Source of the DNA: a virus
Taxonomy: Duplodnaviria; Heunggongvirae; Uroviricota; Caudoviricetes
Reading direction: 5' to 3' (one strand)
DNA: 8,369 bases
IMG/VR virus record: IMGVR_UViG_3300039329_000118
Shown here: piece after piece, positions 1-8,369 of the stretch
Numbering within the stretch: position 1 is the first letter of the stretch
Layout of the letters: each line of letters opens with the position of its first letter
Notes under the pieces: model-generated
What the model saw: the letters and a program-made list of their open reading frames with translations, nothing else
What the model was told of the DNA's origin: nothing
The model's database searches: none
Made by a program: the position numbers and the translations under genes

Positions 1-164
1 TACAGAGAGACCAATTTCGCCGTGCGCTTTCGCGTTATGCCCTGACTTTTCAGGGACATATCCTTTCAGTAAGCTGTCAGTGCCGGATGCTCACCCGTGT
101 CCGGCGCACGCACTCCACCTGACCCGTGGAGAACTCCTTAATTACCAACCCTCAGGAGGGTGAA

Positions 165-443
165 ATGGATAAAAAGCAAATTGAGGCCCTGCAATCTATT
201 ATTGAAGAACAAGATGAAGCTATCAGGATTCTTTCATATCGCACTGATATGATACTAAATATGCTTTCTGCATTAACGGCTGCGCTTGGTGGTACAAAAA
301 CAAACGTATACCGCGAAGTTGTTATTCAACAGATAGATAAATTTGAAAAAACCATACCAGGTATTAATGCTCATCTTGCAGAACAAGAGAAAGACCATGC
401 TCTTATGGCAATTTCTTCAGTAGCTCTCCCGAAAGTTGAGTAG
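165..443 (+). CDS. hypothetical small protein, possible moron
   Basis: ORF-track frame 126..443. I prefer the ATG at 165 because AGGAGG (154-159) lies 5 nt upstream. AT-rich. Its 3' end overlaps the 3' end of the convergent minus-strand ORF 403..804 by about 40 nt, so one of the two may be a false call. No motif recognised. Confidence 0.4.
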   Translation: MDKKQIEALQSIIEEQDEAIRILSYRTDMILNMLSALTAALGGTKTNVYREVVIQQIDKFEKTIPGINAHLAEQEKDHALMAISSVALPKVE

Positions 444-804
444 TTTTAATTGTTGTTTTGAAATAATCACTGCTTTCACATTTGAGTGATTTCATGGCAA
501 TCCAAATGCGGGCCTCTGTGCCTGCATTTGGTTCCAGTTGCTGTAGACGTTTTGCGTCTTCCAAAAGTAAGGCGATAATGTGTTTCAGCTTCTCATCATT
601 TGCTTGATTCTTGTTTTCAGGCGAATTCTGTCCGCCGAATAGGCGCTTCTCTTCATACAGACCTATAAAGGCACGACGCACGTTACCGGATATAGTATCG
701 ATGGTTTCCTTTTCTACGGTACTCAGGTCAAGAGTCGCCAGTTGAGAGCGAACCACATTCGATGCCATTTCCTGGAATGGTACTGGTAAATCTTTAAATT
801 CCAT
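403..804 (-). CDS. hypothetical protein of the leftward early operon
   Basis: ORF-track 403..816. I prefer the internal ATG at 804 (MEFKDLPVPFQE...) because GAGG sits about 6 nt upstream on the minus strand, and it follows the TGA (818..816) of the upstream ORF by 12 nt, consistent with an operon. No motif recognised. Confidence 0.5.
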   Translation of the reverse strand: MEFKDLPVPFQEMASNVVRSQLATLDLSTVEKETIDTISGNVRRAFIGLYEEKRLFGGQNSPENKNQANDEKLKHIIALLLEDAKRLQQLEPNAGTEARIWIAMKSLKCESSDYFKTTIKTTQLSGELLKKLP

Positions 805-815
805 CGTCAACCTCA

Positions 816-1049
816 TCAGTCAGTGTTTCTGGTTAACCAGCGACGCGCGCCAGCTTCAGTTTTAAACGTTTTGCTTCTGGTATACGTCATCGCGGTGAAC
901 GTACCGTCCTGGTTGGGGAACACGCCACATACCAGAGATTCGCTGTTGCCAAGATCGATAGTATCCATGCTGACCTCATTTCCCCTTAACGCCGGGGTAG
1001 CGGAACAAAAACCTGCTGCATAGTTATTAAAGTTGAACCCTGCCGTCAT
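816..1049 (-). CDS. hypothetical early-left protein; 5' region abuts the assembly gap
   Basis: ORF-track 77-aa frame ending immediately before gene 403..804. The ATG at 1049 is only 6 nt from the N run at 1056..1086, so the true start and upstream context are not visible. No motif recognised. Confidence 0.4.
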   Translation of the reverse strand: MTAGFNFNNYAAGFCSATPALRGNEVSMDTIDLGNSESLVCGVFPNQDGTFTAMTYTRSKTFKTEAGARRWLTRNTD

Positions 1050-1055
1050 GTTCTT

Positions 1056-1086
1056 NNNNNNNNNNNNNNNNNNNNNNNNNNNNNNN
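1056..1086. other. run of 31 N: assembly gap or masked bases
   Basis: Directly visible in the sequence. True length is unknown; it interrupts the region between the candidate OL/PL and the first leftward gene. Confidence 0.95.
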
Positions 1087-1169
1087 ACTTAACCCCTGAC
1101 CACTGCCTGGTAACTCGAAGTATTGCCCTGCATTCTGTGGGGCGGGGTGGGTTGGTATGAAAAGAAGGA

Positions 1170-1206
1170 TACCCATAGGTATTTAAAAAGTAAATACCCA
1201 TGGGTA
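1170..1206. promoter_or_regulatory. OL-like operator pair (TACC-N4-GGTA palindromes) just 3' of the repressor gene
   Basis: TACCCATAGGTA (1170..1181) and the perfect 12-bp palindrome TACCCATGGGTA (1195..1206), 25 bp centre to centre, embedded in A/T-rich DNA. Same half-site architecture as the sites between the repressor and cro-like genes. Placement matches lambdoid OL/PL; the promoter hexamers were not resolved. Confidence 0.5.
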
Positions 1207-1247
1207 AATTTTGCGGTGTCTTAACTGGTGACTAGTTGTTTGGTGAG

Positions 1248-1667
1248 CTATGATGCGTTTTGTGCTTTCTTTTTACGGATTTCTTCGTAGATCATATTGT
1301 AATACTGTTTTTTCTCTTCAAGAGTTTTTAATAATTTATCCGCTTCACTTTCTGGCAGTTCGTCTAAGAGATCTAAAAAAATACGTTGTCGTGGCGTTAG
1401 AACCCTTGTTTCATAACTGGAGGCTGTGTTCGTTGATGATGAAACGATACCATCCATCCATCCCCGGGGTAACCCAAAGGACTCTTCGATAATCTCCACC
1501 ATATCATCAGCGATCCGTTTTTTTCCCTTTTTCCCCTCTGGGTACAACATTCTTGATACATAAGAAGGCTCGCGCCCGATCTTTCTGGCCACGTTAACCG
1601 CTTTACCATCGCATTTCTCATCACGAATTTTGATGAGTTGCTGTCGTCTAAATTCATATTTGTCCAT
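1248..1667 (-). CDS. prophage repressor, CI-like HTH protein without a recognisable S24 autoprotease domain
   Basis: 139-aa ORF divergent from a cro-like gene. N-terminal HTH-like segment (KAVNVARKIGREPSYVSRML). Too short for a LexA-like Ser/Lys peptidase domain and no such motif seen. Flanked by palindromic operators. No SD before the ATG at 1667, so it may be translated from a leaderless or short-leader transcript, as lambda cI is from PRM. Confidence 0.7.
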   Translation of the reverse strand: MDKYEFRRQQLIKIRDEKCDGKAVNVARKIGREPSYVSRMLYPEGKKGKKRIADDMVEIIEESFGLPRGWMDGIVSSSTNTASSYETRVLTPRQRIFLDLLDELPESEADKLLKTLEEKKQYYNMIYEEIRKKKAQNAS

Positions 1668-1687
1668 AGGTAAATAATAGATGCGAT

Positions 1688-1743
1688 TACCGCAAGGTAA
1701 ACAACCTGTGGGTATTGGCTTTTGTTTACCTGCGGGTATTCTT
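1688..1743. promoter_or_regulatory. OR-like tripartite operator with divergent repressor and cro promoters
   Basis: Three TACC-N4-GGTA-type sites: TACCGCAAGGTA (1688..1699), AACCTGTGGGTA (1703..1714, degenerate), TACCTGCGGGTA (1727..1738). Candidate rightward promoter -35 TTGGCT (1715..1720) and -10 TATTCT (1738..1743) overlapping the third site. AAGGAG SD at 1757..1762 precedes the cro-like ATG at 1768. Confidence 0.5.
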
Positions 1744-1767
1744 TGCTGTGTTTACTAAGGAGTAGCT

Positions 1768-2049
1768 ATGGAAGAATTAAGAATATTTCTCAATTCTCTT
1801 TCGTCAGATGAACAGCGTATGTTTGCATGCGAGTGTGGTACCAGCATCGGTTATCTAAGAAAGGCATTGAGTAAAGGTCAAGTGTTAGGGGCATCGTTAT
1901 GTGTCCTTATTGAGCGAGCCAGTAATGGTGAAGTTACACGTCAGCAACTAAGGCCTTTTGATTGGATGAATATTTGGCCCGAGCTGGAAGATACCAAAAC
2001 GTTAACACAACCACTTTCTAGGAGCTTGATTCATGAAAATCAAGCATGA
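1768..2049 (+). CDS. Cro-like HTH regulator, YdaS family
   Basis: 93-aa ORF with strong SD (AAGGAG, 5-nt spacer), divergent from the repressor. The segment ERASNGEVTRQQLRPFDW resembles the YdaS motif of Rac prophage as I recall it (family assignment from memory, not searched). Confidence 0.65.
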   Translation: MEELRIFLNSLSSDEQRMFACECGTSIGYLRKALSKGQVLGASLCVLIERASNGEVTRQQLRPFDWMNIWPELEDTKTLTQPLSRSLIHENQA

Positions 2050-2458
2050 ACACATCCGCATGGCGATGAATGCCTGGGCGCGTCCTGATGGCGAAAAAGT
2101 TCCAGCAGCTGGAATAACCCAGGCTTATTTTGAGTTGGGTATGACGTTCCCGGAACTGTATGACGACAGCCATCCGGAAGCCCTGGCTCGCAATACCCAG
2201 AAAATTTTCCGCTGGGTAGAGAAAGACACCCCTGATGCAGTTGAAAAAATTCAGGCGTTGTTACCAGCGATCGAAAAGGCAATGCCACCTTTGCTGGTGG
2301 CCAGAATGCGCAGCCACAGTTCAGCTTATTTTCGGGAGCTGGTGGAGACGCGGGAGCGACTGGTGAGAGACGCTGATGATTTTGTCGCAGTGGCAATCGC
2401 CGGTTTCAATCAGATGAACCGTGGTGGCCCGGCAGGAAATGCTGTGGCAGTACATTGA
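2033..2458 (+). CDS. YdaT-like protein (CII-analogous regulator, formerly annotated as a toxin)
   Basis: 141-aa ORF overlapping the cro-like gene by 17 nt. The N-terminus MKIKHEHI matches my recollection of Rac YdaT. Position (cro, then this gene, then replication gene) matches the Rac ydaS-ydaT-ydaU order. Confidence 0.55.
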   Translation: MKIKHEHIRMAMNAWARPDGEKVPAAGITQAYFELGMTFPELYDDSHPEALARNTQKIFRWVEKDTPDAVEKIQALLPAIEKAMPPLLVARMRSHSSAYFRELVETRERLVRDADDFVAVAIAGFNQMNRGGPAGNAVAVH

Positions 2459-2529
2459 CTGACAATAGCCATATCGAATCGCTTCCGGCAACTCGTGAGT
2501 AAAAAGATTCGGTATCAGAAGAGGTGAGT

Positions 2530-3600
2530 ATGGCTAACGCCTGGCTCAGATTATGGCATGACATGCCAAATGACCCTAAGTGGCGAACAATTGCCAGGGT
2601 GTCAGGGCAGCCAATTGCAACAGTGATGGCAGTGTATATCCACCTCCTGGTGAGTGCGTCACGAAATGTCACGCGAGGTCACATTGATGTCACGACAGAA
2701 GATTTGGCAAGTGCGCTCGACGTGACAGAAGAGGTAATTGATTCAATTTTGCAGACGATGCAGGGGCGGGTACTTGATGGTGATTTAATCACTGGATGGG
2801 AAAAACGCCAGGTGCTTAAAGAGGACAACGGCAATATTTCGCAAACCGCAAAATCTCCTGCAGAGCGCAAGAGGGCGCAGCGAGAGAGGGAAAGAAAGCG
2901 GGAACAAAATGGCGATTGTCACGGCGCGTCACGAAATGTCACGCACATGTCACGACGAGTCACGACAGATAAAGATACAGATAAAGATACAGATCAAGAA
3001 GATCAAAACACTATGGTCCATGGCGTAAAAAACGCCACGAACCAGGCAGGGGATGTTCAGACCGTCAATCCTGGTCAGCCAGCAGGCACGACACCGGAAG
3101 CCGATTCAGCGTATGCGCTGAAAGCCGATTCGGGCGCTGTGCAGCAGGTGATGACCCCAAGGCCGGAGCAATCACACCAACTGCAGCAGCCTGAAGCCGA
3201 TTCCGCCATTCAGCGGAAAGCCGATCGGGTAGTCCCGGAAAACACCGGGCTGTCTGTGGGACGAGTGGATTATCCGGATGCGTTCGAACAGGTCTGGCGG
3301 GAGTACCCGTTGCGTGCCGGAGCAAACCCGAAGAAATCCGCTTTCAGTGCCTGGAAGGCCAGATTACGCGAGGGGGTGCCACCAGAGGCCATGCTGGATG
3401 GCGTGAGGCGTTACGCAAGATACTTGGCGGCTACCGGGAAAACGGGAACGGAATTTGTTCAGCGAGCGACGACGTTTTTTGGACCGGACCGGAATTTTGA
3501 GAACCCCTGGTTGCTCCCGGTAAGCGGCACGAACAACCAGCGTTGTGTGAATCATATTTCTGAACCGGATAACGAAATTCCGCCGGGCTTCAGGGGGTAA
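2530..3600 (+). CDS. phage replication initiation protein (O-like / replisome organiser) with internal origin repeats
   Basis: ORF-track 2524..3600 (GTG start). I prefer the ATG at 2530 with AGAGG 6 nt upstream. Sits in the replication-module position after cro/YdaT-like genes. Contains two iteron clusters and an AT-rich tandem repeat within the coding sequence, giving repeated peptide motifs (SRNVT...VTT twice, DKDTDKDTD). The C-terminal ~120 aa is a distinct region of unknown fold. Confidence 0.65.
   Translation: MANAWLRLWHDMPNDPKWRTIARVSGQPIATVMAVYIHLLVSASRNVTRGHIDVTTEDLASALDVTEEVIDSILQTMQGRVLDGDLITGWEKRQVLKEDNGNISQTAKSPAERKRAQRERERKREQNGDCHGASRNVTHMSRRVTTDKDTDKDTDQEDQNTMVHGVKNATNQAGDVQTVNPGQPAGTTPEADSAYALKADSGAVQQVMTPRPEQSHQLQQPEADSAIQRKADRVVPENTGLSVGRVDYPDAFEQVWREYPLRAGANPKKSAFSAWKARLREGVPPEAMLDGVRRYARYLAATGKTGTEFVQRATTFFGPDRNFENPWLLPVSGTNNQRCVNHISEPDNEIPPGFRG
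2656..2694. repeat. iteron cluster A: four GTCAC(G/A) repeats at 10-11 bp phasing
   Basis: GTCACG at 2658, 2668, 2689 and GTCACA at 2678 (start positions). The 19-mer GCGTCACGAAATGTCACGC (2656..2674) recurs exactly at 2926..2944. Confidence 0.55.
2918..3010. repeat. iteron cluster B (five GTCACG repeats) plus adjacent AT-rich tandem repeat: candidate origin of replication
   Basis: GTCACG starting at 2918, 2928, 2938, 2949, 2959 (10-11 bp phasing), followed by two perfect tandem copies of GATAAAGATACA (2968..2979, 2980..2991) and a degenerate third. This mirrors the iterons-plus-AT-rich layout of lambda ori inside gene O. Confidence 0.55.
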
Positions 3601-3640
3601 GTGTTAATTTCTGGTCATGAGGTAATTTTCAGGAGGGCTT

Positions 3641-4063
3641 GTGGCAAAAGTTTTTACACAAGAAGAGCGGGAAAAAATTAAAGGACAGGTTGTTGAACTC
3701 GTACGCCAGAGTGGGCGTGAGACGTTACGGCAACTGGAAGTCAAGACAGGTGCGACAAGATATCTGATGAGCGTTCTCGCAAGAGAGCTGGTTGCCAGCG
3801 GCGATGTATACAACTCTGGTTACGGGTTATTCCCGTCTGAACAGGCGCGTAAGGACTGGCAAAATGCCCGTAAAAAGCTCTCAAGGGCAAAGCTGAAGAA
3901 ACCATCTGCGGTTGATCCGGACCTTATCTGGCCATTACCTGACGGAGAAATACGTCGCTACGACAGGCGTCAGAACATAATCTGTCGCGAGTGCCGGAAG
4001 AGTGAAGTTATGCAGCGCATATTGTCGTTTTATCAGGGTGATGTTCGGTATTTATTGAAGTGA
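3641..4063 (+). CDS. hypothetical protein downstream of the replication gene
   Basis: 140-aa ORF with GTG start and AGGAGG SD (3631..3636), 40 nt after the replication gene stop. Contains one CxxC (CRECRK) near the C-terminus. Far too small to be a DnaC/P-like helicase loader. Function unknown. Confidence 0.5.
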   Translation: MAKVFTQEEREKIKGQVVELVRQSGRETLRQLEVKTGATRYLMSVLARELVASGDVYNSGYGLFPSEQARKDWQNARKKLSRAKLKKPSAVDPDLIWPLPDGEIRRYDRRQNIICRECRKSEVMQRILSFYQGDVRYLLK

Positions 4064-4130
4064 CGAGATTAAAGTGCATTAGTTCAGATGCAAATTGACA
4101 TTTTGTGGCACAGGGTAGAGCTAGCGTGGT

Positions 4131-4156
4131 TGTCCGCTTTGTGCCAACAGCGGACA
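4131..4156. terminator. GC-rich hairpin between convergent genes (possible bidirectional terminator or insulator)
   Basis: Stem GTCCGCT (4132..4138) pairs with AGCGGAC (4149..4155) around a 10-nt loop. Lies between the stop of 3641..4063 (+) and the stop of 4210..5019 (-). No flanking T-run on either strand, so not a canonical intrinsic terminator. Confidence 0.3.
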
Positions 4157-4209
4157 TTATAGATGGTATATGTAGAAAGTGAACATGCGTAGATTGTATG
4201 ATTTAGCCG

Positions 4210-5019
4210 TCACTTAATTATTGGATAACTCACACAAGTATGACCGTTGCTTATCGCATACATTTGGTTTCCCTTAAGATTTACAAATGGAAATGTCGTA
4301 TACTCATAATTTATAGAGGTCATATTAAATGTAAGGAATTTATCCTCAAGTTCTAATTTTGTAGAGTGGGCAGGGTATGTTCCTTCATTTTTCATTGTGA
4401 TAATAAAACCGATAGGAAAAAAATGTAAAGCACAAATAAATGCCACATGTCCTTCGTTCATAAATGCTACACTTTGAGCGGATATGTGCATTCTGTGTGG
4501 GTAAAACCAGTAGTAAATATCATGAGTTTCCTCAAAACTTGAATTTTTACCCAAAACATAATCCTTTAAAGGTGTATAGAAGGGGCTATCTACGGGTTCT
4601 TTTTTACAATCTTCAACTGAAGTTGCTGATAGCACGTGCCCAATCATAGCCTTAGTGAAAGATATGCTATCAAAAGGTATTCTAATGAATGGATATACAT
4701 TCATACCATTCATATATCGACTTAACTGTTCTTTAAAGGACTTTGTTACATTTTCAATTGCAACATCGAGCCCACCTAATACCTTATTGTTACAGTGGCT
4801 GCAAATGGTTCTGAAATAAGAGCCATTTTTAGCATTTAATGGTTTAACTGGTTCCTGAATACCAAAAAATTCGCTAACTGTTTTCTGCAAAACAGGGCCT
4901 AAGGTTATGGCGCACTTTGGAGGAACATGATCTTTTGTGAGCAAGCCATATTTCCCACAAATATTGCAATAACCTTCAGTAATGCCATTGTGCTTCCATC
5001 GTTCACTAATTTTCGTCAT
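4210..5019 (-). CDS. HNH (His-Me finger) nuclease-motif protein with an uncharacterised C-terminal domain
   Basis: 269-aa ORF in markedly AT-rich DNA, opposite in orientation to the flanking phage genes. N-terminal motif C-N-I-C-G-(x7)-D-H-V-P-P-K ... N ... C-S-H-C-N-N-K fits the HNH pattern (CxxC, [D/E]H, N, CxxC). SD-like GAGGGA about 6 nt upstream of the ATG on the minus strand. About 180 C-terminal residues unrecognised. Confidence 0.75.
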   Translation of the reverse strand: MTKISERWKHNGITEGYCNICGKYGLLTKDHVPPKCAITLGPVLQKTVSEFFGIQEPVKPLNAKNGSYFRTICSHCNNKVLGGLDVAIENVTKSFKEQLSRYMNGMNVYPFIRIPFDSISFTKAMIGHVLSATSVEDCKKEPVDSPFYTPLKDYVLGKNSSFEETHDIYYWFYPHRMHISAQSVAFMNEGHVAFICALHFFPIGFIITMKNEGTYPAHSTKLELEDKFLTFNMTSINYEYTTFPFVNLKGNQMYAISNGHTCVSYPIIK

Positions 5020-5139
5020 TTTTATTCCCTCAGTAGCATAAGCTATCTATACGTTTTTTAATCCTATCAAAGATACAACTTAACGTCAGGAAAATGATAG
5101 TGTTTATCTAAGTAATACAATTAACTTCAACGCGTGACA

Positions 5140-5163
5140 GTCTGCTTTTCGCTCAAAGCGGAC
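5140..5163. other. GC-rich hairpin upstream of the HNH gene, related to the hairpin at 4132..4155
   Basis: GTCTGCTTTTCGCTCAAAGCGGAC; its reverse complement matches 4132..4155 at 20 of 24 positions, and 18 of 24 in direct orientation because both are near-palindromic. Together they bracket the HNH gene. Confidence 0.35.
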
Positions 5164-5643
5164 TAGAAGGTTAGCTTGCGTCGGACTTGGCGTATTTAAA
5201 GAAGTGCTGGTGGTGACTGGTTGTTGTGTTCCATTTCTACAGAACAAAATCACAGAAACTATACCCAATAGTTGTATCTCATCAATGATGAGACAGCCTC
5301 ATATTTATCAGAACTGGTGTACGTCCAATACAGGAGGTTGTCGTGCTGGTTCTCAAATGTGCGCTGGCTATTGCTGCTGTAATGGCAATTTATTGCCTTG
5401 CTGTTGTTCTTATGGATCGCCTTTCTGATTGATTTTATATTGGCGAGGTGACGTGAGTTAAGTAGAATTGCTGCGGGTGCTTGAGGCTATCTGTCTCAGG
5501 CATGAACACCAAAGGCAGATAGAGAAAAGCCCCAGTTAACATTACGCGTCCTGCAAGACGCTTAACATTAATCTGAGGCTCAATCTATGAACGGCAAATC
5601 TAGGTTAGCCTCTTACGTGCCGAAAGGCAAGGAGAAGCAGGCT

Positions 5644-5799
5644 ATGAAGCAGCAAAAGGCGATGTTAATCGCCCTGATCGTCATCTGTTTAACCGTCATT
5701 GTGACGGCACTGGTAACGAGGAAAGACCTCTGCGAGGTACGAATCCGAACCGGCCAGACGGAGGTCGCTGTCTTCACAGCTTACGAACCTGAGGAGTAA
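5644..5799 (+). CDS. hokD: Hok/Gef family type I toxin (HokD/RelF-like small membrane peptide)
   Basis: Translation MKQQKAMLIALIVICLTVIVTALVTRKDLCEVRIRTGQTEVAVFTAYEPEE (51 aa) has the Hok/Gef layout: hydrophobic transmembrane segment then conserved C-terminal tail. It matches my recollection of E. coli HokD/RelF closely; the symbol is from memory. SD AAGGAG at 5629..5634. The ORF track's 70-aa frame (from ATG 5587) is an in-frame upstream extension. Confidence 0.85.
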   Translation: MKQQKAMLIALIVICLTVIVTALVTRKDLCEVRIRTGQTEVAVFTAYEPEE

Positions 5800-5868
5800 G
5801 AGACCTGGCGGGGGAGAAATCCCTCGCCACCTCTGATGAGTCAGGCATCCTCAATGCACCCGCGCTTA

Positions 5869-5888
5869 ACCCGCTTCGGCGGGTTTTT
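5869..5888 (+). terminator. rho-independent terminator of the hok transcript
   Basis: Stem ACCCGC (5869..5874), UUCG tetraloop (5875..5878), stem GCGGGT (5879..5884), followed by T-run to 5888. About 70 nt after the hok stop. Confidence 0.75.
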
Positions 5889-5903
5889 CTAGCATCTATC
5901 TGG

Positions 5904-5963
5904 TTGACAAAGTCTATGTTAAATGGAAATATGGTTGACACCAAAACAACAAGGATATTACGG
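5904..5963 (+). promoter_or_regulatory. candidate promoter region for the two-gene operon
   Basis: Two TTGACA hexamers (5904..5909 and 5935..5940) in the 77-bp gap between the hok terminator and the ATG at 5966. Possible -10 elements are AAATAT (5927..5932) for the first, or TATTAC (5956..5961) for the second, which would give a near-leaderless mRNA. Weak; start site not resolvable by eye. Confidence 0.3.
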
Positions 5964-5965
5964 TC

Positions 5966-6580
5966 ATGCAGAATTTATCTCAACAGTTGTTAGAAGCATA
6001 TGACAAGGAGTGCCGCAAAGAGCTTTCGATCGCGTTAGCACAGGCTTATCTTCATTCGCATATGAAGGCAAAAGAGTTTGGTTCTTTTTGGGCTCAAGCA
6101 CAGTCATATTTGCGCTGGTTTTATGCCGATGCATTGCTTGAGAATGCGGCTAAGCGTGTGGGGCTGGATTTTGAAGTCGGTAGCAATGCTGCTAAAAATT
6201 GTAAACACATTGCGATTCACTCGAACAACTGGAAAATGACGGCACATCATTTATCGGGTAATGCGCCACTTCCTAAGCAGGCATTGTATAGAGCTGTTTA
6301 CGCTAATCAAAATTATGAATTGAATTTTGGGGATGAAAATGCCGACTCCCTGGATGGGAGAGCGTCTGGTGGACATGTTTATATGTTACATGATGGCAGT
6401 AATCAGCACTTGTCCAAACTGAATTTAACTGTTCCTTCTTCGGATAATTACGGGATTCTTTATACTGAGTCTTTACCAATTATGACGATGGTAGAAGTTG
6501 AAGCAGAAAATGTGGATTCTGAGATTGAAGATAAAATCAAGATTCTTACCGAACAAATAATTAAATCACAGCAATCATGA
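5966..6580 (+). CDS. hypothetical protein, first gene of the two-gene operon (candidate effector/toxin partner of the HTH-peptidase)
   Basis: 204-aa ORF, AT-rich. Stop overlaps the next gene's start (ATGA at 6577..6580), implying translational coupling. No motif I can recognise; acidic C-terminal tail. Confidence 0.7.
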   Translation: MQNLSQQLLEAYDKECRKELSIALAQAYLHSHMKAKEFGSFWAQAQSYLRWFYADALLENAAKRVGLDFEVGSNAAKNCKHIAIHSNNWKMTAHHLSGNAPLPKQALYRAVYANQNYELNFGDENADSLDGRASGGHVYMLHDGSNQHLSKLNLTVPSSDNYGILYTESLPIMTMVEVEAENVDSEIEDKIKILTEQIIKSQQS

Positions 6581-7722
6581 GCATGAATATCGCACAAACA
6601 CCATTTACTGATAAATCGTTTAATCCTCGTCGCCTTGAGGAGGCAAGAGAGGCAAAAGGGTTGACGATGGCTGAACTTGCCAGAGTGCTCAATATTTCAA
6701 GACAAGCTATTTCGTCATTTGAGAAGGGGTTGAAGTCTCCCTCTGCTGATACACTTTCTGCAATAGCCAAGGTGTTAGGATTTCCAGAACGATTTTTCTT
6801 AGCCTCCAGTGCTTCTCCATCTCTGGAGGGGGCGATTCATTTTAGAAGTCGTTCAACTGCGACCAAAAAGGCTCGAGTTACAGGGAAAACACGTGGGCGT
6901 TGGGCGGCATTAATATTGGATGAATGTCTAAAATATGCTCAATTACCAGATGTGGTTCTGCCTGAATTCGATATTATTGATTTTGAGGTTCTGTCTCTAT
7001 CTGATATTGAGGATATGTCCACCCAATTAAGGCGTTTTTGGGGGTTAGGTGATGGTCCAATACTCAATTTAACTAGACTTGTTGAAAATAAAGGAATCGT
7101 GGTTTCTCATTTACCTTCTGGTGAGAAAGTTGATGCCTTTTCGTTCTGGCATAATGGGCGGCCTTTAATTATGTTAGATAGCTCGAAGACGGCTGTTCGC
7201 ATGCGATTTAGTCTTGCTCATGAACTTGGCCATTTAATTATGCATAGGGCAGTGGAGGATGACTACCTGAATGATAAAGAATTATTCGACCTAGTGGAGT
7301 TGCAGGCCGATTATTTTGCCTCCAGCTTTTTAATGCCAGCCACGACTTTCGGGCGTGAATTTTATAGTCCAAATTTATCAGCGTTAGAACGATTAAAACT
7401 ACGTTGGATTACATCTATCGGTAGTATTGCCATGAGGAGTCATAGCCTTAAGTTAATTAGCGATAATCAGAAAAGCTATATATTTAAGCAATTAGCGCCA
7501 TTCCATCGTAGGGAGCCGTTAGATGATGCAATCCCAAAAGAAGAGCCTGAGTTACTTAATAAGTTACTTTTACTTCTTGATAAGCATTCAATCATAAAGG
7601 TAACTGAGTTAACTGATATCTTTGCTCTTCCTTTAAATGAGTTATCTGCAATTACACGATTTAAAGAATCAGATATGATTCATTCTGACAATGTTATTTC
7701 ATTTACCATAAAACAAAAATAA
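6577..7722 (+). CDS. XRE-family HTH fused to an ImmA/IrrE-type (COG2856 / M78-like) zinc metallopeptidase domain
   Basis: 381-aa ORF. N-terminal Cro/C1-type HTH (LTMAELARVLNISRQAISSFEKG). Central HEXXH zinc-binding motif (SLAHELGHLIMH) with the downstream acidic/aromatic segment (ELQADYFASSFLMP) typical of ImmA/IrrE peptidases. Coupled to the upstream gene and followed by a terminator. Confidence 0.85.
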   Translation: MSMNIAQTPFTDKSFNPRRLEEAREAKGLTMAELARVLNISRQAISSFEKGLKSPSADTLSAIAKVLGFPERFFLASSASPSLEGAIHFRSRSTATKKARVTGKTRGRWAALILDECLKYAQLPDVVLPEFDIIDFEVLSLSDIEDMSTQLRRFWGLGDGPILNLTRLVENKGIVVSHLPSGEKVDAFSFWHNGRPLIMLDSSKTAVRMRFSLAHELGHLIMHRAVEDDYLNDKELFDLVELQADYFASSFLMPATTFGREFYSPNLSALERLKLRWITSIGSIAMRSHSLKLISDNQKSYIFKQLAPFHRREPLDDAIPKEEPELLNKLLLLLDKHSIIKVTELTDIFALPLNELSAITRFKESDMIHSDNVISFTIKQK

Positions 7723-7733
7723 TTCTCATTCAT

Positions 7734-7758
7734 ACCCGCCTCGGCGGGTTTTTGTTTT
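7734..7758 (+). terminator. rho-independent terminator of the two-gene operon
   Basis: Stem ACCCGC (7734..7739), loop CUCG (7740..7743), stem GCGGGT (7744..7749), then TTTTTGTTTT. Twelve nt after the stop at 7722. Nearly identical in sequence to the hok terminator. Confidence 0.7.
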
Positions 7759-7828
7759 ACGTATTCTGGTTTACAATCCACAGGCCAGCCTGAACAACTG
7801 GCACCTGCTGCGCCAGCAGAGACAACCG

Positions 7829-8107
7829 ATGGCGCACGATACCAAATTATACAATTCTGATGATTCTGCCGTCTTTGCCAGCAGGCGCGGACGGTGTTTT
7901 CACGCATTCAAATCTGACTGGTACCAGCATCCCCCATGCACTGAAGAACAGGCCGAATGGCTCATTCAGTGTTACCGCAGGCGCGGATGCGAGGTTAAAA
8001 AAGCCCTTAGCCTCGACTACCGTCACTGGATAATCTCCGTCAGGCTCCCTTACTCCGAACGGCCAGCGCGTCCGTCCCGCACATTCCAGCAACGGATCTG
8101 GAGGTAA
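7829..8107 (+). CDS. hypothetical ORF in higher-GC DNA (weak call)
   Basis: 92-aa ORF-track frame ending with TAA at 8105..8107. Plus-strand frame preferred over the overlapping minus-strand 147-aa frame, whose P/G/R/S/T-rich composition looks like an antisense shadow. No SD or motif verified. Confidence 0.25.
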   Translation: MAHDTKLYNSDDSAVFASRRGRCFHAFKSDWYQHPPCTEEQAEWLIQCYRRRGCEVKKALSLDYRHWIISVRLPYSERPARPSRTFQQRIWR

Positions 8108-8108
8108 T

Positions 8109-8369
8109 GTGCGGGTATTACTTCGACCTGTTCTGGTACCGGAACTCGGTCTGGTTATCGTTAAGCCAGGCCGTGAATCAATGTCAGCATTCCATAACGG
8201 CAGAATACTGGTGGAGCCGGAACCAAAAAGCATGCGTAATCTGCCGTCCGGGGTCGTTCCTGCCGCTCGCCAGCCGCTGGTGGAAGACAAAACATTGCTG
8301 CCGTTTTTCAGTAACGCACGGGTGATTCGTGCTGCTGGTGGTGCTGGTGCATTGTCTGACTGGCTGTTG
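8109..8369 (+). CDS. 5' part of a hypothetical protein running off the window end (partial)
   Basis: Frame open from 8034 to the window end. First start codon is GTG at 8109, preceded by GGAGG (8100..8104). Translation begins VRVLLRPVLVPELGLVIVKPG... Not in the ORF track because it has no stop in the window. Identity unknown. Confidence 0.3.
   Translation, partial: MRVLLRPVLVPELGLVIVKPGRESMSAFHNGRILVEPEPKSMRNLPSGVVPAARQPLVEDKTLLPFFSNARVIRAAGGAGALSDWLL

Follow-up and report, generated by a model that had tools for sequence, protein, structure and literature searches.

Five TACC-N4-GGTA palindromes that flank the repressor gene of an Escherichia coli prophage are, as judged from their sequence, very likely the left and right operators of its repressor/Cro switch. 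They were found in an 8,369-nt stretch of viral DNA (IMG/VR record IMGVR_UViG_3300039329_000118), the whole of which is called the window here and which corresponds to the early part of a lambdoid prophage of E. coli. The genes on the left side of the repressor gene are of the ydfA/DUF1391 type. To the right there are, in order, a YdaS-like cro gene, a YdaT/cII-like gene, a replication initiator, a DUF977/Ren-like gene and a hok/sok locus, and beyond hok/sok follow a two-gene insertion, a 92-aa ORF (7829-8107) and the start of a DUF968 gene. The repressor and cro genes are divergent and are separated by a gap of 100 bp (Table 1). Taken as a whole, the explanation that we consider probable is a lambdoid switch with five operators and a hybrid repressor that does not cleave itself, in which induction, if any, would most likely depend on an antirepressor, and the prophage would otherwise not be SOS-inducible.

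Table 1. Genes, predicted promoters and candidate operators of the switch region, in window coordinates.
Feature	Position	Strand	Sequence	Remarks
PL (predicted)	1166..1194	-		-35 TTTACT (1194..1189), 17-nt spacer, -10 TATCCT (1171..1166); based on sequence and the geometry in relatives
OL1-like operator	1170..1181		TACCCATAGGTA	Exact match; overlaps the predicted PL (leftward promoter) at its -10 box and start region
OL2-like operator	1195..1206		TACCCATGGGTA	Exact match, perfect palindrome; on the - strand the predicted PL -35 box comes directly after
Repressor gene	1248..1667	-		ORF, 139 aa
PRM (predicted)	1674..1701	-		-35 TTTACC (1701..1696, inside OR3), 16-nt spacer, -10 TATTAT (1679..1674)
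OR3-like operator	1688..1699		TACCGCAAGGTA	Exact match; overlaps the predicted PRM -35 box; offset -32 from the repressor ATG
OR2-like operator	1703..1714		AACCTGTGGGTA; repressor strand TACCCACAGGTT	One mismatch; abuts the predicted PR -35 box
PR (predicted)	1715..1742	+		-35 TTGGCT (1715-1720), 16-nt spacer, -10 TATTCT (1737-1742); based on sequence and the geometry in relatives
OR1-like operator	1727..1738		TACCTGCGGGTA	Exact match; between the predicted PR -35 and -10 boxes, overlaps the -10 box
cro-like gene	1768..2049	+		ORF, 93 aa, YdaS-type HTH; product matches YdaS and PHROG 35

Exact TACCNNNNGGTA sites occurred four times in the whole window against an expectation of 0.06, and none of 200 shuffled sequences reached four. 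A preliminary description of this DNA had listed five TACC-N4-GGTA palindromes and proposed that they form an operator code in a lambda-like OL/OR layout. All five were recovered at their positions, four as exact matches and one with a single mismatch, and their layout was as proposed, with three sites in the intergenic region of the two divergent genes and two at the predicted leftward promoter 3′ of the repressor gene. The OR1 and OR2 sites (1727 and 1703) are 24 bp apart and the two OL sites (1195 and 1170) are 25 bp apart, while OR2 and OR3 are separated by 15 bp. The center of the OR2-like site lies at about -41.5 from the presumed PRM start. When one mismatch was allowed, the window gave three scattered matches in addition to 1703-1714, at 2207, 4668 and 7112, and since 1.71 matches were expected by chance we regard these three as background. 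The search was extended to further sites, as the preliminary description had suggested, in four prophage relatives of 17-41 kb, where exact sites were confined to the OL and OR positions with the exception of one in the late region of the relative L128.

Comparative loci were obtained by scanning one genome per species with an alignment of the DNA-binding domain of the repressor. This gave 41 loci from Enterobacterales, Aeromonas, Neisseria, Burkholderiales, Ferrovum, Nitrosomonas and Xanthomonadales, and the addition of coliphage mEp043 and of the window raised the number to 42 and 43, respectively. The 42 relative loci contained 118 exact TACCN4GGTA sites in 250,881 nt, compared to about 3.8 expected, and the fixed geometry of these sites supported, at the level of sequence, the suggestion that the palindromes constitute a defined operator code. 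In 30 of the 43 loci, the window included, the three OR sites kept the same register relative to the repressor ATG, with offsets of -73, -48 and -33; in the window they are -71, -47 and -32. A downstream pair with its sites 24-26 bp apart was present in 31 of the 43 loci. The middle OR site was degenerate by a single base in nearly all relatives, with GGTT, GGGA or GGTC in place of GGTA, and the same is true of the window.

The occurrence of the sites also followed the recognition helix of the repressor. All 40 loci with the helix SYV(S/T/L/I/G)R kept at least one site, as did locus L084 with SYISR, and no sites were found at the two loci with A(S/T)ISH or at the one with SYVNRIF. A divergently oriented Cro with the motif CGTSIGYLRKA...VTR..L.P.DW..IWPEL was co-conserved in the same loci. 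A scan of viral contigs returned identical copies alone and thus gave no information on covariation. It is the conservation of the sites, their ties to promoters, the covariation with the recognition helix and the co-conservation of Cro, taken together, that make the operator assignment very likely. A literature search in an incomplete library, using the operator strings and the mEp043 operators, found no account of this operator code.

The predicted promoters were placed with the help of the same relatives. PRM was the only promoter called in a simple promoter scan of the window, and PR and PL are weak matches to the consensus. The PRM geometry was kept in 30 loci, and in the relatives the -35 box TTTACC lies inside OR3 and is combined with a TAnAAT-like -10 box 5-8 nt before the repressor ATG. 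The PRM -10 box in the window ends 7 nt before the ATG, which makes a leaderless repressor mRNA probable, as at lambda PRM. On the cro side, the TCAA that adjoins OR2 (TTGA on the cro strand) was kept in 32-33 of 34 relatives. The genes under PR would be cro, the ydaT-like gene and those for replication. On the left, the proximal OL site is followed by TTGACA in the relatives and by TTTACT in the window, and the last TA of the distal OL site in the relatives begins a -10-like hexamer. PL would drive a leftward operon consisting of the DUF1391/ydfA-like and following genes.

The OL pair has a second property. On the - strand, 1206..1170 can fold into a stem of 16 bp that closes a loop of 5 nt, and after it comes UCCUUCUUUU, a U-rich tail. 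The minimum free energy of this hairpin was -23.4 kcal/mol (z = -4.6), and none of 200 shuffled sequences folded as well. The strong hairpin with its U-rich tail, and the complementarity that reaches 4 nt past each palindrome, would be compatible with the two sites being mainly an intrinsic terminator of the repressor transcript and not operators. We find this unlikely, as the pair recurs at the same spacing in 31 of the 43 loci, anywhere from 42 to 2,169 nt past the repressor stop codon and often after intervening genes, and is flanked in the relatives by a TTGACA -35 box with no T-tract. The OL sequences are, furthermore, the same motif as the OR sites. Because the pair in other loci is found far from the repressor stop codon and beside a -35 box, the operator role was taken as primary, and in this particular prophage the OL pair may serve as a terminator too.

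The structure of the repressor was modeled with AF2 (mean pLDDT 84.5). The model suggested that residues 1-74 form an HTH DNA-binding domain, that residues 76-87 are a disordered linker and that residues 89-139 form a helical hairpin. The predicted helices 3-18, 23-30, 34-40 and 54-63 correspond to a lambda/XRE-like HTH, and the C-terminal helical hairpin, 92-138, was modeled with a pLDDT of 90-94. When compared to the PDB with Foldseek, the model matched best to Rep in the Rep-Ant complex of SPC32H, and the remaining matches were XRE-type HTH proteins; a sequence search of the PDB with the repressor returned nothing significant. The preliminary description had noted that the 139-aa repressor shows no LexA-like autopeptidase, and this was confirmed. 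No Pfam model matched the protein even at E<=10, neither S24 nor any model of an N-terminal domain, and a scan of the sequence for Ala-Gly and GDSM motifs found neither. By comparison, the relatives P0046, P0059 and mEp043 CI scored E values of 1e-17 to 6e-23 for PF00717.

The two domains of the repressor have separate relatives. Residues 1-74 share 64-82% identity with the N-termini of many 'LexA family' proteins of the S24 type (221-242 aa), and the same N-terminal domain is also present in full-length proteins, about 137 aa long, from Salmonella, Serratia and Yersinia. A HMMER search with this domain against 1.84 billion cluster representatives returned 620 clusters at E<=1e-3. Among the 138 representatives examined, the domain was followed by Peptidase_S24 in 36 and by the C-terminal domain of the present repressor in 6, and the remainder had another tail or none that was recognizable. 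The protein cluster of the repressor itself has 543 members. The C-terminal domain, on the other hand, resembles DicA and the Gifsy repressors. Residues 89-134 gave an ungapped alignment with DicA 84-129 (33% identity, E 2e-7), residues 88-130 matched Gifsy-2 GtgR 87-133 (E 0.002), and a MAFFT alignment of the three C-terminal domains was collinear and free of gaps. The NCBIfam DicA model matched residues 86-136 with an E value of 1.9e-5 and a score of 24.5 bits, which is far under its cutoff of 101 bits. The similarity to DicA and GtgR was confined to the C-terminal 46-51 residues, and none was found in the N-terminal domain. Judged by these alignments, the repressor is a natural chimera in which the DNA-binding domain of a usually S24-linked CI family is joined to a DicA/Gifsy C-terminal module. 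Because its C-terminal domain is this small helical module and not S24, the repressor cannot cleave itself.

A chimera is, however, not the only way to arrive at a short repressor with S24-type relatives. The preliminary description had pointed out that homologues with a C-terminal S24 domain would mean that this copy is simply truncated, and many homologues do carry such a domain; most of the close N-terminal relatives are PF00717 proteins of 221-242 aa. Several of the host prophages are also defective, so the 139-aa protein could be pictured as a truncated S24-type CI encoded by a decaying gene, with the operator sites as relics. We consider this extremely improbable. Residues 89-139 are not S24 remnants and instead form a confidently modeled hairpin homologous to the C-termini of DicA and GtgR, and the mere 41 bp (1207-1247) between the stop codon and OL2 leave no room for such remnants. 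The same architecture is found in full-length proteins with 53-85% identity in Salmonella, Serratia, Yersinia and Arsenophonus, and the protein is 99-100% conserved over hundreds of genomes. The S24-type homologues are thus real, but what distinguishes this copy from them is a domain replacement and not a truncation.

The sites with their statistics and conserved geometry, and the homologies of the domains, were all observed directly. From them we infer how the switch could work, that is, the binding of the repressor and its cooperativity, the promoter assignments and the route of induction. Dimers of the 139-aa repressor would bind the palindromes through the N-terminal HTH, with helix 34-40 (PSYVSRM) as the likely recognition helix and a half-site of approximately T-TACC-Y-R. 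Bound at OR1 (1727) and OR2 (1703), which bracket or overlap the predicted -35 and -10 boxes of PR, the repressor would silence cro and the ydaT-like gene as well as replication. The OR2 site, at about -41.5 from the PRM start, could also allow activation of PRM, and OR3 (1688), which covers the PRM -35 box, would provide negative autoregulation. The OL sites at 1195 and 1170 appear to bracket PL in the same fashion as OR1 and OR2 bracket PR. Cro, which is YdaS-like, presumably acts at these sites too. A switch of the lambda type whose repressor has a Gifsy-like tail is a mechanism of a known kind.

The route of induction is the weakest part of this model. Induction through an anti-repressor or a protease had been anticipated in the preliminary description, and for a repressor that is missing an autopeptidase and has a DicA/GtgR-like C-terminal domain an antirepressor-type route is, by analogy, a reasonable expectation. 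The Gifsy repressors are not cleaved and are instead inactivated by small antirepressors, which are encoded away from the immunity region in a dinI operon under LexA control, and DicA and RacR were placed in the same family as the Gifsy repressors (Lemire et al., PMC3121763). DicA is antagonized by Rem (Ragunathan et al., PMC10448788). By analogy with these proteins, the repressor would be controlled by an antirepressor or be effectively SOS-blind. If induction occurs, it would most likely need a small antirepressor, encoded either at another place in the prophage or by a different prophage; failing that, the prophage would not be SOS-inducible.

Candidates for such a factor were searched for in the window and in the fuller prophage contexts of three relatives, L001, L125 and L128. 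No LexA boxes were found in the window, and L125 gave 3-mismatch matches at chance level only. L001 had a single LexA box with two mismatches at the start of a methyltransferase gene downstream of Q, with no small antirepressor-like gene linked to it. When GftA, DinI, IrsA and Rem were used in tblastn searches against the window, L001, L125 and L128, the sole match was a DinI-like gene outside the prophage in L128. As neither a homologue nor a credible LexA box was found, the antirepressor step is an analogy drawn through a 50-residue domain with 28-33% identity. In the O157 Sakai strain, the prophages Sp6, Sp9 and Sp10 have repressors without a peptidase domain and were not induced by mitomycin C (Asadulghani et al., PMC2669165). 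Their non-inducibility is an analogy only, since Sp6, like Sp14, carries a repressor other than the 139-aa one.

The 92-aa ORF was considered as a positional analogue of Rem, based on the gene order hokD-rem-ydfU in Qin, and was rejected because it has no similarity to Rem. The same ORF precedes DUF968/NinG also in Sp6 and Sp14 (S24-type CI), in Qin, where it stands alongside rem, and in Gifsy-2, and its presence is therefore independent of the immunity type.

The preliminary description had put forward the HTH-ImmA/IrrE protein encoded at 6577-7722 as a possible inducer. The 381-aa product contains an M78/IrrE domain and an HTH_3 domain according to Pfam, ImmA-type induction is an established mechanism in other elements, and the disordered linker predicted at residues 76-87 of the repressor could be the target of a protease. 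The protein might accordingly be viewed as a dedicated protease or anti-repressor that inactivates the 139-aa repressor, in the way that ImmA acts with ImmR in ICEBs1. In contrast, the product matched 14 RmrA models of PADLOC, the best with an E value of 5.5e-102, and the ORF that overlaps its gene upstream, 5966-6580 (204 aa), matched RmrT. By these matches, the two genes are a RosmerTA toxin-antitoxin pair, a defense system described by Millman et al. (bioRxiv 10.1101/2022.05.11.491447).

The distribution of the pair also argued against a role as inducer. The block is located between hok/sok and the 92-aa ORF and is absent from this position in L001, L125 and L128, which carry the repressor. 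The rmrTA pair was therefore recognized as an insertion, since hokD is directly followed by the 92-aa ORF in relatives with the same repressor. Of 5,426 complete E. coli genomes, 822 (~15%), O157:H7 strains included, contained the 1-kb immunity region at an identity of about 99%, and NCBI annotates the repressor there mostly as 'hypothetical protein'. The RosmerTA block was found in at most 41 of the 5,426. At least one of the 41, APEC E19035, also has the same repressor, so the co-occurrence exists and is rare. The linkage was judged by the counts of 41 and 822 alone. The count for 1100-7722 as one contiguous block, which was 0 of 5,426, was set aside, as it reflects mosaic replication modules; APEC E19035 combines the same repressor and RosmerTA with different replication genes. 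The M78 gene is, in addition, 4.9 kb away from the repressor gene, unlike the adjacent immR-immA pairs. An inducing role for the 6577-7722 protein was thus not borne out and is very unlikely. Assigning the gene to a RosmerTA defense module corrects a tempting mis-assignment of a peptidase gene as a prophage inducer.

The comparative loci showed that the DNA-binding domain, Cro and the operators are, at the sequence level, a widely distributed cassette whose DNA-binding domain is uncatalogued in Pfam. These elements offer a natural separation in which operator specificity (DNA-binding domain, Cro and sites) is fixed and the induction mechanism (S24 or DicA/Gifsy tail) is swapped. The operator consensus tTACCyryrGGTAa and the promoter map are testable and apply to an immunity group found in ~15% of complete E. 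coli genomes, and they bear on the prediction of prophages that respond to SOS-inducing antibiotics and of cross-immunity.

A more far-reaching reading, which we offer tentatively and regard as doubtful, is that the DNA-binding domain, the YdaS-like Cro and the five operators represent one ancient immunity cassette of beta- and gamma-proteobacterial prophages that has repeatedly exchanged only its induction-sensing C-terminal domain. The C-terminal types that would take part in such an exchange are two S24 types, the DicA/Gifsy type and others. If this reading were true, the 139-aa form in E. coli would amount to SOS-proof repression in ~15% of complete genomes, and it could confer immunity in trans against S24-type phages with the same operator code, for example mEp043. 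Its own prophage would then be inducible only through antirepressor crosstalk from other prophages.

The lambdoid switch proposed here can be compared to several known systems. ImmR/ImmA of ICEBs1 and phi105 shares with the window an M78/IrrE metallopeptidase domain, here fused to an HTH in the 6577-7722 product. That gene is, however, RmrA, it is located away from the repressor gene, and most carriers of the repressor lack it. The best Foldseek match, with an E value of 1.6e-3 and a probability of 1.00, was in the Rep-Ant complex of Salmonella phage SPC32H (PDB 5d50/5d4z), and Rep is likewise a repressor with an HTH domain and a helical C-terminal part, and is controlled by an antirepressor. 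This match was weak (TM ~0.45, 15-17% identity), Rep has about 170 residues compared to 139, and no homologue of Ant was identified here.

Gifsy GfoR/GtgR and Qin DicA are likewise repressors of 135-139 aa with no S24 domain and no Ala-Gly site (PMC3121763, PMC10448788), and they share the collinear C-terminal module of about 50 residues (L-S/T-P...L.LF..LPE.E) as well as a lambdoid context with DUF1391/ydfA, dicB and hok. With its 139 aa, the present repressor lies inside the size range of about 135-160 aa of the small Gifsy/DicA/RacR repressors. In contrast to these systems, the N-terminal domain of the present repressor belongs to a different family, outside every Pfam HTH model, and no homologue of GfoA, GftA or Rem and no LexA-controlled dinI operon was found in the window, L001, L125 or L128.

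When compared to lambda CI/Cro, the operators are 12-14 bp TACC-N4-GGTA palindromes instead of 17-bp sites, OL has two sites where lambda has three, OR2 and OR3 are spaced by 15 bp, the repressor lacks an S24 C-terminal domain, Cro is of the YdaS type, and the DNA-binding domains have no detectable sequence relation to each other. The arrangement, on the other hand, is that of lambda. The repressor and cro genes are divergent with three intergenic operators, OR1 and OR2 are about 24 bp apart over the predicted PR, OR3 lies over the PRM -35 box, the OR2 center is near -42 of PRM, a leaderless repressor mRNA is probable, and a second cluster is found at the predicted PL downstream of the repressor gene. 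The same DNA-binding domain is present in S24-type CI proteins such as that of coliphage mEp043. The mEp043 CI differs in having 228 aa and a Peptidase_S24 domain, and is by that domain presumably RecA-cleavable. The DNA-binding domains are nevertheless 76% identical with an identical recognition helix, EPSYVSRMLY, and mEp043 has OR1, OR2 and OR3 at offsets of -72, -47 and -32, an OL pair 25 bp apart and a homologous Cro.

Two groups of loci in the repressor's family differed from the window in their control regions. In two Advenella loci (L118 and L122), which encode distant members of the family with the recognition helix altered to A-S/T-I-S-H, there were no TACCN4GGTA sites, the putative operators of the window, and no cro gene. 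Instead, roughly 50 nt ahead of its repressor-like gene, L118 carried a longer palindrome, TACCGC-N8-GCGGTA, and an imperfect counterpart, TACCGTCCATTGTTACGGTG, was found about 50 nt upstream of the corresponding gene in L122. This hints at a retained half-site with a different spacing. In four Klebsiella loci of the 233-aa type with a C-terminal Peptidase_S24 domain (L083, L086, L087 and L089), sites were retained at −73 and −33 relative to the repressor start codon, and neither an OR2 site at −48 nor a YdaS-like Cro was found. This subgroup appears to combine the same DNA-binding domain with a different control-region architecture.

A tblastn search found the full 139 aa of the repressor at 100% identity. 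In RefSeq, one genome gives it a shorter start (L001, a fuller prophage with the same repressor, 12150-12494; 114 aa, "phage repressor protein"), and in most other genomes the same 139-aa protein is a "hypothetical protein". A LexA-box-like sequence, TACTGTAAAAATATCCAGTT, with two mismatches to the consensus, was found at L001 22038-22057, where the annotation places the start of a DNA methyltransferase gene that lies downstream of Q; the prophage that carries this sequence encodes the same repressor as the window.

Two further features of the window were noted (see the table). Between the start of the DUF1391 gene and the OL pair is a run of 31 consecutive N, where three relatives showed 16 nt, ACGCCTCGGGCTGGCT; the run is a masked stretch or gap. 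The Cro protein was 93 aa long compared to 76 aa in most family members, in which the C-terminus reads ...IWPEL(xAA). Its additional C-terminal stretch is encoded by sequence shared with the beginning of the ydaT/cII-like gene.

Features of the window, with positions in nucleotides
Feature	Position	Strand	Remarks
Run of N	1056-1086		
Repressor gene	1248-1667	-	139 aa
Cro gene	1768-2049		
ydaT/cII-like gene	2033-2458		
269-aa ORF	4210-5019	-	PHROG 21495 (function unknown)
hok/sok type I toxin-antitoxin locus	5475-5799		Rfam sok, 110 bits
Mok/Hok-like ORF	5587-5799		Within hok/sok locus
RmrT and RmrA genes	5966-7722		204 aa; 381 aa (HTH + M78 peptidase)
92-aa ORF	7829-8107		PHROG 1212 (function unknown)

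RmrT and RmrA, whose genes overlap by 4 nt, are a RosmerTA toxin-antitoxin defence pair. The two genes are cargo of the prophage, an insertion with hok/sok on one side and the 92-aa ORF on the other, and 41 of 5,426 E. coli genomes contained this block. The 269-aa ORF, which lies on the strand opposite to the rightward operon that contains it, encodes CxxC pairs, gave no match in Pfam, NCBIfam or PADLOC, and may be a further moron or defence candidate.

Directly downstream of the 92-aa ORF, for which annotation is frequently missing, is a DUF968 gene. The same pair was present in Qin and in the O157 Sakai prophages Sp6 and Sp14, and Gifsy-2 has a counterpart of the 92-aa ORF, with 36% identity, upstream of ninG.

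Follow-up and report, generated by a model that had tools for sequence, protein, structure and literature searches.

The question raised by this locus is whether the replication initiator gene of a lambdoid phage carries, inside its own coding sequence, the origin at which its product would act. The window (the whole stretch of DNA that was analysed, 8,369 nucleotides) was found to contain a replication initiator gene at positions 2530-3600 of the plus strand, which encodes a protein of 356 amino acids and starts with ATG at 2530, preceded by GAGG. Two arrays of short repeats, an A-rich tract and an inverted repeat were all found inside this open reading frame. A sequence-only reading had proposed here an origin made of phased iterons and an AT-rich unwinding tract, and this proposal is strongly supported by the comparative evidence given below.

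The neighbouring genes were found to contain a CI/DicA-like repressor gene on the minus strand (1248-1667), followed by a cro/YdaS-like gene (1768-2049) and a cII/YdaT-like gene (2033-2458) on the plus strand. The next gene after the initiator gene was a DUF977/LygF/'Ren-like exclusion protein' gene (3641-4063, plus strand), and no P-, DnaC- or DnaB-like gene was found in the window. Judged by its gene content, the module corresponds to the lambda early-right operon minus the P gene. Near-identical DNA was found in temperate coliphages that include Tritos, Evi and 204576, and the initiator gene was found at a coverage of at least 80% in 1647 of the 5426 complete E. coli genomes. This frequency, together with the presence of relatives throughout the Proteobacteria, makes the origin call matter. 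The 50.9-kb circular P. aeruginosa records labelled as plasmids were found to be phage genomes with this module, which gives no more than a hint of autonomous replication. The plasmid records with the initiator gene were large plasmids, mislabelled chromosome-sized records and phage genomes, and records of these types therefore give no clean evidence of a minimal replicon.

Repeat arrays, A-rich tract and inverted repeat

Array 1 (2658-2694, plus strand) was found to contain four GTCAC(G/A) copies, at 2658, 2668, 2678 (GTCACA) and 2689, followed by the presence of five GTCACG copies, at 2918, 2928, 2938, 2949 and 2959, in array 2 (2918-2964, plus strand). The spacing of the GTCACR copies was 10, 10 and 11 bp in array 1 and 10, 10, 11 and 10 bp in array 2, and Tandem Repeats Finder reported a period-10 array at 2917-2967. 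A lone inverted GTCACG copy was found on the minus strand at 2721-2726, 33 bp past array 1. Outside the arrays and this inverted copy, the other ~8 kb contained just two GTCACR copies. The exact 19-mer GCGTCACGAAATGTCACGC was found in two copies, at 2656-2674 (plus strand) and 2926-2944, which lie 270 bp apart in the same reading frame and both translate to ASRNVT, resulting in a repeated peptide. The repeat unit was a direct repeat of 10-11 bp with an asymmetric core of 7-8 bp, TGTCACG(C/A), without dyad symmetry.

The hexamers were found to occupy all three reading frames and are thus not a peptide repeat. Their count in the whole window was not significant by itself (12 observed, 6.4 expected), and the significance of the repeats is therefore taken from clustering, phasing and frame analysis, not from the raw count. 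When the synonymous codons of the gene were shuffled 5000 times with the protein sequence kept, the permuted genes contained a mean of 2.4 and a maximum of 7 GTCACR copies, against 9 observed, and a mean of 1.2 and a maximum of 4 phased pairs, against 7 observed; the observed counts were reached by none of the 5000 permutations. The two arrays consist of direct repeats of 10-11 bp (core TGTCACG) that lie on one face of the helix. The nine copies in two clusters with a spacing of 10-11 bp, as claimed by the sequence-only reading, are borne out by the positions and by the permutation test, and the exact 19-mer that it had seen in both clusters was found again.

Array 1 codes for residues 43-56 (ASRNVTRGHIDVTT), which in the AlphaFold2 model form the end of the helix 29-45 and the loop 46-55 before the helix-turn-helix. 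Where the putative recognition helix has its N-cap, the inverted copy at 2721-2726 codes for D-V-T. Array 2 codes for residues 130-146, where the disordered linker starts in the AlphaFold2 model. The earlier statement that the translated repeats form part of a likely linker therefore holds for array 2 and the A-rich tract, whereas array 1 is placed by the model in a loop of the folded N-domain.

The last iteron of array 2 was followed directly by a purine- and AT-rich tract (2965-3013, plus strand), which is proposed as the DNA unwinding element. It contained 71% A+T and 71% purine nucleotides, with 46% A+T in the whole gene; no 45-mer of the gene is richer in A+T than the one that begins at 2969. 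Tandem Repeats Finder reported the 12-mer ACAGATAAAGAT in 2.9 copies at 2965-2999 with a sub-period of 6 bp, in agreement with the AT-rich tandem repeat that had been noticed right after the second cluster. Two GATC sites were found in the tract, at 2992 and 3001, and the tract translates to the low-complexity peptide DKDTDKDTD. The tract is only moderately AT-rich, which counts against the origin reading. Directly past it, an inverted repeat TGGTCCATGGCGT-aaaaa-ACGCCACGAACCA was found at 3014-3044, which as single-stranded DNA folds better than shuffled sequences, with z = -2.9 on the plus strand and z = -4.95 on the minus strand. This inverted repeat and the inverted copy at 2721-2726 were absent from the sequence-only reading. 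The GC skew climbs monotonically through the region across the window and is uninformative, and a promoter scan gave hits at chance level only.

The initiator protein and its homologues

The product of 2530-3600 was found to match phrog_3729 'replication initiation protein' (E 4e-255), and its RefSeq name is 'phage replisome organizer'. It contained an N-domain (residues ~1-97), followed by the presence of a basic helix (110-127), a disordered linker (~134-245), a helical C-domain (249-317) and a DnaT-like C-terminal tail (333-356). The AlphaFold2 model of the N-domain was confident (pLDDT >90 for residues ~10-95) and contained helices at 29-45, 56-63 and 67-77, followed by a hairpin wing at 78-88, forming a helix-turn-helix plus wing. 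The top Foldseek matches in the PDB were all winged-helix DNA binders (MarR, ArsR, CAP, MntR and a plasmid initiator), none of them significant (best E 0.3), and these matches are taken as a hint that the N-domain is winged-helix-like, which concerns the class of fold and not membership. Sequence searches of Pfam, NCBIfam and PDB gave no family for the N-domain.

The initiator gave no match to PF04492 (Phage_rep_O) even at E <= 10, and hhalign comparison of the N-domain alignment with lambda O gave a probability of 0.07%. The hhalign probability against SPP1 G38P was 0.3%. The match to PF09681 (Phage_rep_org_N) was below the gathering threshold (16.6 vs 23.3 bits, E 0.008), with model positions 1-119 of 121 aligned, and weak PHROG matches were found to 'replisome organizer' families (phrog_4880, 6e-6; phrog_5968, 2e-4). 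These matches suggest that the initiator is at best a remote relative. The last 24 residues (…SEPDNEIPPGFRG) were found to be nearly identical to the C-terminal end of DnaT (PDB 6aep, 2ru8 and 9zbt; E 0.003). The sequence match to DnaT was confined to this 24-residue tail, without a PF17948 match in the protein; the full PF17948 DnaT DNA-binding domain was found in 19 of the 59 N-domain homologues.

Homologues were collected by tblastn and by scanning GTDB species, each represented by one genome. N-domain homologues were found in Enterobacterales, Aeromonas, Pseudomonas, Bordetella, Chromobacterium, Burkholderiales, Sphingomonadales, Xanthomonadales and cyanophages. A phased array was defined as at least three copies of a 5-mer on the same strand, spaced by 9-12 bp, within the first 700 nt. 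Such arrays were found in 61 of the 77 diverged homologous genes from these representative genomes (79%) and in 2 of the 724 control blocks taken from their loci (0.3%); clear arrays were absent from about 20% of the homologues, which counts against the origin reading. The positions of the arrays were conserved, with array 1 at nt ~129-160 and array 2 at nt ~350-440 of the gene and a mean spacing of 10.2 bp. The core was found to vary by protein group. GTCACG was the commonest and was found in phages of E. coli, Aeromonas, Pseudomonas and Bordetella through to Xanthomonadales, and GAACGC and GCAACG were found in other groups. The layout of two arrays was kept with different cores at a protein identity of 31-48%, and in the Ralstonia phage Firinga (38% identical) GCAACG copies were found at nt 130-182 and 401-431.

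The sequence-only reading had taken the first cluster for an accessory or duplicated site. Array 1 is kept at nt ~129-160, with a different core, in the 38%-identical Ralstonia phage and is thus an integral, conserved part of the layout rather than a recent duplicate; it may still be accessory. That reading had also pointed to the comparison of iterons across homologous genes, in which the core was found to differ by protein group and the layout to stay the same. The repeats lie inside the gene, so their co-variation with the protein could come from linkage alone.

Third codon positions were compared in 22 homologues of the GTCACG class that were <93% identical at the nucleotide level. In the cores of array 1, third positions were 97% conserved, versus 55% elsewhere (Mann-Whitney p 1.7e-5), and the fourfold-degenerate third positions in the cores were near-invariant across the 22 diverged species. 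The inverted copy was found at the same position in the homologues of Aeromonas and Pseudomonas phages, with a third-position conservation of 77%, which is weaker than that of the direct copies. Array 1 could owe some of its conservation to an amino-acid constraint on ASRNVTRGH, and the third-position data argue against this. In E. albertii, array 1 was longer by 21 nt, which equals two repeats and seven codons, and in this case the array indel respects both the DNA code and the protein code.

The 50 nt past the last iteron were found to be AT-enriched in 61 of 63 loci (0.61 vs 0.43, Wilcoxon p 3e-12). Across the family, these 50 nt contained ~71% purine nucleotides and 6-bp periodic AGATAA, AGATAC or AGAGAA units, and in high-GC hosts the tract was GA-rich instead of AT-rich. 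A short hairpin at 20-60 nt past the last iteron was modestly enriched over controls (score 6.0 vs 5.1, p 8e-9); the stems differ in sequence and the loops often contain TGAC, TGGC or TAAC. The first-to-first distances between array 1 and array 2 were found to cluster near 250, 260, 270 and 281 bp (R = 0.51, period 10, n = 49, where relatedness of the loci inflates R), and it is suggested that the two arrays may share a helical register. Concerted evolution between the arrays was considered and rejected, as the spacers differ in other genomes, the 19-mer of this window apart. Taken across the large protein family, the comparison shows selection at the DNA level on the layout of this putative origin.

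The class of the core did not follow the taxonomy of the host, and Pseudomonas elements were found to contain either GTCACG or GAACGC. The genes downstream of GTCACG arrays were variable, with DUF977 in this window, a DnaC-like gene in pAEv1818 and a primase-helicase gene in P7869; some homologues were accompanied by DnaC-like or DnaB-like genes, and GTCACG arrays were also paired with different C-domains. Among the modules compared, the N-domain was the only constant one linked to GTCACG arrays. When GTCACG-class proteins were compared with GAACGC-class proteins from one clade (64% identical), the discriminating residues were found only at 45-56, 65-67 and 100-105, of which 45-56 are coded by array 1 and 65-67 by the inverted copy. 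The peptide coded by array 1 might help to recognise the repeats, and the array might for this reason be kept in the part of the gene that codes for the DNA-binding domain, an idea which is considered improbable. If residues 45-56, 65-67 and 100-105 do set the specificity, the site and its reader would share nucleotides, and a change in an iteron would alter the reader too.

The probable origin, its proposed mechanism and rival explanations

The region is read, with a probability of about 80%, as the origin at which a lambdoid prophage of E. coli starts its vegetative replication, located inside the gene of its own initiator. The best reading of its anatomy is an arrangement like that of ori lambda, with presumptive iterons followed by an unwinding tract and a hairpin. 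In the proposed mechanism, the winged-helix-like N-domain would bind each repeat of ~10 bp as a unit, giving a phased array of protein on both clusters. As the clusters lie ~260 bp apart and apparently in helical register, looping or wrapping could bring them into one complex. The adjacent A-rich tract would be opened by the strain that this complex exerts and by rightward transcription from a promoter on the cro side. As it does in lambda, rightward early transcription would traverse the origin.

The next step would be recruitment of the host helicase by the C-terminal part of the initiator with its DnaT-like tail, in place of the absent P-type loader. It is proposed that this part stands in for the loader because its tail is nearly exactly that of DnaT; the sole basis of the helicase-recruitment step is the 24-residue tail match (E 0.003). 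The C-terminal domain of DnaT docks on PriA and forms filaments on single-stranded DNA (PMC13377028). These properties, along with the presence of the DnaT domain in homologues, make a primosome-type loading route plausible. A further reading, considered improbable, is that the DnaT-like tail and the hairpin beside the unwinding tract would assemble a PriA-type primosome at the origin, replacing a dedicated P or DnaC loader. Another question posed by the locus is by what means a lambdoid module that lacks a P-type loader brings in the host helicase.

Three other explanations of the repeats were weighed against the origin reading. The arrays may bind the product of their own gene without being the origin, which would then lie elsewhere in the prophage. 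The roles proposed for such sites are autoregulation, by a transcriptional roadblock in their own operon, control of copy number by array pairing, and fork arrest as at SPP1 oriR. With a distance of ~260 bp and an apparent common register, the two arrays do resemble handcuffing or looping control elements, and SPP1 gp38 at oriR has been proposed to stall forks (PMC6316719). However, array 2 is followed by the purine- and AT-rich tract, with a hairpin after it in most cases, and their order and gene position are those of ori lambda. A pure operator does not need this tract-hairpin layout, which counts against a non-origin role and leaves it distinctly improbable. Control and origin functions are compatible with each other. 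It is very improbable that the repeats are sites for some other protein, be it encoded by the host or by a phage gene nearby, with the gene only hosting them. Their location in the gene would account for co-inheritance without any binding by its product, but the core class is independent of host taxonomy, the GTCACG arrays persist while neighbouring genes and C-domains change, and their sole constant partner is the N-domain, whose fold is of a DNA-binding type.

The last explanation gives the repeats no function at the DNA level and treats them as a side effect of replication slippage or of a peptide that is repeated or under constraint. The duplicated 19-mer does yield ASRNVT twice, and the A-rich tract does code for DKDTDKDTD. 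Such an origin of the repeats has hardly any probability left, as three frames are used, no synonymous permutation matches the observed counts, fourfold-degenerate core positions are near-invariant in the 22 diverged species and the layout survives with different cores at 31-48% protein identity. It is effectively refuted by the third-position conservation and the permutation test.

The principle of such an origin is textbook knowledge, and this particular origin is undescribed in the searchable literature; no description of it was found in the literature on GTCACG iterons, DnaT-like phage proteins and Rac oriJ or in the Eru papers. The Eru papers on the replication regions of non-lambda Stx phages give the replication proteins as uncharacterised (PMC8951638). 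A well-supported origin call provides a concrete fragment for testing, and origins in hundreds of prophages could be annotated from sequence alone. The GTCACG, GAACGC and GCAACG groups would serve as natural specificity classes of initiator and iteron for swap experiments.

Comparison with lambda, SPP1 and DnaT

Origins located within an initiator gene are established for lambda and Stx phages (PMC7466680) and for gene 38 of SPP1 (PMC6316719). The ori lambda of lambda and of the lambdoid Stx phages 933W and P27 occupies the middle of gene O, which codes for the initiator, and, like the region described here, contains initiator-binding repeats, an A-rich, purine-biased tract and a palindrome. 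In lambda, four iterons at gene nt 349-433 are followed by ACACAAAAGACACTATTACAAAAGAAAAAAGAAAAGA and then by a palindrome with a TGGC loop (PMC7466680). Array 2 occupies gene nt 389-435, an almost identical position, and the inverted repeat at 3014-3044 sits where the palindrome of ori lambda sits. In both, the translated repeats give a linker, and extra iterons lengthen the protein, with two iterons adding 13 amino acids in Stx phages (PMC7466680) and 7 amino acids in the E. albertii homologue. The order of the module, cro, cII-like, initiator and ren-like, was also found to be common to both.

The unit in lambda is a dyad of 18-19 bp bound by an O dimer, whereas the units found here are asymmetric direct repeats of 10-11 bp. 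A second conserved array ~260 bp upstream, in the coding region of the DNA-binding domain, was found here and not in lambda, and the initiator differs by the absence of detectable O homology and of a P gene and by the presence of a DnaT-like tail. The parallel with lambda drawn in the sequence-only reading therefore stands for layout and gene position, whereas the protein is not detectably lambda O. As O homology and a P-like gene are both absent, the analogy with lambda concerns how the origin works and not membership.

[quoted passage not shown] SPP1 G38P binds two separate repeat regions (PMC6316719), as two arrays are present here. The oriR of SPP1 is ~13 kb away, whereas the second array here is 260 bp off in the same gene, and SPP1 has genes for a loader and a helicase of its own (gp39 and gp40), neither of which the window encodes. 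The initiator was found to contain no detectable homology to G38P, and its PF09681 match is sub-threshold. Its likeness to DnaT lies in the C-terminal tail and in an acidic linker as in DnaT (PMC13377028), whereas DnaT lacks a sequence-specific N-domain and an origin, both of which this initiator is predicted to possess. Although membership in neither protein family is demonstrated for its initiator, the origin would, by analogy, work like those of lambda and SPP1.

Mosaic structure and C-terminal tail of the initiator

The initiator gene (2530-3600, + strand) was found to share only its C-terminal half (3122-3600) with the Shigella phage 75/02 Stx and phiSTEC1589-Stx1c, at 82% nucleotide identity, and in both phages this common half was found to be fused to an N-terminal half unlike that of the window gene. 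In mEp460 and HannyBb, the common stretch was restricted to the last ~160 nt. By these sequence comparisons, the initiator is a mosaic whose origin-specific N module and host-interface C module are exchangeable.

The C-terminal tail of the initiator (residues 333-356; window 3526-3597) reads GTNNQRCVNHISEPDNEIPPGFRG and is near-identical to the C-terminus of DnaT, a primosomal protein of the host (PDB 6aep, 2ru8, 9zbt). No match to PF17948 was found in the remainder of the initiator C-domain, outside this DnaT-like tail; the PF17948 domain was present in 19 of the 59 N-domain homologues. No P/DnaC-like gene was present in the window, and this, together with the DnaT-like tail, suggests that a host replication-restart interface has been borrowed by the phage.

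Replaced array-2 segments, probable episomal forms and neighbouring loci

The homologues of a Serratia MAG (L125) and of Pantoea (L138) were found to contain another segment in place of the array-2 linker region (gene ~nt 300-560). The segment resembled a GIY-YIG nuclease motif (YVYFV…GIS.NPWAR) and contained CTACGTAG-type repeats; a possible explanation is that a homing-endonuclease-like element has inserted where the origin would lie. In clinical isolates of P. aeruginosa, two circular 'plasmids' of 50.9 kb, CP137943.1 (homologous locus L172) and CP124671.1, were found to be complete phage genomes in which a GTCACG-class module is accompanied by a gene for a DnaB-like helicase. These records probably represent replicative or episomal phage DNA that was picked up in the sequence assembly.

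Elsewhere in the window, a sok antitoxin RNA (RF01794) was matched in Rfam at 5475-5649 (+ strand; 110 bits), and a HokD toxin was annotated at the same position in the matching phage Tritos, so the prophage contains a hok/sok type I toxin-antitoxin module. A 204-aa ORF with no assigned function (5966-6580) was found directly before a 381-aa ORF (6577-7722, + strand) in which an XRE-type helix-turn-helix was fused to an ImmA/IrrE (Peptidase_M78) domain. The right edge of the window contained the short tandem repeat GTGCTG/GTGCTGCTG (8329-8350).

Array 1, the A-rich tract and the adjoining hairpin

Within the same clade, GTCACG-class proteins were found to be discriminated from GAACGC-class proteins, the two groups being defined by iteron core, solely at residues 45-56, encoded by array 1 (2658-2694), residues 65-67, encoded by the inverted copy (2721-2726), and residues 100-105, located after the KRED motif. 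The iteron-encoded class-discriminating peptide may follow passively from the DNA motif, or it may itself belong to the surface that recognises the repeats.

The A-rich tract (2965-3013) was found to contain two GATC (Dam) sites, at 2992 and 3001. Such sites were also frequent at this tract in enteric-host homologues, for example AAAGATCTAAA, and were missing from several Pseudomonas and Bordetella homologues; they may link unwinding to Dam/SeqA control.

In the Escherichia albertii homologue (L091), a 21-nt insertion was found to add two GTCAC repeats to array 1 (gene nt 129-181) and to lengthen the protein loop by 7 residues (TCHGVSL), the indel length being a multiple both of the codon and of about two helical turns. 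A similar change is known from the O proteins of Stx phages, which contain two additional iterons and 13 additional residues.

The hairpins 3′ of the A-rich tract (3014-3044 in the window, and in many homologous loci) frequently contained the 4-nt loops TGGC, TGAC or TAAC, and a second recurrent form with the loop TCACTACGTTC was found in loci from unrelated hosts (L095, L099, L132, L005). The ori-lambda palindrome GTCAGAGAATTC-TGGC-GAATCCTCTGAC (lambda locus L173, ~1165-1192) likewise contains a TGGC loop.

Follow-up and report, generated by a model that had tools for sequence, protein, structure and literature searches.

Two independently exchangeable moron slots around a conserved hok/sok locus probably make up the interval 4064–7760 of the window (the whole 8,369-nt stretch analysed, in whose positions all coordinates are given), which we read, with a probability of roughly 0.75, as the accessory, nin-equivalent region of an E. 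coli lambdoid prophage of the Rac/Qin type. The DUF977 gene and hok enclose slot A, the hok terminator and orf92/ydfU slot B. Each slot would hold a self-contained low-GC moron that in relatives is missing or swapped, mostly for anti-phage cargo, and the region, a fine instance of the phage moron/defence hotspots already known, represents no new type of system. Comparisons cover a small sample of 11 E. coli loci (L001 etc., related prophage loci) and 31 hok-linked viral contigs, the latter picked by exact terminator match, which biases the count for the first terminator copy; genome counts refer to 5426 complete E. coli genomes. The features are as follows.

3641–4063, plus strand: DUF977 gene (YdaW-like), which anchors the hotspot on the left (Pfam DUF977, E = 1.2e-29); kept in L001–L005 and L008
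4064–4160, no strand: conserved spacer of the backbone, closed by the left hairpin; homology to loci with other cargo stops at 4141–4161
4161–5139, minus strand: slot A cargo, one gene (4210–5019, minus) for a 269-aa protein; GC 0.346
5140–5474, no strand: conserved pre-hok region, common to L001, L003, L004, L008 and partly L005, whose slot A cargos differ
5475–5889, plus strand: hok/sok/mok type I toxin-antitoxin locus (Rfam RF01794, Pfam HOK_GEF, promoter scan, 933W annotation)
5890–7733, plus strand: slot B cargo, RosmerTA moron (PADLOC RmrA/RmrT, Pfam); missing from L001 and L004
7734–7753, plus strand: terminator T2, which repeats the hok-type terminator and forms the right junction of slot B (repeat comparison, fold)
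7829–8369, plus strand: right anchor, orf92 (7829–8107) and the start of the DUF968/YdfU gene (PHROG 1212, E = 4e-35; neighbours annotated in L001–L005)

The first-pass annotation had taken the interval for a nin-equivalent region and a variable hotspot whose cassettes may have been acquired separately, and comparison with relatives bears this out. Upstream lie ydaS, ydaT, the replisome organiser gene and the DUF977 gene, and in relatives orf92, DUF968, RusA and Q follow downstream (in the window the DUF968/YdfU gene starts at GTG 8109 and runs off the end). Aligned to the interval, related prophages with the same or close repressor, replication and DUF977 genes carry other cargo at identical junctions, and its content is not conserved. 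Slot A elsewhere holds QueH, FRG/PDC-S15, AbiH with a 463-aa protein, a CBASS cyclase with a TM effector, an Hp1-containing three-gene set, an alpha/beta hydrolase, NUDIX+HAD, AIPR or, in K-12, relBE. Many slot A cargos look metabolic (QueH, hydrolases) and are not recognised defence genes. Slot B is found empty or with rem, RosmerTA type 1, RosmerTA type 2 (RmrA 32% identical, RmrT barely alignable), Phd/Doc, or a split HTH and Zn-peptidase pair. Known defence systems among the slot cargo include CBASS, AbiH, PDC-S15, the two RosmerTA types, the Doc and RelBE toxin-antitoxins, and AIPR. At the site where the window has 1865 extra bases, hok directly adjoins orf92 in L001 and L004; this empty hok-to-orf92 junction occurs in at least 2686/5426 genomes and a hok-to-rem junction in 2792, and a filled slot B is a rare state. 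The cassettes of slot A and slot B are distributed independently, since the 269-aa cassette occurs in 141/5426 genomes (plasmids and a P2-like prophage included) and the RosmerTA cassette in 41/5426, with both adjacent, as in the window, in none of the 5426.

Base composition had suggested a sharp fall in GC from about 4064 to about 7760. The drop at both edges is real because composition counts give GC 0.403 for the interval versus 0.508 in the left backbone (taken as 1768–4063) and 0.541 in the right backbone (7753–8369), but the low-GC DNA is not a single block. It forms two, 4161–5139 (GC 0.346) and 5890–7733 (GC 0.396), with the hok/sok locus between them at 0.525, about backbone level, and the first 97 bases of the interval (4064–4160, GC 0.454) are conserved backbone, not cargo. 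Both cassettes deviate from their surroundings in GC (0.346/0.396 versus 0.51–0.54) and in GC3 (0.30–0.37 versus 0.49–0.67), the latter being 0.30 in the 269-aa gene, 0.37 and 0.32 in the slot B genes, and 0.67 in hok. Gain of all of 4064–7760 at one time, as a single foreign island, accords with the fall in GC at both edges, but it is contradicted by hok/sok standing mid-interval at backbone GC, by the finding of the two cassettes apart in other genomes and never together, and by a SNP crossover that falls between them; we consider it extremely improbable. The SNP pattern places this crossover inside the hok anchor, switching from L001-type to L002/L003-type between ~5312 and 5375; the left part of the window matches L001 at 99.1% identity, and the right part matches L002 at 99.8%. 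Judged by these polymorphisms, the window is itself a recombinant. With two exchangeable slots, cargo would be reassorted via homologous recombination within DUF977, pre-hok/hok and orf92/ydfU, the conserved anchors, while new cargo would enter at short hairpin-containing junctions.

The hok/sok locus, a post-segregational killing system, is a conserved anchor between the slots in this phage group, not variable cargo, and behaves as a module of its own only over longer times, 933W having the block 5455–5871 in another context. By its sequence features, 5475–5889 is a complete hok/sok/mok type I toxin-antitoxin locus: the Rfam sok model RF01794 matches over its full length (5475–5649; 110 bits versus a gathering score of 59), hok (5644–5799, plus strand; Pfam HOK_GEF, E = 3e-23) is overlapped in frame by mok (5587–5799, 70 aa), and the 5′ GGGTGC of hok mRNA can fold back onto 3′ GCACCC (5857–5862). 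A promoter scan placed a promoter-like site at 5440–5468, upstream of hok/sok, and homology to sokW of 933W places the sok antisense at ~5525–5595 on the minus strand. The locus shares with R1 hok/sok and 933W hokW/sokW the Hok toxin, in-frame mok, sok region, 5′/3′ fold-back complementarity and terminator, and differs from both in genomic context, here serving as a conserved recombination anchor between two variable slots. The Qin relBE-hokD(relF)-rem region of E. coli K-12 occupies the same hotspot, with relBE upstream of hokD and rem after the same terminator; there, however, relBE replaces the upstream hok/sok control region and homology to the window begins only at 5630, whereas the window keeps the complete hok/sok/mok locus.

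What had been described as a two-gene HTH-peptidase operon in slot B is indeed a two-gene plus-strand operon, but a single protein carries both the HTH and the peptidase domain, and the gene ahead of it encodes a putative toxin. The genes are rmrT (5966–6580, plus strand, 204 aa) and rmrA (6577–7722, plus strand, 381 aa), overlapping by 4 nt (ATGA); a −35-like TTGACA lies upstream of rmrT at 5903–5908, where a consensus scan gave no full promoter, and the predicted operon terminator is at 7734–7753. RmrA (PADLOC, E = 5.5e-102) joins an Xre-type HTH (Pfam HTH_3, E = 2.4e-16) to an M78/ImmA-IrrE Zn-peptidase (Pfam Peptidase_M78, E = 9.7e-19) with HELGH at residues 215–219, while RmrT, from a small family (78 clusters at 50% identity), gives a weak match (PADLOC, E = 7.5e-10), RmrT families being heterogeneous. 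On these matches the operon is the recognised defence system RosmerTA, published as a Zn-peptidase antitoxin plus a toxin without assigned function, for which defence was shown and an rmrA deletion was not obtainable (bioRxiv 10.1101/2022.05.11.491447; PMC10440598). It resembles the published systems (Millman et al. 2022; Ernits et al. 2023, PMC10440598) in the HTH plus ImmA/IrrE Zn-peptidase makeup of RmrA, in a toxin gene that comes first and overlaps the antitoxin gene, and in HMM matches for both components. By analogy with other members, for which toxicity of RmrT, its neutralisation by RmrA and phage protection are known, RmrA, as the HTH-Zn-peptidase antitoxin, would keep RmrT inactive until a phage cue triggers abortive infection. 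Unlike the RmrT of Gordonia phage Kita, which is membrane-depolarising (Ernits et al. 2023, PMC10440598), that of the window is predicted to be a small soluble protein with a PD-(D/E)xK (restriction-endonuclease)-like fold. Its nuclease activity is uncertain because the near-invariant residues of the RmrT family do not include the canonical D...(D/E)xK triad.

The moron concept for lambdoid phages is reportedly due to Hendrix/Juhala. Like such morons, the slot B cargo would be a unit of its own, having a promoter-like site, two genes and a predicted terminator; it separates genes that are neighbours in related phages, and it differs in base composition. The slot A cargo behaves as the slot B cargo does. 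Unlike in such morons, two neighbouring slots here flank a conserved type I toxin-antitoxin locus, and the insertion joints are short repeated hairpins. P2/P4 hotspots (2022, PMC9122126) also combine a fixed temperate-phage position with a changing anti-phage repertoire (AbiH, CBASS, TA, AIPR, HAD/NUDIX), a Zn-peptidase-antitoxin system is cited for them as well, and the 269-aa gene likewise occurs at a variable position of a P2-like prophage. In contrast, the present hotspot is lambdoid and lies between the replication genes and Q (the late-gene regulator), and the cos-end recombination proposed for P2/P4 hotspots (PMC9122126) is inapplicable here because it does not adjoin cos.

All three transcription units noted earlier, on mixed strands, were found; support for the name HNH of the minus-strand gene in slot A is weak. 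In the 269-aa protein a motif CxxC..DH..CxxCN (CxxC-DHVPP-CxxCN) is invariant among relatives and HNH_5 matches below threshold (E = 0.29 for the window protein; best 0.0045 among 31 relatives, all below the gathering score), but no curated HNH model in Pfam or NCBIfam matched at threshold, NCBIfam giving no match at all. The N-terminal part looks like a His-Me/HNH-like zinc finger; for the large, beta-rich C-terminal domain, conserved across Gammaproteobacteria, a solved relative was not found. The gene most likely encodes a single-gene nuclease for defence or inter-element competition. It might instead be a free-standing HNH homing endonuclease whose cassette spreads by cutting cassette-free alleles and not via host benefit, as would suit the HNH-like motif, the tight boundaries of the ~1 kb single-gene cassette, and its identity of at least 99% in lambdoid prophages and plasmids and 94.7% in the P2-like prophage. 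Homing, however, leaves unexplained its spread among unrelated flanks: besides lambdoid slot A, the gene lies between tail-fibre assembly and tail sheath genes in the P2-like prophage, at the end of an inovirus (filamentous) prophage, on plasmids, and in an island of Plesiomonas that also carries AbiU2 and Shedu genes. With the C-terminal domain kept so widely, many non-endonuclease cargos in slot A, and the HNH assignment itself sub-threshold, we regard homing as quite unlikely.

The slots also end in hairpins. T1 (5869–5888) and T2 (7734–7753) are identical at 19/20 positions, are each predicted to fold into a 6–7 bp stem capped by a tetraloop, with a T run after it, and are the exact end points of the slot B indel. 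The indel ends within this duplicated 19–20 nt terminator, and the repeat reaches TCTGGTT[G/T]ACAA (~45 bp in all); 3′ of T2 lies the −35 region TTCTGGTTTACAA (7764–7776) of the orf92/ydfU unit. All five distinct slot B cargos of at least 840 bp end in the second terminator copy. The twin terminators had been taken to hint at shared origin or recombination. Their place at the indel ends supports a role in recombination, but identity alone does not show shared origin because the 20-mer, AACCCGCTTCGGCGGGTTTT, is a generic phage terminator, and convergence could account in part for its repeated appearance at the ends of cassettes. In slot A, whose left boundary is at ~4156–4161, the left hairpin GTCCGCTTTgtgccaacAGCGGAC (4133–4156) lies 3′ of the minus-strand gene (minus-strand fold, z −2.0). 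Lacking a U run, it does not qualify as a canonical terminator. With the right hairpin GTCTGCTTTtcgctcaaAGCGGAC (5140–5163, at the start of the pre-hok region) it brackets slot A cargos of six sizes. The pair is only 18/24 identical, and a 37-nt inverted repeat around slot A is 76% complementary; further pairs from that scan, presumably due to chance, reach this level too. The slot B junction would be the terminator plus −35 box, and the slot A junction the pair of related 24-nt hairpins; such junctions would supply 20–45 bp of homology, a length usable by phage Red/RecET-type recombinases.

These signals may be incidental, terminators and hairpins being alike by convergence and the joints reflecting illegitimate recombination at random points, after which selection would have kept intact transcription units. 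Thermodynamics favours C(UUCG)G hairpins, and the terminator 20-mer adjoins unrelated genes in 90/122 occurrences on 120 viral contigs. Against this, the slot B duplication extends past the hairpin to the −35 box, 5/5 unrelated slot B cargos use the same 18-mer (at most two mismatches), and the 269-aa cassette has taken the left hairpin of slot A along, both to a plasmid and, with compensatory stem changes, to a P2-like prophage; on balance we think convergence somewhat unlikely. Hairpins at both ends of both slots might also point to a dedicated site-specific system that recognises them, like integron attC sites or IS200/IS605-type single-strand hairpins. This is very improbable: no integrase was found in the window by ORF and Pfam scan, and no integrase or HUH transposase in or beside the interval, the hairpins are without attC-type R/L boxes, and that of slot B is a standard terminator, widespread elsewhere. 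More ambitious than the two-slot reading, and in our view doubtful, is the joint proposal that the hairpin joints are functional cassette-exchange signals in lambdoid phages and that the 269-aa protein founds a new family of single-gene nucleases directed against phages. If true, a conserved 'socket', made up either of the terminator with the −35 box or of a pair of 24-nt hairpins, would let phage recombinases swap defence modules, and plasmids as well as lambdoid, P2-like and filamentous prophages would have the CxxC-DHVPP-CxxCN family in common.

Finally, the pre-hok region contains an unannotated 29-aa hydrophobic ORF (5343–5432, plus strand) with an AGGAGG Shine-Dalgarno sequence. Across 10 loci it is free of indels and stops, with eight synonymous and five conservative non-synonymous distinct substitutions.

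Alignment against related prophages shows parts of the interval 4064-7760 replaced by other cargo at the same fixed junctions, bearing out the first-pass annotation's claim of a variable hotspot. By megablast against 5426 complete E. coli genomes, the window itself comes from a Rac/Qin-type lambdoid prophage on the chromosome. No single place in those genomes matches at least 80% of it; hok-type sequence is present in about 5000 of the 5426. Annotated relatives carry, in order, genes for a cI-like repressor, a cro/YdaS-like regulator, YdaT, a replisome organiser and DUF977, followed by a variable stretch with hokD and then by a 92-aa gene, DUF968/YdfU, RusA and the Q antiterminator. This gene order places the interval in the nin-equivalent region, as had been proposed. 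Because the same flanks enclose differing contents among relatives, we recognize two slots: slot A, from the DUF977 gene to hok, and slot B, from the hok terminator to orf92/ydfU.

Features of the two-slot hotspot in the window
4064-4160, conserved backbone spacer, GC 0.454
4133-4156, left slot A hairpin, GTCCGCTTTgtgccaacAGCGGAC
4161-5139, slot A cargo, GC 0.346
4210-5019, minus strand, gene for a 269-aa protein
5140-5163, right slot A hairpin, GTCTGCTTTtcgctcaaAGCGGAC
5140-5474, conserved pre-hok region, GC 0.430
5343-5432, plus strand, 29-aa pre-hok ORF, VLVLKCALAIAAVMAIYCLAVVLMDRLSD
5475-5889, hok/sok, GC 0.525
5869-5888, hok terminator
5890-7733, slot B cargo, GC 0.396
5966-6580, plus strand, rmrT (204 aa, putative toxin)
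6577-7722, plus strand, rmrA (381 aa, antitoxin)
7734-7753, second terminator copy
8109-8369, plus strand, DUF968/YdfU gene, just 3′ of the hotspot

When the window was aligned to individual relatives with blastn, the junctions could be placed to the base. Two E. coli relatives (L001 and L004) align to 1087-5887 and then to 7734-8369; they have one hok terminator, whose 19 bases align with each of the two copies in the window, so relative to these loci the RosmerTA unit of 1865 bp is an insertion. At slot B the imperfect direct repeat does not stop at the hairpin but reaches TCTGGTT[G/T]ACAA, where the next unit has its -35 region, and totals about 45 bp. At slot A, an avian pathogenic (APEC) relative (L002) matches 5410-8369 at 99.8% and has QueH in place of 4142-5409, phage Tritos of LF82 (L003) matches up to 4161 and again from 5140 with an FRG-domain gene between, and two further relatives carry at this position either two small genes (L005) or AbiH plus a 463-aa gene (L008). 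Two related hairpins of 24 nt, identical at 18/24 positions and of equal geometry, flank slot A cargos of six different sizes. A repeat scan also returned an imperfect inverted repeat flanking the slot A cargo (37 nt, 76% complementary, 4119-4155 and 5140-5176), to which we give no weight because the scan also contains pairs of similar quality that presumably arose by chance.

Both slots accept a wide range of cargo. Across genomes and viral contigs, the slot A inventory includes the 269-aa gene, QueH, FRG/PDC-S15 and AbiH; a CBASS cyclase together with a TM effector, and a three-gene set containing Hp1; and a 345-aa protein, an alpha/beta hydrolase, NUDIX+HAD, AIPR, DUF7167 and, in K-12, relBE. 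The K-12 relBE-hokD-rem locus is one state of the same two-slot hotspot. Slot B is empty (a direct hok-to-orf92 junction) in at least 2686 genomes, has rem after hok in 2792 and holds type 1 RosmerTA in 41. Its other states are a second RosmerTA type (RmrA 32% identical; RmrT barely alignable, matching another RmrT model at 4.6e-25), a small-ORF/Doc unit and a split HTH and HEXXH peptidase pair. In the split pair, which is ImmR/ImmA- or CapH/CapP-like, the HTH protein has 119 aa and the HEXXH peptidase 158 aa; HTH/Zn-peptidase modules recur in this slot (a cargo of about 1.35 kb in L086; 4012-5746 in L007). The two RosmerTA types have a common 5′ joint, ...TCTGGTTGACAA, although their RmrA identity is only about 32%.

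Acquisition of the whole interval as a single block is ruled out by base composition, by the separate distributions of the cassettes and by a switch in SNP type within the window. The reported GC drop is present at both edges (backbone 0.508 and 0.541, interval 0.403) but does not form one block, as hok/sok stands at 0.525. Third-position GC is 0.30, 0.37 and 0.32 in the three cargo genes, 0.67 in hok and 0.49-0.60 in flanking genes. The 269-aa cassette occurs in 141 genomes, with 29 of its places on plasmids, and the RosmerTA cassette occurs in 41, always chromosomal and at least 99% identical; the two are never side by side in the 5426 complete genomes. What had been offered as a possibility, separate acquisition, is borne out as independence of the cassettes. 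Up to about 5312 the window SNPs match L001 (269-aa cassette, empty slot B), and from about 5375 they match the RosmerTA-bearing L002/L003 type, a switch that indicates that the window is a recombinant with its crossover in the conserved pre-hok/hok anchor.

Although hok/sok is constant inside this phage group, block 5455-5871 is found in another context in phage 933W and other Stx phages, and over a longer time scale hok/sok is a separate module. One IMG/VR contig (L074) carries hok/sok twice, with hok starts at 9292 and 11311, about 2 kb from each other; the copies may be arranged in tandem around a cargo. The unannotated, hydrophobic 29-aa ORF is conserved and lies a short distance upstream of the hok promoter, starting with GTG 4 nt after AGGAGG; across 10 loci it shows 13 distinct substitutions (8 synonymous, 5 conservative), 0 indels and 0 stops. 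Its product may be a small membrane protein or a type I toxin-like peptide.

Fixed junctions with variable cargo, independent assortment, the anchor crossover and repeats at indel ends together suggest how cassettes could be exchanged. Reassortment would proceed by homologous recombination in the anchors, and for first-time insertion the hairpin-containing repeats may serve as short homologies, their 20-45 bp being a length that Red/RecET-type recombinases can use. Upstream, relatives have a gene for an exonuclease, and lambda Red is reported to carry out relaxed recombination. The interval contains no integrase or transposase gene, its hairpins are not attC-like, and we reject both transposase target-site duplication and an integron-like mechanism on the missing recombinase gene and on repeat length and shape. 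We also reject a conserved pre-hok promoter on the minus strand as the driver of all slot A cargo, as cargo orientations are mixed.

The three transcription units assigned to the interval are present as described, and their terminators are partly as reported. The two terminator copies are identical at 19/20 positions and the hairpin at 4133-4156, on the downstream side of the minus-strand gene, is real, but this hairpin lacks a U tract. Among 42 hok loci, slot B cargos of at least 840 bp, of five distinct kinds, all end in a second copy of CCCGC[T/C]TCGGCGGGTTTT, with no more than 2 mismatches. An exact scan of viral contigs with the 20-mer AACCCGCTTCGGCGGGTTTT found it in at least 120 contigs, and 90 of the 122 listed occurrences adjoin unrelated genes in unrelated phages. 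The C(UUCG)G terminator is generic, so its identity by itself is weak evidence for common descent. This control weakens the argument that identical terminators prove common origin; the proposed shared origin would have to lean on the slot B junctions as well.

The slot B cargo of the window encodes a full-length RmrA (PADLOC 5.5e-102), with an Xre HTH domain and an M78 peptidase domain with HELGH. The upstream 204-aa gene overlaps rmrA and matches RmrT models weakly (7.5e-10); a restriction-endonuclease-like fold is predicted for this RmrT family. In published RosmerTA work an rmrA deletion was unobtainable (bioRxiv 10.1101/2022.05.11.491447), and one phage-borne member causes membrane depolarisation (PMC10440598).

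The slot A protein of 269 aa had been labelled HNH, which is plausible at the superfamily level but unproven. PADLOC and NCBIfam searches returned nothing. With the family profile, 0 PDB sequences matched at E ≤ 10, and Foldseek against PDB gave nothing at E ≤ 0.001. A homologue search yielded 93 relatives; those named are from Gammaproteobacteria and are labelled "metal-binding protein" or, wrongly, "chaperonin". Conservation is complete or nearly so at C18, C21, D30-H31-V32-P33-P34, C73, C76-N77, D85 and G127-H128. Together with its left hairpin, the cassette also occurs on a plasmid (homology 4123-5163) and in a P2-like prophage (homology 4132-5105). In the prophage it lies between the genes for tail-fibre assembly and tail sheath, and the hairpin stem shows compensatory changes. 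Further loci of the family are L011 (4046-4855), L010 (4046-4855), L132, L134 and L136, and its places include a 110-kb plasmid beside an integrase. In Serratia, a relative lies at the edge of a P2-like prophage remnant beside tail genes; the Vibrio relative ends an inovirus prophage, with DUF2726 as its neighbour; and in Plesiomonas the gene is part of an island that also has HEPN_AbiU2, SduA_C (Shedu-type) and IS110. Because of these contexts, a role in defence or inter-element competition would suit the gene better than homing. A systematic classification of His-Me finger (HNH) nucleases reportedly takes in the DUF968/YdfU family; should the 269-aa protein be HNH-like, two such genes would lie in the region.

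Features of this kind are well known: the interval broadly fits the classical definition of a moron, and it fits the prophage defence-hotspot concept established for P2/P4 (PMC9122126). Among the papers searched, none described the two-slot hok site, which is here defined at base level in very common Rac/Qin-type E. coli prophages. Such junctions permit "guilt by position" mining for new anti-phage genes, with the 269-aa HNH-like family, the 345-aa protein, the 463-aa AbiH partner and the three-gene set as candidates, and make it testable whether cassette exchange is guided by short repeats of terminator/promoter sequence. Greater novelty lies in the hairpin "sockets", in the 269-aa family, in the 29-aa ORF upstream of hok and in the predicted fold of this RmrT.

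Outside the hotspot, between DUF1391-side genes and the cI-like repressor, the window has a run of 31 N (1056-1086) where L001 and L002 show only 16 bases (ACGCCTCGGGCTGGCT); the run has the look of masked or mis-sized sequence, not of biology.

What the first reader, a model, noticed from the sequence alone, without database searches (positions are those of the whole stretch)
4131..5163. AT-rich cassette with a single HNH-motif gene, opposite in orientation and bracketed by related hairpins
Seen in sequence: the 269-aa minus-strand ORF carries a clear N-terminal HNH pattern (CNICG...DHVPPK...N...CSHCNNK) with about 180 unrecognised C-terminal residues. The DNA is much more AT-rich than the flanking replication genes. 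Two GC-rich near-palindromic hairpins (4132..4155 and 5140..5163) match each other at 20 of 24 positions in inverted orientation and sit just outside both ends of the gene. Inference: a horizontally acquired moron. It could be a free-standing homing endonuclease (common for phage HNH genes, with the hairpins marking insertion boundaries or acting as insulators), or a single-gene nuclease-based anti-phage or abortive-infection protein. The N-terminal HNH placement differs from what I recall of e14 McrA (C-terminal HNH), so it is probably not McrA.
Basis: partly seen in the sequence, partly recalled or inferred. Interest (0 to 1): 0.7.

Follow-up and report, generated by a model that had tools for sequence, protein, structure and literature searches.

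The report
Swappable prophage cassette encoding uncharacterised HNH nuclease
A 1-kb, AT-rich, hairpin-bounded gene cassette sits in a variable slot of an E. coli Qin-type prophage that holds known anti-phage genes in related prophages, and it encodes an uncharacterised nuclease-like protein that is most likely a new single-gene phage-defence factor, though this is untested.

Summary
ORF 4210-5019 (-) encodes 269 aa. The cargo between the hairpins is 34.5% GC, against 49-54% in the replication genes. The hairpins at 4132-4155 and 5140-5163 match at 20/24 in inverted orientation.

The window is a Qin/Rac-type lambdoid prophage of E. coli. The DUF977-to-hokD interval is a cargo hotspot. At least 12 different cargos, including PD-T7-1 and AbiH, lie between the same two hairpins. 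No empty slot was found in 5,426 genomes.

The same hairpin-to-hairpin unit recurs at 99.6% or higher in the P2-like 'Z/fun' moron slot and beside a 200-aa tyrosine recombinase on chromosomes and IS26 plasmids. GenBank records of the P2 Z-region already annotate these boundary inverted repeats.

Best reading: a moron encoding a new HNH-based defence nuclease. A homing endonuclease is unlikely, and it is not McrA. Function is untested.

The parts
4119..4155 (.). Left arm of the slot's inverted repeat. It contains the L-type boundary hairpin 4132-4155 (GTCCGCTTTGTGCCAACAGCGGAC). The 5' arm plus TGTGCCA belong to the prophage backbone. The 3' arm ACAGCGGAC travels with the cargo.
4156..5139 (.). 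Variable cargo segment (984 bp, 34.5% GC). It is replaced by other genes in related Qin-type prophages.
4210..5019 (-). ORF269 (WP_000161640.1). It has an N-terminal HNH/EndoVII-like Zn-ribbon nuclease core and a C-terminal domain of about 160 aa with no known relative.
4789..4968 (-). Coding region for residues 18-77. It holds CxxC (C18, C21), D30-H31-V-P-P, G66 and CxxC-N (C73, C76, N77), the conserved putative catalytic and zinc site.
5020..5105 (-). Upstream region with the ribosome-binding site. It travels with the gene into P2-like phage pro147 (94% nt identity) and presumably holds the gene's own promoter. No clear sigma-70 match was found.
5140..5176 (.). Right arm of the slot's inverted repeat. 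It contains the R-type boundary hairpin 5140-5163 (GTCTGCTTTTCGCTCAAAGCGGAC). The 5' arm GTCYGCNNN varies with the cargo. TCGCTCAAAGCGGAC plus the flank belong to the backbone.
3641..4063 (+). DUF977 gene, the conserved left anchor of the hotspot and the last gene of the replication module.
5475..5799 (+). sok RNA (5475-5649) and hokD toxin gene (5587-5799), the conserved right anchor of the hotspot.

Best explanation
Segment 4132-5163 is one interchangeable cargo cassette (a moron). It occupies a variable slot between the replication module (DUF977) and sok/hokD of a Qin/Rac-type lambdoid prophage of E. coli. The two hairpins are conserved boundary repeats of that slot, and cargos are swapped at them. 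Homologous repeats bound the known 'Z/fun' moron position of P2-like phages, and cassettes move between the two phage types.

The cargo gene encodes a stand-alone 269-aa protein. Its N-terminal part is a zinc-stabilised HNH/endonuclease-VII-type (beta-beta-alpha-metal) nuclease core. In it, D30-H31 would act as general base and metal ligand, N77 as metal ligand, and C18/C21/C73/C76 as the zinc site. The remaining 160 or so residues form a conserved domain of unknown fold.

Inferred mechanism: the protein is expressed from the prophage and acts as a single-protein anti-phage nuclease. The C-terminal domain would recognise an infection cue or a foreign DNA feature, and would either release or target the HNH site to cut DNA.

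Shown here: the cassette nature, the boundaries, the mobility, the conservation of the motif, and the hotspot's defence content. Inferred only: nuclease activity, defence function and the sensor role. The confidence of 0.55 is for the whole statement including the defence function; the cassette and boundary part alone I would put at about 0.9.
For: Prophage identity: YdaS/YdaT, replisome organizer, DUF977, Hok_Gef and sok.

Variable slot: flank homology in other prophages stops at 4155-4167 and resumes at 5140-5149. At least 12 cargos of 1.0-5.9 kb lie between the same L and R hairpins. These cargos include PD-T7-1 (E 7e-157) and AbiH. RosmerTA sits directly downstream of hokD.

Prevalence: the gene is in 141 of 5,426 E. 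coli genomes.

Mobility: window 4132-5164 is 99.6% identical in a P2-like contig between G and FI. Window 4140-5163 is 99.7% identical beside a 200-aa integrase, including on IS26 plasmids. The pro147 copy is 94% identical. G-FI is a published P2 moron position (PMC3573123). GenBank AJ512682 and AJ512685 annotate the flanking inverted repeats, whose inner ends carry the same core motifs.

Context of homologues: always solitary, and in mobile-element cargo positions. These include an inovirus end, P4-like satellite cargo beside ParE/RelB, a prophage next to terminase, a serine-recombinase island, and an array with AbiU2 and Shedu.
Against: No experimental data exist. The protein matches no PADLOC defence model and no paper mentions it.

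The last metal ligand is Asn rather than His, so activity is assumed by analogy.

Cargo at the same P2 position can have non-defence roles, for example the neaT acyltransferase. One distant homologue lies co-oriented inside a Mu-like head module. No clear promoter was found.
Confidence: 0.55

Rival explanations
1. ORF269 is a Type IV-like, modification-dependent restriction nuclease. It would constitutively cut DNA carrying a foreign base modification, with the C-terminal domain acting as the modification reader. It would not be an infection-triggered or abortive-infection nuclease.
Confidence: 0.15
2. ORF269 is a moron with a non-defence role. Candidates are lysogenic conversion or host fitness, a nuclease serving the phage itself (host DNA degradation, recombination or junction resolution like endonuclease VII), or an anti-plasmid factor.
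For: The same P2 G-FI position carries neaT, a virulence-associated acyltransferase. GenBank labels Z-region ORFs 'putative lysogenic conversion protein'. The motif CxxC..DH..CxxCN resembles the junction-resolving T4 endoVII (the residue roles are from memory). One homologue lies next to terminase and one inside a Mu-like head module.
Against: It occurs in very different elements (lambdoid, P2-like, inovirus, P4-like satellite, plasmids), usually anti-sense to the phage operons. This argues against a role in any one phage's life cycle. Its slot neighbours are defence genes.
Confidence: 0.2
3. ORF269 is a free-standing HNH homing endonuclease that spreads by cutting cassette-free alleles. The hairpins would be its insertion scars.
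For: HNH genes are common homing endonucleases in phages (established knowledge). The cassette is nearly identical (99.6% or more) in unrelated backbones.
Against: Cargos with no nuclease (PD-T7-1, DUF5677, AbiH and small ORFs) use exactly the same boundaries. No empty allele exists in 5,426 genomes; the only near-empty slot is an internally deleted remnant of another cargo. No NUMOD, IENR or AP2-type DNA-binding modules are found. The family is mostly chromosomal or temperate-element cargo, and only 3 of 50,697 phage records hold it.
Confidence: 0.05
4. The HNH-like module is catalytically dead and serves as a zinc-finger DNA- or protein-binding domain, making ORF269 a regulator or exclusion protein.
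For: The final His of HNH is Asn. NCBI's label is 'metal-binding protein'.
Confidence: 0.08
5. This rival concerns the hairpins only. They would be hybrid att-type sites of a dedicated site-specific cassette-exchange system, not passive conserved boundary repeats used by short-homology (RecET/Red-type) recombination.
For: For 4 cargos present in both Qin-type and P2-type slots, backbone-specific position 8 stays with the backbone. The cargo-specific 3' arm moves with the cargo, which confines the crossover to T-GTGCCA. The core TGTGCCA..GCGGA also directly follows a 200-aa tyrosine recombinase gene. The title of the P2 Z-region paper invokes site-specific recombination (Nilsson 2004; not readable here).
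Against: No recombinase is consistently linked: Int200 lies within 3 kb of none of the 120 viral loci. No empty site exists. In pro147 the right junction lies elsewhere, at a CTATCA microhomology. Stem covariation is weak. With only 15 nt of shared homology, the crossover window proves little.
Confidence: 0.25

Closest known systems
Morons at the P2-like 'Z/fun' position (between tail genes G and FI), flanked by annotated left and right inverted repeats (GenBank AJ512682, AJ512685; Nilsson et al. 2004; PMC3573123)
   Same: The cassette type and the boundary core motifs are the same: GTCCGCTYTGTGCCA...GCGGAC and GTCTG.TTTTCGCTCAAAGC. The ORF269 cassette itself sits there in pro147 and L127. The cargo is AT-rich, often anti-sense to the tail genes, and varies between phages.
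   Different: Here the slot lies in the early/replication region of a lambdoid (Qin/Rac-type) prophage, between DUF977 and hokD. The outer flanks are unrelated to P2. I found no description of cassette sharing between the two slots.
HNH / endonuclease VII (His-Me finger) nucleases with a Cys4 zinc site: Pfam HNH_5 PF14279, Endonuclease_7 PF02945; structures 6ghc McrA, 5h0o GVE2 HNH, 3fc3 Hpy99I, 4h9d Gme HNH, 1e7d T4 endoVII
   Different: About 40 residues are inserted between the DH strand and the second strand. The window protein is below Pfam thresholds. The core is fused to a conserved domain of about 160 aa with no solved relative.
Single-gene or compact prophage-encoded defence systems in hotspots (P2 old/tin and fun; the P2/P4 hotspots of Rousset et al. 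2022, PMC9122126; PD-T7-1 of Vassallo et al. 2022)
   Same: Genomic logic: one small operon, variable occupancy of a fixed slot, carriage on temperate phages and satellites, and a nuclease effector domain.
   Different: ORF269 matches none of the 5,027 PADLOC models, and no phenotype is known.
EcoKMcrA (e14 prophage Type IV restriction enzyme)
   Different: In McrA the HNH domain is C-terminal and follows a 5mC-reader domain. Here it is N-terminal. There is no sequence match.
Integron gene cassettes (attC hairpins)
   Same: Promoter-poor single-gene units bounded by imperfect palindromes. Part of each boundary site travels with the cargo.
   Different: There is no IntI-type integrase, no attI, and no attC architecture or length. 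The slots hold one cargo unit, not arrays. No free or empty forms were seen.

Membership tests
HNH / His-Me finger nuclease superfamily | Catalytic His at the end of the first beta strand, usually preceded by Asp or Asn | tested here: met
   H31 is invariant and D30 is at least 90% conserved in 114 diverse homologues. The model places them at the end of strand 24-31.
HNH / His-Me finger nuclease superfamily | Metal-ligand Asn or His at the start of the alpha helix | tested here: met
   N77 is invariant, directly follows C73-x-x-C76, and lies at the start of helix 74-103.
HNH / His-Me finger nuclease superfamily | Beta-beta-alpha-metal fold confirmed by structure comparison | tested here: inconclusive
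Pfam HNH_5 (PF14279) / Endonuclease_7 (PF02945) | Score above the curated gathering threshold | tested here: not met
   The window protein scores 11.6 bits against 27.5. Relatives give consistent sub-threshold hits: 92 of 114 hit HNH_5 (best 1.9e-6) and 21 of 114 hit Endonuclease_7.
HNH / His-Me finger nuclease superfamily | Metal-dependent nuclease activity | not testable with these tools
   Needs biochemistry.
Free-standing HNH homing endonuclease | An endonuclease-free allele with an intact target site exists in related genomes | tested here: not met
   The slot is always filled by some cargo. There is no empty site in 5,426 genomes.
Free-standing HNH homing endonuclease | Mobility depends on the endonuclease gene | tested here: not met
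   Nuclease-free cargos share the same boundaries and also occur in both phage backbones.
McrA-type Type IV restriction enzymes | N-terminal modified-cytosine reader plus C-terminal HNH | tested here: not met
   The HNH domain is N-terminal. There is no sequence hit to any PDB chain. The C-terminal domain has no fold match.
Known anti-phage defence families (PADLOC-DB 2.0) | Match to a family model | tested here: not met
   0 families at E<=0.01.
Phage moron / hotspot cargo | Variable occupancy of one fixed position among otherwise collinear related phages | tested here: met
Phage moron / hotspot cargo | Base composition deviating from the backbone | tested here: met
   34.5% GC against 49-54%.
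Phage moron / hotspot cargo | Own promoter and terminator | tested here: inconclusive
   86 bp of upstream sequence travels with the gene. No consensus promoter was found, and the hairpins carry no T-run terminator tail.
Integron cassette | IntI integrase, attI and attC sites | tested here: not met
   The only recombinase seen nearby is a 200-aa Phage_integrase protein in one context. The boundary sites are 24-nt hairpins.

The most novel reading that the evidence does not exclude
The two hairpins are attL/attR-like hybrid sites of an undescribed cassette-exchange system. It would shuttle defence genes precisely between fixed slots of unrelated temperate phages (the P2-like tail region, the Qin-type early region and other lambdoid positions) and a recombinase-linked island or plasmid module. 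In this reading ORF269 is a new single-protein immune nuclease whose C-terminal domain is a new sensor fold.
Probability: 0.15. Interest if true: 0.8.

Novelty: new variant of a known kind. Interest (0 to 1): 0.55.

Why it matters
If ORF269 protects against phages, it adds a compact (269 aa) single-protein nuclease system with a new regulatory or sensor fold to the defence catalogue. It would also mark the DUF977-hokD interval of the very common Qin/Rac-type prophages as a defence hotspot that can be mined, since most of its 12 or more cargos are uncharacterised.

The same short boundary hairpins delimit cargo in both lambdoid and P2-like phages, and identical cassettes occur in both. This offers a concrete, testable handle on how morons move between unrelated phages.

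Tried and rejected
Searches of ORF269 that found nothing:
- Pfam, NCBIfam and PADLOC gave no hit above threshold, and PDB-sequence searches (single sequence and 88-sequence profile) gave no hit at all.
- PHROGs returned only an unknown-function family, phrog_21495.
- The afdb50 library was unavailable.
This is uninformative because the template was a single sequence.

Literature:
- Searches for WP_000161640, A0A0L7ACS6, DUF977 plus defence, and the DefensePredictor supplements all found nothing.
- Nilsson et al. 2004 is not held.

Hairpins:
- Intrinsic terminators: rejected, because there is no T-run.
- A known RNA family: rejected. Only sok matched, in a gathering-threshold scan of the whole window.
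- An RNA structure kept by covariation: only weak support (C-G 20, T-A 13, T.G 10, C.A 11).

Empty-site search with a chimeric flank query: one hit, which turned out to be an internally deleted remnant of another cargo.

The 'chaperonin' product name has no support in any search.

Full report
**1. The observation**

The window is a Qin/Rac-type lambdoid prophage of E. coli. Its genes, in order:
- repressor, 1248-1667 (-)
- YdaS-like cro, 1768-2049
- YdaT-like gene, 2033-2458
- replisome organizer, 2524-3600
- DUF977, 3641-4063
- the ORF in question, 4210-5019 (-)
- sok and hokD, 5475-5799
- an RmrT/RmrA (RosmerTA) pair, 5966-7722

- The ORF encodes 269 aa with CNICG / DHVPPK / CSHCNNK.
- The cargo is 34.5% GC, against 48.7% for DUF977 and 53.9% for the replisome organizer.
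- The two 24-nt hairpins at 4132-4155 and 5140-5163 match at 20/24 in inverted orientation.
- The inverted repeat extends to 37 nt, 4119-4155 / 5140-5176.
- The stem motif occurs nowhere else in the window, against 0.03 expected. That pattern was chosen after seeing the data.
- The hairpins are not canonical terminators, because they lack a T-run, and their folding energy alone is unremarkable.

**2. The segment is a replaceable cargo cassette, and the hairpins are its boundaries**

About 4,000 complete E. coli genomes carry the DUF977 flank, but only 62-79 carry this cargo in this slot. The gene is present in 141 of 5,426 genomes in all, with 29 of the places on plasmids.

In prophages without the cargo, left-flank homology stops at window 4155-4167 and right-flank homology resumes at 5140-5149. 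Other genes fill the interval:
- a HEPN_RES_NTD1-like plus GNAT-like pair (L001)
- a split AbiH with two unknown genes (L004)
- PD-T7-1 with a 314-aa unknown and a 200-aa tyrosine recombinase (L005)
- a DUF5677 protein (L006)
- two small ORFs (L007)

Across E. coli and IMG/VR loci I counted at least 12 different cargos of 1.0-5.9 kb. Each lies between GTCCGCTTTGTGCCA-NNN-GCGGAC and GTCYGC-NNN-TCGCTCAAAGCGGAC. The ORF269 unit is the smallest, at 1,032 bp.

No empty slot exists in 5,426 genomes. The single near-empty case (L142) is an internally deleted remnant of the L004 cargo.

**3. The same unit sits in unrelated backbones**

- P2-like contig L127: window 4132-5164, hairpin to hairpin, is 99.6% identical. 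It lies between tail-fibre assembly gene G and sheath gene FI.
- P2-like phage pro147 (NC_028896): carries a 94% identical copy (window 4132-5105) at the same place.
- Beside a 200-aa Phage_integrase-family gene: window 4140-5163 is 99.7% identical, both on a chromosome (L002) and in a 'DUF2254 / 476-aa / integrase / ORF269' module next to IS26 on plasmids.

The G-FI interval is the known second moron position of P2-like phages (PMC3573123; PMC9122126). GenBank entries for the 'proviral Z-region' of P2-EC53 and P2-EC67 annotate left and right inverted repeats around the cargo. The inner ends of those repeats read ...AATCTGACAGTCCGCTCTGTGCCA... and ...GTCTGTTTTTCGCTCAAAGCTAACTGTCAGATT... These are the same core motifs as the two hairpins in the window. 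The hairpins are therefore a boundary element already recorded for P2. Here they appear in a lambdoid early region.

**4. How general the boundary element is**

Of 89 distinct contexts, 64 also have the 3' arm.
- About 34 loci are the Qin-type slot and about 28 are the P2 slot.
- Others lie in lambdoid late-regulatory regions (an R-type hairpin, about 20 nt, then an L-type hairpin), after umuDC-like genes, or near relB/hokD.

Four cargo types, ORF269 among them, occur in both the Qin-type and the P2-type slots.
- In all four, hairpin position 8 (T in Qin, C in P2) stays with the backbone.
- The cargo-specific 3' arm (ACAGCGGAC, AGAGCAGAC, AAAGCAGAC, TTACCGGAC) moves with the cargo.
- That pattern resembles hybrid att sites.

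Four points argue against a dedicated site-specific system.
- No recombinase is consistently linked.
- No empty site exists.
- The pro147 right junction lies elsewhere, at a CTATCA microhomology.
- Stem covariation is weak.

I favour conserved boundary repeats used for short-homology replacement; these prophages encode RecE-type exonucleases. I keep site-specific exchange as a live rival at about 0.25.

**5. The protein**

No curated family, PDB sequence or PADLOC model matches above threshold. PHROGs knows it only as phrog_21495, function unknown.

It belongs to a family of proteins of about 270 aa. There are 93 clusters in the word-indexed search and 634 representatives at E<=1e-3 in the exhaustive search. 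Named members are mostly Gammaproteobacteria, labelled 'chaperonin' or 'metal-binding protein' without basis.

Conservation across 114 members, down to 22% identity:
- invariant: H31, P34, C73, C76, N77, P202
- at least 90% conserved: G16, C18, C21, L27, D30, P33, G66, L81, G82, D85, G127, H128, W171, P244

Individually, 92 of the 114 members give weak HNH_5 hits (best E 1.9e-6), 21 give Endonuclease_7 hits (best 6.5e-4) and 21 give HNH hits.

AlphaFold2 gives a confident single-unit model (pLDDT 92.9, pTM 0.92). In it, D30-H31 ends a beta strand and C73..C76-N77 opens a 30-residue helix.

Fold searches:

I conclude that the N-terminus is a divergent, zinc-stabilised HNH/EndoVII-type module with an insert of about 40 residues. 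Residues 105-269 or so form a conserved domain of unknown fold. Assigning D30/H31/N77 roles by analogy with T4 endoVII D40/H41/N62 rests on my memory of that enzyme. The one hhalign test against a remembered sequence was uninformative.

**6. Context of homologues**

The gene is always solitary, with no conserved partner and no methyltransferase. It sits in cargo positions of mobile elements:
- the end of a Vibrio inovirus prophage, next to a DUF2726 gene (L009)
- P4-like satellite cargo next to ParE/RelB modules (L014)
- an Enterobacter prophage, anti-sense beside terminase (L015)
- a serine-recombinase island in Pseudomonas (L013)
- a small-gene array with AbiU2, a PLD-like gene and a Shedu SduA_C gene in Plesiomonas (L011)
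- an island with a KptA/HTH pair (L008)
- a Mu-like head module (L140)

**7. Mechanism and rivals**

Most likely (about 0.55), ORF269 is a prophage-expressed, single-protein anti-phage nuclease whose C-terminal domain senses or targets and whose HNH site cuts DNA.

The Type IV-like variant (about 0.15) differs only in the trigger. Nothing supports it beyond the lone-gene logic and the McrA-like HNH core.

A non-defence moron, or a nuclease serving the phage, remains possible (about 0.2). neaT at the P2 slot is a precedent.

The homing-endonuclease reading is disfavoured (about 0.05). Nuclease-free cargos use the same boundaries, there is no empty target allele, and typical DNA-binding modules are absent.

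A catalytically dead zinc finger is unlikely, given the invariant D-H...N.

**8. Novelty**

The kind of feature is well known: a hotspot moron carrying an HNH effector. The boundary repeats are already annotated for the P2 Z-region.

I found no prior record of three things:
- this protein family, with its fixed HNH plus unknown-domain architecture
- the DUF977-hokD interval as a hotspot containing defence genes
- identical cassettes with identical hairpin junctions in lambdoid and P2-like slots

No function has been tested, so interest is moderate.

Noticed in passing
window 5888-7733 (genes 5966-6580 and 6577-7722): A second cassette directly after hokD encodes an RmrT-like protein and RmrA (HTH plus M78 peptidase). 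This is the RosmerTA defence system (RmrA E 5.5e-102). It is absent from L001, L004, L006 and L016. It is bracketed by near-identical terminators, CCCGCTTCGGCGGGTTTTT at about 5869-5890 and CCCGCCTCGGCGGGTTTTT at about 7735-7756.
   Followed up: partly
L002 3372-3974, L003 2372-2974, L005 8053-8655, L143/L144 3302-3904: A 200-aa Phage_integrase-family gene (WP_001752951 / WP_023147793) is followed by the hairpin GGGCTGCAAYAGCAGCCC and then TGTGCCA..GCGGA, the same core as the 3' half of the window's left hairpin. On IS26 plasmids and one chromosome, ORF269 follows it directly. In L003 only 44 bp of the cassette end remain.
   Followed up: partly
L005 6386-7735; L004 6503-7412; L006 4995-6020; L001 3956-5935: The same DUF977-hokD slot holds PD-T7-1 (E 7e-157), a split AbiH, a DUF5677 protein, and a HEPN_RES_NTD1-like plus GNAT-like pair in other prophages. 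Most of the other cargos are uncharacterised.
   Followed up: partly
L023, L065, L126 (lambdoid late-regulatory region); L038, L047, L104 (after umuDC-like genes); L033, L040, L088 (relB/hokD region): The L-type hairpin GTCCGCTYTGTGCCA..GCGGA also occurs at other prophage positions. In several it lies about 20 nt after an R-type hairpin (..TTCGCTCGAAGCAGAC), like a junction between two slots.
   Followed up: partly
window 5475-5799: A complete sok antisense RNA (Rfam RF01794, 110 bits) overlaps the hokD (Hok/Gef) toxin gene.
   Followed up: yes
window 1056-1086: A run of 31 N in the window interrupts an ORF on the minus strand (1046-1201).
   Followed up: no
L140 7001-7756: The distant homologue P0088 (31% identity) lies co-oriented inside a Mu-like head-morphogenesis module, just upstream of the Mu-like protease gene. 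This context differs from the anti-sense moron positions seen elsewhere.
   Followed up: no
ORF269 family annotations: Public records name the family 'chaperonin' or 'metal-binding protein'. No search here supports 'chaperonin'.
   Followed up: yes
alignment A3: Five distant family members hit Pfam DUF7685 (best E 8.2e-5). I did not determine which region matches or what that family is.
   Followed up: no

Follow-up and report, generated by a model that had tools for sequence, protein, structure and literature searches.

The window examined here, 8,369 nt of phage DNA in all, very probably carries at positions 5440..5888 a complete and intact hok/mok/sok type I cassette of the hokD/hokW subgroup that would act by the standard mechanism, a reading that rests on sequence comparison and on analogy with characterised relatives. 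All of the elements of such a module were found, including both promoters, the module contained no IS element, frameshift or truncation, and no sequence feature spoke against this reading. The features are as follows.

5440..5468, plus strand: promoter of the hok/mok mRNA (−35 TTGGCG at 5440-5445, 17-nt spacer, −10 TAGAAT at 5463-5468)
5475..5888, plus strand: full-length hok mRNA (about 414 nt), predicted to start with GGGUGCUUGAGG and to end in the U run of the terminator
5475..5486, plus strand: tac (translational activator element) at the mRNA 5′ end, conserved in R1-type hok, hokC and hokW
5525..5595, minus strand (read from 5595 to 5525): predicted 71-nt Sok antisense RNA, coordinates transferred from the annotated sokW of 933W
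5527..5533, plus strand: ucb (anti-SD box, AAGCCCC), of which AGCCCC is invariant in the four-locus alignment
5575..5578, plus strand: mok Shine–Dalgarno (SD) sequence GAGG, read from the sequence, 8 nt before ATG 5587
5587..5799, plus strand: mok reading frame (70 aa), which is in the hok frame and ends at the hok stop codon
5602..5630, minus strand: Sok promoter (−35 TTGCCT at 5630-5625, 17-nt spacer, −10 TAACCT at 5607-5602)
5607..5612, plus strand: dcb (AGCCUC), partner of the mok SD region in the trimmed fold, a pairing that matches the third stem of the Rfam model
5630..5634, plus strand: hok SD sequence AGGAG, read from the sequence
5644..5799, plus strand: hok toxin gene, 51 aa with one transmembrane helix, Cys15 and Cys30
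5849..5861, plus strand: fbi (fold-back inhibitory element, CCUCAAUGCACCC), which pairs with tac in the minimum free energy (MFE) fold and is conserved in 933W and K-12 hokD
5868..5888, plus strand: intrinsic terminator AACCCGC-UUCG-GCGGGUU (7-bp stem, UUCG loop, U run)

The identity of the toxin gene was established from its product. The hok ORF, which in the ORF list of the window extends from ATG 5644 to a stop codon at 5797-5799, matched Pfam HOK_GEF (PF01848) with an E value of 1.2e-23 (82.9 bits against a cut-off of 22) and PHROG 251, 'MokW-like host killing', at 2.8e-33. The peptide is identical to K-12 HokD (RelF) at 51 of 51 residues. An NCBIfam Hok subfamily model derived from a different Hok subgroup reached 48.5 bits, short of its strict cut-off (73), and a PADLOC search returned no model matching Hok. 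The segment containing the hok SD, CAAGGAGAAG, was invariant in all four loci that were aligned (the window, 933W, an R1-type plasmid locus and hokC). Assignment as a Hok/Gef type I toxin locus is supported by these results, as the original prediction had proposed for the 51-aa peptide starting at 5644. That prediction had also drawn attention to an in-frame ATG at 5587 with its own SD, giving a 70-aa extended form, and to a UUCG-loop terminator after hok, and it had placed the leader and an antisense regulator within 5430..5650. The ORF list and the GAGG 8 nt upstream bear out the first of these, the MFE fold and identity with K-12 hokD the second, and the Rfam match and 933W homology described below the third, in this last case at the sequence level. 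Alignment of the leader to characterised hok/sok loci, a step that the original prediction had suggested, located the Sok promoter, the mok frame and the fold-back elements.

The hok promoter is sigma-70-like, with 9 of 12 consensus matches in a consensus scan, and its −10 element and the start region are the same in the window, 933W hokW and LF82. The site puts the probable mRNA start at about 5475, with the conserved tac sequence GGGUGCUUGAGG. A scan of the whole window against Rfam gave a single above-threshold match, RF01794 ('sok'), at 5475..5649 on the plus strand (110 bits, gathering score 59, E = 5e-25). This match, well outside chance expectation, spans the full model, positions 1-157, and begins 7 nt past the promoter −10. 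With the same model, 933W hokW scored 113.5, K-12 hokC 118.3 and R1-type plasmid hok 87.2 bits, and no leader match was obtained in the K-12 relBE-hokD region. The possibility that the plus-strand match is the Sok gene itself was rejected. As the K-12 hokC match falls on the strand that carries hokC and mokC, with the annotated sokC on the other, the model describes the hok mRNA leader, and Sok must therefore be the complement of part of that leader. Several sub-threshold Rfam matches (isrK at 5808..5889 with 26 bits versus 50, ceN48, a clpP intron and ZEB2_AS1) were set aside as chance or as generic hairpin-plus-terminator resemblance.

Within the leader, the GAGGC sequence at the mok SD was invariant among the window, 933W, R1-type and hokC loci, and the mok product was 89% identical to the annotated MokW of 933W. 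In-frame mok is found as well in MokW itself (70 aa), in MokC (69 aa) and in the upstream frame of the R1-type locus (71 aa). We considered, and rejected, the notion that mok of R1 does not share the hok frame, the R1-type locus having an in-frame ATG 57 nt before hok. As all three of these frames read into hok, an in-frame mok is the normal arrangement and no peculiarity of the window. The 70-aa extended form is, by this comparison, the mok leader frame as annotated for mokW (933W) and mokC (K-12).

Coordinates for mok, hok and Sok were carried over from 933W through a gap-free alignment, so that the predicted Sok ends are those of the annotation. The position obtained in this way agrees with annotated K-12 sokC, which starts at the corresponding site, 6 nt beyond the ATG of mok. 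The predicted Sok has sequence complementarity to both the SD and the start codon of mok. Its fold (−30 kcal/mol, z = −5.6) leaves 14 nt single-stranded as a 5′ tail, followed by a long hairpin and then a tail of U residues, an architecture that it has in common with SokW and SokC. The Sok promoter has exactly the sequence of the sokW promoter, which has been validated by experiment; the window and 933W are the same throughout 5602..5646. The promoter-less sokW construct described in Table 2 of PMC8621323 was made with primer YO-421, which changes TAGGTTAG to CCGGCTCG; this change falls in the Sok −10 hexamer, converting TAACCT to GAGCCG. A simple promoter scan of the minus strand over 5596..5640 did not list the Sok promoter because TAACCT matches the −10 consensus at only 3 of 6 positions. 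The promoter is a weak consensus match and was placed by its identity to sokW and by the published mutagenic primer. From these comparisons the window is predicted to encode a cis-encoded antisense Sok that has its own promoter and covers the mok SD and start.

Folding of the mRNA yielded two conformations. The predicted MFE structure of the full-length transcript (5475..5888) had a free energy of −172.3 kcal/mol (z = −7.7 versus shuffles) with the 5′ and 3′ ends paired. In both the MFE and the centroid structures tac (5475-5486) is predicted to pair with fbi (5849-5861) through 12 bp with one bulged U, while ucb (about 5528-5533) is predicted to pair with the mok SD. The trimmed mRNA was modelled as 5475..5849, i.e. 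with fbi and the terminator removed, and gave a predicted −146 kcal/mol (z = −6.2). In this form tac is predicted to pair with ucb at 5527..5533, and the mok SD region (5575..5580) with dcb (5607..5612), which would generate the Sok-target hairpin. The R1 hok mRNA is described as passing from a closed state with tac/fbi and ucb/SD pairing to an open state with tac/ucb and SD/dcb pairing (PMC9841398), and the two modelled folds of the window transcript are predicted to reproduce this published switch. What supports the folds is that they agree with both the published model and the covariance model. In addition, a compensatory change in the tac/fbi helix was read from the alignment, a U4-A pair in the window corresponding to a C-G pair in the R1-type locus. 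The UUCG terminator forms in the MFE fold and is identical in K-12 hokD and LF82. A simple terminator scan did not list this hairpin even though folding shows it, a miss that probably reflects the inclusion of two of the T's in the stem.

By analogy with R1 hok/sok and hokW-sokW, the cassette would operate as follows. The constitutive promoter at 5440..5468 would give rise to a stable mRNA of about 414 nt in which 5′ tac and 3′ fbi are paired and the mok SD is held by ucb, and this locked full-length form would be neither translated nor bound by Sok. Slow 3′ trimming would remove the terminator and fbi, and the trimmed RNA would then refold to form the tac/ucb stem and the SD/dcb target hairpin. 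Short-lived Sok, transcribed from 5595 to 5525 under the control of the promoter at 5630..5602, would pair with the mok translation-initiation region, and the resulting Sok–mok duplex would be cut by RNase III. If Sok were no longer replenished, mok would be translated, opening the in-frame hok start, and the 51-aa Hok peptide would insert into the inner membrane such that the cell is killed or depolarised. Possible triggers of a Sok shortage are loss of the element, shut-off of host transcription and prophage induction.

Whereas the sequence analysis shows the presence, integrity and homology of every element and the two predicted RNA conformations, we infer expression, toxicity and biological role. 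The closest guide is hokW-sokW, an experimentally demonstrated functional type I TA system in which HokW is toxic and is neutralised by sokW expressed from its own promoter, with contributions from RNase III and Hfq (PMC8621323). The window module has 93% identical DNA, and by homology its Hok would be toxic and its Sok would neutralise that toxicity. Once the prophage with hokW-sokW is induced, Sok is lost, HokW builds up in the inner membrane and about twice as much phage is released (PMC8621323). This nearest homologue lends most support to a role in retaining the prophage or, as for hokW, in assisting lysis and release. A literature summary reports that the chromosomal loci hokA, hokB and hokC do not mediate post-segregational killing, so that intactness of the window module is no proof of that particular role.

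The genomic surroundings bear on this question. The window corresponds to the early region of a lambdoid prophage, with, in this order, a cI-like repressor gene (1248..1667, minus strand), a cro-like gene, a CII-like/YdaT gene, a replication initiator gene (2524..3600) and a DUF977 gene. A gene for a 269-aa protein without assigned function (4210..5019, minus strand) precedes the hok module. Directly downstream of hok, PADLOC identified matches to RmrT (7.5e-10) and RmrA (5.5e-102), which constitute a RosmerTA defence pair. A tRNA search of the window found none. No relB- or relE-like ORF is present upstream of hok in 5020..5440, where a 74-aa ORF had no Pfam match and the next gene lies on the opposite strand; this part of the original prediction therefore holds. 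Its further suggestion that hok is in a different context was correct insofar as relBE is absent, unlike in K-12. The slot itself is the same Qin-like lambdoid one and hence not unusual. The LF82 prophage and phage Tritos have the same gene order as the window, continuing to ydfU and the Q antiterminator, and the K-12 Qin order hokD-rem-ydfU-ydfT matches this continuation. As the order is shared by LF82, Tritos and K-12 Qin, we conclude that the hok context is the usual slot rather than a new one. The contents just upstream of hok vary (the 269-aa protein in the window, an FRG-domain protein in LF82), as does the module boundary, homology to 933W starting at about 5455, inside the promoter, and homology to LF82 about 310 bp further upstream. 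On the best explanation, 5440..5888 is a moron within the early (replication-to-Q) part of a lambdoid prophage of the Qin/Tritos type.

In view of the RosmerTA neighbour, phage exclusion by the module is possible. The stronger proposal, that the intact module serves mainly as abortive-infection defence within an island that includes RosmerTA, and not in prophage maintenance or lysis assistance, could draw on the adjacent RmrT and RmrA genes, on the variable cargo in the upstream slot and on work cited in PMC8621323 in which a high-copy plasmid with R1 hok/sok lowered T4 plating by 42%. However, the closest tested homologue, hokW-sokW, was set off by RecA-dependent induction and increased the release of the phage that carries it (PMC8621323), and among the 44,248 Hok homologues catalogued in a survey enrichment was seen in prophages but not beside defence systems (bioRxiv 10.1101/2025.08.07.668861). 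We consider a mainly defensive function unlikely.

A second alternative concerns the toxin, namely that the 70-aa product starting at 5587 is itself functional as an N-terminally extended Hok and not a mere coupling leader. Here, as in mokW, mokC and the R1-type locus, mok and hok share their frame and stop codon, so that translation initiated at 5587 always yields a 70-mer containing Hok. Nevertheless, hok has its own invariant SD, K-12 HokD and HokW are annotated as 51-aa peptides, and 51-aa HokW expressed alone from pBAD24-hokW was toxic (PMC8621323). The Mok N-terminus is also poorly conserved (MNGKS versus MLNTC), which suits constraint at the RNA level rather than at the protein level. 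Taken with these observations, an extended toxin appears distinctly improbable, and the 51-aa peptide from 5644 is retained as the toxin.

That the cassette is a decayed or silent remnant, with the hok ORF kept and a truncated or rearranged leader so that it neither kills nor is regulated, has a precedent in K-12 hokD and draws on reports, in the literature summary mentioned above, of chromosomal hok loci inactive in post-segregational killing, but was rejected as extremely improbable given the full-length window leader, the K-12 hokD control without an Rfam match, the presence of both promoters, mok, fbi and the terminator, and 93% identity across the whole module to active hokW-sokW (PMC8621323). 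A truncated or rearranged leader, one of the findings that the original prediction had named as telling against it, was not seen.

The intact cassette is widespread. When 5430..5900 was searched against 5426 complete E. coli genomes, matches were found in 4942, at a median of 2 places per genome and up to 10. Copies covering at least 80% of this segment, annotated hokD, occurred in 3926 of the 5426, and an exact 45-nt segment around the mok start in 1627. The copies in phage Tritos and the LF82 prophage are 99.4% identical to the window module, and the hokW modules of 933W, VT2-Sakai and other Stx phages are 93% identical. As near-identical full-length copies are present in most sequenced E. 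coli genomes, the module is real but ordinary. None of the complete E. coli genomes covered at least 80% of the entire 8.4-kb window; the prophage is a mosaic of common pieces.

One small stretch of the module does set it apart. The Sok 5′ tail is GCCGUUCAUAGAUU in the window, compared to GUUCAGCAUGGAUU in SokW and GUUCAGCAUAUAGG in SokC; between identical flanks, the window departs from SokW and SokC in this tail and in mok codons 2-5. The difference may set pairing specificity, but this Sok-target variant is very common, the 1627 genomes above having an exact match to it, and it could be useful for studying Sok specificity or cross-talk. A bolder, combined proposal is that the tail defines a separate, non-cross-reacting class and that read-through on induction, colliding with the convergent Sok promoter, turns Hok on. 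The hok cassette lies inside the rightward early operon and is read in its direction, after cro and the replication genes. We think it doubtful that both parts of this proposal hold. If they did, a separate Sok specificity class would allow several hok/sok modules to coexist in one cell, and the read-through collision would account for the loss of Sok on induction reported for hokW-sokW.

The module is of an already known kind that the original prediction had read correctly. RefSeq labels the hokD CDS only, and the locus deserves annotation as a complete hok/mok/sok module with the Sok RNA and the promoters, its surroundings being a prophage cargo slot that includes the RosmerTA defence pair. 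Beyond correct annotation the module matters little.

The closest characterised homologue is hokW/mokW/sokW, found in Stx2 phage 933W and in Sakai prophage Sp5, with 93% nucleotide identity over 417 nt, the same order of elements, a 70-aa in-frame mok, a 71-nt Sok with an extended hairpin, and an identical Sok promoter and hok SD region. The 933W module differs in mok codons 2-5 and the Sok 5′ tail (GCCGUUCAU versus GUUCAGCAU), in four C-terminal Hok residues, in the −35 region and everything upstream of it, and in the terminator. It is also located at the far end of the 933W genome beside late or tail genes, whereas the window module is in the early region.

K-12 Qin hokD (relF) shares with the window the entire Hok peptide, the hok SD, the 3′ UTR with fbi and the terminator, as well as the prophage family and slot, with ydfU and ydfT(Q) downstream. 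In K-12, however, relB-relE lies immediately upstream, and the hok promoter, tac, ucb, mok and the Sok gene with its promoter, all of which are present in the window, are missing. In the alignment, K-12 homology to the window starts only at about 5631, at the hok SD, with relE directly upstream, and the K-12 relBE-hokD locus is therefore a rearranged form and not the reference. The window has no relE in place of leader, mok and Sok. Judged by this alignment, K-12 relBE-hokD, having lost its leader, is the exception, a degenerate form.

The hokC(gef)/mokC/sokC locus of K-12 resembles the window in its in-frame 69-aa mokC, in an antisense sokC overlapping the mok start, in conserved tac, ucb, SD and hok SD boxes, and in its Rfam leader match of 118 bits. 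In contrast to the window module it is chromosomal and outside a prophage, IS186 just downstream removes the 3′ region in K-12, and it lacks an insertion (about 18 nt) that makes the Sok hairpin longer in the window module and in hokW.

R1 hok/sok (parB) and its IncF relatives are the prototype for the mechanism, with tac/fbi and ucb/dcb pairing, mok coupling, Sok and RNase III (PMC9841398). The boxes of the R1-type locus can be aligned with those of the window, the covariance model scoring 87 bits, although a figure in PMC8621323 shows only 44% amino-acid identity between HokW and R1 Hok. Unlike the window module, the R1-type locus is plasmid-borne and contains a different insertion between tac and ucb, and the demonstrated role of R1 hok/sok is plasmid post-segregational killing.

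The genes closest to the hok/mok/sok toxin–antitoxin module (5440–5888) are the following:

4210–5019, minus strand: gene for a 269-aa protein, sole match PHROG 21495 (function unknown)
5343–5432, plus strand: ORF of 29 codons, not annotated, starting with GTG and preceded by the Shine–Dalgarno sequence AGGAGG at 5334–5339
5966–6580, plus strand: RmrT-matching gene (PADLOC RosmerTA, 7.5e-10)
6577–7722, plus strand: RmrA-matching gene (PADLOC RosmerTA, 5.5e-102)

The last two, which overlap by 4 nt, are the next genes 3' of hok, and both match the anti-phage system RosmerTA according to PADLOC. RmrA is a protein with an XRE-HTH and an M78/ImmA peptidase. The RmrT/RmrA pair is likewise found 3' of hokD in the LF82 prophage and phage Tritos. 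The slot of the 269-aa gene is occupied in these two by a gene for an FRG-domain protein. The 269-aa protein contains the cysteine motifs CNICG... and CSHCNN; searches of Pfam, NCBIfam and PADLOC returned nothing for it. Its gene was found in only 141 of 5426 complete E. coli genomes, and 29 of the 149 matching places in that search were plasmid-borne. This gene looks like variable cargo. Elsewhere in the window, a run of 30 Ns (masked or unresolved bases) at 1057–1086 separates ORFs of the minus strand, upstream of the cI-like repressor gene.

The 29-codon ORF lies immediately 5' of the hok promoter (5440–5468) and specifies the hydrophobic peptide VLVLKCALAIAAVMAIYCLAVVLMDRLSD. It is intact and occupies the same position in phages Tritos, Evi, mEp460_ev081 and HannyBb, where the peptide is 82–100% identical in amino acid sequence and the substitutions are exclusively conservative. 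The 933W module has no counterpart of this ORF, and the peptide had no match in Pfam, NCBIfam, PADLOC or PHROGs. The ORF may be a gene for a small membrane protein.

Within hok, codon 47 (TAC) is followed by G, giving a UACG motif (5782–5785, plus strand) that is retained in both the window and 933W. TadA-mediated A-to-I editing of the hokC, hokD and hokE mRNAs, converting a Tyr codon numbered 46 to Cys, is described in a preprint (bioRxiv 10.1101/2025.08.07.668861); judged by position, the UACG motif appears to be this edited site. Further downstream, the Rfam model of isrK, a prophage sRNA of Salmonella, gives a match below threshold at 5808–5889 on the plus strand (26 bits; gathering score, 50). 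This match overlaps hairpins and the terminator of the hok 3' UTR, and probably reflects a generic hairpin-plus-terminator resemblance.

Mok codons 2–5 (5590–5601, plus strand), the equivalent of the 5' tail of the predicted antisense RNA Sok, read AACGGCAAATCT in the window versus CTGAACACATGT, a difference from both 933W and K-12 hokC. In the same comparison the flanking leader, unlike these codons, is identical. The exact variant of the window is present in 1627 of the 5426 genomes and may set Sok specificity. The leader also differs in length from the Rfam consensus:

5545–5562, plus strand: insertion of ~18 nt that lengthens the second leader hairpin

The Sok hairpin is therefore longer as well, and the predicted Sok of the window is 71 nt versus 59 nt for SokC. 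The insertion is shared with hokW of 933W, whereas hokC and the R1-type plasmid loci are without it.

Follow-up and report, generated by a model that had tools for sequence, protein, structure and literature searches.

Known Rosmerta systems and related pairs

Rosmerta systems are widespread and enriched in phages. RosmerTA of E. coli OLC-716 combines a Zn-peptidase antitoxin with a toxin of unknown function, is phage-defensive, and could not be transformed in the form of an rmrA deletion (Millman et al. 2022, bioRxiv 10.1101/2022.05.11.491447). The RmrT toxins are diverse, and the RmrTA pair of Gordonia phage Kita, whose toxin localises to the membrane and causes its depolarisation, has a demonstrated, narrow anti-phage activity directed against Bas54 and Bas59 (Ernits et al. 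2023, PMC10440598). Published defence data are confined to these two systems. For RipAB (Spr1630/Spr1629) of Streptococcus pneumoniae, both the DnaN target and the ClpX dependence of RipA have been shown experimentally (Maziero et al. 2025, PMC12795458). The vmi480/vmi470 genes of the Vibrio mimicus element MGIVmi1 act as a toxin and its antidote (Luo et al. 2015, PMC4671572), while the prophage-borne module E101_02645/02644 of E. coli E101 makes clpP essential (Rousset et al., 10.1101/2020.05.25.114553). A toxin with its neutralising antitoxin is known for OLC-716, Kita, RipAB and Vmi480/470. ClpX or ClpP is required for silencing in RipAB of S. pneumoniae, in the E101 module of E. coli and in Pectobacteriaceae (PMC12795458, 10.1101/2020.05.25.114553, 10.64898/2025.12.09.693261). 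The related peptidases ImmA, IrrE and CapP cleave HTH repressors upon DNA damage or in response to single-stranded DNA (PMC13228613).

Here we describe a gene pair found in a viral sequence of 8,369 nucleotides (IMG/VR record IMGVR_UViG_3300039329_000118), the whole of which is referred to as the window. We consider it probable that the pair is a Rosmerta (RmrT/RmrA) toxin-antitoxin cassette which resides as a moron in an E. coli lambdoid prophage and most likely acts in defence by abortive infection. With OLC-716 it shares the E. coli host, two co-directional genes with the toxin first, and an RmrA of ca. 370-380 aa built from an Xre HTH and an M78 Zn-peptidase; the OLC-716 toxin, however, has 239 aa and corresponds to PADLOC profiles PDLC03935/03932, whereas the window RmrT corresponds to PDLC03933 and related profiles. 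The Rosmerta pair of Kita is likewise borne by a phage and has an antitoxin of ImmA type, but its toxin is a membrane toxin, a property that the window protein does not appear to share (see below). RipAB is also a Rosmerta-family pair, and RipA, like the window RmrT by prediction, is soluble; RipA has 243 aa and matches PDLC03931, with undetectable homology to the window protein, and RipAB is chromosomal and competence-linked, its clamp target and ClpX dependence being features that for the window cassette we only infer. Also comparable are Vmi480/Vmi470 and E101_02645/02644, in which a toxin of ca. 200 aa without known domain lies upstream of a 362-aa HTH and Zn-peptidase antidote, under its own promoter and on a mobile element; their accessions differ from WP_001180546.1 and WP_000062344.1, and this comparison is by description only. 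CapH/CapP, DdrO/IrrE and ImmR/ImmA contain the same kinds of HTH and M78 domains as RmrA, but there repressor and peptidase are two proteins and regulate other genes, whereas RmrA is a fusion paired with a predicted toxin.

Organization and boundaries of the cassette

The features of the locus are collected in Table 1. As originally described, the two reading frames overlap by ATGA (6577-6580) and lie in AT-rich DNA inside a prophage: GC content is 0.36-0.44 over positions 6000-7800 vs 0.49-0.59 in the replication-gene region, the surroundings hold ydaS/ydaT-like genes, DUF977 and hok/sok, and window DNA is also present in lambdoid prophages and in Escherichia phage Tritos, an inducible phage that carries the cassette. 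The adjoining hok/sok is another addiction-type module.

Table 1. Features of the Rosmerta cassette in the window.
Feature	Position	Strand	Description and evidence
hokD terminator hairpin	5869..5888	+	left copy of the 20-nt direct repeat bounding the cassette
Rosmerta cassette	5889..7753	+	1865-bp insert at the hokD terminator; empty vs filled sites
TGGTTGACA repeat 1	5901..5909	+	candidate RmrA operator; contains -35 hexamer TTGACA (5904-5909)
Candidate extended -10	5924..5932	+	TG 5924-5925, one base, AAATAT 5927-5932; read from sequence
TGGTTGACA repeat 2	5932..5940	+	candidate RmrA operator; overlaps predicted transcription start
rmrT	5966..6580	+	204 aa; predicted toxin, predicted soluble and acidic
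rmrA	6577..7722	+	381 aa; antitoxin/regulator; Pfam, PADLOC, identity to verified RmrA and RipB
Intrinsic terminator	7734..7753	+	right copy of the 20-nt direct repeat; scan, repeat, folding

The limits of the cassette are defined by comparing filled and empty sites. Using as probe a synthetic junction in which 5700-5888 was joined to 7754-7950, the empty site was detected as a contiguous match of ca. 97% identity; among 5426 complete E. coli genomes, 2859 have this empty site and 41 the cassette-filled one. The terminator is duplicated, with one copy at each end of the cassette: the left copy of the direct repeat D1, ACCCGCTTCGGCGGGTTTTT (5869-5888), is 95% identical to 7734-7753. The left hairpin has a folding energy of -13.9 kcal/mol (z -3.1), and the right one, a terminator-like hairpin at 7734-7749 with a T run that was retrieved by the terminator scan, folds with -12.1 kcal/mol (z -2.9), so that the proposed terminator of the pair stands. 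The match of other phages to the query extends no further than the left repeat. Between these limits the cassette comprises a promoter-like element, the two conserved TGGTTGACA repeats, rmrT, rmrA and the terminator, and the 1865-bp unit with its natural empty site, a candidate operator and an intact peptidase site offers several experimental handles.

A candidate promoter had also been proposed for the pair. A TTGACA hexamer, separated by a 17-nt spacer from an AAATAT preceded by an extended TG, can be read upstream of rmrT, and homologous loci show TGnAAAAT(T) at the position of this candidate -10; the consensus scan reported no rmrTA promoter, the element falling below its threshold. The two TGGTTGACA copies are exact and 31 bp apart, and both sequence and spacing are kept upstream of homologous pairs whose RmrT identity ranges from 39 to 100% and whose genomic contexts are unrelated.

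RmrA is a full-length member of its family

The second protein had been described as containing a Cro/C1-type HTH followed by an HEXXH peptidase motif, and both are present. Pfam HTH_3 covers aa 20-73 (nt 6634-6795, 2.4e-16) and Peptidase_M78 aa 170-287 (nt 7084-7437, 9.7e-19), with HELGH at aa 215-219 (nt 7219-7233) and the usual context of the third ligand, ELQADYFASSFLMP, beginning at aa 241; judged by its sequence, the metal site (HELGH...E) is intact. The PADLOC RmrA profile PDLC03947 matches from aa 11 to 380 (5.5e-102), a sequence criterion that identifies the 381-aa protein as a full-length RmrA. The alignment with the verified RmrA of E. coli OLC-716 (31% identity over 354 aa, E 4e-41) runs from end to end and includes the HELGH and E..A..FA..LMP motifs, and RipB aligns over the full length as well (28% identity). 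These matches bear out the view of the pair as an effector with an HTH-peptidase regulator of Rosmerta type, a system that standard PADLOC-type defence profiles already recognise. RmrA also matches PADLOC capP (1.5e-21) and capH (1.7e-10), as well as CapP in the PDB (7t5t). All tested RmrAs score 183-215 bits against the spr1629 profile, whose cut-off is 335, and this score is therefore of no use for typing the toxin.

RmrT belongs to a catalogued family

The 204-aa protein could originally be matched to no family and was put forward as a possible new effector type, a suggestion that does not survive profile comparison. The protein itself gives a partial match to PADLOC RmrT profile PDLC03933 (7.5e-10, with PADLOC coverage cut-offs left aside), and of the 78 relatives collected by an exhaustive profile search, 67 were used for the family alignment, all 67 of which match PDLC03933, the best with 1.8e-53. 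Since both the window protein and its aligned relatives match RmrT profiles, it falls into a catalogued though uncharacterised RmrT class, and by sequence it is a divergent member of an RmrT family of ca. 200 aa. Pfam and NCBIfam gave zero matches for the protein and the 67 relatives, and sequence searches of the PDB gave none for RmrT. A literature search found no experiments on the cassette or on any member of its RmrT family, of which the cassette constitutes a tractable E. coli example.

Profile comparison with hhalign yields a probability of 0.15% for the family against OLC-716 RmrT and of 0.07% against RipA, i.e. similarity is undetectable in both cases, which indicates that the family is unrelated to these two studied RmrTs. 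The RipA sequence used here was recovered from a metagenome via a published primer; its placement in the same family as the window RmrT was rejected, RipA representing a different RmrT family. Because the window family lacks similarity to the compared RmrTs, toxicity and defence are extrapolated through the RmrA partner only.

Predicted fold and conserved motif of RmrT

With nine close homologues the predicted structure of RmrT reached a pLDDT of only 40, and a usable model was obtained only from the 67-sequence alignment. Taking the alpha-beta-beta-beta-alpha-beta core of the PD-(D/E)xK superfamily as fold criterion, the model suggests a restriction-endonuclease-like fold devoid of catalytic residues; Foldseek searches with it against the PDB and BFVD returned nothing significant. 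The D ... (D/E)-x-K residues of the superfamily are absent, the corresponding RmrT strands carrying H81 and T92-x-H/S94, and the positions on strands 2 and 3 show no conserved acidic residue or lysine. Given this absence of catalytic residues, a canonical nuclease model is rejected. The conserved polar set consists of Y28, D/E55, N74, N78, H81, T92, R/K104, R109, N116, H142 and E181. RmrT has no hydrophobic segment either (maximum Kyte-Doolittle mean over 19 residues, 0.7), and for this reason a membrane toxin of the phage Kita type is also rejected; the protein is predicted to be soluble and cytoplasmic.

The window protein shows a conserved stretch N116-Y-E-L-N-F121 followed by a variable acidic loop. 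Across the family the motif reads N-x-[D/S]-L-F; the 199-aa subfamily has QISLF, and the window protein NYELNF. The motif follows helix 107-117 and opens a loop of low pLDDT. In sequence it resembles the clamp-binding motif (QL[SD]LF or QLxLxL), and the N terminus of RipA, MLNQDLFDS, displays the same N-x-D-L-F pattern that the window family has internally. Matches of the NYELNF type arise in 11% of shuffles and in ca. 8% of background ORFs, so that a match in a single protein is not significant, and the exposed motif loop could equally be the site of recognition or cleavage by RmrA. The details that the analysis adds are a predicted soluble RmrT family apart from those of OLC-716 and RipA, with a dead-nuclease-like model and a clamp-like motif. 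For experimental work they provide a predicted soluble toxin, a confident model, a small set of conserved residues and a candidate clamp-binding motif.

Clamp-like motifs can also be read in other toxins, as NQDLF at the N terminus of RipA and as QLKLDL in OLC-716 RmrT.

Proposed mechanism

By analogy with the studied pairs, RmrT would be toxic and RmrA would neutralise it. Bound to the two TGGTTGACA repeats over the -35 box and the transcription start, RmrA would probably act as repressor of the operon, and keeping the toxin silent is likely to require host ClpX/ClpP as well. Upon infection, some cue would release RmrT from the hold of RmrA. The M78 module may detect single-stranded or damaged DNA, the way CapP, IrrE and ImmA do, or the cue may be a loss of RmrA supply. 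Free RmrT, predicted to be soluble and to have a restriction-endonuclease-like core, probably binds rather than cuts. According to model and sequence, the most plausible target is DNA or the replication machinery, where RmrT might engage the beta sliding clamp via N-x-[D/S]-L-F. The infected cell would be arrested, and the cassette would most likely serve the lysogen against other phages.

In a more specific version of this proposal, RmrT would be a restriction-endonuclease-fold protein without catalytic activity and would poison replication by attaching to the beta clamp via N-x-[D/S]-L-F. Rosmerta toxins of unrelated folds (RipA, OLC-716 RmrT and the window family) would then converge on the clamp and also share ClpX/ClpP-assisted silencing by RmrA, a logic resembling that of SocAB. 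We find this version possible but doubtful. If true, it would provide a mechanistic link among Rosmerta toxins.

Distribution of the pair and alternative explanations

The gene pair had been expected to co-occur across genomes, and the check confirms it: rmrA lies directly downstream of rmrT in all 29 testable loci, i.e. those with downstream sequence, with RmrT identities of 25-100%, and the peptidase gene is always accompanied by the toxin gene. Homologous pairs are found in a prophage immunity region, a nin region, a head-gene/phage morphogenesis region, a Tn7-like element and an integrase island.

This distribution bears directly on the alternative contained in the original prediction, according to which the peptidase is an anti-repressor protease for the non-cleavable 139-aa repressor of the prophage (1248..1667). 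In this reading the HTH-M78 protein would be an ImmA-like anti-repressor or inducer, and the 204-aa protein an accessory factor. ImmA, IrrE and CapP do cleave HTH repressors after DNA damage (PMC13228613), the 139-aa repressor lacks an S24 autocleavage domain, and repressor and cassette occur together in the window, in phage Tritos and in APEC E19035. However, 822 complete E. coli genomes contain the repressor gene and 41 the cassette; close relatives of the pair adjoin S24-type cleavable repressors in Yersinia prophages, and more distant ones reside in non-phage elements. RmrA moreover carries its own HTH, has conserved repeats in its own promoter and never parts from rmrT in the testable loci, and the arrangement differs from that of ImmA/ImmR in that HTH and peptidase form one protein, whose gene has rmrT as its neighbour instead of a repressor gene, and in that the repressor gene is 4.2 kb away from the cassette. 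Owing to the distribution of repressor, cassette and pair, the anti-repressor model is rejected as highly improbable. It is also highly improbable that the 204-aa protein is not a toxin but a sensor, co-regulator or decoy substrate of the peptidase in a module controlling other prophage genes. The absence of a recognisable catalytic motif and the weak, partial match to the curated RmrT profiles would fit such a role, but gene order, size and tight coupling are those of every studied Rosmerta pair, in which the upstream gene is the toxin, and the antitoxin gene is essential or undeletable in several species.

A genuine RmrTA pair might, finally, have a role other than defence, either stabilising the prophage by addiction or acting as a stress or physiology switch like RipAB. 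A Rosmerta module need not be anti-phage, because RipAB acts in competence without a shown defence role: its documented effects are replication stress and competence induction, and no phage phenotype has been reported. The hok/sok neighbour is of addiction type, and the two Rosmerta systems with published defence data both have toxins of other families. Nevertheless, prophages, phage genomes and other mobile elements carry the cassette as a moron, and defence genes borne by prophages usually occur in such a setting; the RmrA scaffold of the cassette is, moreover, common to both systems shown to defend. We hence regard a non-defensive role as unlikely, and retain the Rosmerta cassette with a function in abortive-infection defence as the preferred reading.

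RmrT relatives were absent from two scans of species-representative genomes and from the PLSDB plasmids, and a single one was found among 50,697 phage records. Close relatives of the pair retain the exact ATGA overlap; in distant ones, gaps of 4-11 nt or longer overlaps take its place.

Identity of the gene pair

The coordinates of all features discussed are collected in the table. As originally predicted, rmrT and rmrA form a two-ORF pair with an ATGA at 6577-6580 common to the end of the first and the start of the second, and the 381-aa RmrA combines an HTH domain (Pfam HTH_3, aa 20-73) with a Peptidase_M78 domain (aa 170-287) whose HELGH (aa 215-219) is followed, from aa 241, by the usual E..A..FA..LMP context. 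The AT-rich prophage setting is likewise borne out, with a GC of 0.36-0.44 over the two genes, compared with about 0.5-0.59 for the replication region, and with surroundings of a Rac/Qin-like lambdoid prophage (139-aa repressor, ydaS/ydaT-like genes, replication protein, DUF977 gene and hok/sok); Escherichia phage Tritos and E. coli chromosomes carry the same DNA, located between hokD and the ydfU/rusA/Q genes. ORF calls across the 31 N bases left of the repressor gene, which represent masked sequence or an assembly gap between ORFs, are unreliable.

Features of the gene pair and its surroundings
Feature	Position	Strand	Basis or remark
31 N bases	1056-1086		
139-aa prophage repressor	1248-1667	-	phrog_5736; annotated CI in phage Tritos
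269-aa cysteine-rich protein ORF	4210-5019	-	CNICGK...DHVPPK, CSHCNNK; AT-rich, GC 0.34-0.37
hok/sok type I toxin-antitoxin locus (hokD-like)	5475-5799	+	Rfam sok 110 bits; Pfam HOK_GEF 3e-23 on ORF 5587..5799
20-nt direct repeat, left copy	5869-5888		hokD terminator hairpin
Repeat 1, candidate operator	5901-5909		
Repeat 2, candidate operator	5932-5940		
rmrT ORF, 204 aa	5966..6580	+	ORF call
rmrA ORF, 381 aa	6577..7722	+	ORF call
20-nt direct repeat, right copy; hairpin and T run 3' of the pair	7734-7753		scan and folding

The PADLOC profile PDLC03947 covers RmrA over its full length (5.5e-102, aa 11-380), one of 14 RmrA profiles matched, and alignment with RmrA of the experimentally verified RosmerTA system of E. 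coli OLC-716, taken from the Millman preprint supplement (bioRxiv 10.1101/2022.05.11.491447), gives 31% identity across 354 residues (E 4e-41) and brings the metal-site motifs into register; identity to RipB of S. pneumoniae is 28%. The core of the prediction, a Rosmerta-like module, was thus right, and we regard the toxin-antitoxin reading of the cassette as very probable. The 204-aa RmrT has no match in Pfam or NCBIfam and weakly matches four PADLOC RmrT profiles (best 7.5e-10, aa 47-161). Close homologues are few (64-92% identity, in Salmonella, Citrobacter and Yersinia), and an exhaustive profile search of 1.84 billion representatives yielded 78 relatives of about 200-220 aa, among which all 67 aligned full-length sequences match PADLOC RmrT PDLC03933 (best 1.8e-53). 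By these profile matches the protein is a divergent member of a catalogued RmrT class, and the suggestion of a new effector type does not hold. The system type is already known, and no member of this toxin class appears to have been experimentally tested; for class and cassette the present analysis supplies a fold prediction and a conserved motif, together with a candidate operator and defined ends of the insertion.

Candidate promoter and operator

Upstream of rmrT lie two exact TGGTTGACA repeats, 31 bp apart. Repeat 1 contains a perfect -35 hexamer, seventeen nucleotides past which a TG-n-AAATAT region is found, and repeat 2 spans the expected start of transcription. Homologous pairs with RmrT identity as low as 39% are preceded by both repeats, at the same spacing, and by a TGnAAAAT element, the surrounding DNA being otherwise unrelated; the repeats are candidate RmrA operators. 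Of the promoter and terminator proposed for the pair, the terminator is borne out by the terminator-like hairpin and T run, and the promoter stands as a promoter-like element for which a generic scan reported no site upstream of rmrT at its threshold.

Linkage and insertion site

An RmrA homologue directly follows the RmrT homologue in 29/29 fetched loci containing downstream sequence (RmrT identity 25-100%), so the gene-neighbourhood check upholds the linkage. The pair is found adjoining an S24-type CI repressor in Yersinia prophages, in a nin-type region, between the head genes and the terminase gene of a phage, adjoining Tn7-like tniQ/tniB genes, in an integrase island of gut metagenomes and in the stx-type slot of another E. 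coli prophage. E. coli 2013C-3181 (NZ_CP027312.1; fetched locus L050, 3998-5754) encodes a second same-family RmrT, 56% identical (WP_032298929.1 with WP_231216515.1), downstream of Q, a DNA methyltransferase and three tRNAs, the slot held by the stx genes in Shiga-toxin phages; a TerB-family gene adjoins this pair.

Copies of a 20-nt direct repeat delimit the cassette. When a synthetic junction lacking 5889-7753 served as query, 2859 of 5426 complete E. coli genomes showed the empty site without interruption, at about 97% identity, and the site is filled in 41 of the same genomes; the pair is thus a discrete 1865-bp moron. The hok/sok locus lies directly upstream, and with the hokD terminator hairpin duplicated at both insert ends two toxin-antitoxin modules stand side by side.

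Predicted RmrT structure and conserved motif

The AlphaFold2 model of RmrT, obtained from a 67-sequence alignment, is confident (pLDDT 86.4, pTM 0.78) and shows a mixed sheet into which a single helix is inserted, together with a long helical hairpin at the N-terminus and a helix at the C-terminus. The family does not conserve the canonical nuclease residues D...(D/E)xK, the equivalent strands bearing H81 and T92-x-H/S94; the polar positions that are conserved are Y28, D/E55, N74, N78, H81, T92, R/K104, R109, N116, H142 and E181. Being acidic and without a hydrophobic segment, RmrT differs from the membrane-depolarising RmrT of phage Kita (PMC10440598).

Among the best-conserved family features is N-x-[D/S]-L-F, which immediately follows helix 107-117 and opens a loop that is variable, acidic and of low pLDDT. 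A large subfamily of 199-aa proteins has QISLF at this place, close relatives have NYDLF, and the window protein has NYELNF. Bacterial clamp-binding motifs are QL[SD]LF and QLxLxL, which the family motif resembles. No similarity to this family was detected for the verified OLC-716 RmrT (PDLC03935/03932), which has QLKLDL at aa 143. RipA (243 aa, PDLC03931) is also unrelated, yet its start, MLNQDLFDS, has the same N-x-D-L-F pattern; we recovered it from a metagenome collection, using a primer given in the RipAB paper as the query (ripAB on contig L038, 6545-8442), and it acts via the hydrophobic pocket of DnaN (PMC12795458). The pattern may be convergent. Since such a match in any one protein lacks significance (it arises in 1-15% of shuffles and in about 8% of background ORFs), we treat the clamp idea as a lead resting on family-wide conservation, not as a result, and a clamp or replication target for RmrT is doubtful to, at best, tentative.

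Proposed working and alternatives

In homologous systems toxicity comes from the upstream gene, with the HTH-peptidase as antidote (bioRxiv 10.1101/2022.05.11.491447; PMC12795458; PMC4671572), rmrA being undeletable or essential when rmrT is present (bioRxiv 10.1101/2022.05.11.491447; 10.64898/2025.12.09.693261; PMC4671572). Toxin silencing needs ClpX or ClpP in S. pneumoniae (PMC12795458), E. coli E101 (10.1101/2020.05.25.114553) and three Pectobacteriaceae (10.64898/2025.12.09.693261), two Rosmerta systems protect against phage (PMC10440598; bioRxiv 10.1101/2022.05.11.491447), and the related M78 peptidases CapP, IrrE and ImmA respond to single-stranded DNA or DNA damage with cleavage of an HTH repressor (PMC13228613). 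Because of this published behaviour, the most likely working is that RmrA would act at the two repeats to repress the operon and would hold RmrT inactive, probably together with ClpXP; infection would lift this control, and freed RmrT would arrest the cell through binding, not cutting, a replication or DNA target.

An anti-phage role is, on this analysis, the outcome we lean towards, and a toxin-antitoxin without defence, serving addiction or a RipAB-like physiological switch, is improbable. We consider the prediction's own alternative, an ImmA-like anti-repressor directed at the 139-aa repressor of the prophage, unlikely: 822 complete E. coli genomes carry that repressor and 41 the cassette, and the pair is also found with repressors of other types and outside phages. 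The repressor itself, found at at least 95% identity in 821 of the 5426 genomes, lacks an S24 peptidase domain and matches nothing in Pfam.

A second variable slot

A second variable moron slot lies between the DUF977 gene and hokD and is occupied by QueH in APEC E19035 and by a 444-aa hypothetical protein in phage Tritos. For its 269-aa occupant here, Pfam, NCBIfam, PADLOC and PDB gave no match, and the sole hit is phrog_21495, a family of unknown function; phage pro147 encodes a copy with 95% identity, annotated as a putative metal-binding domain-containing protein. The occupant is a possible defence candidate.
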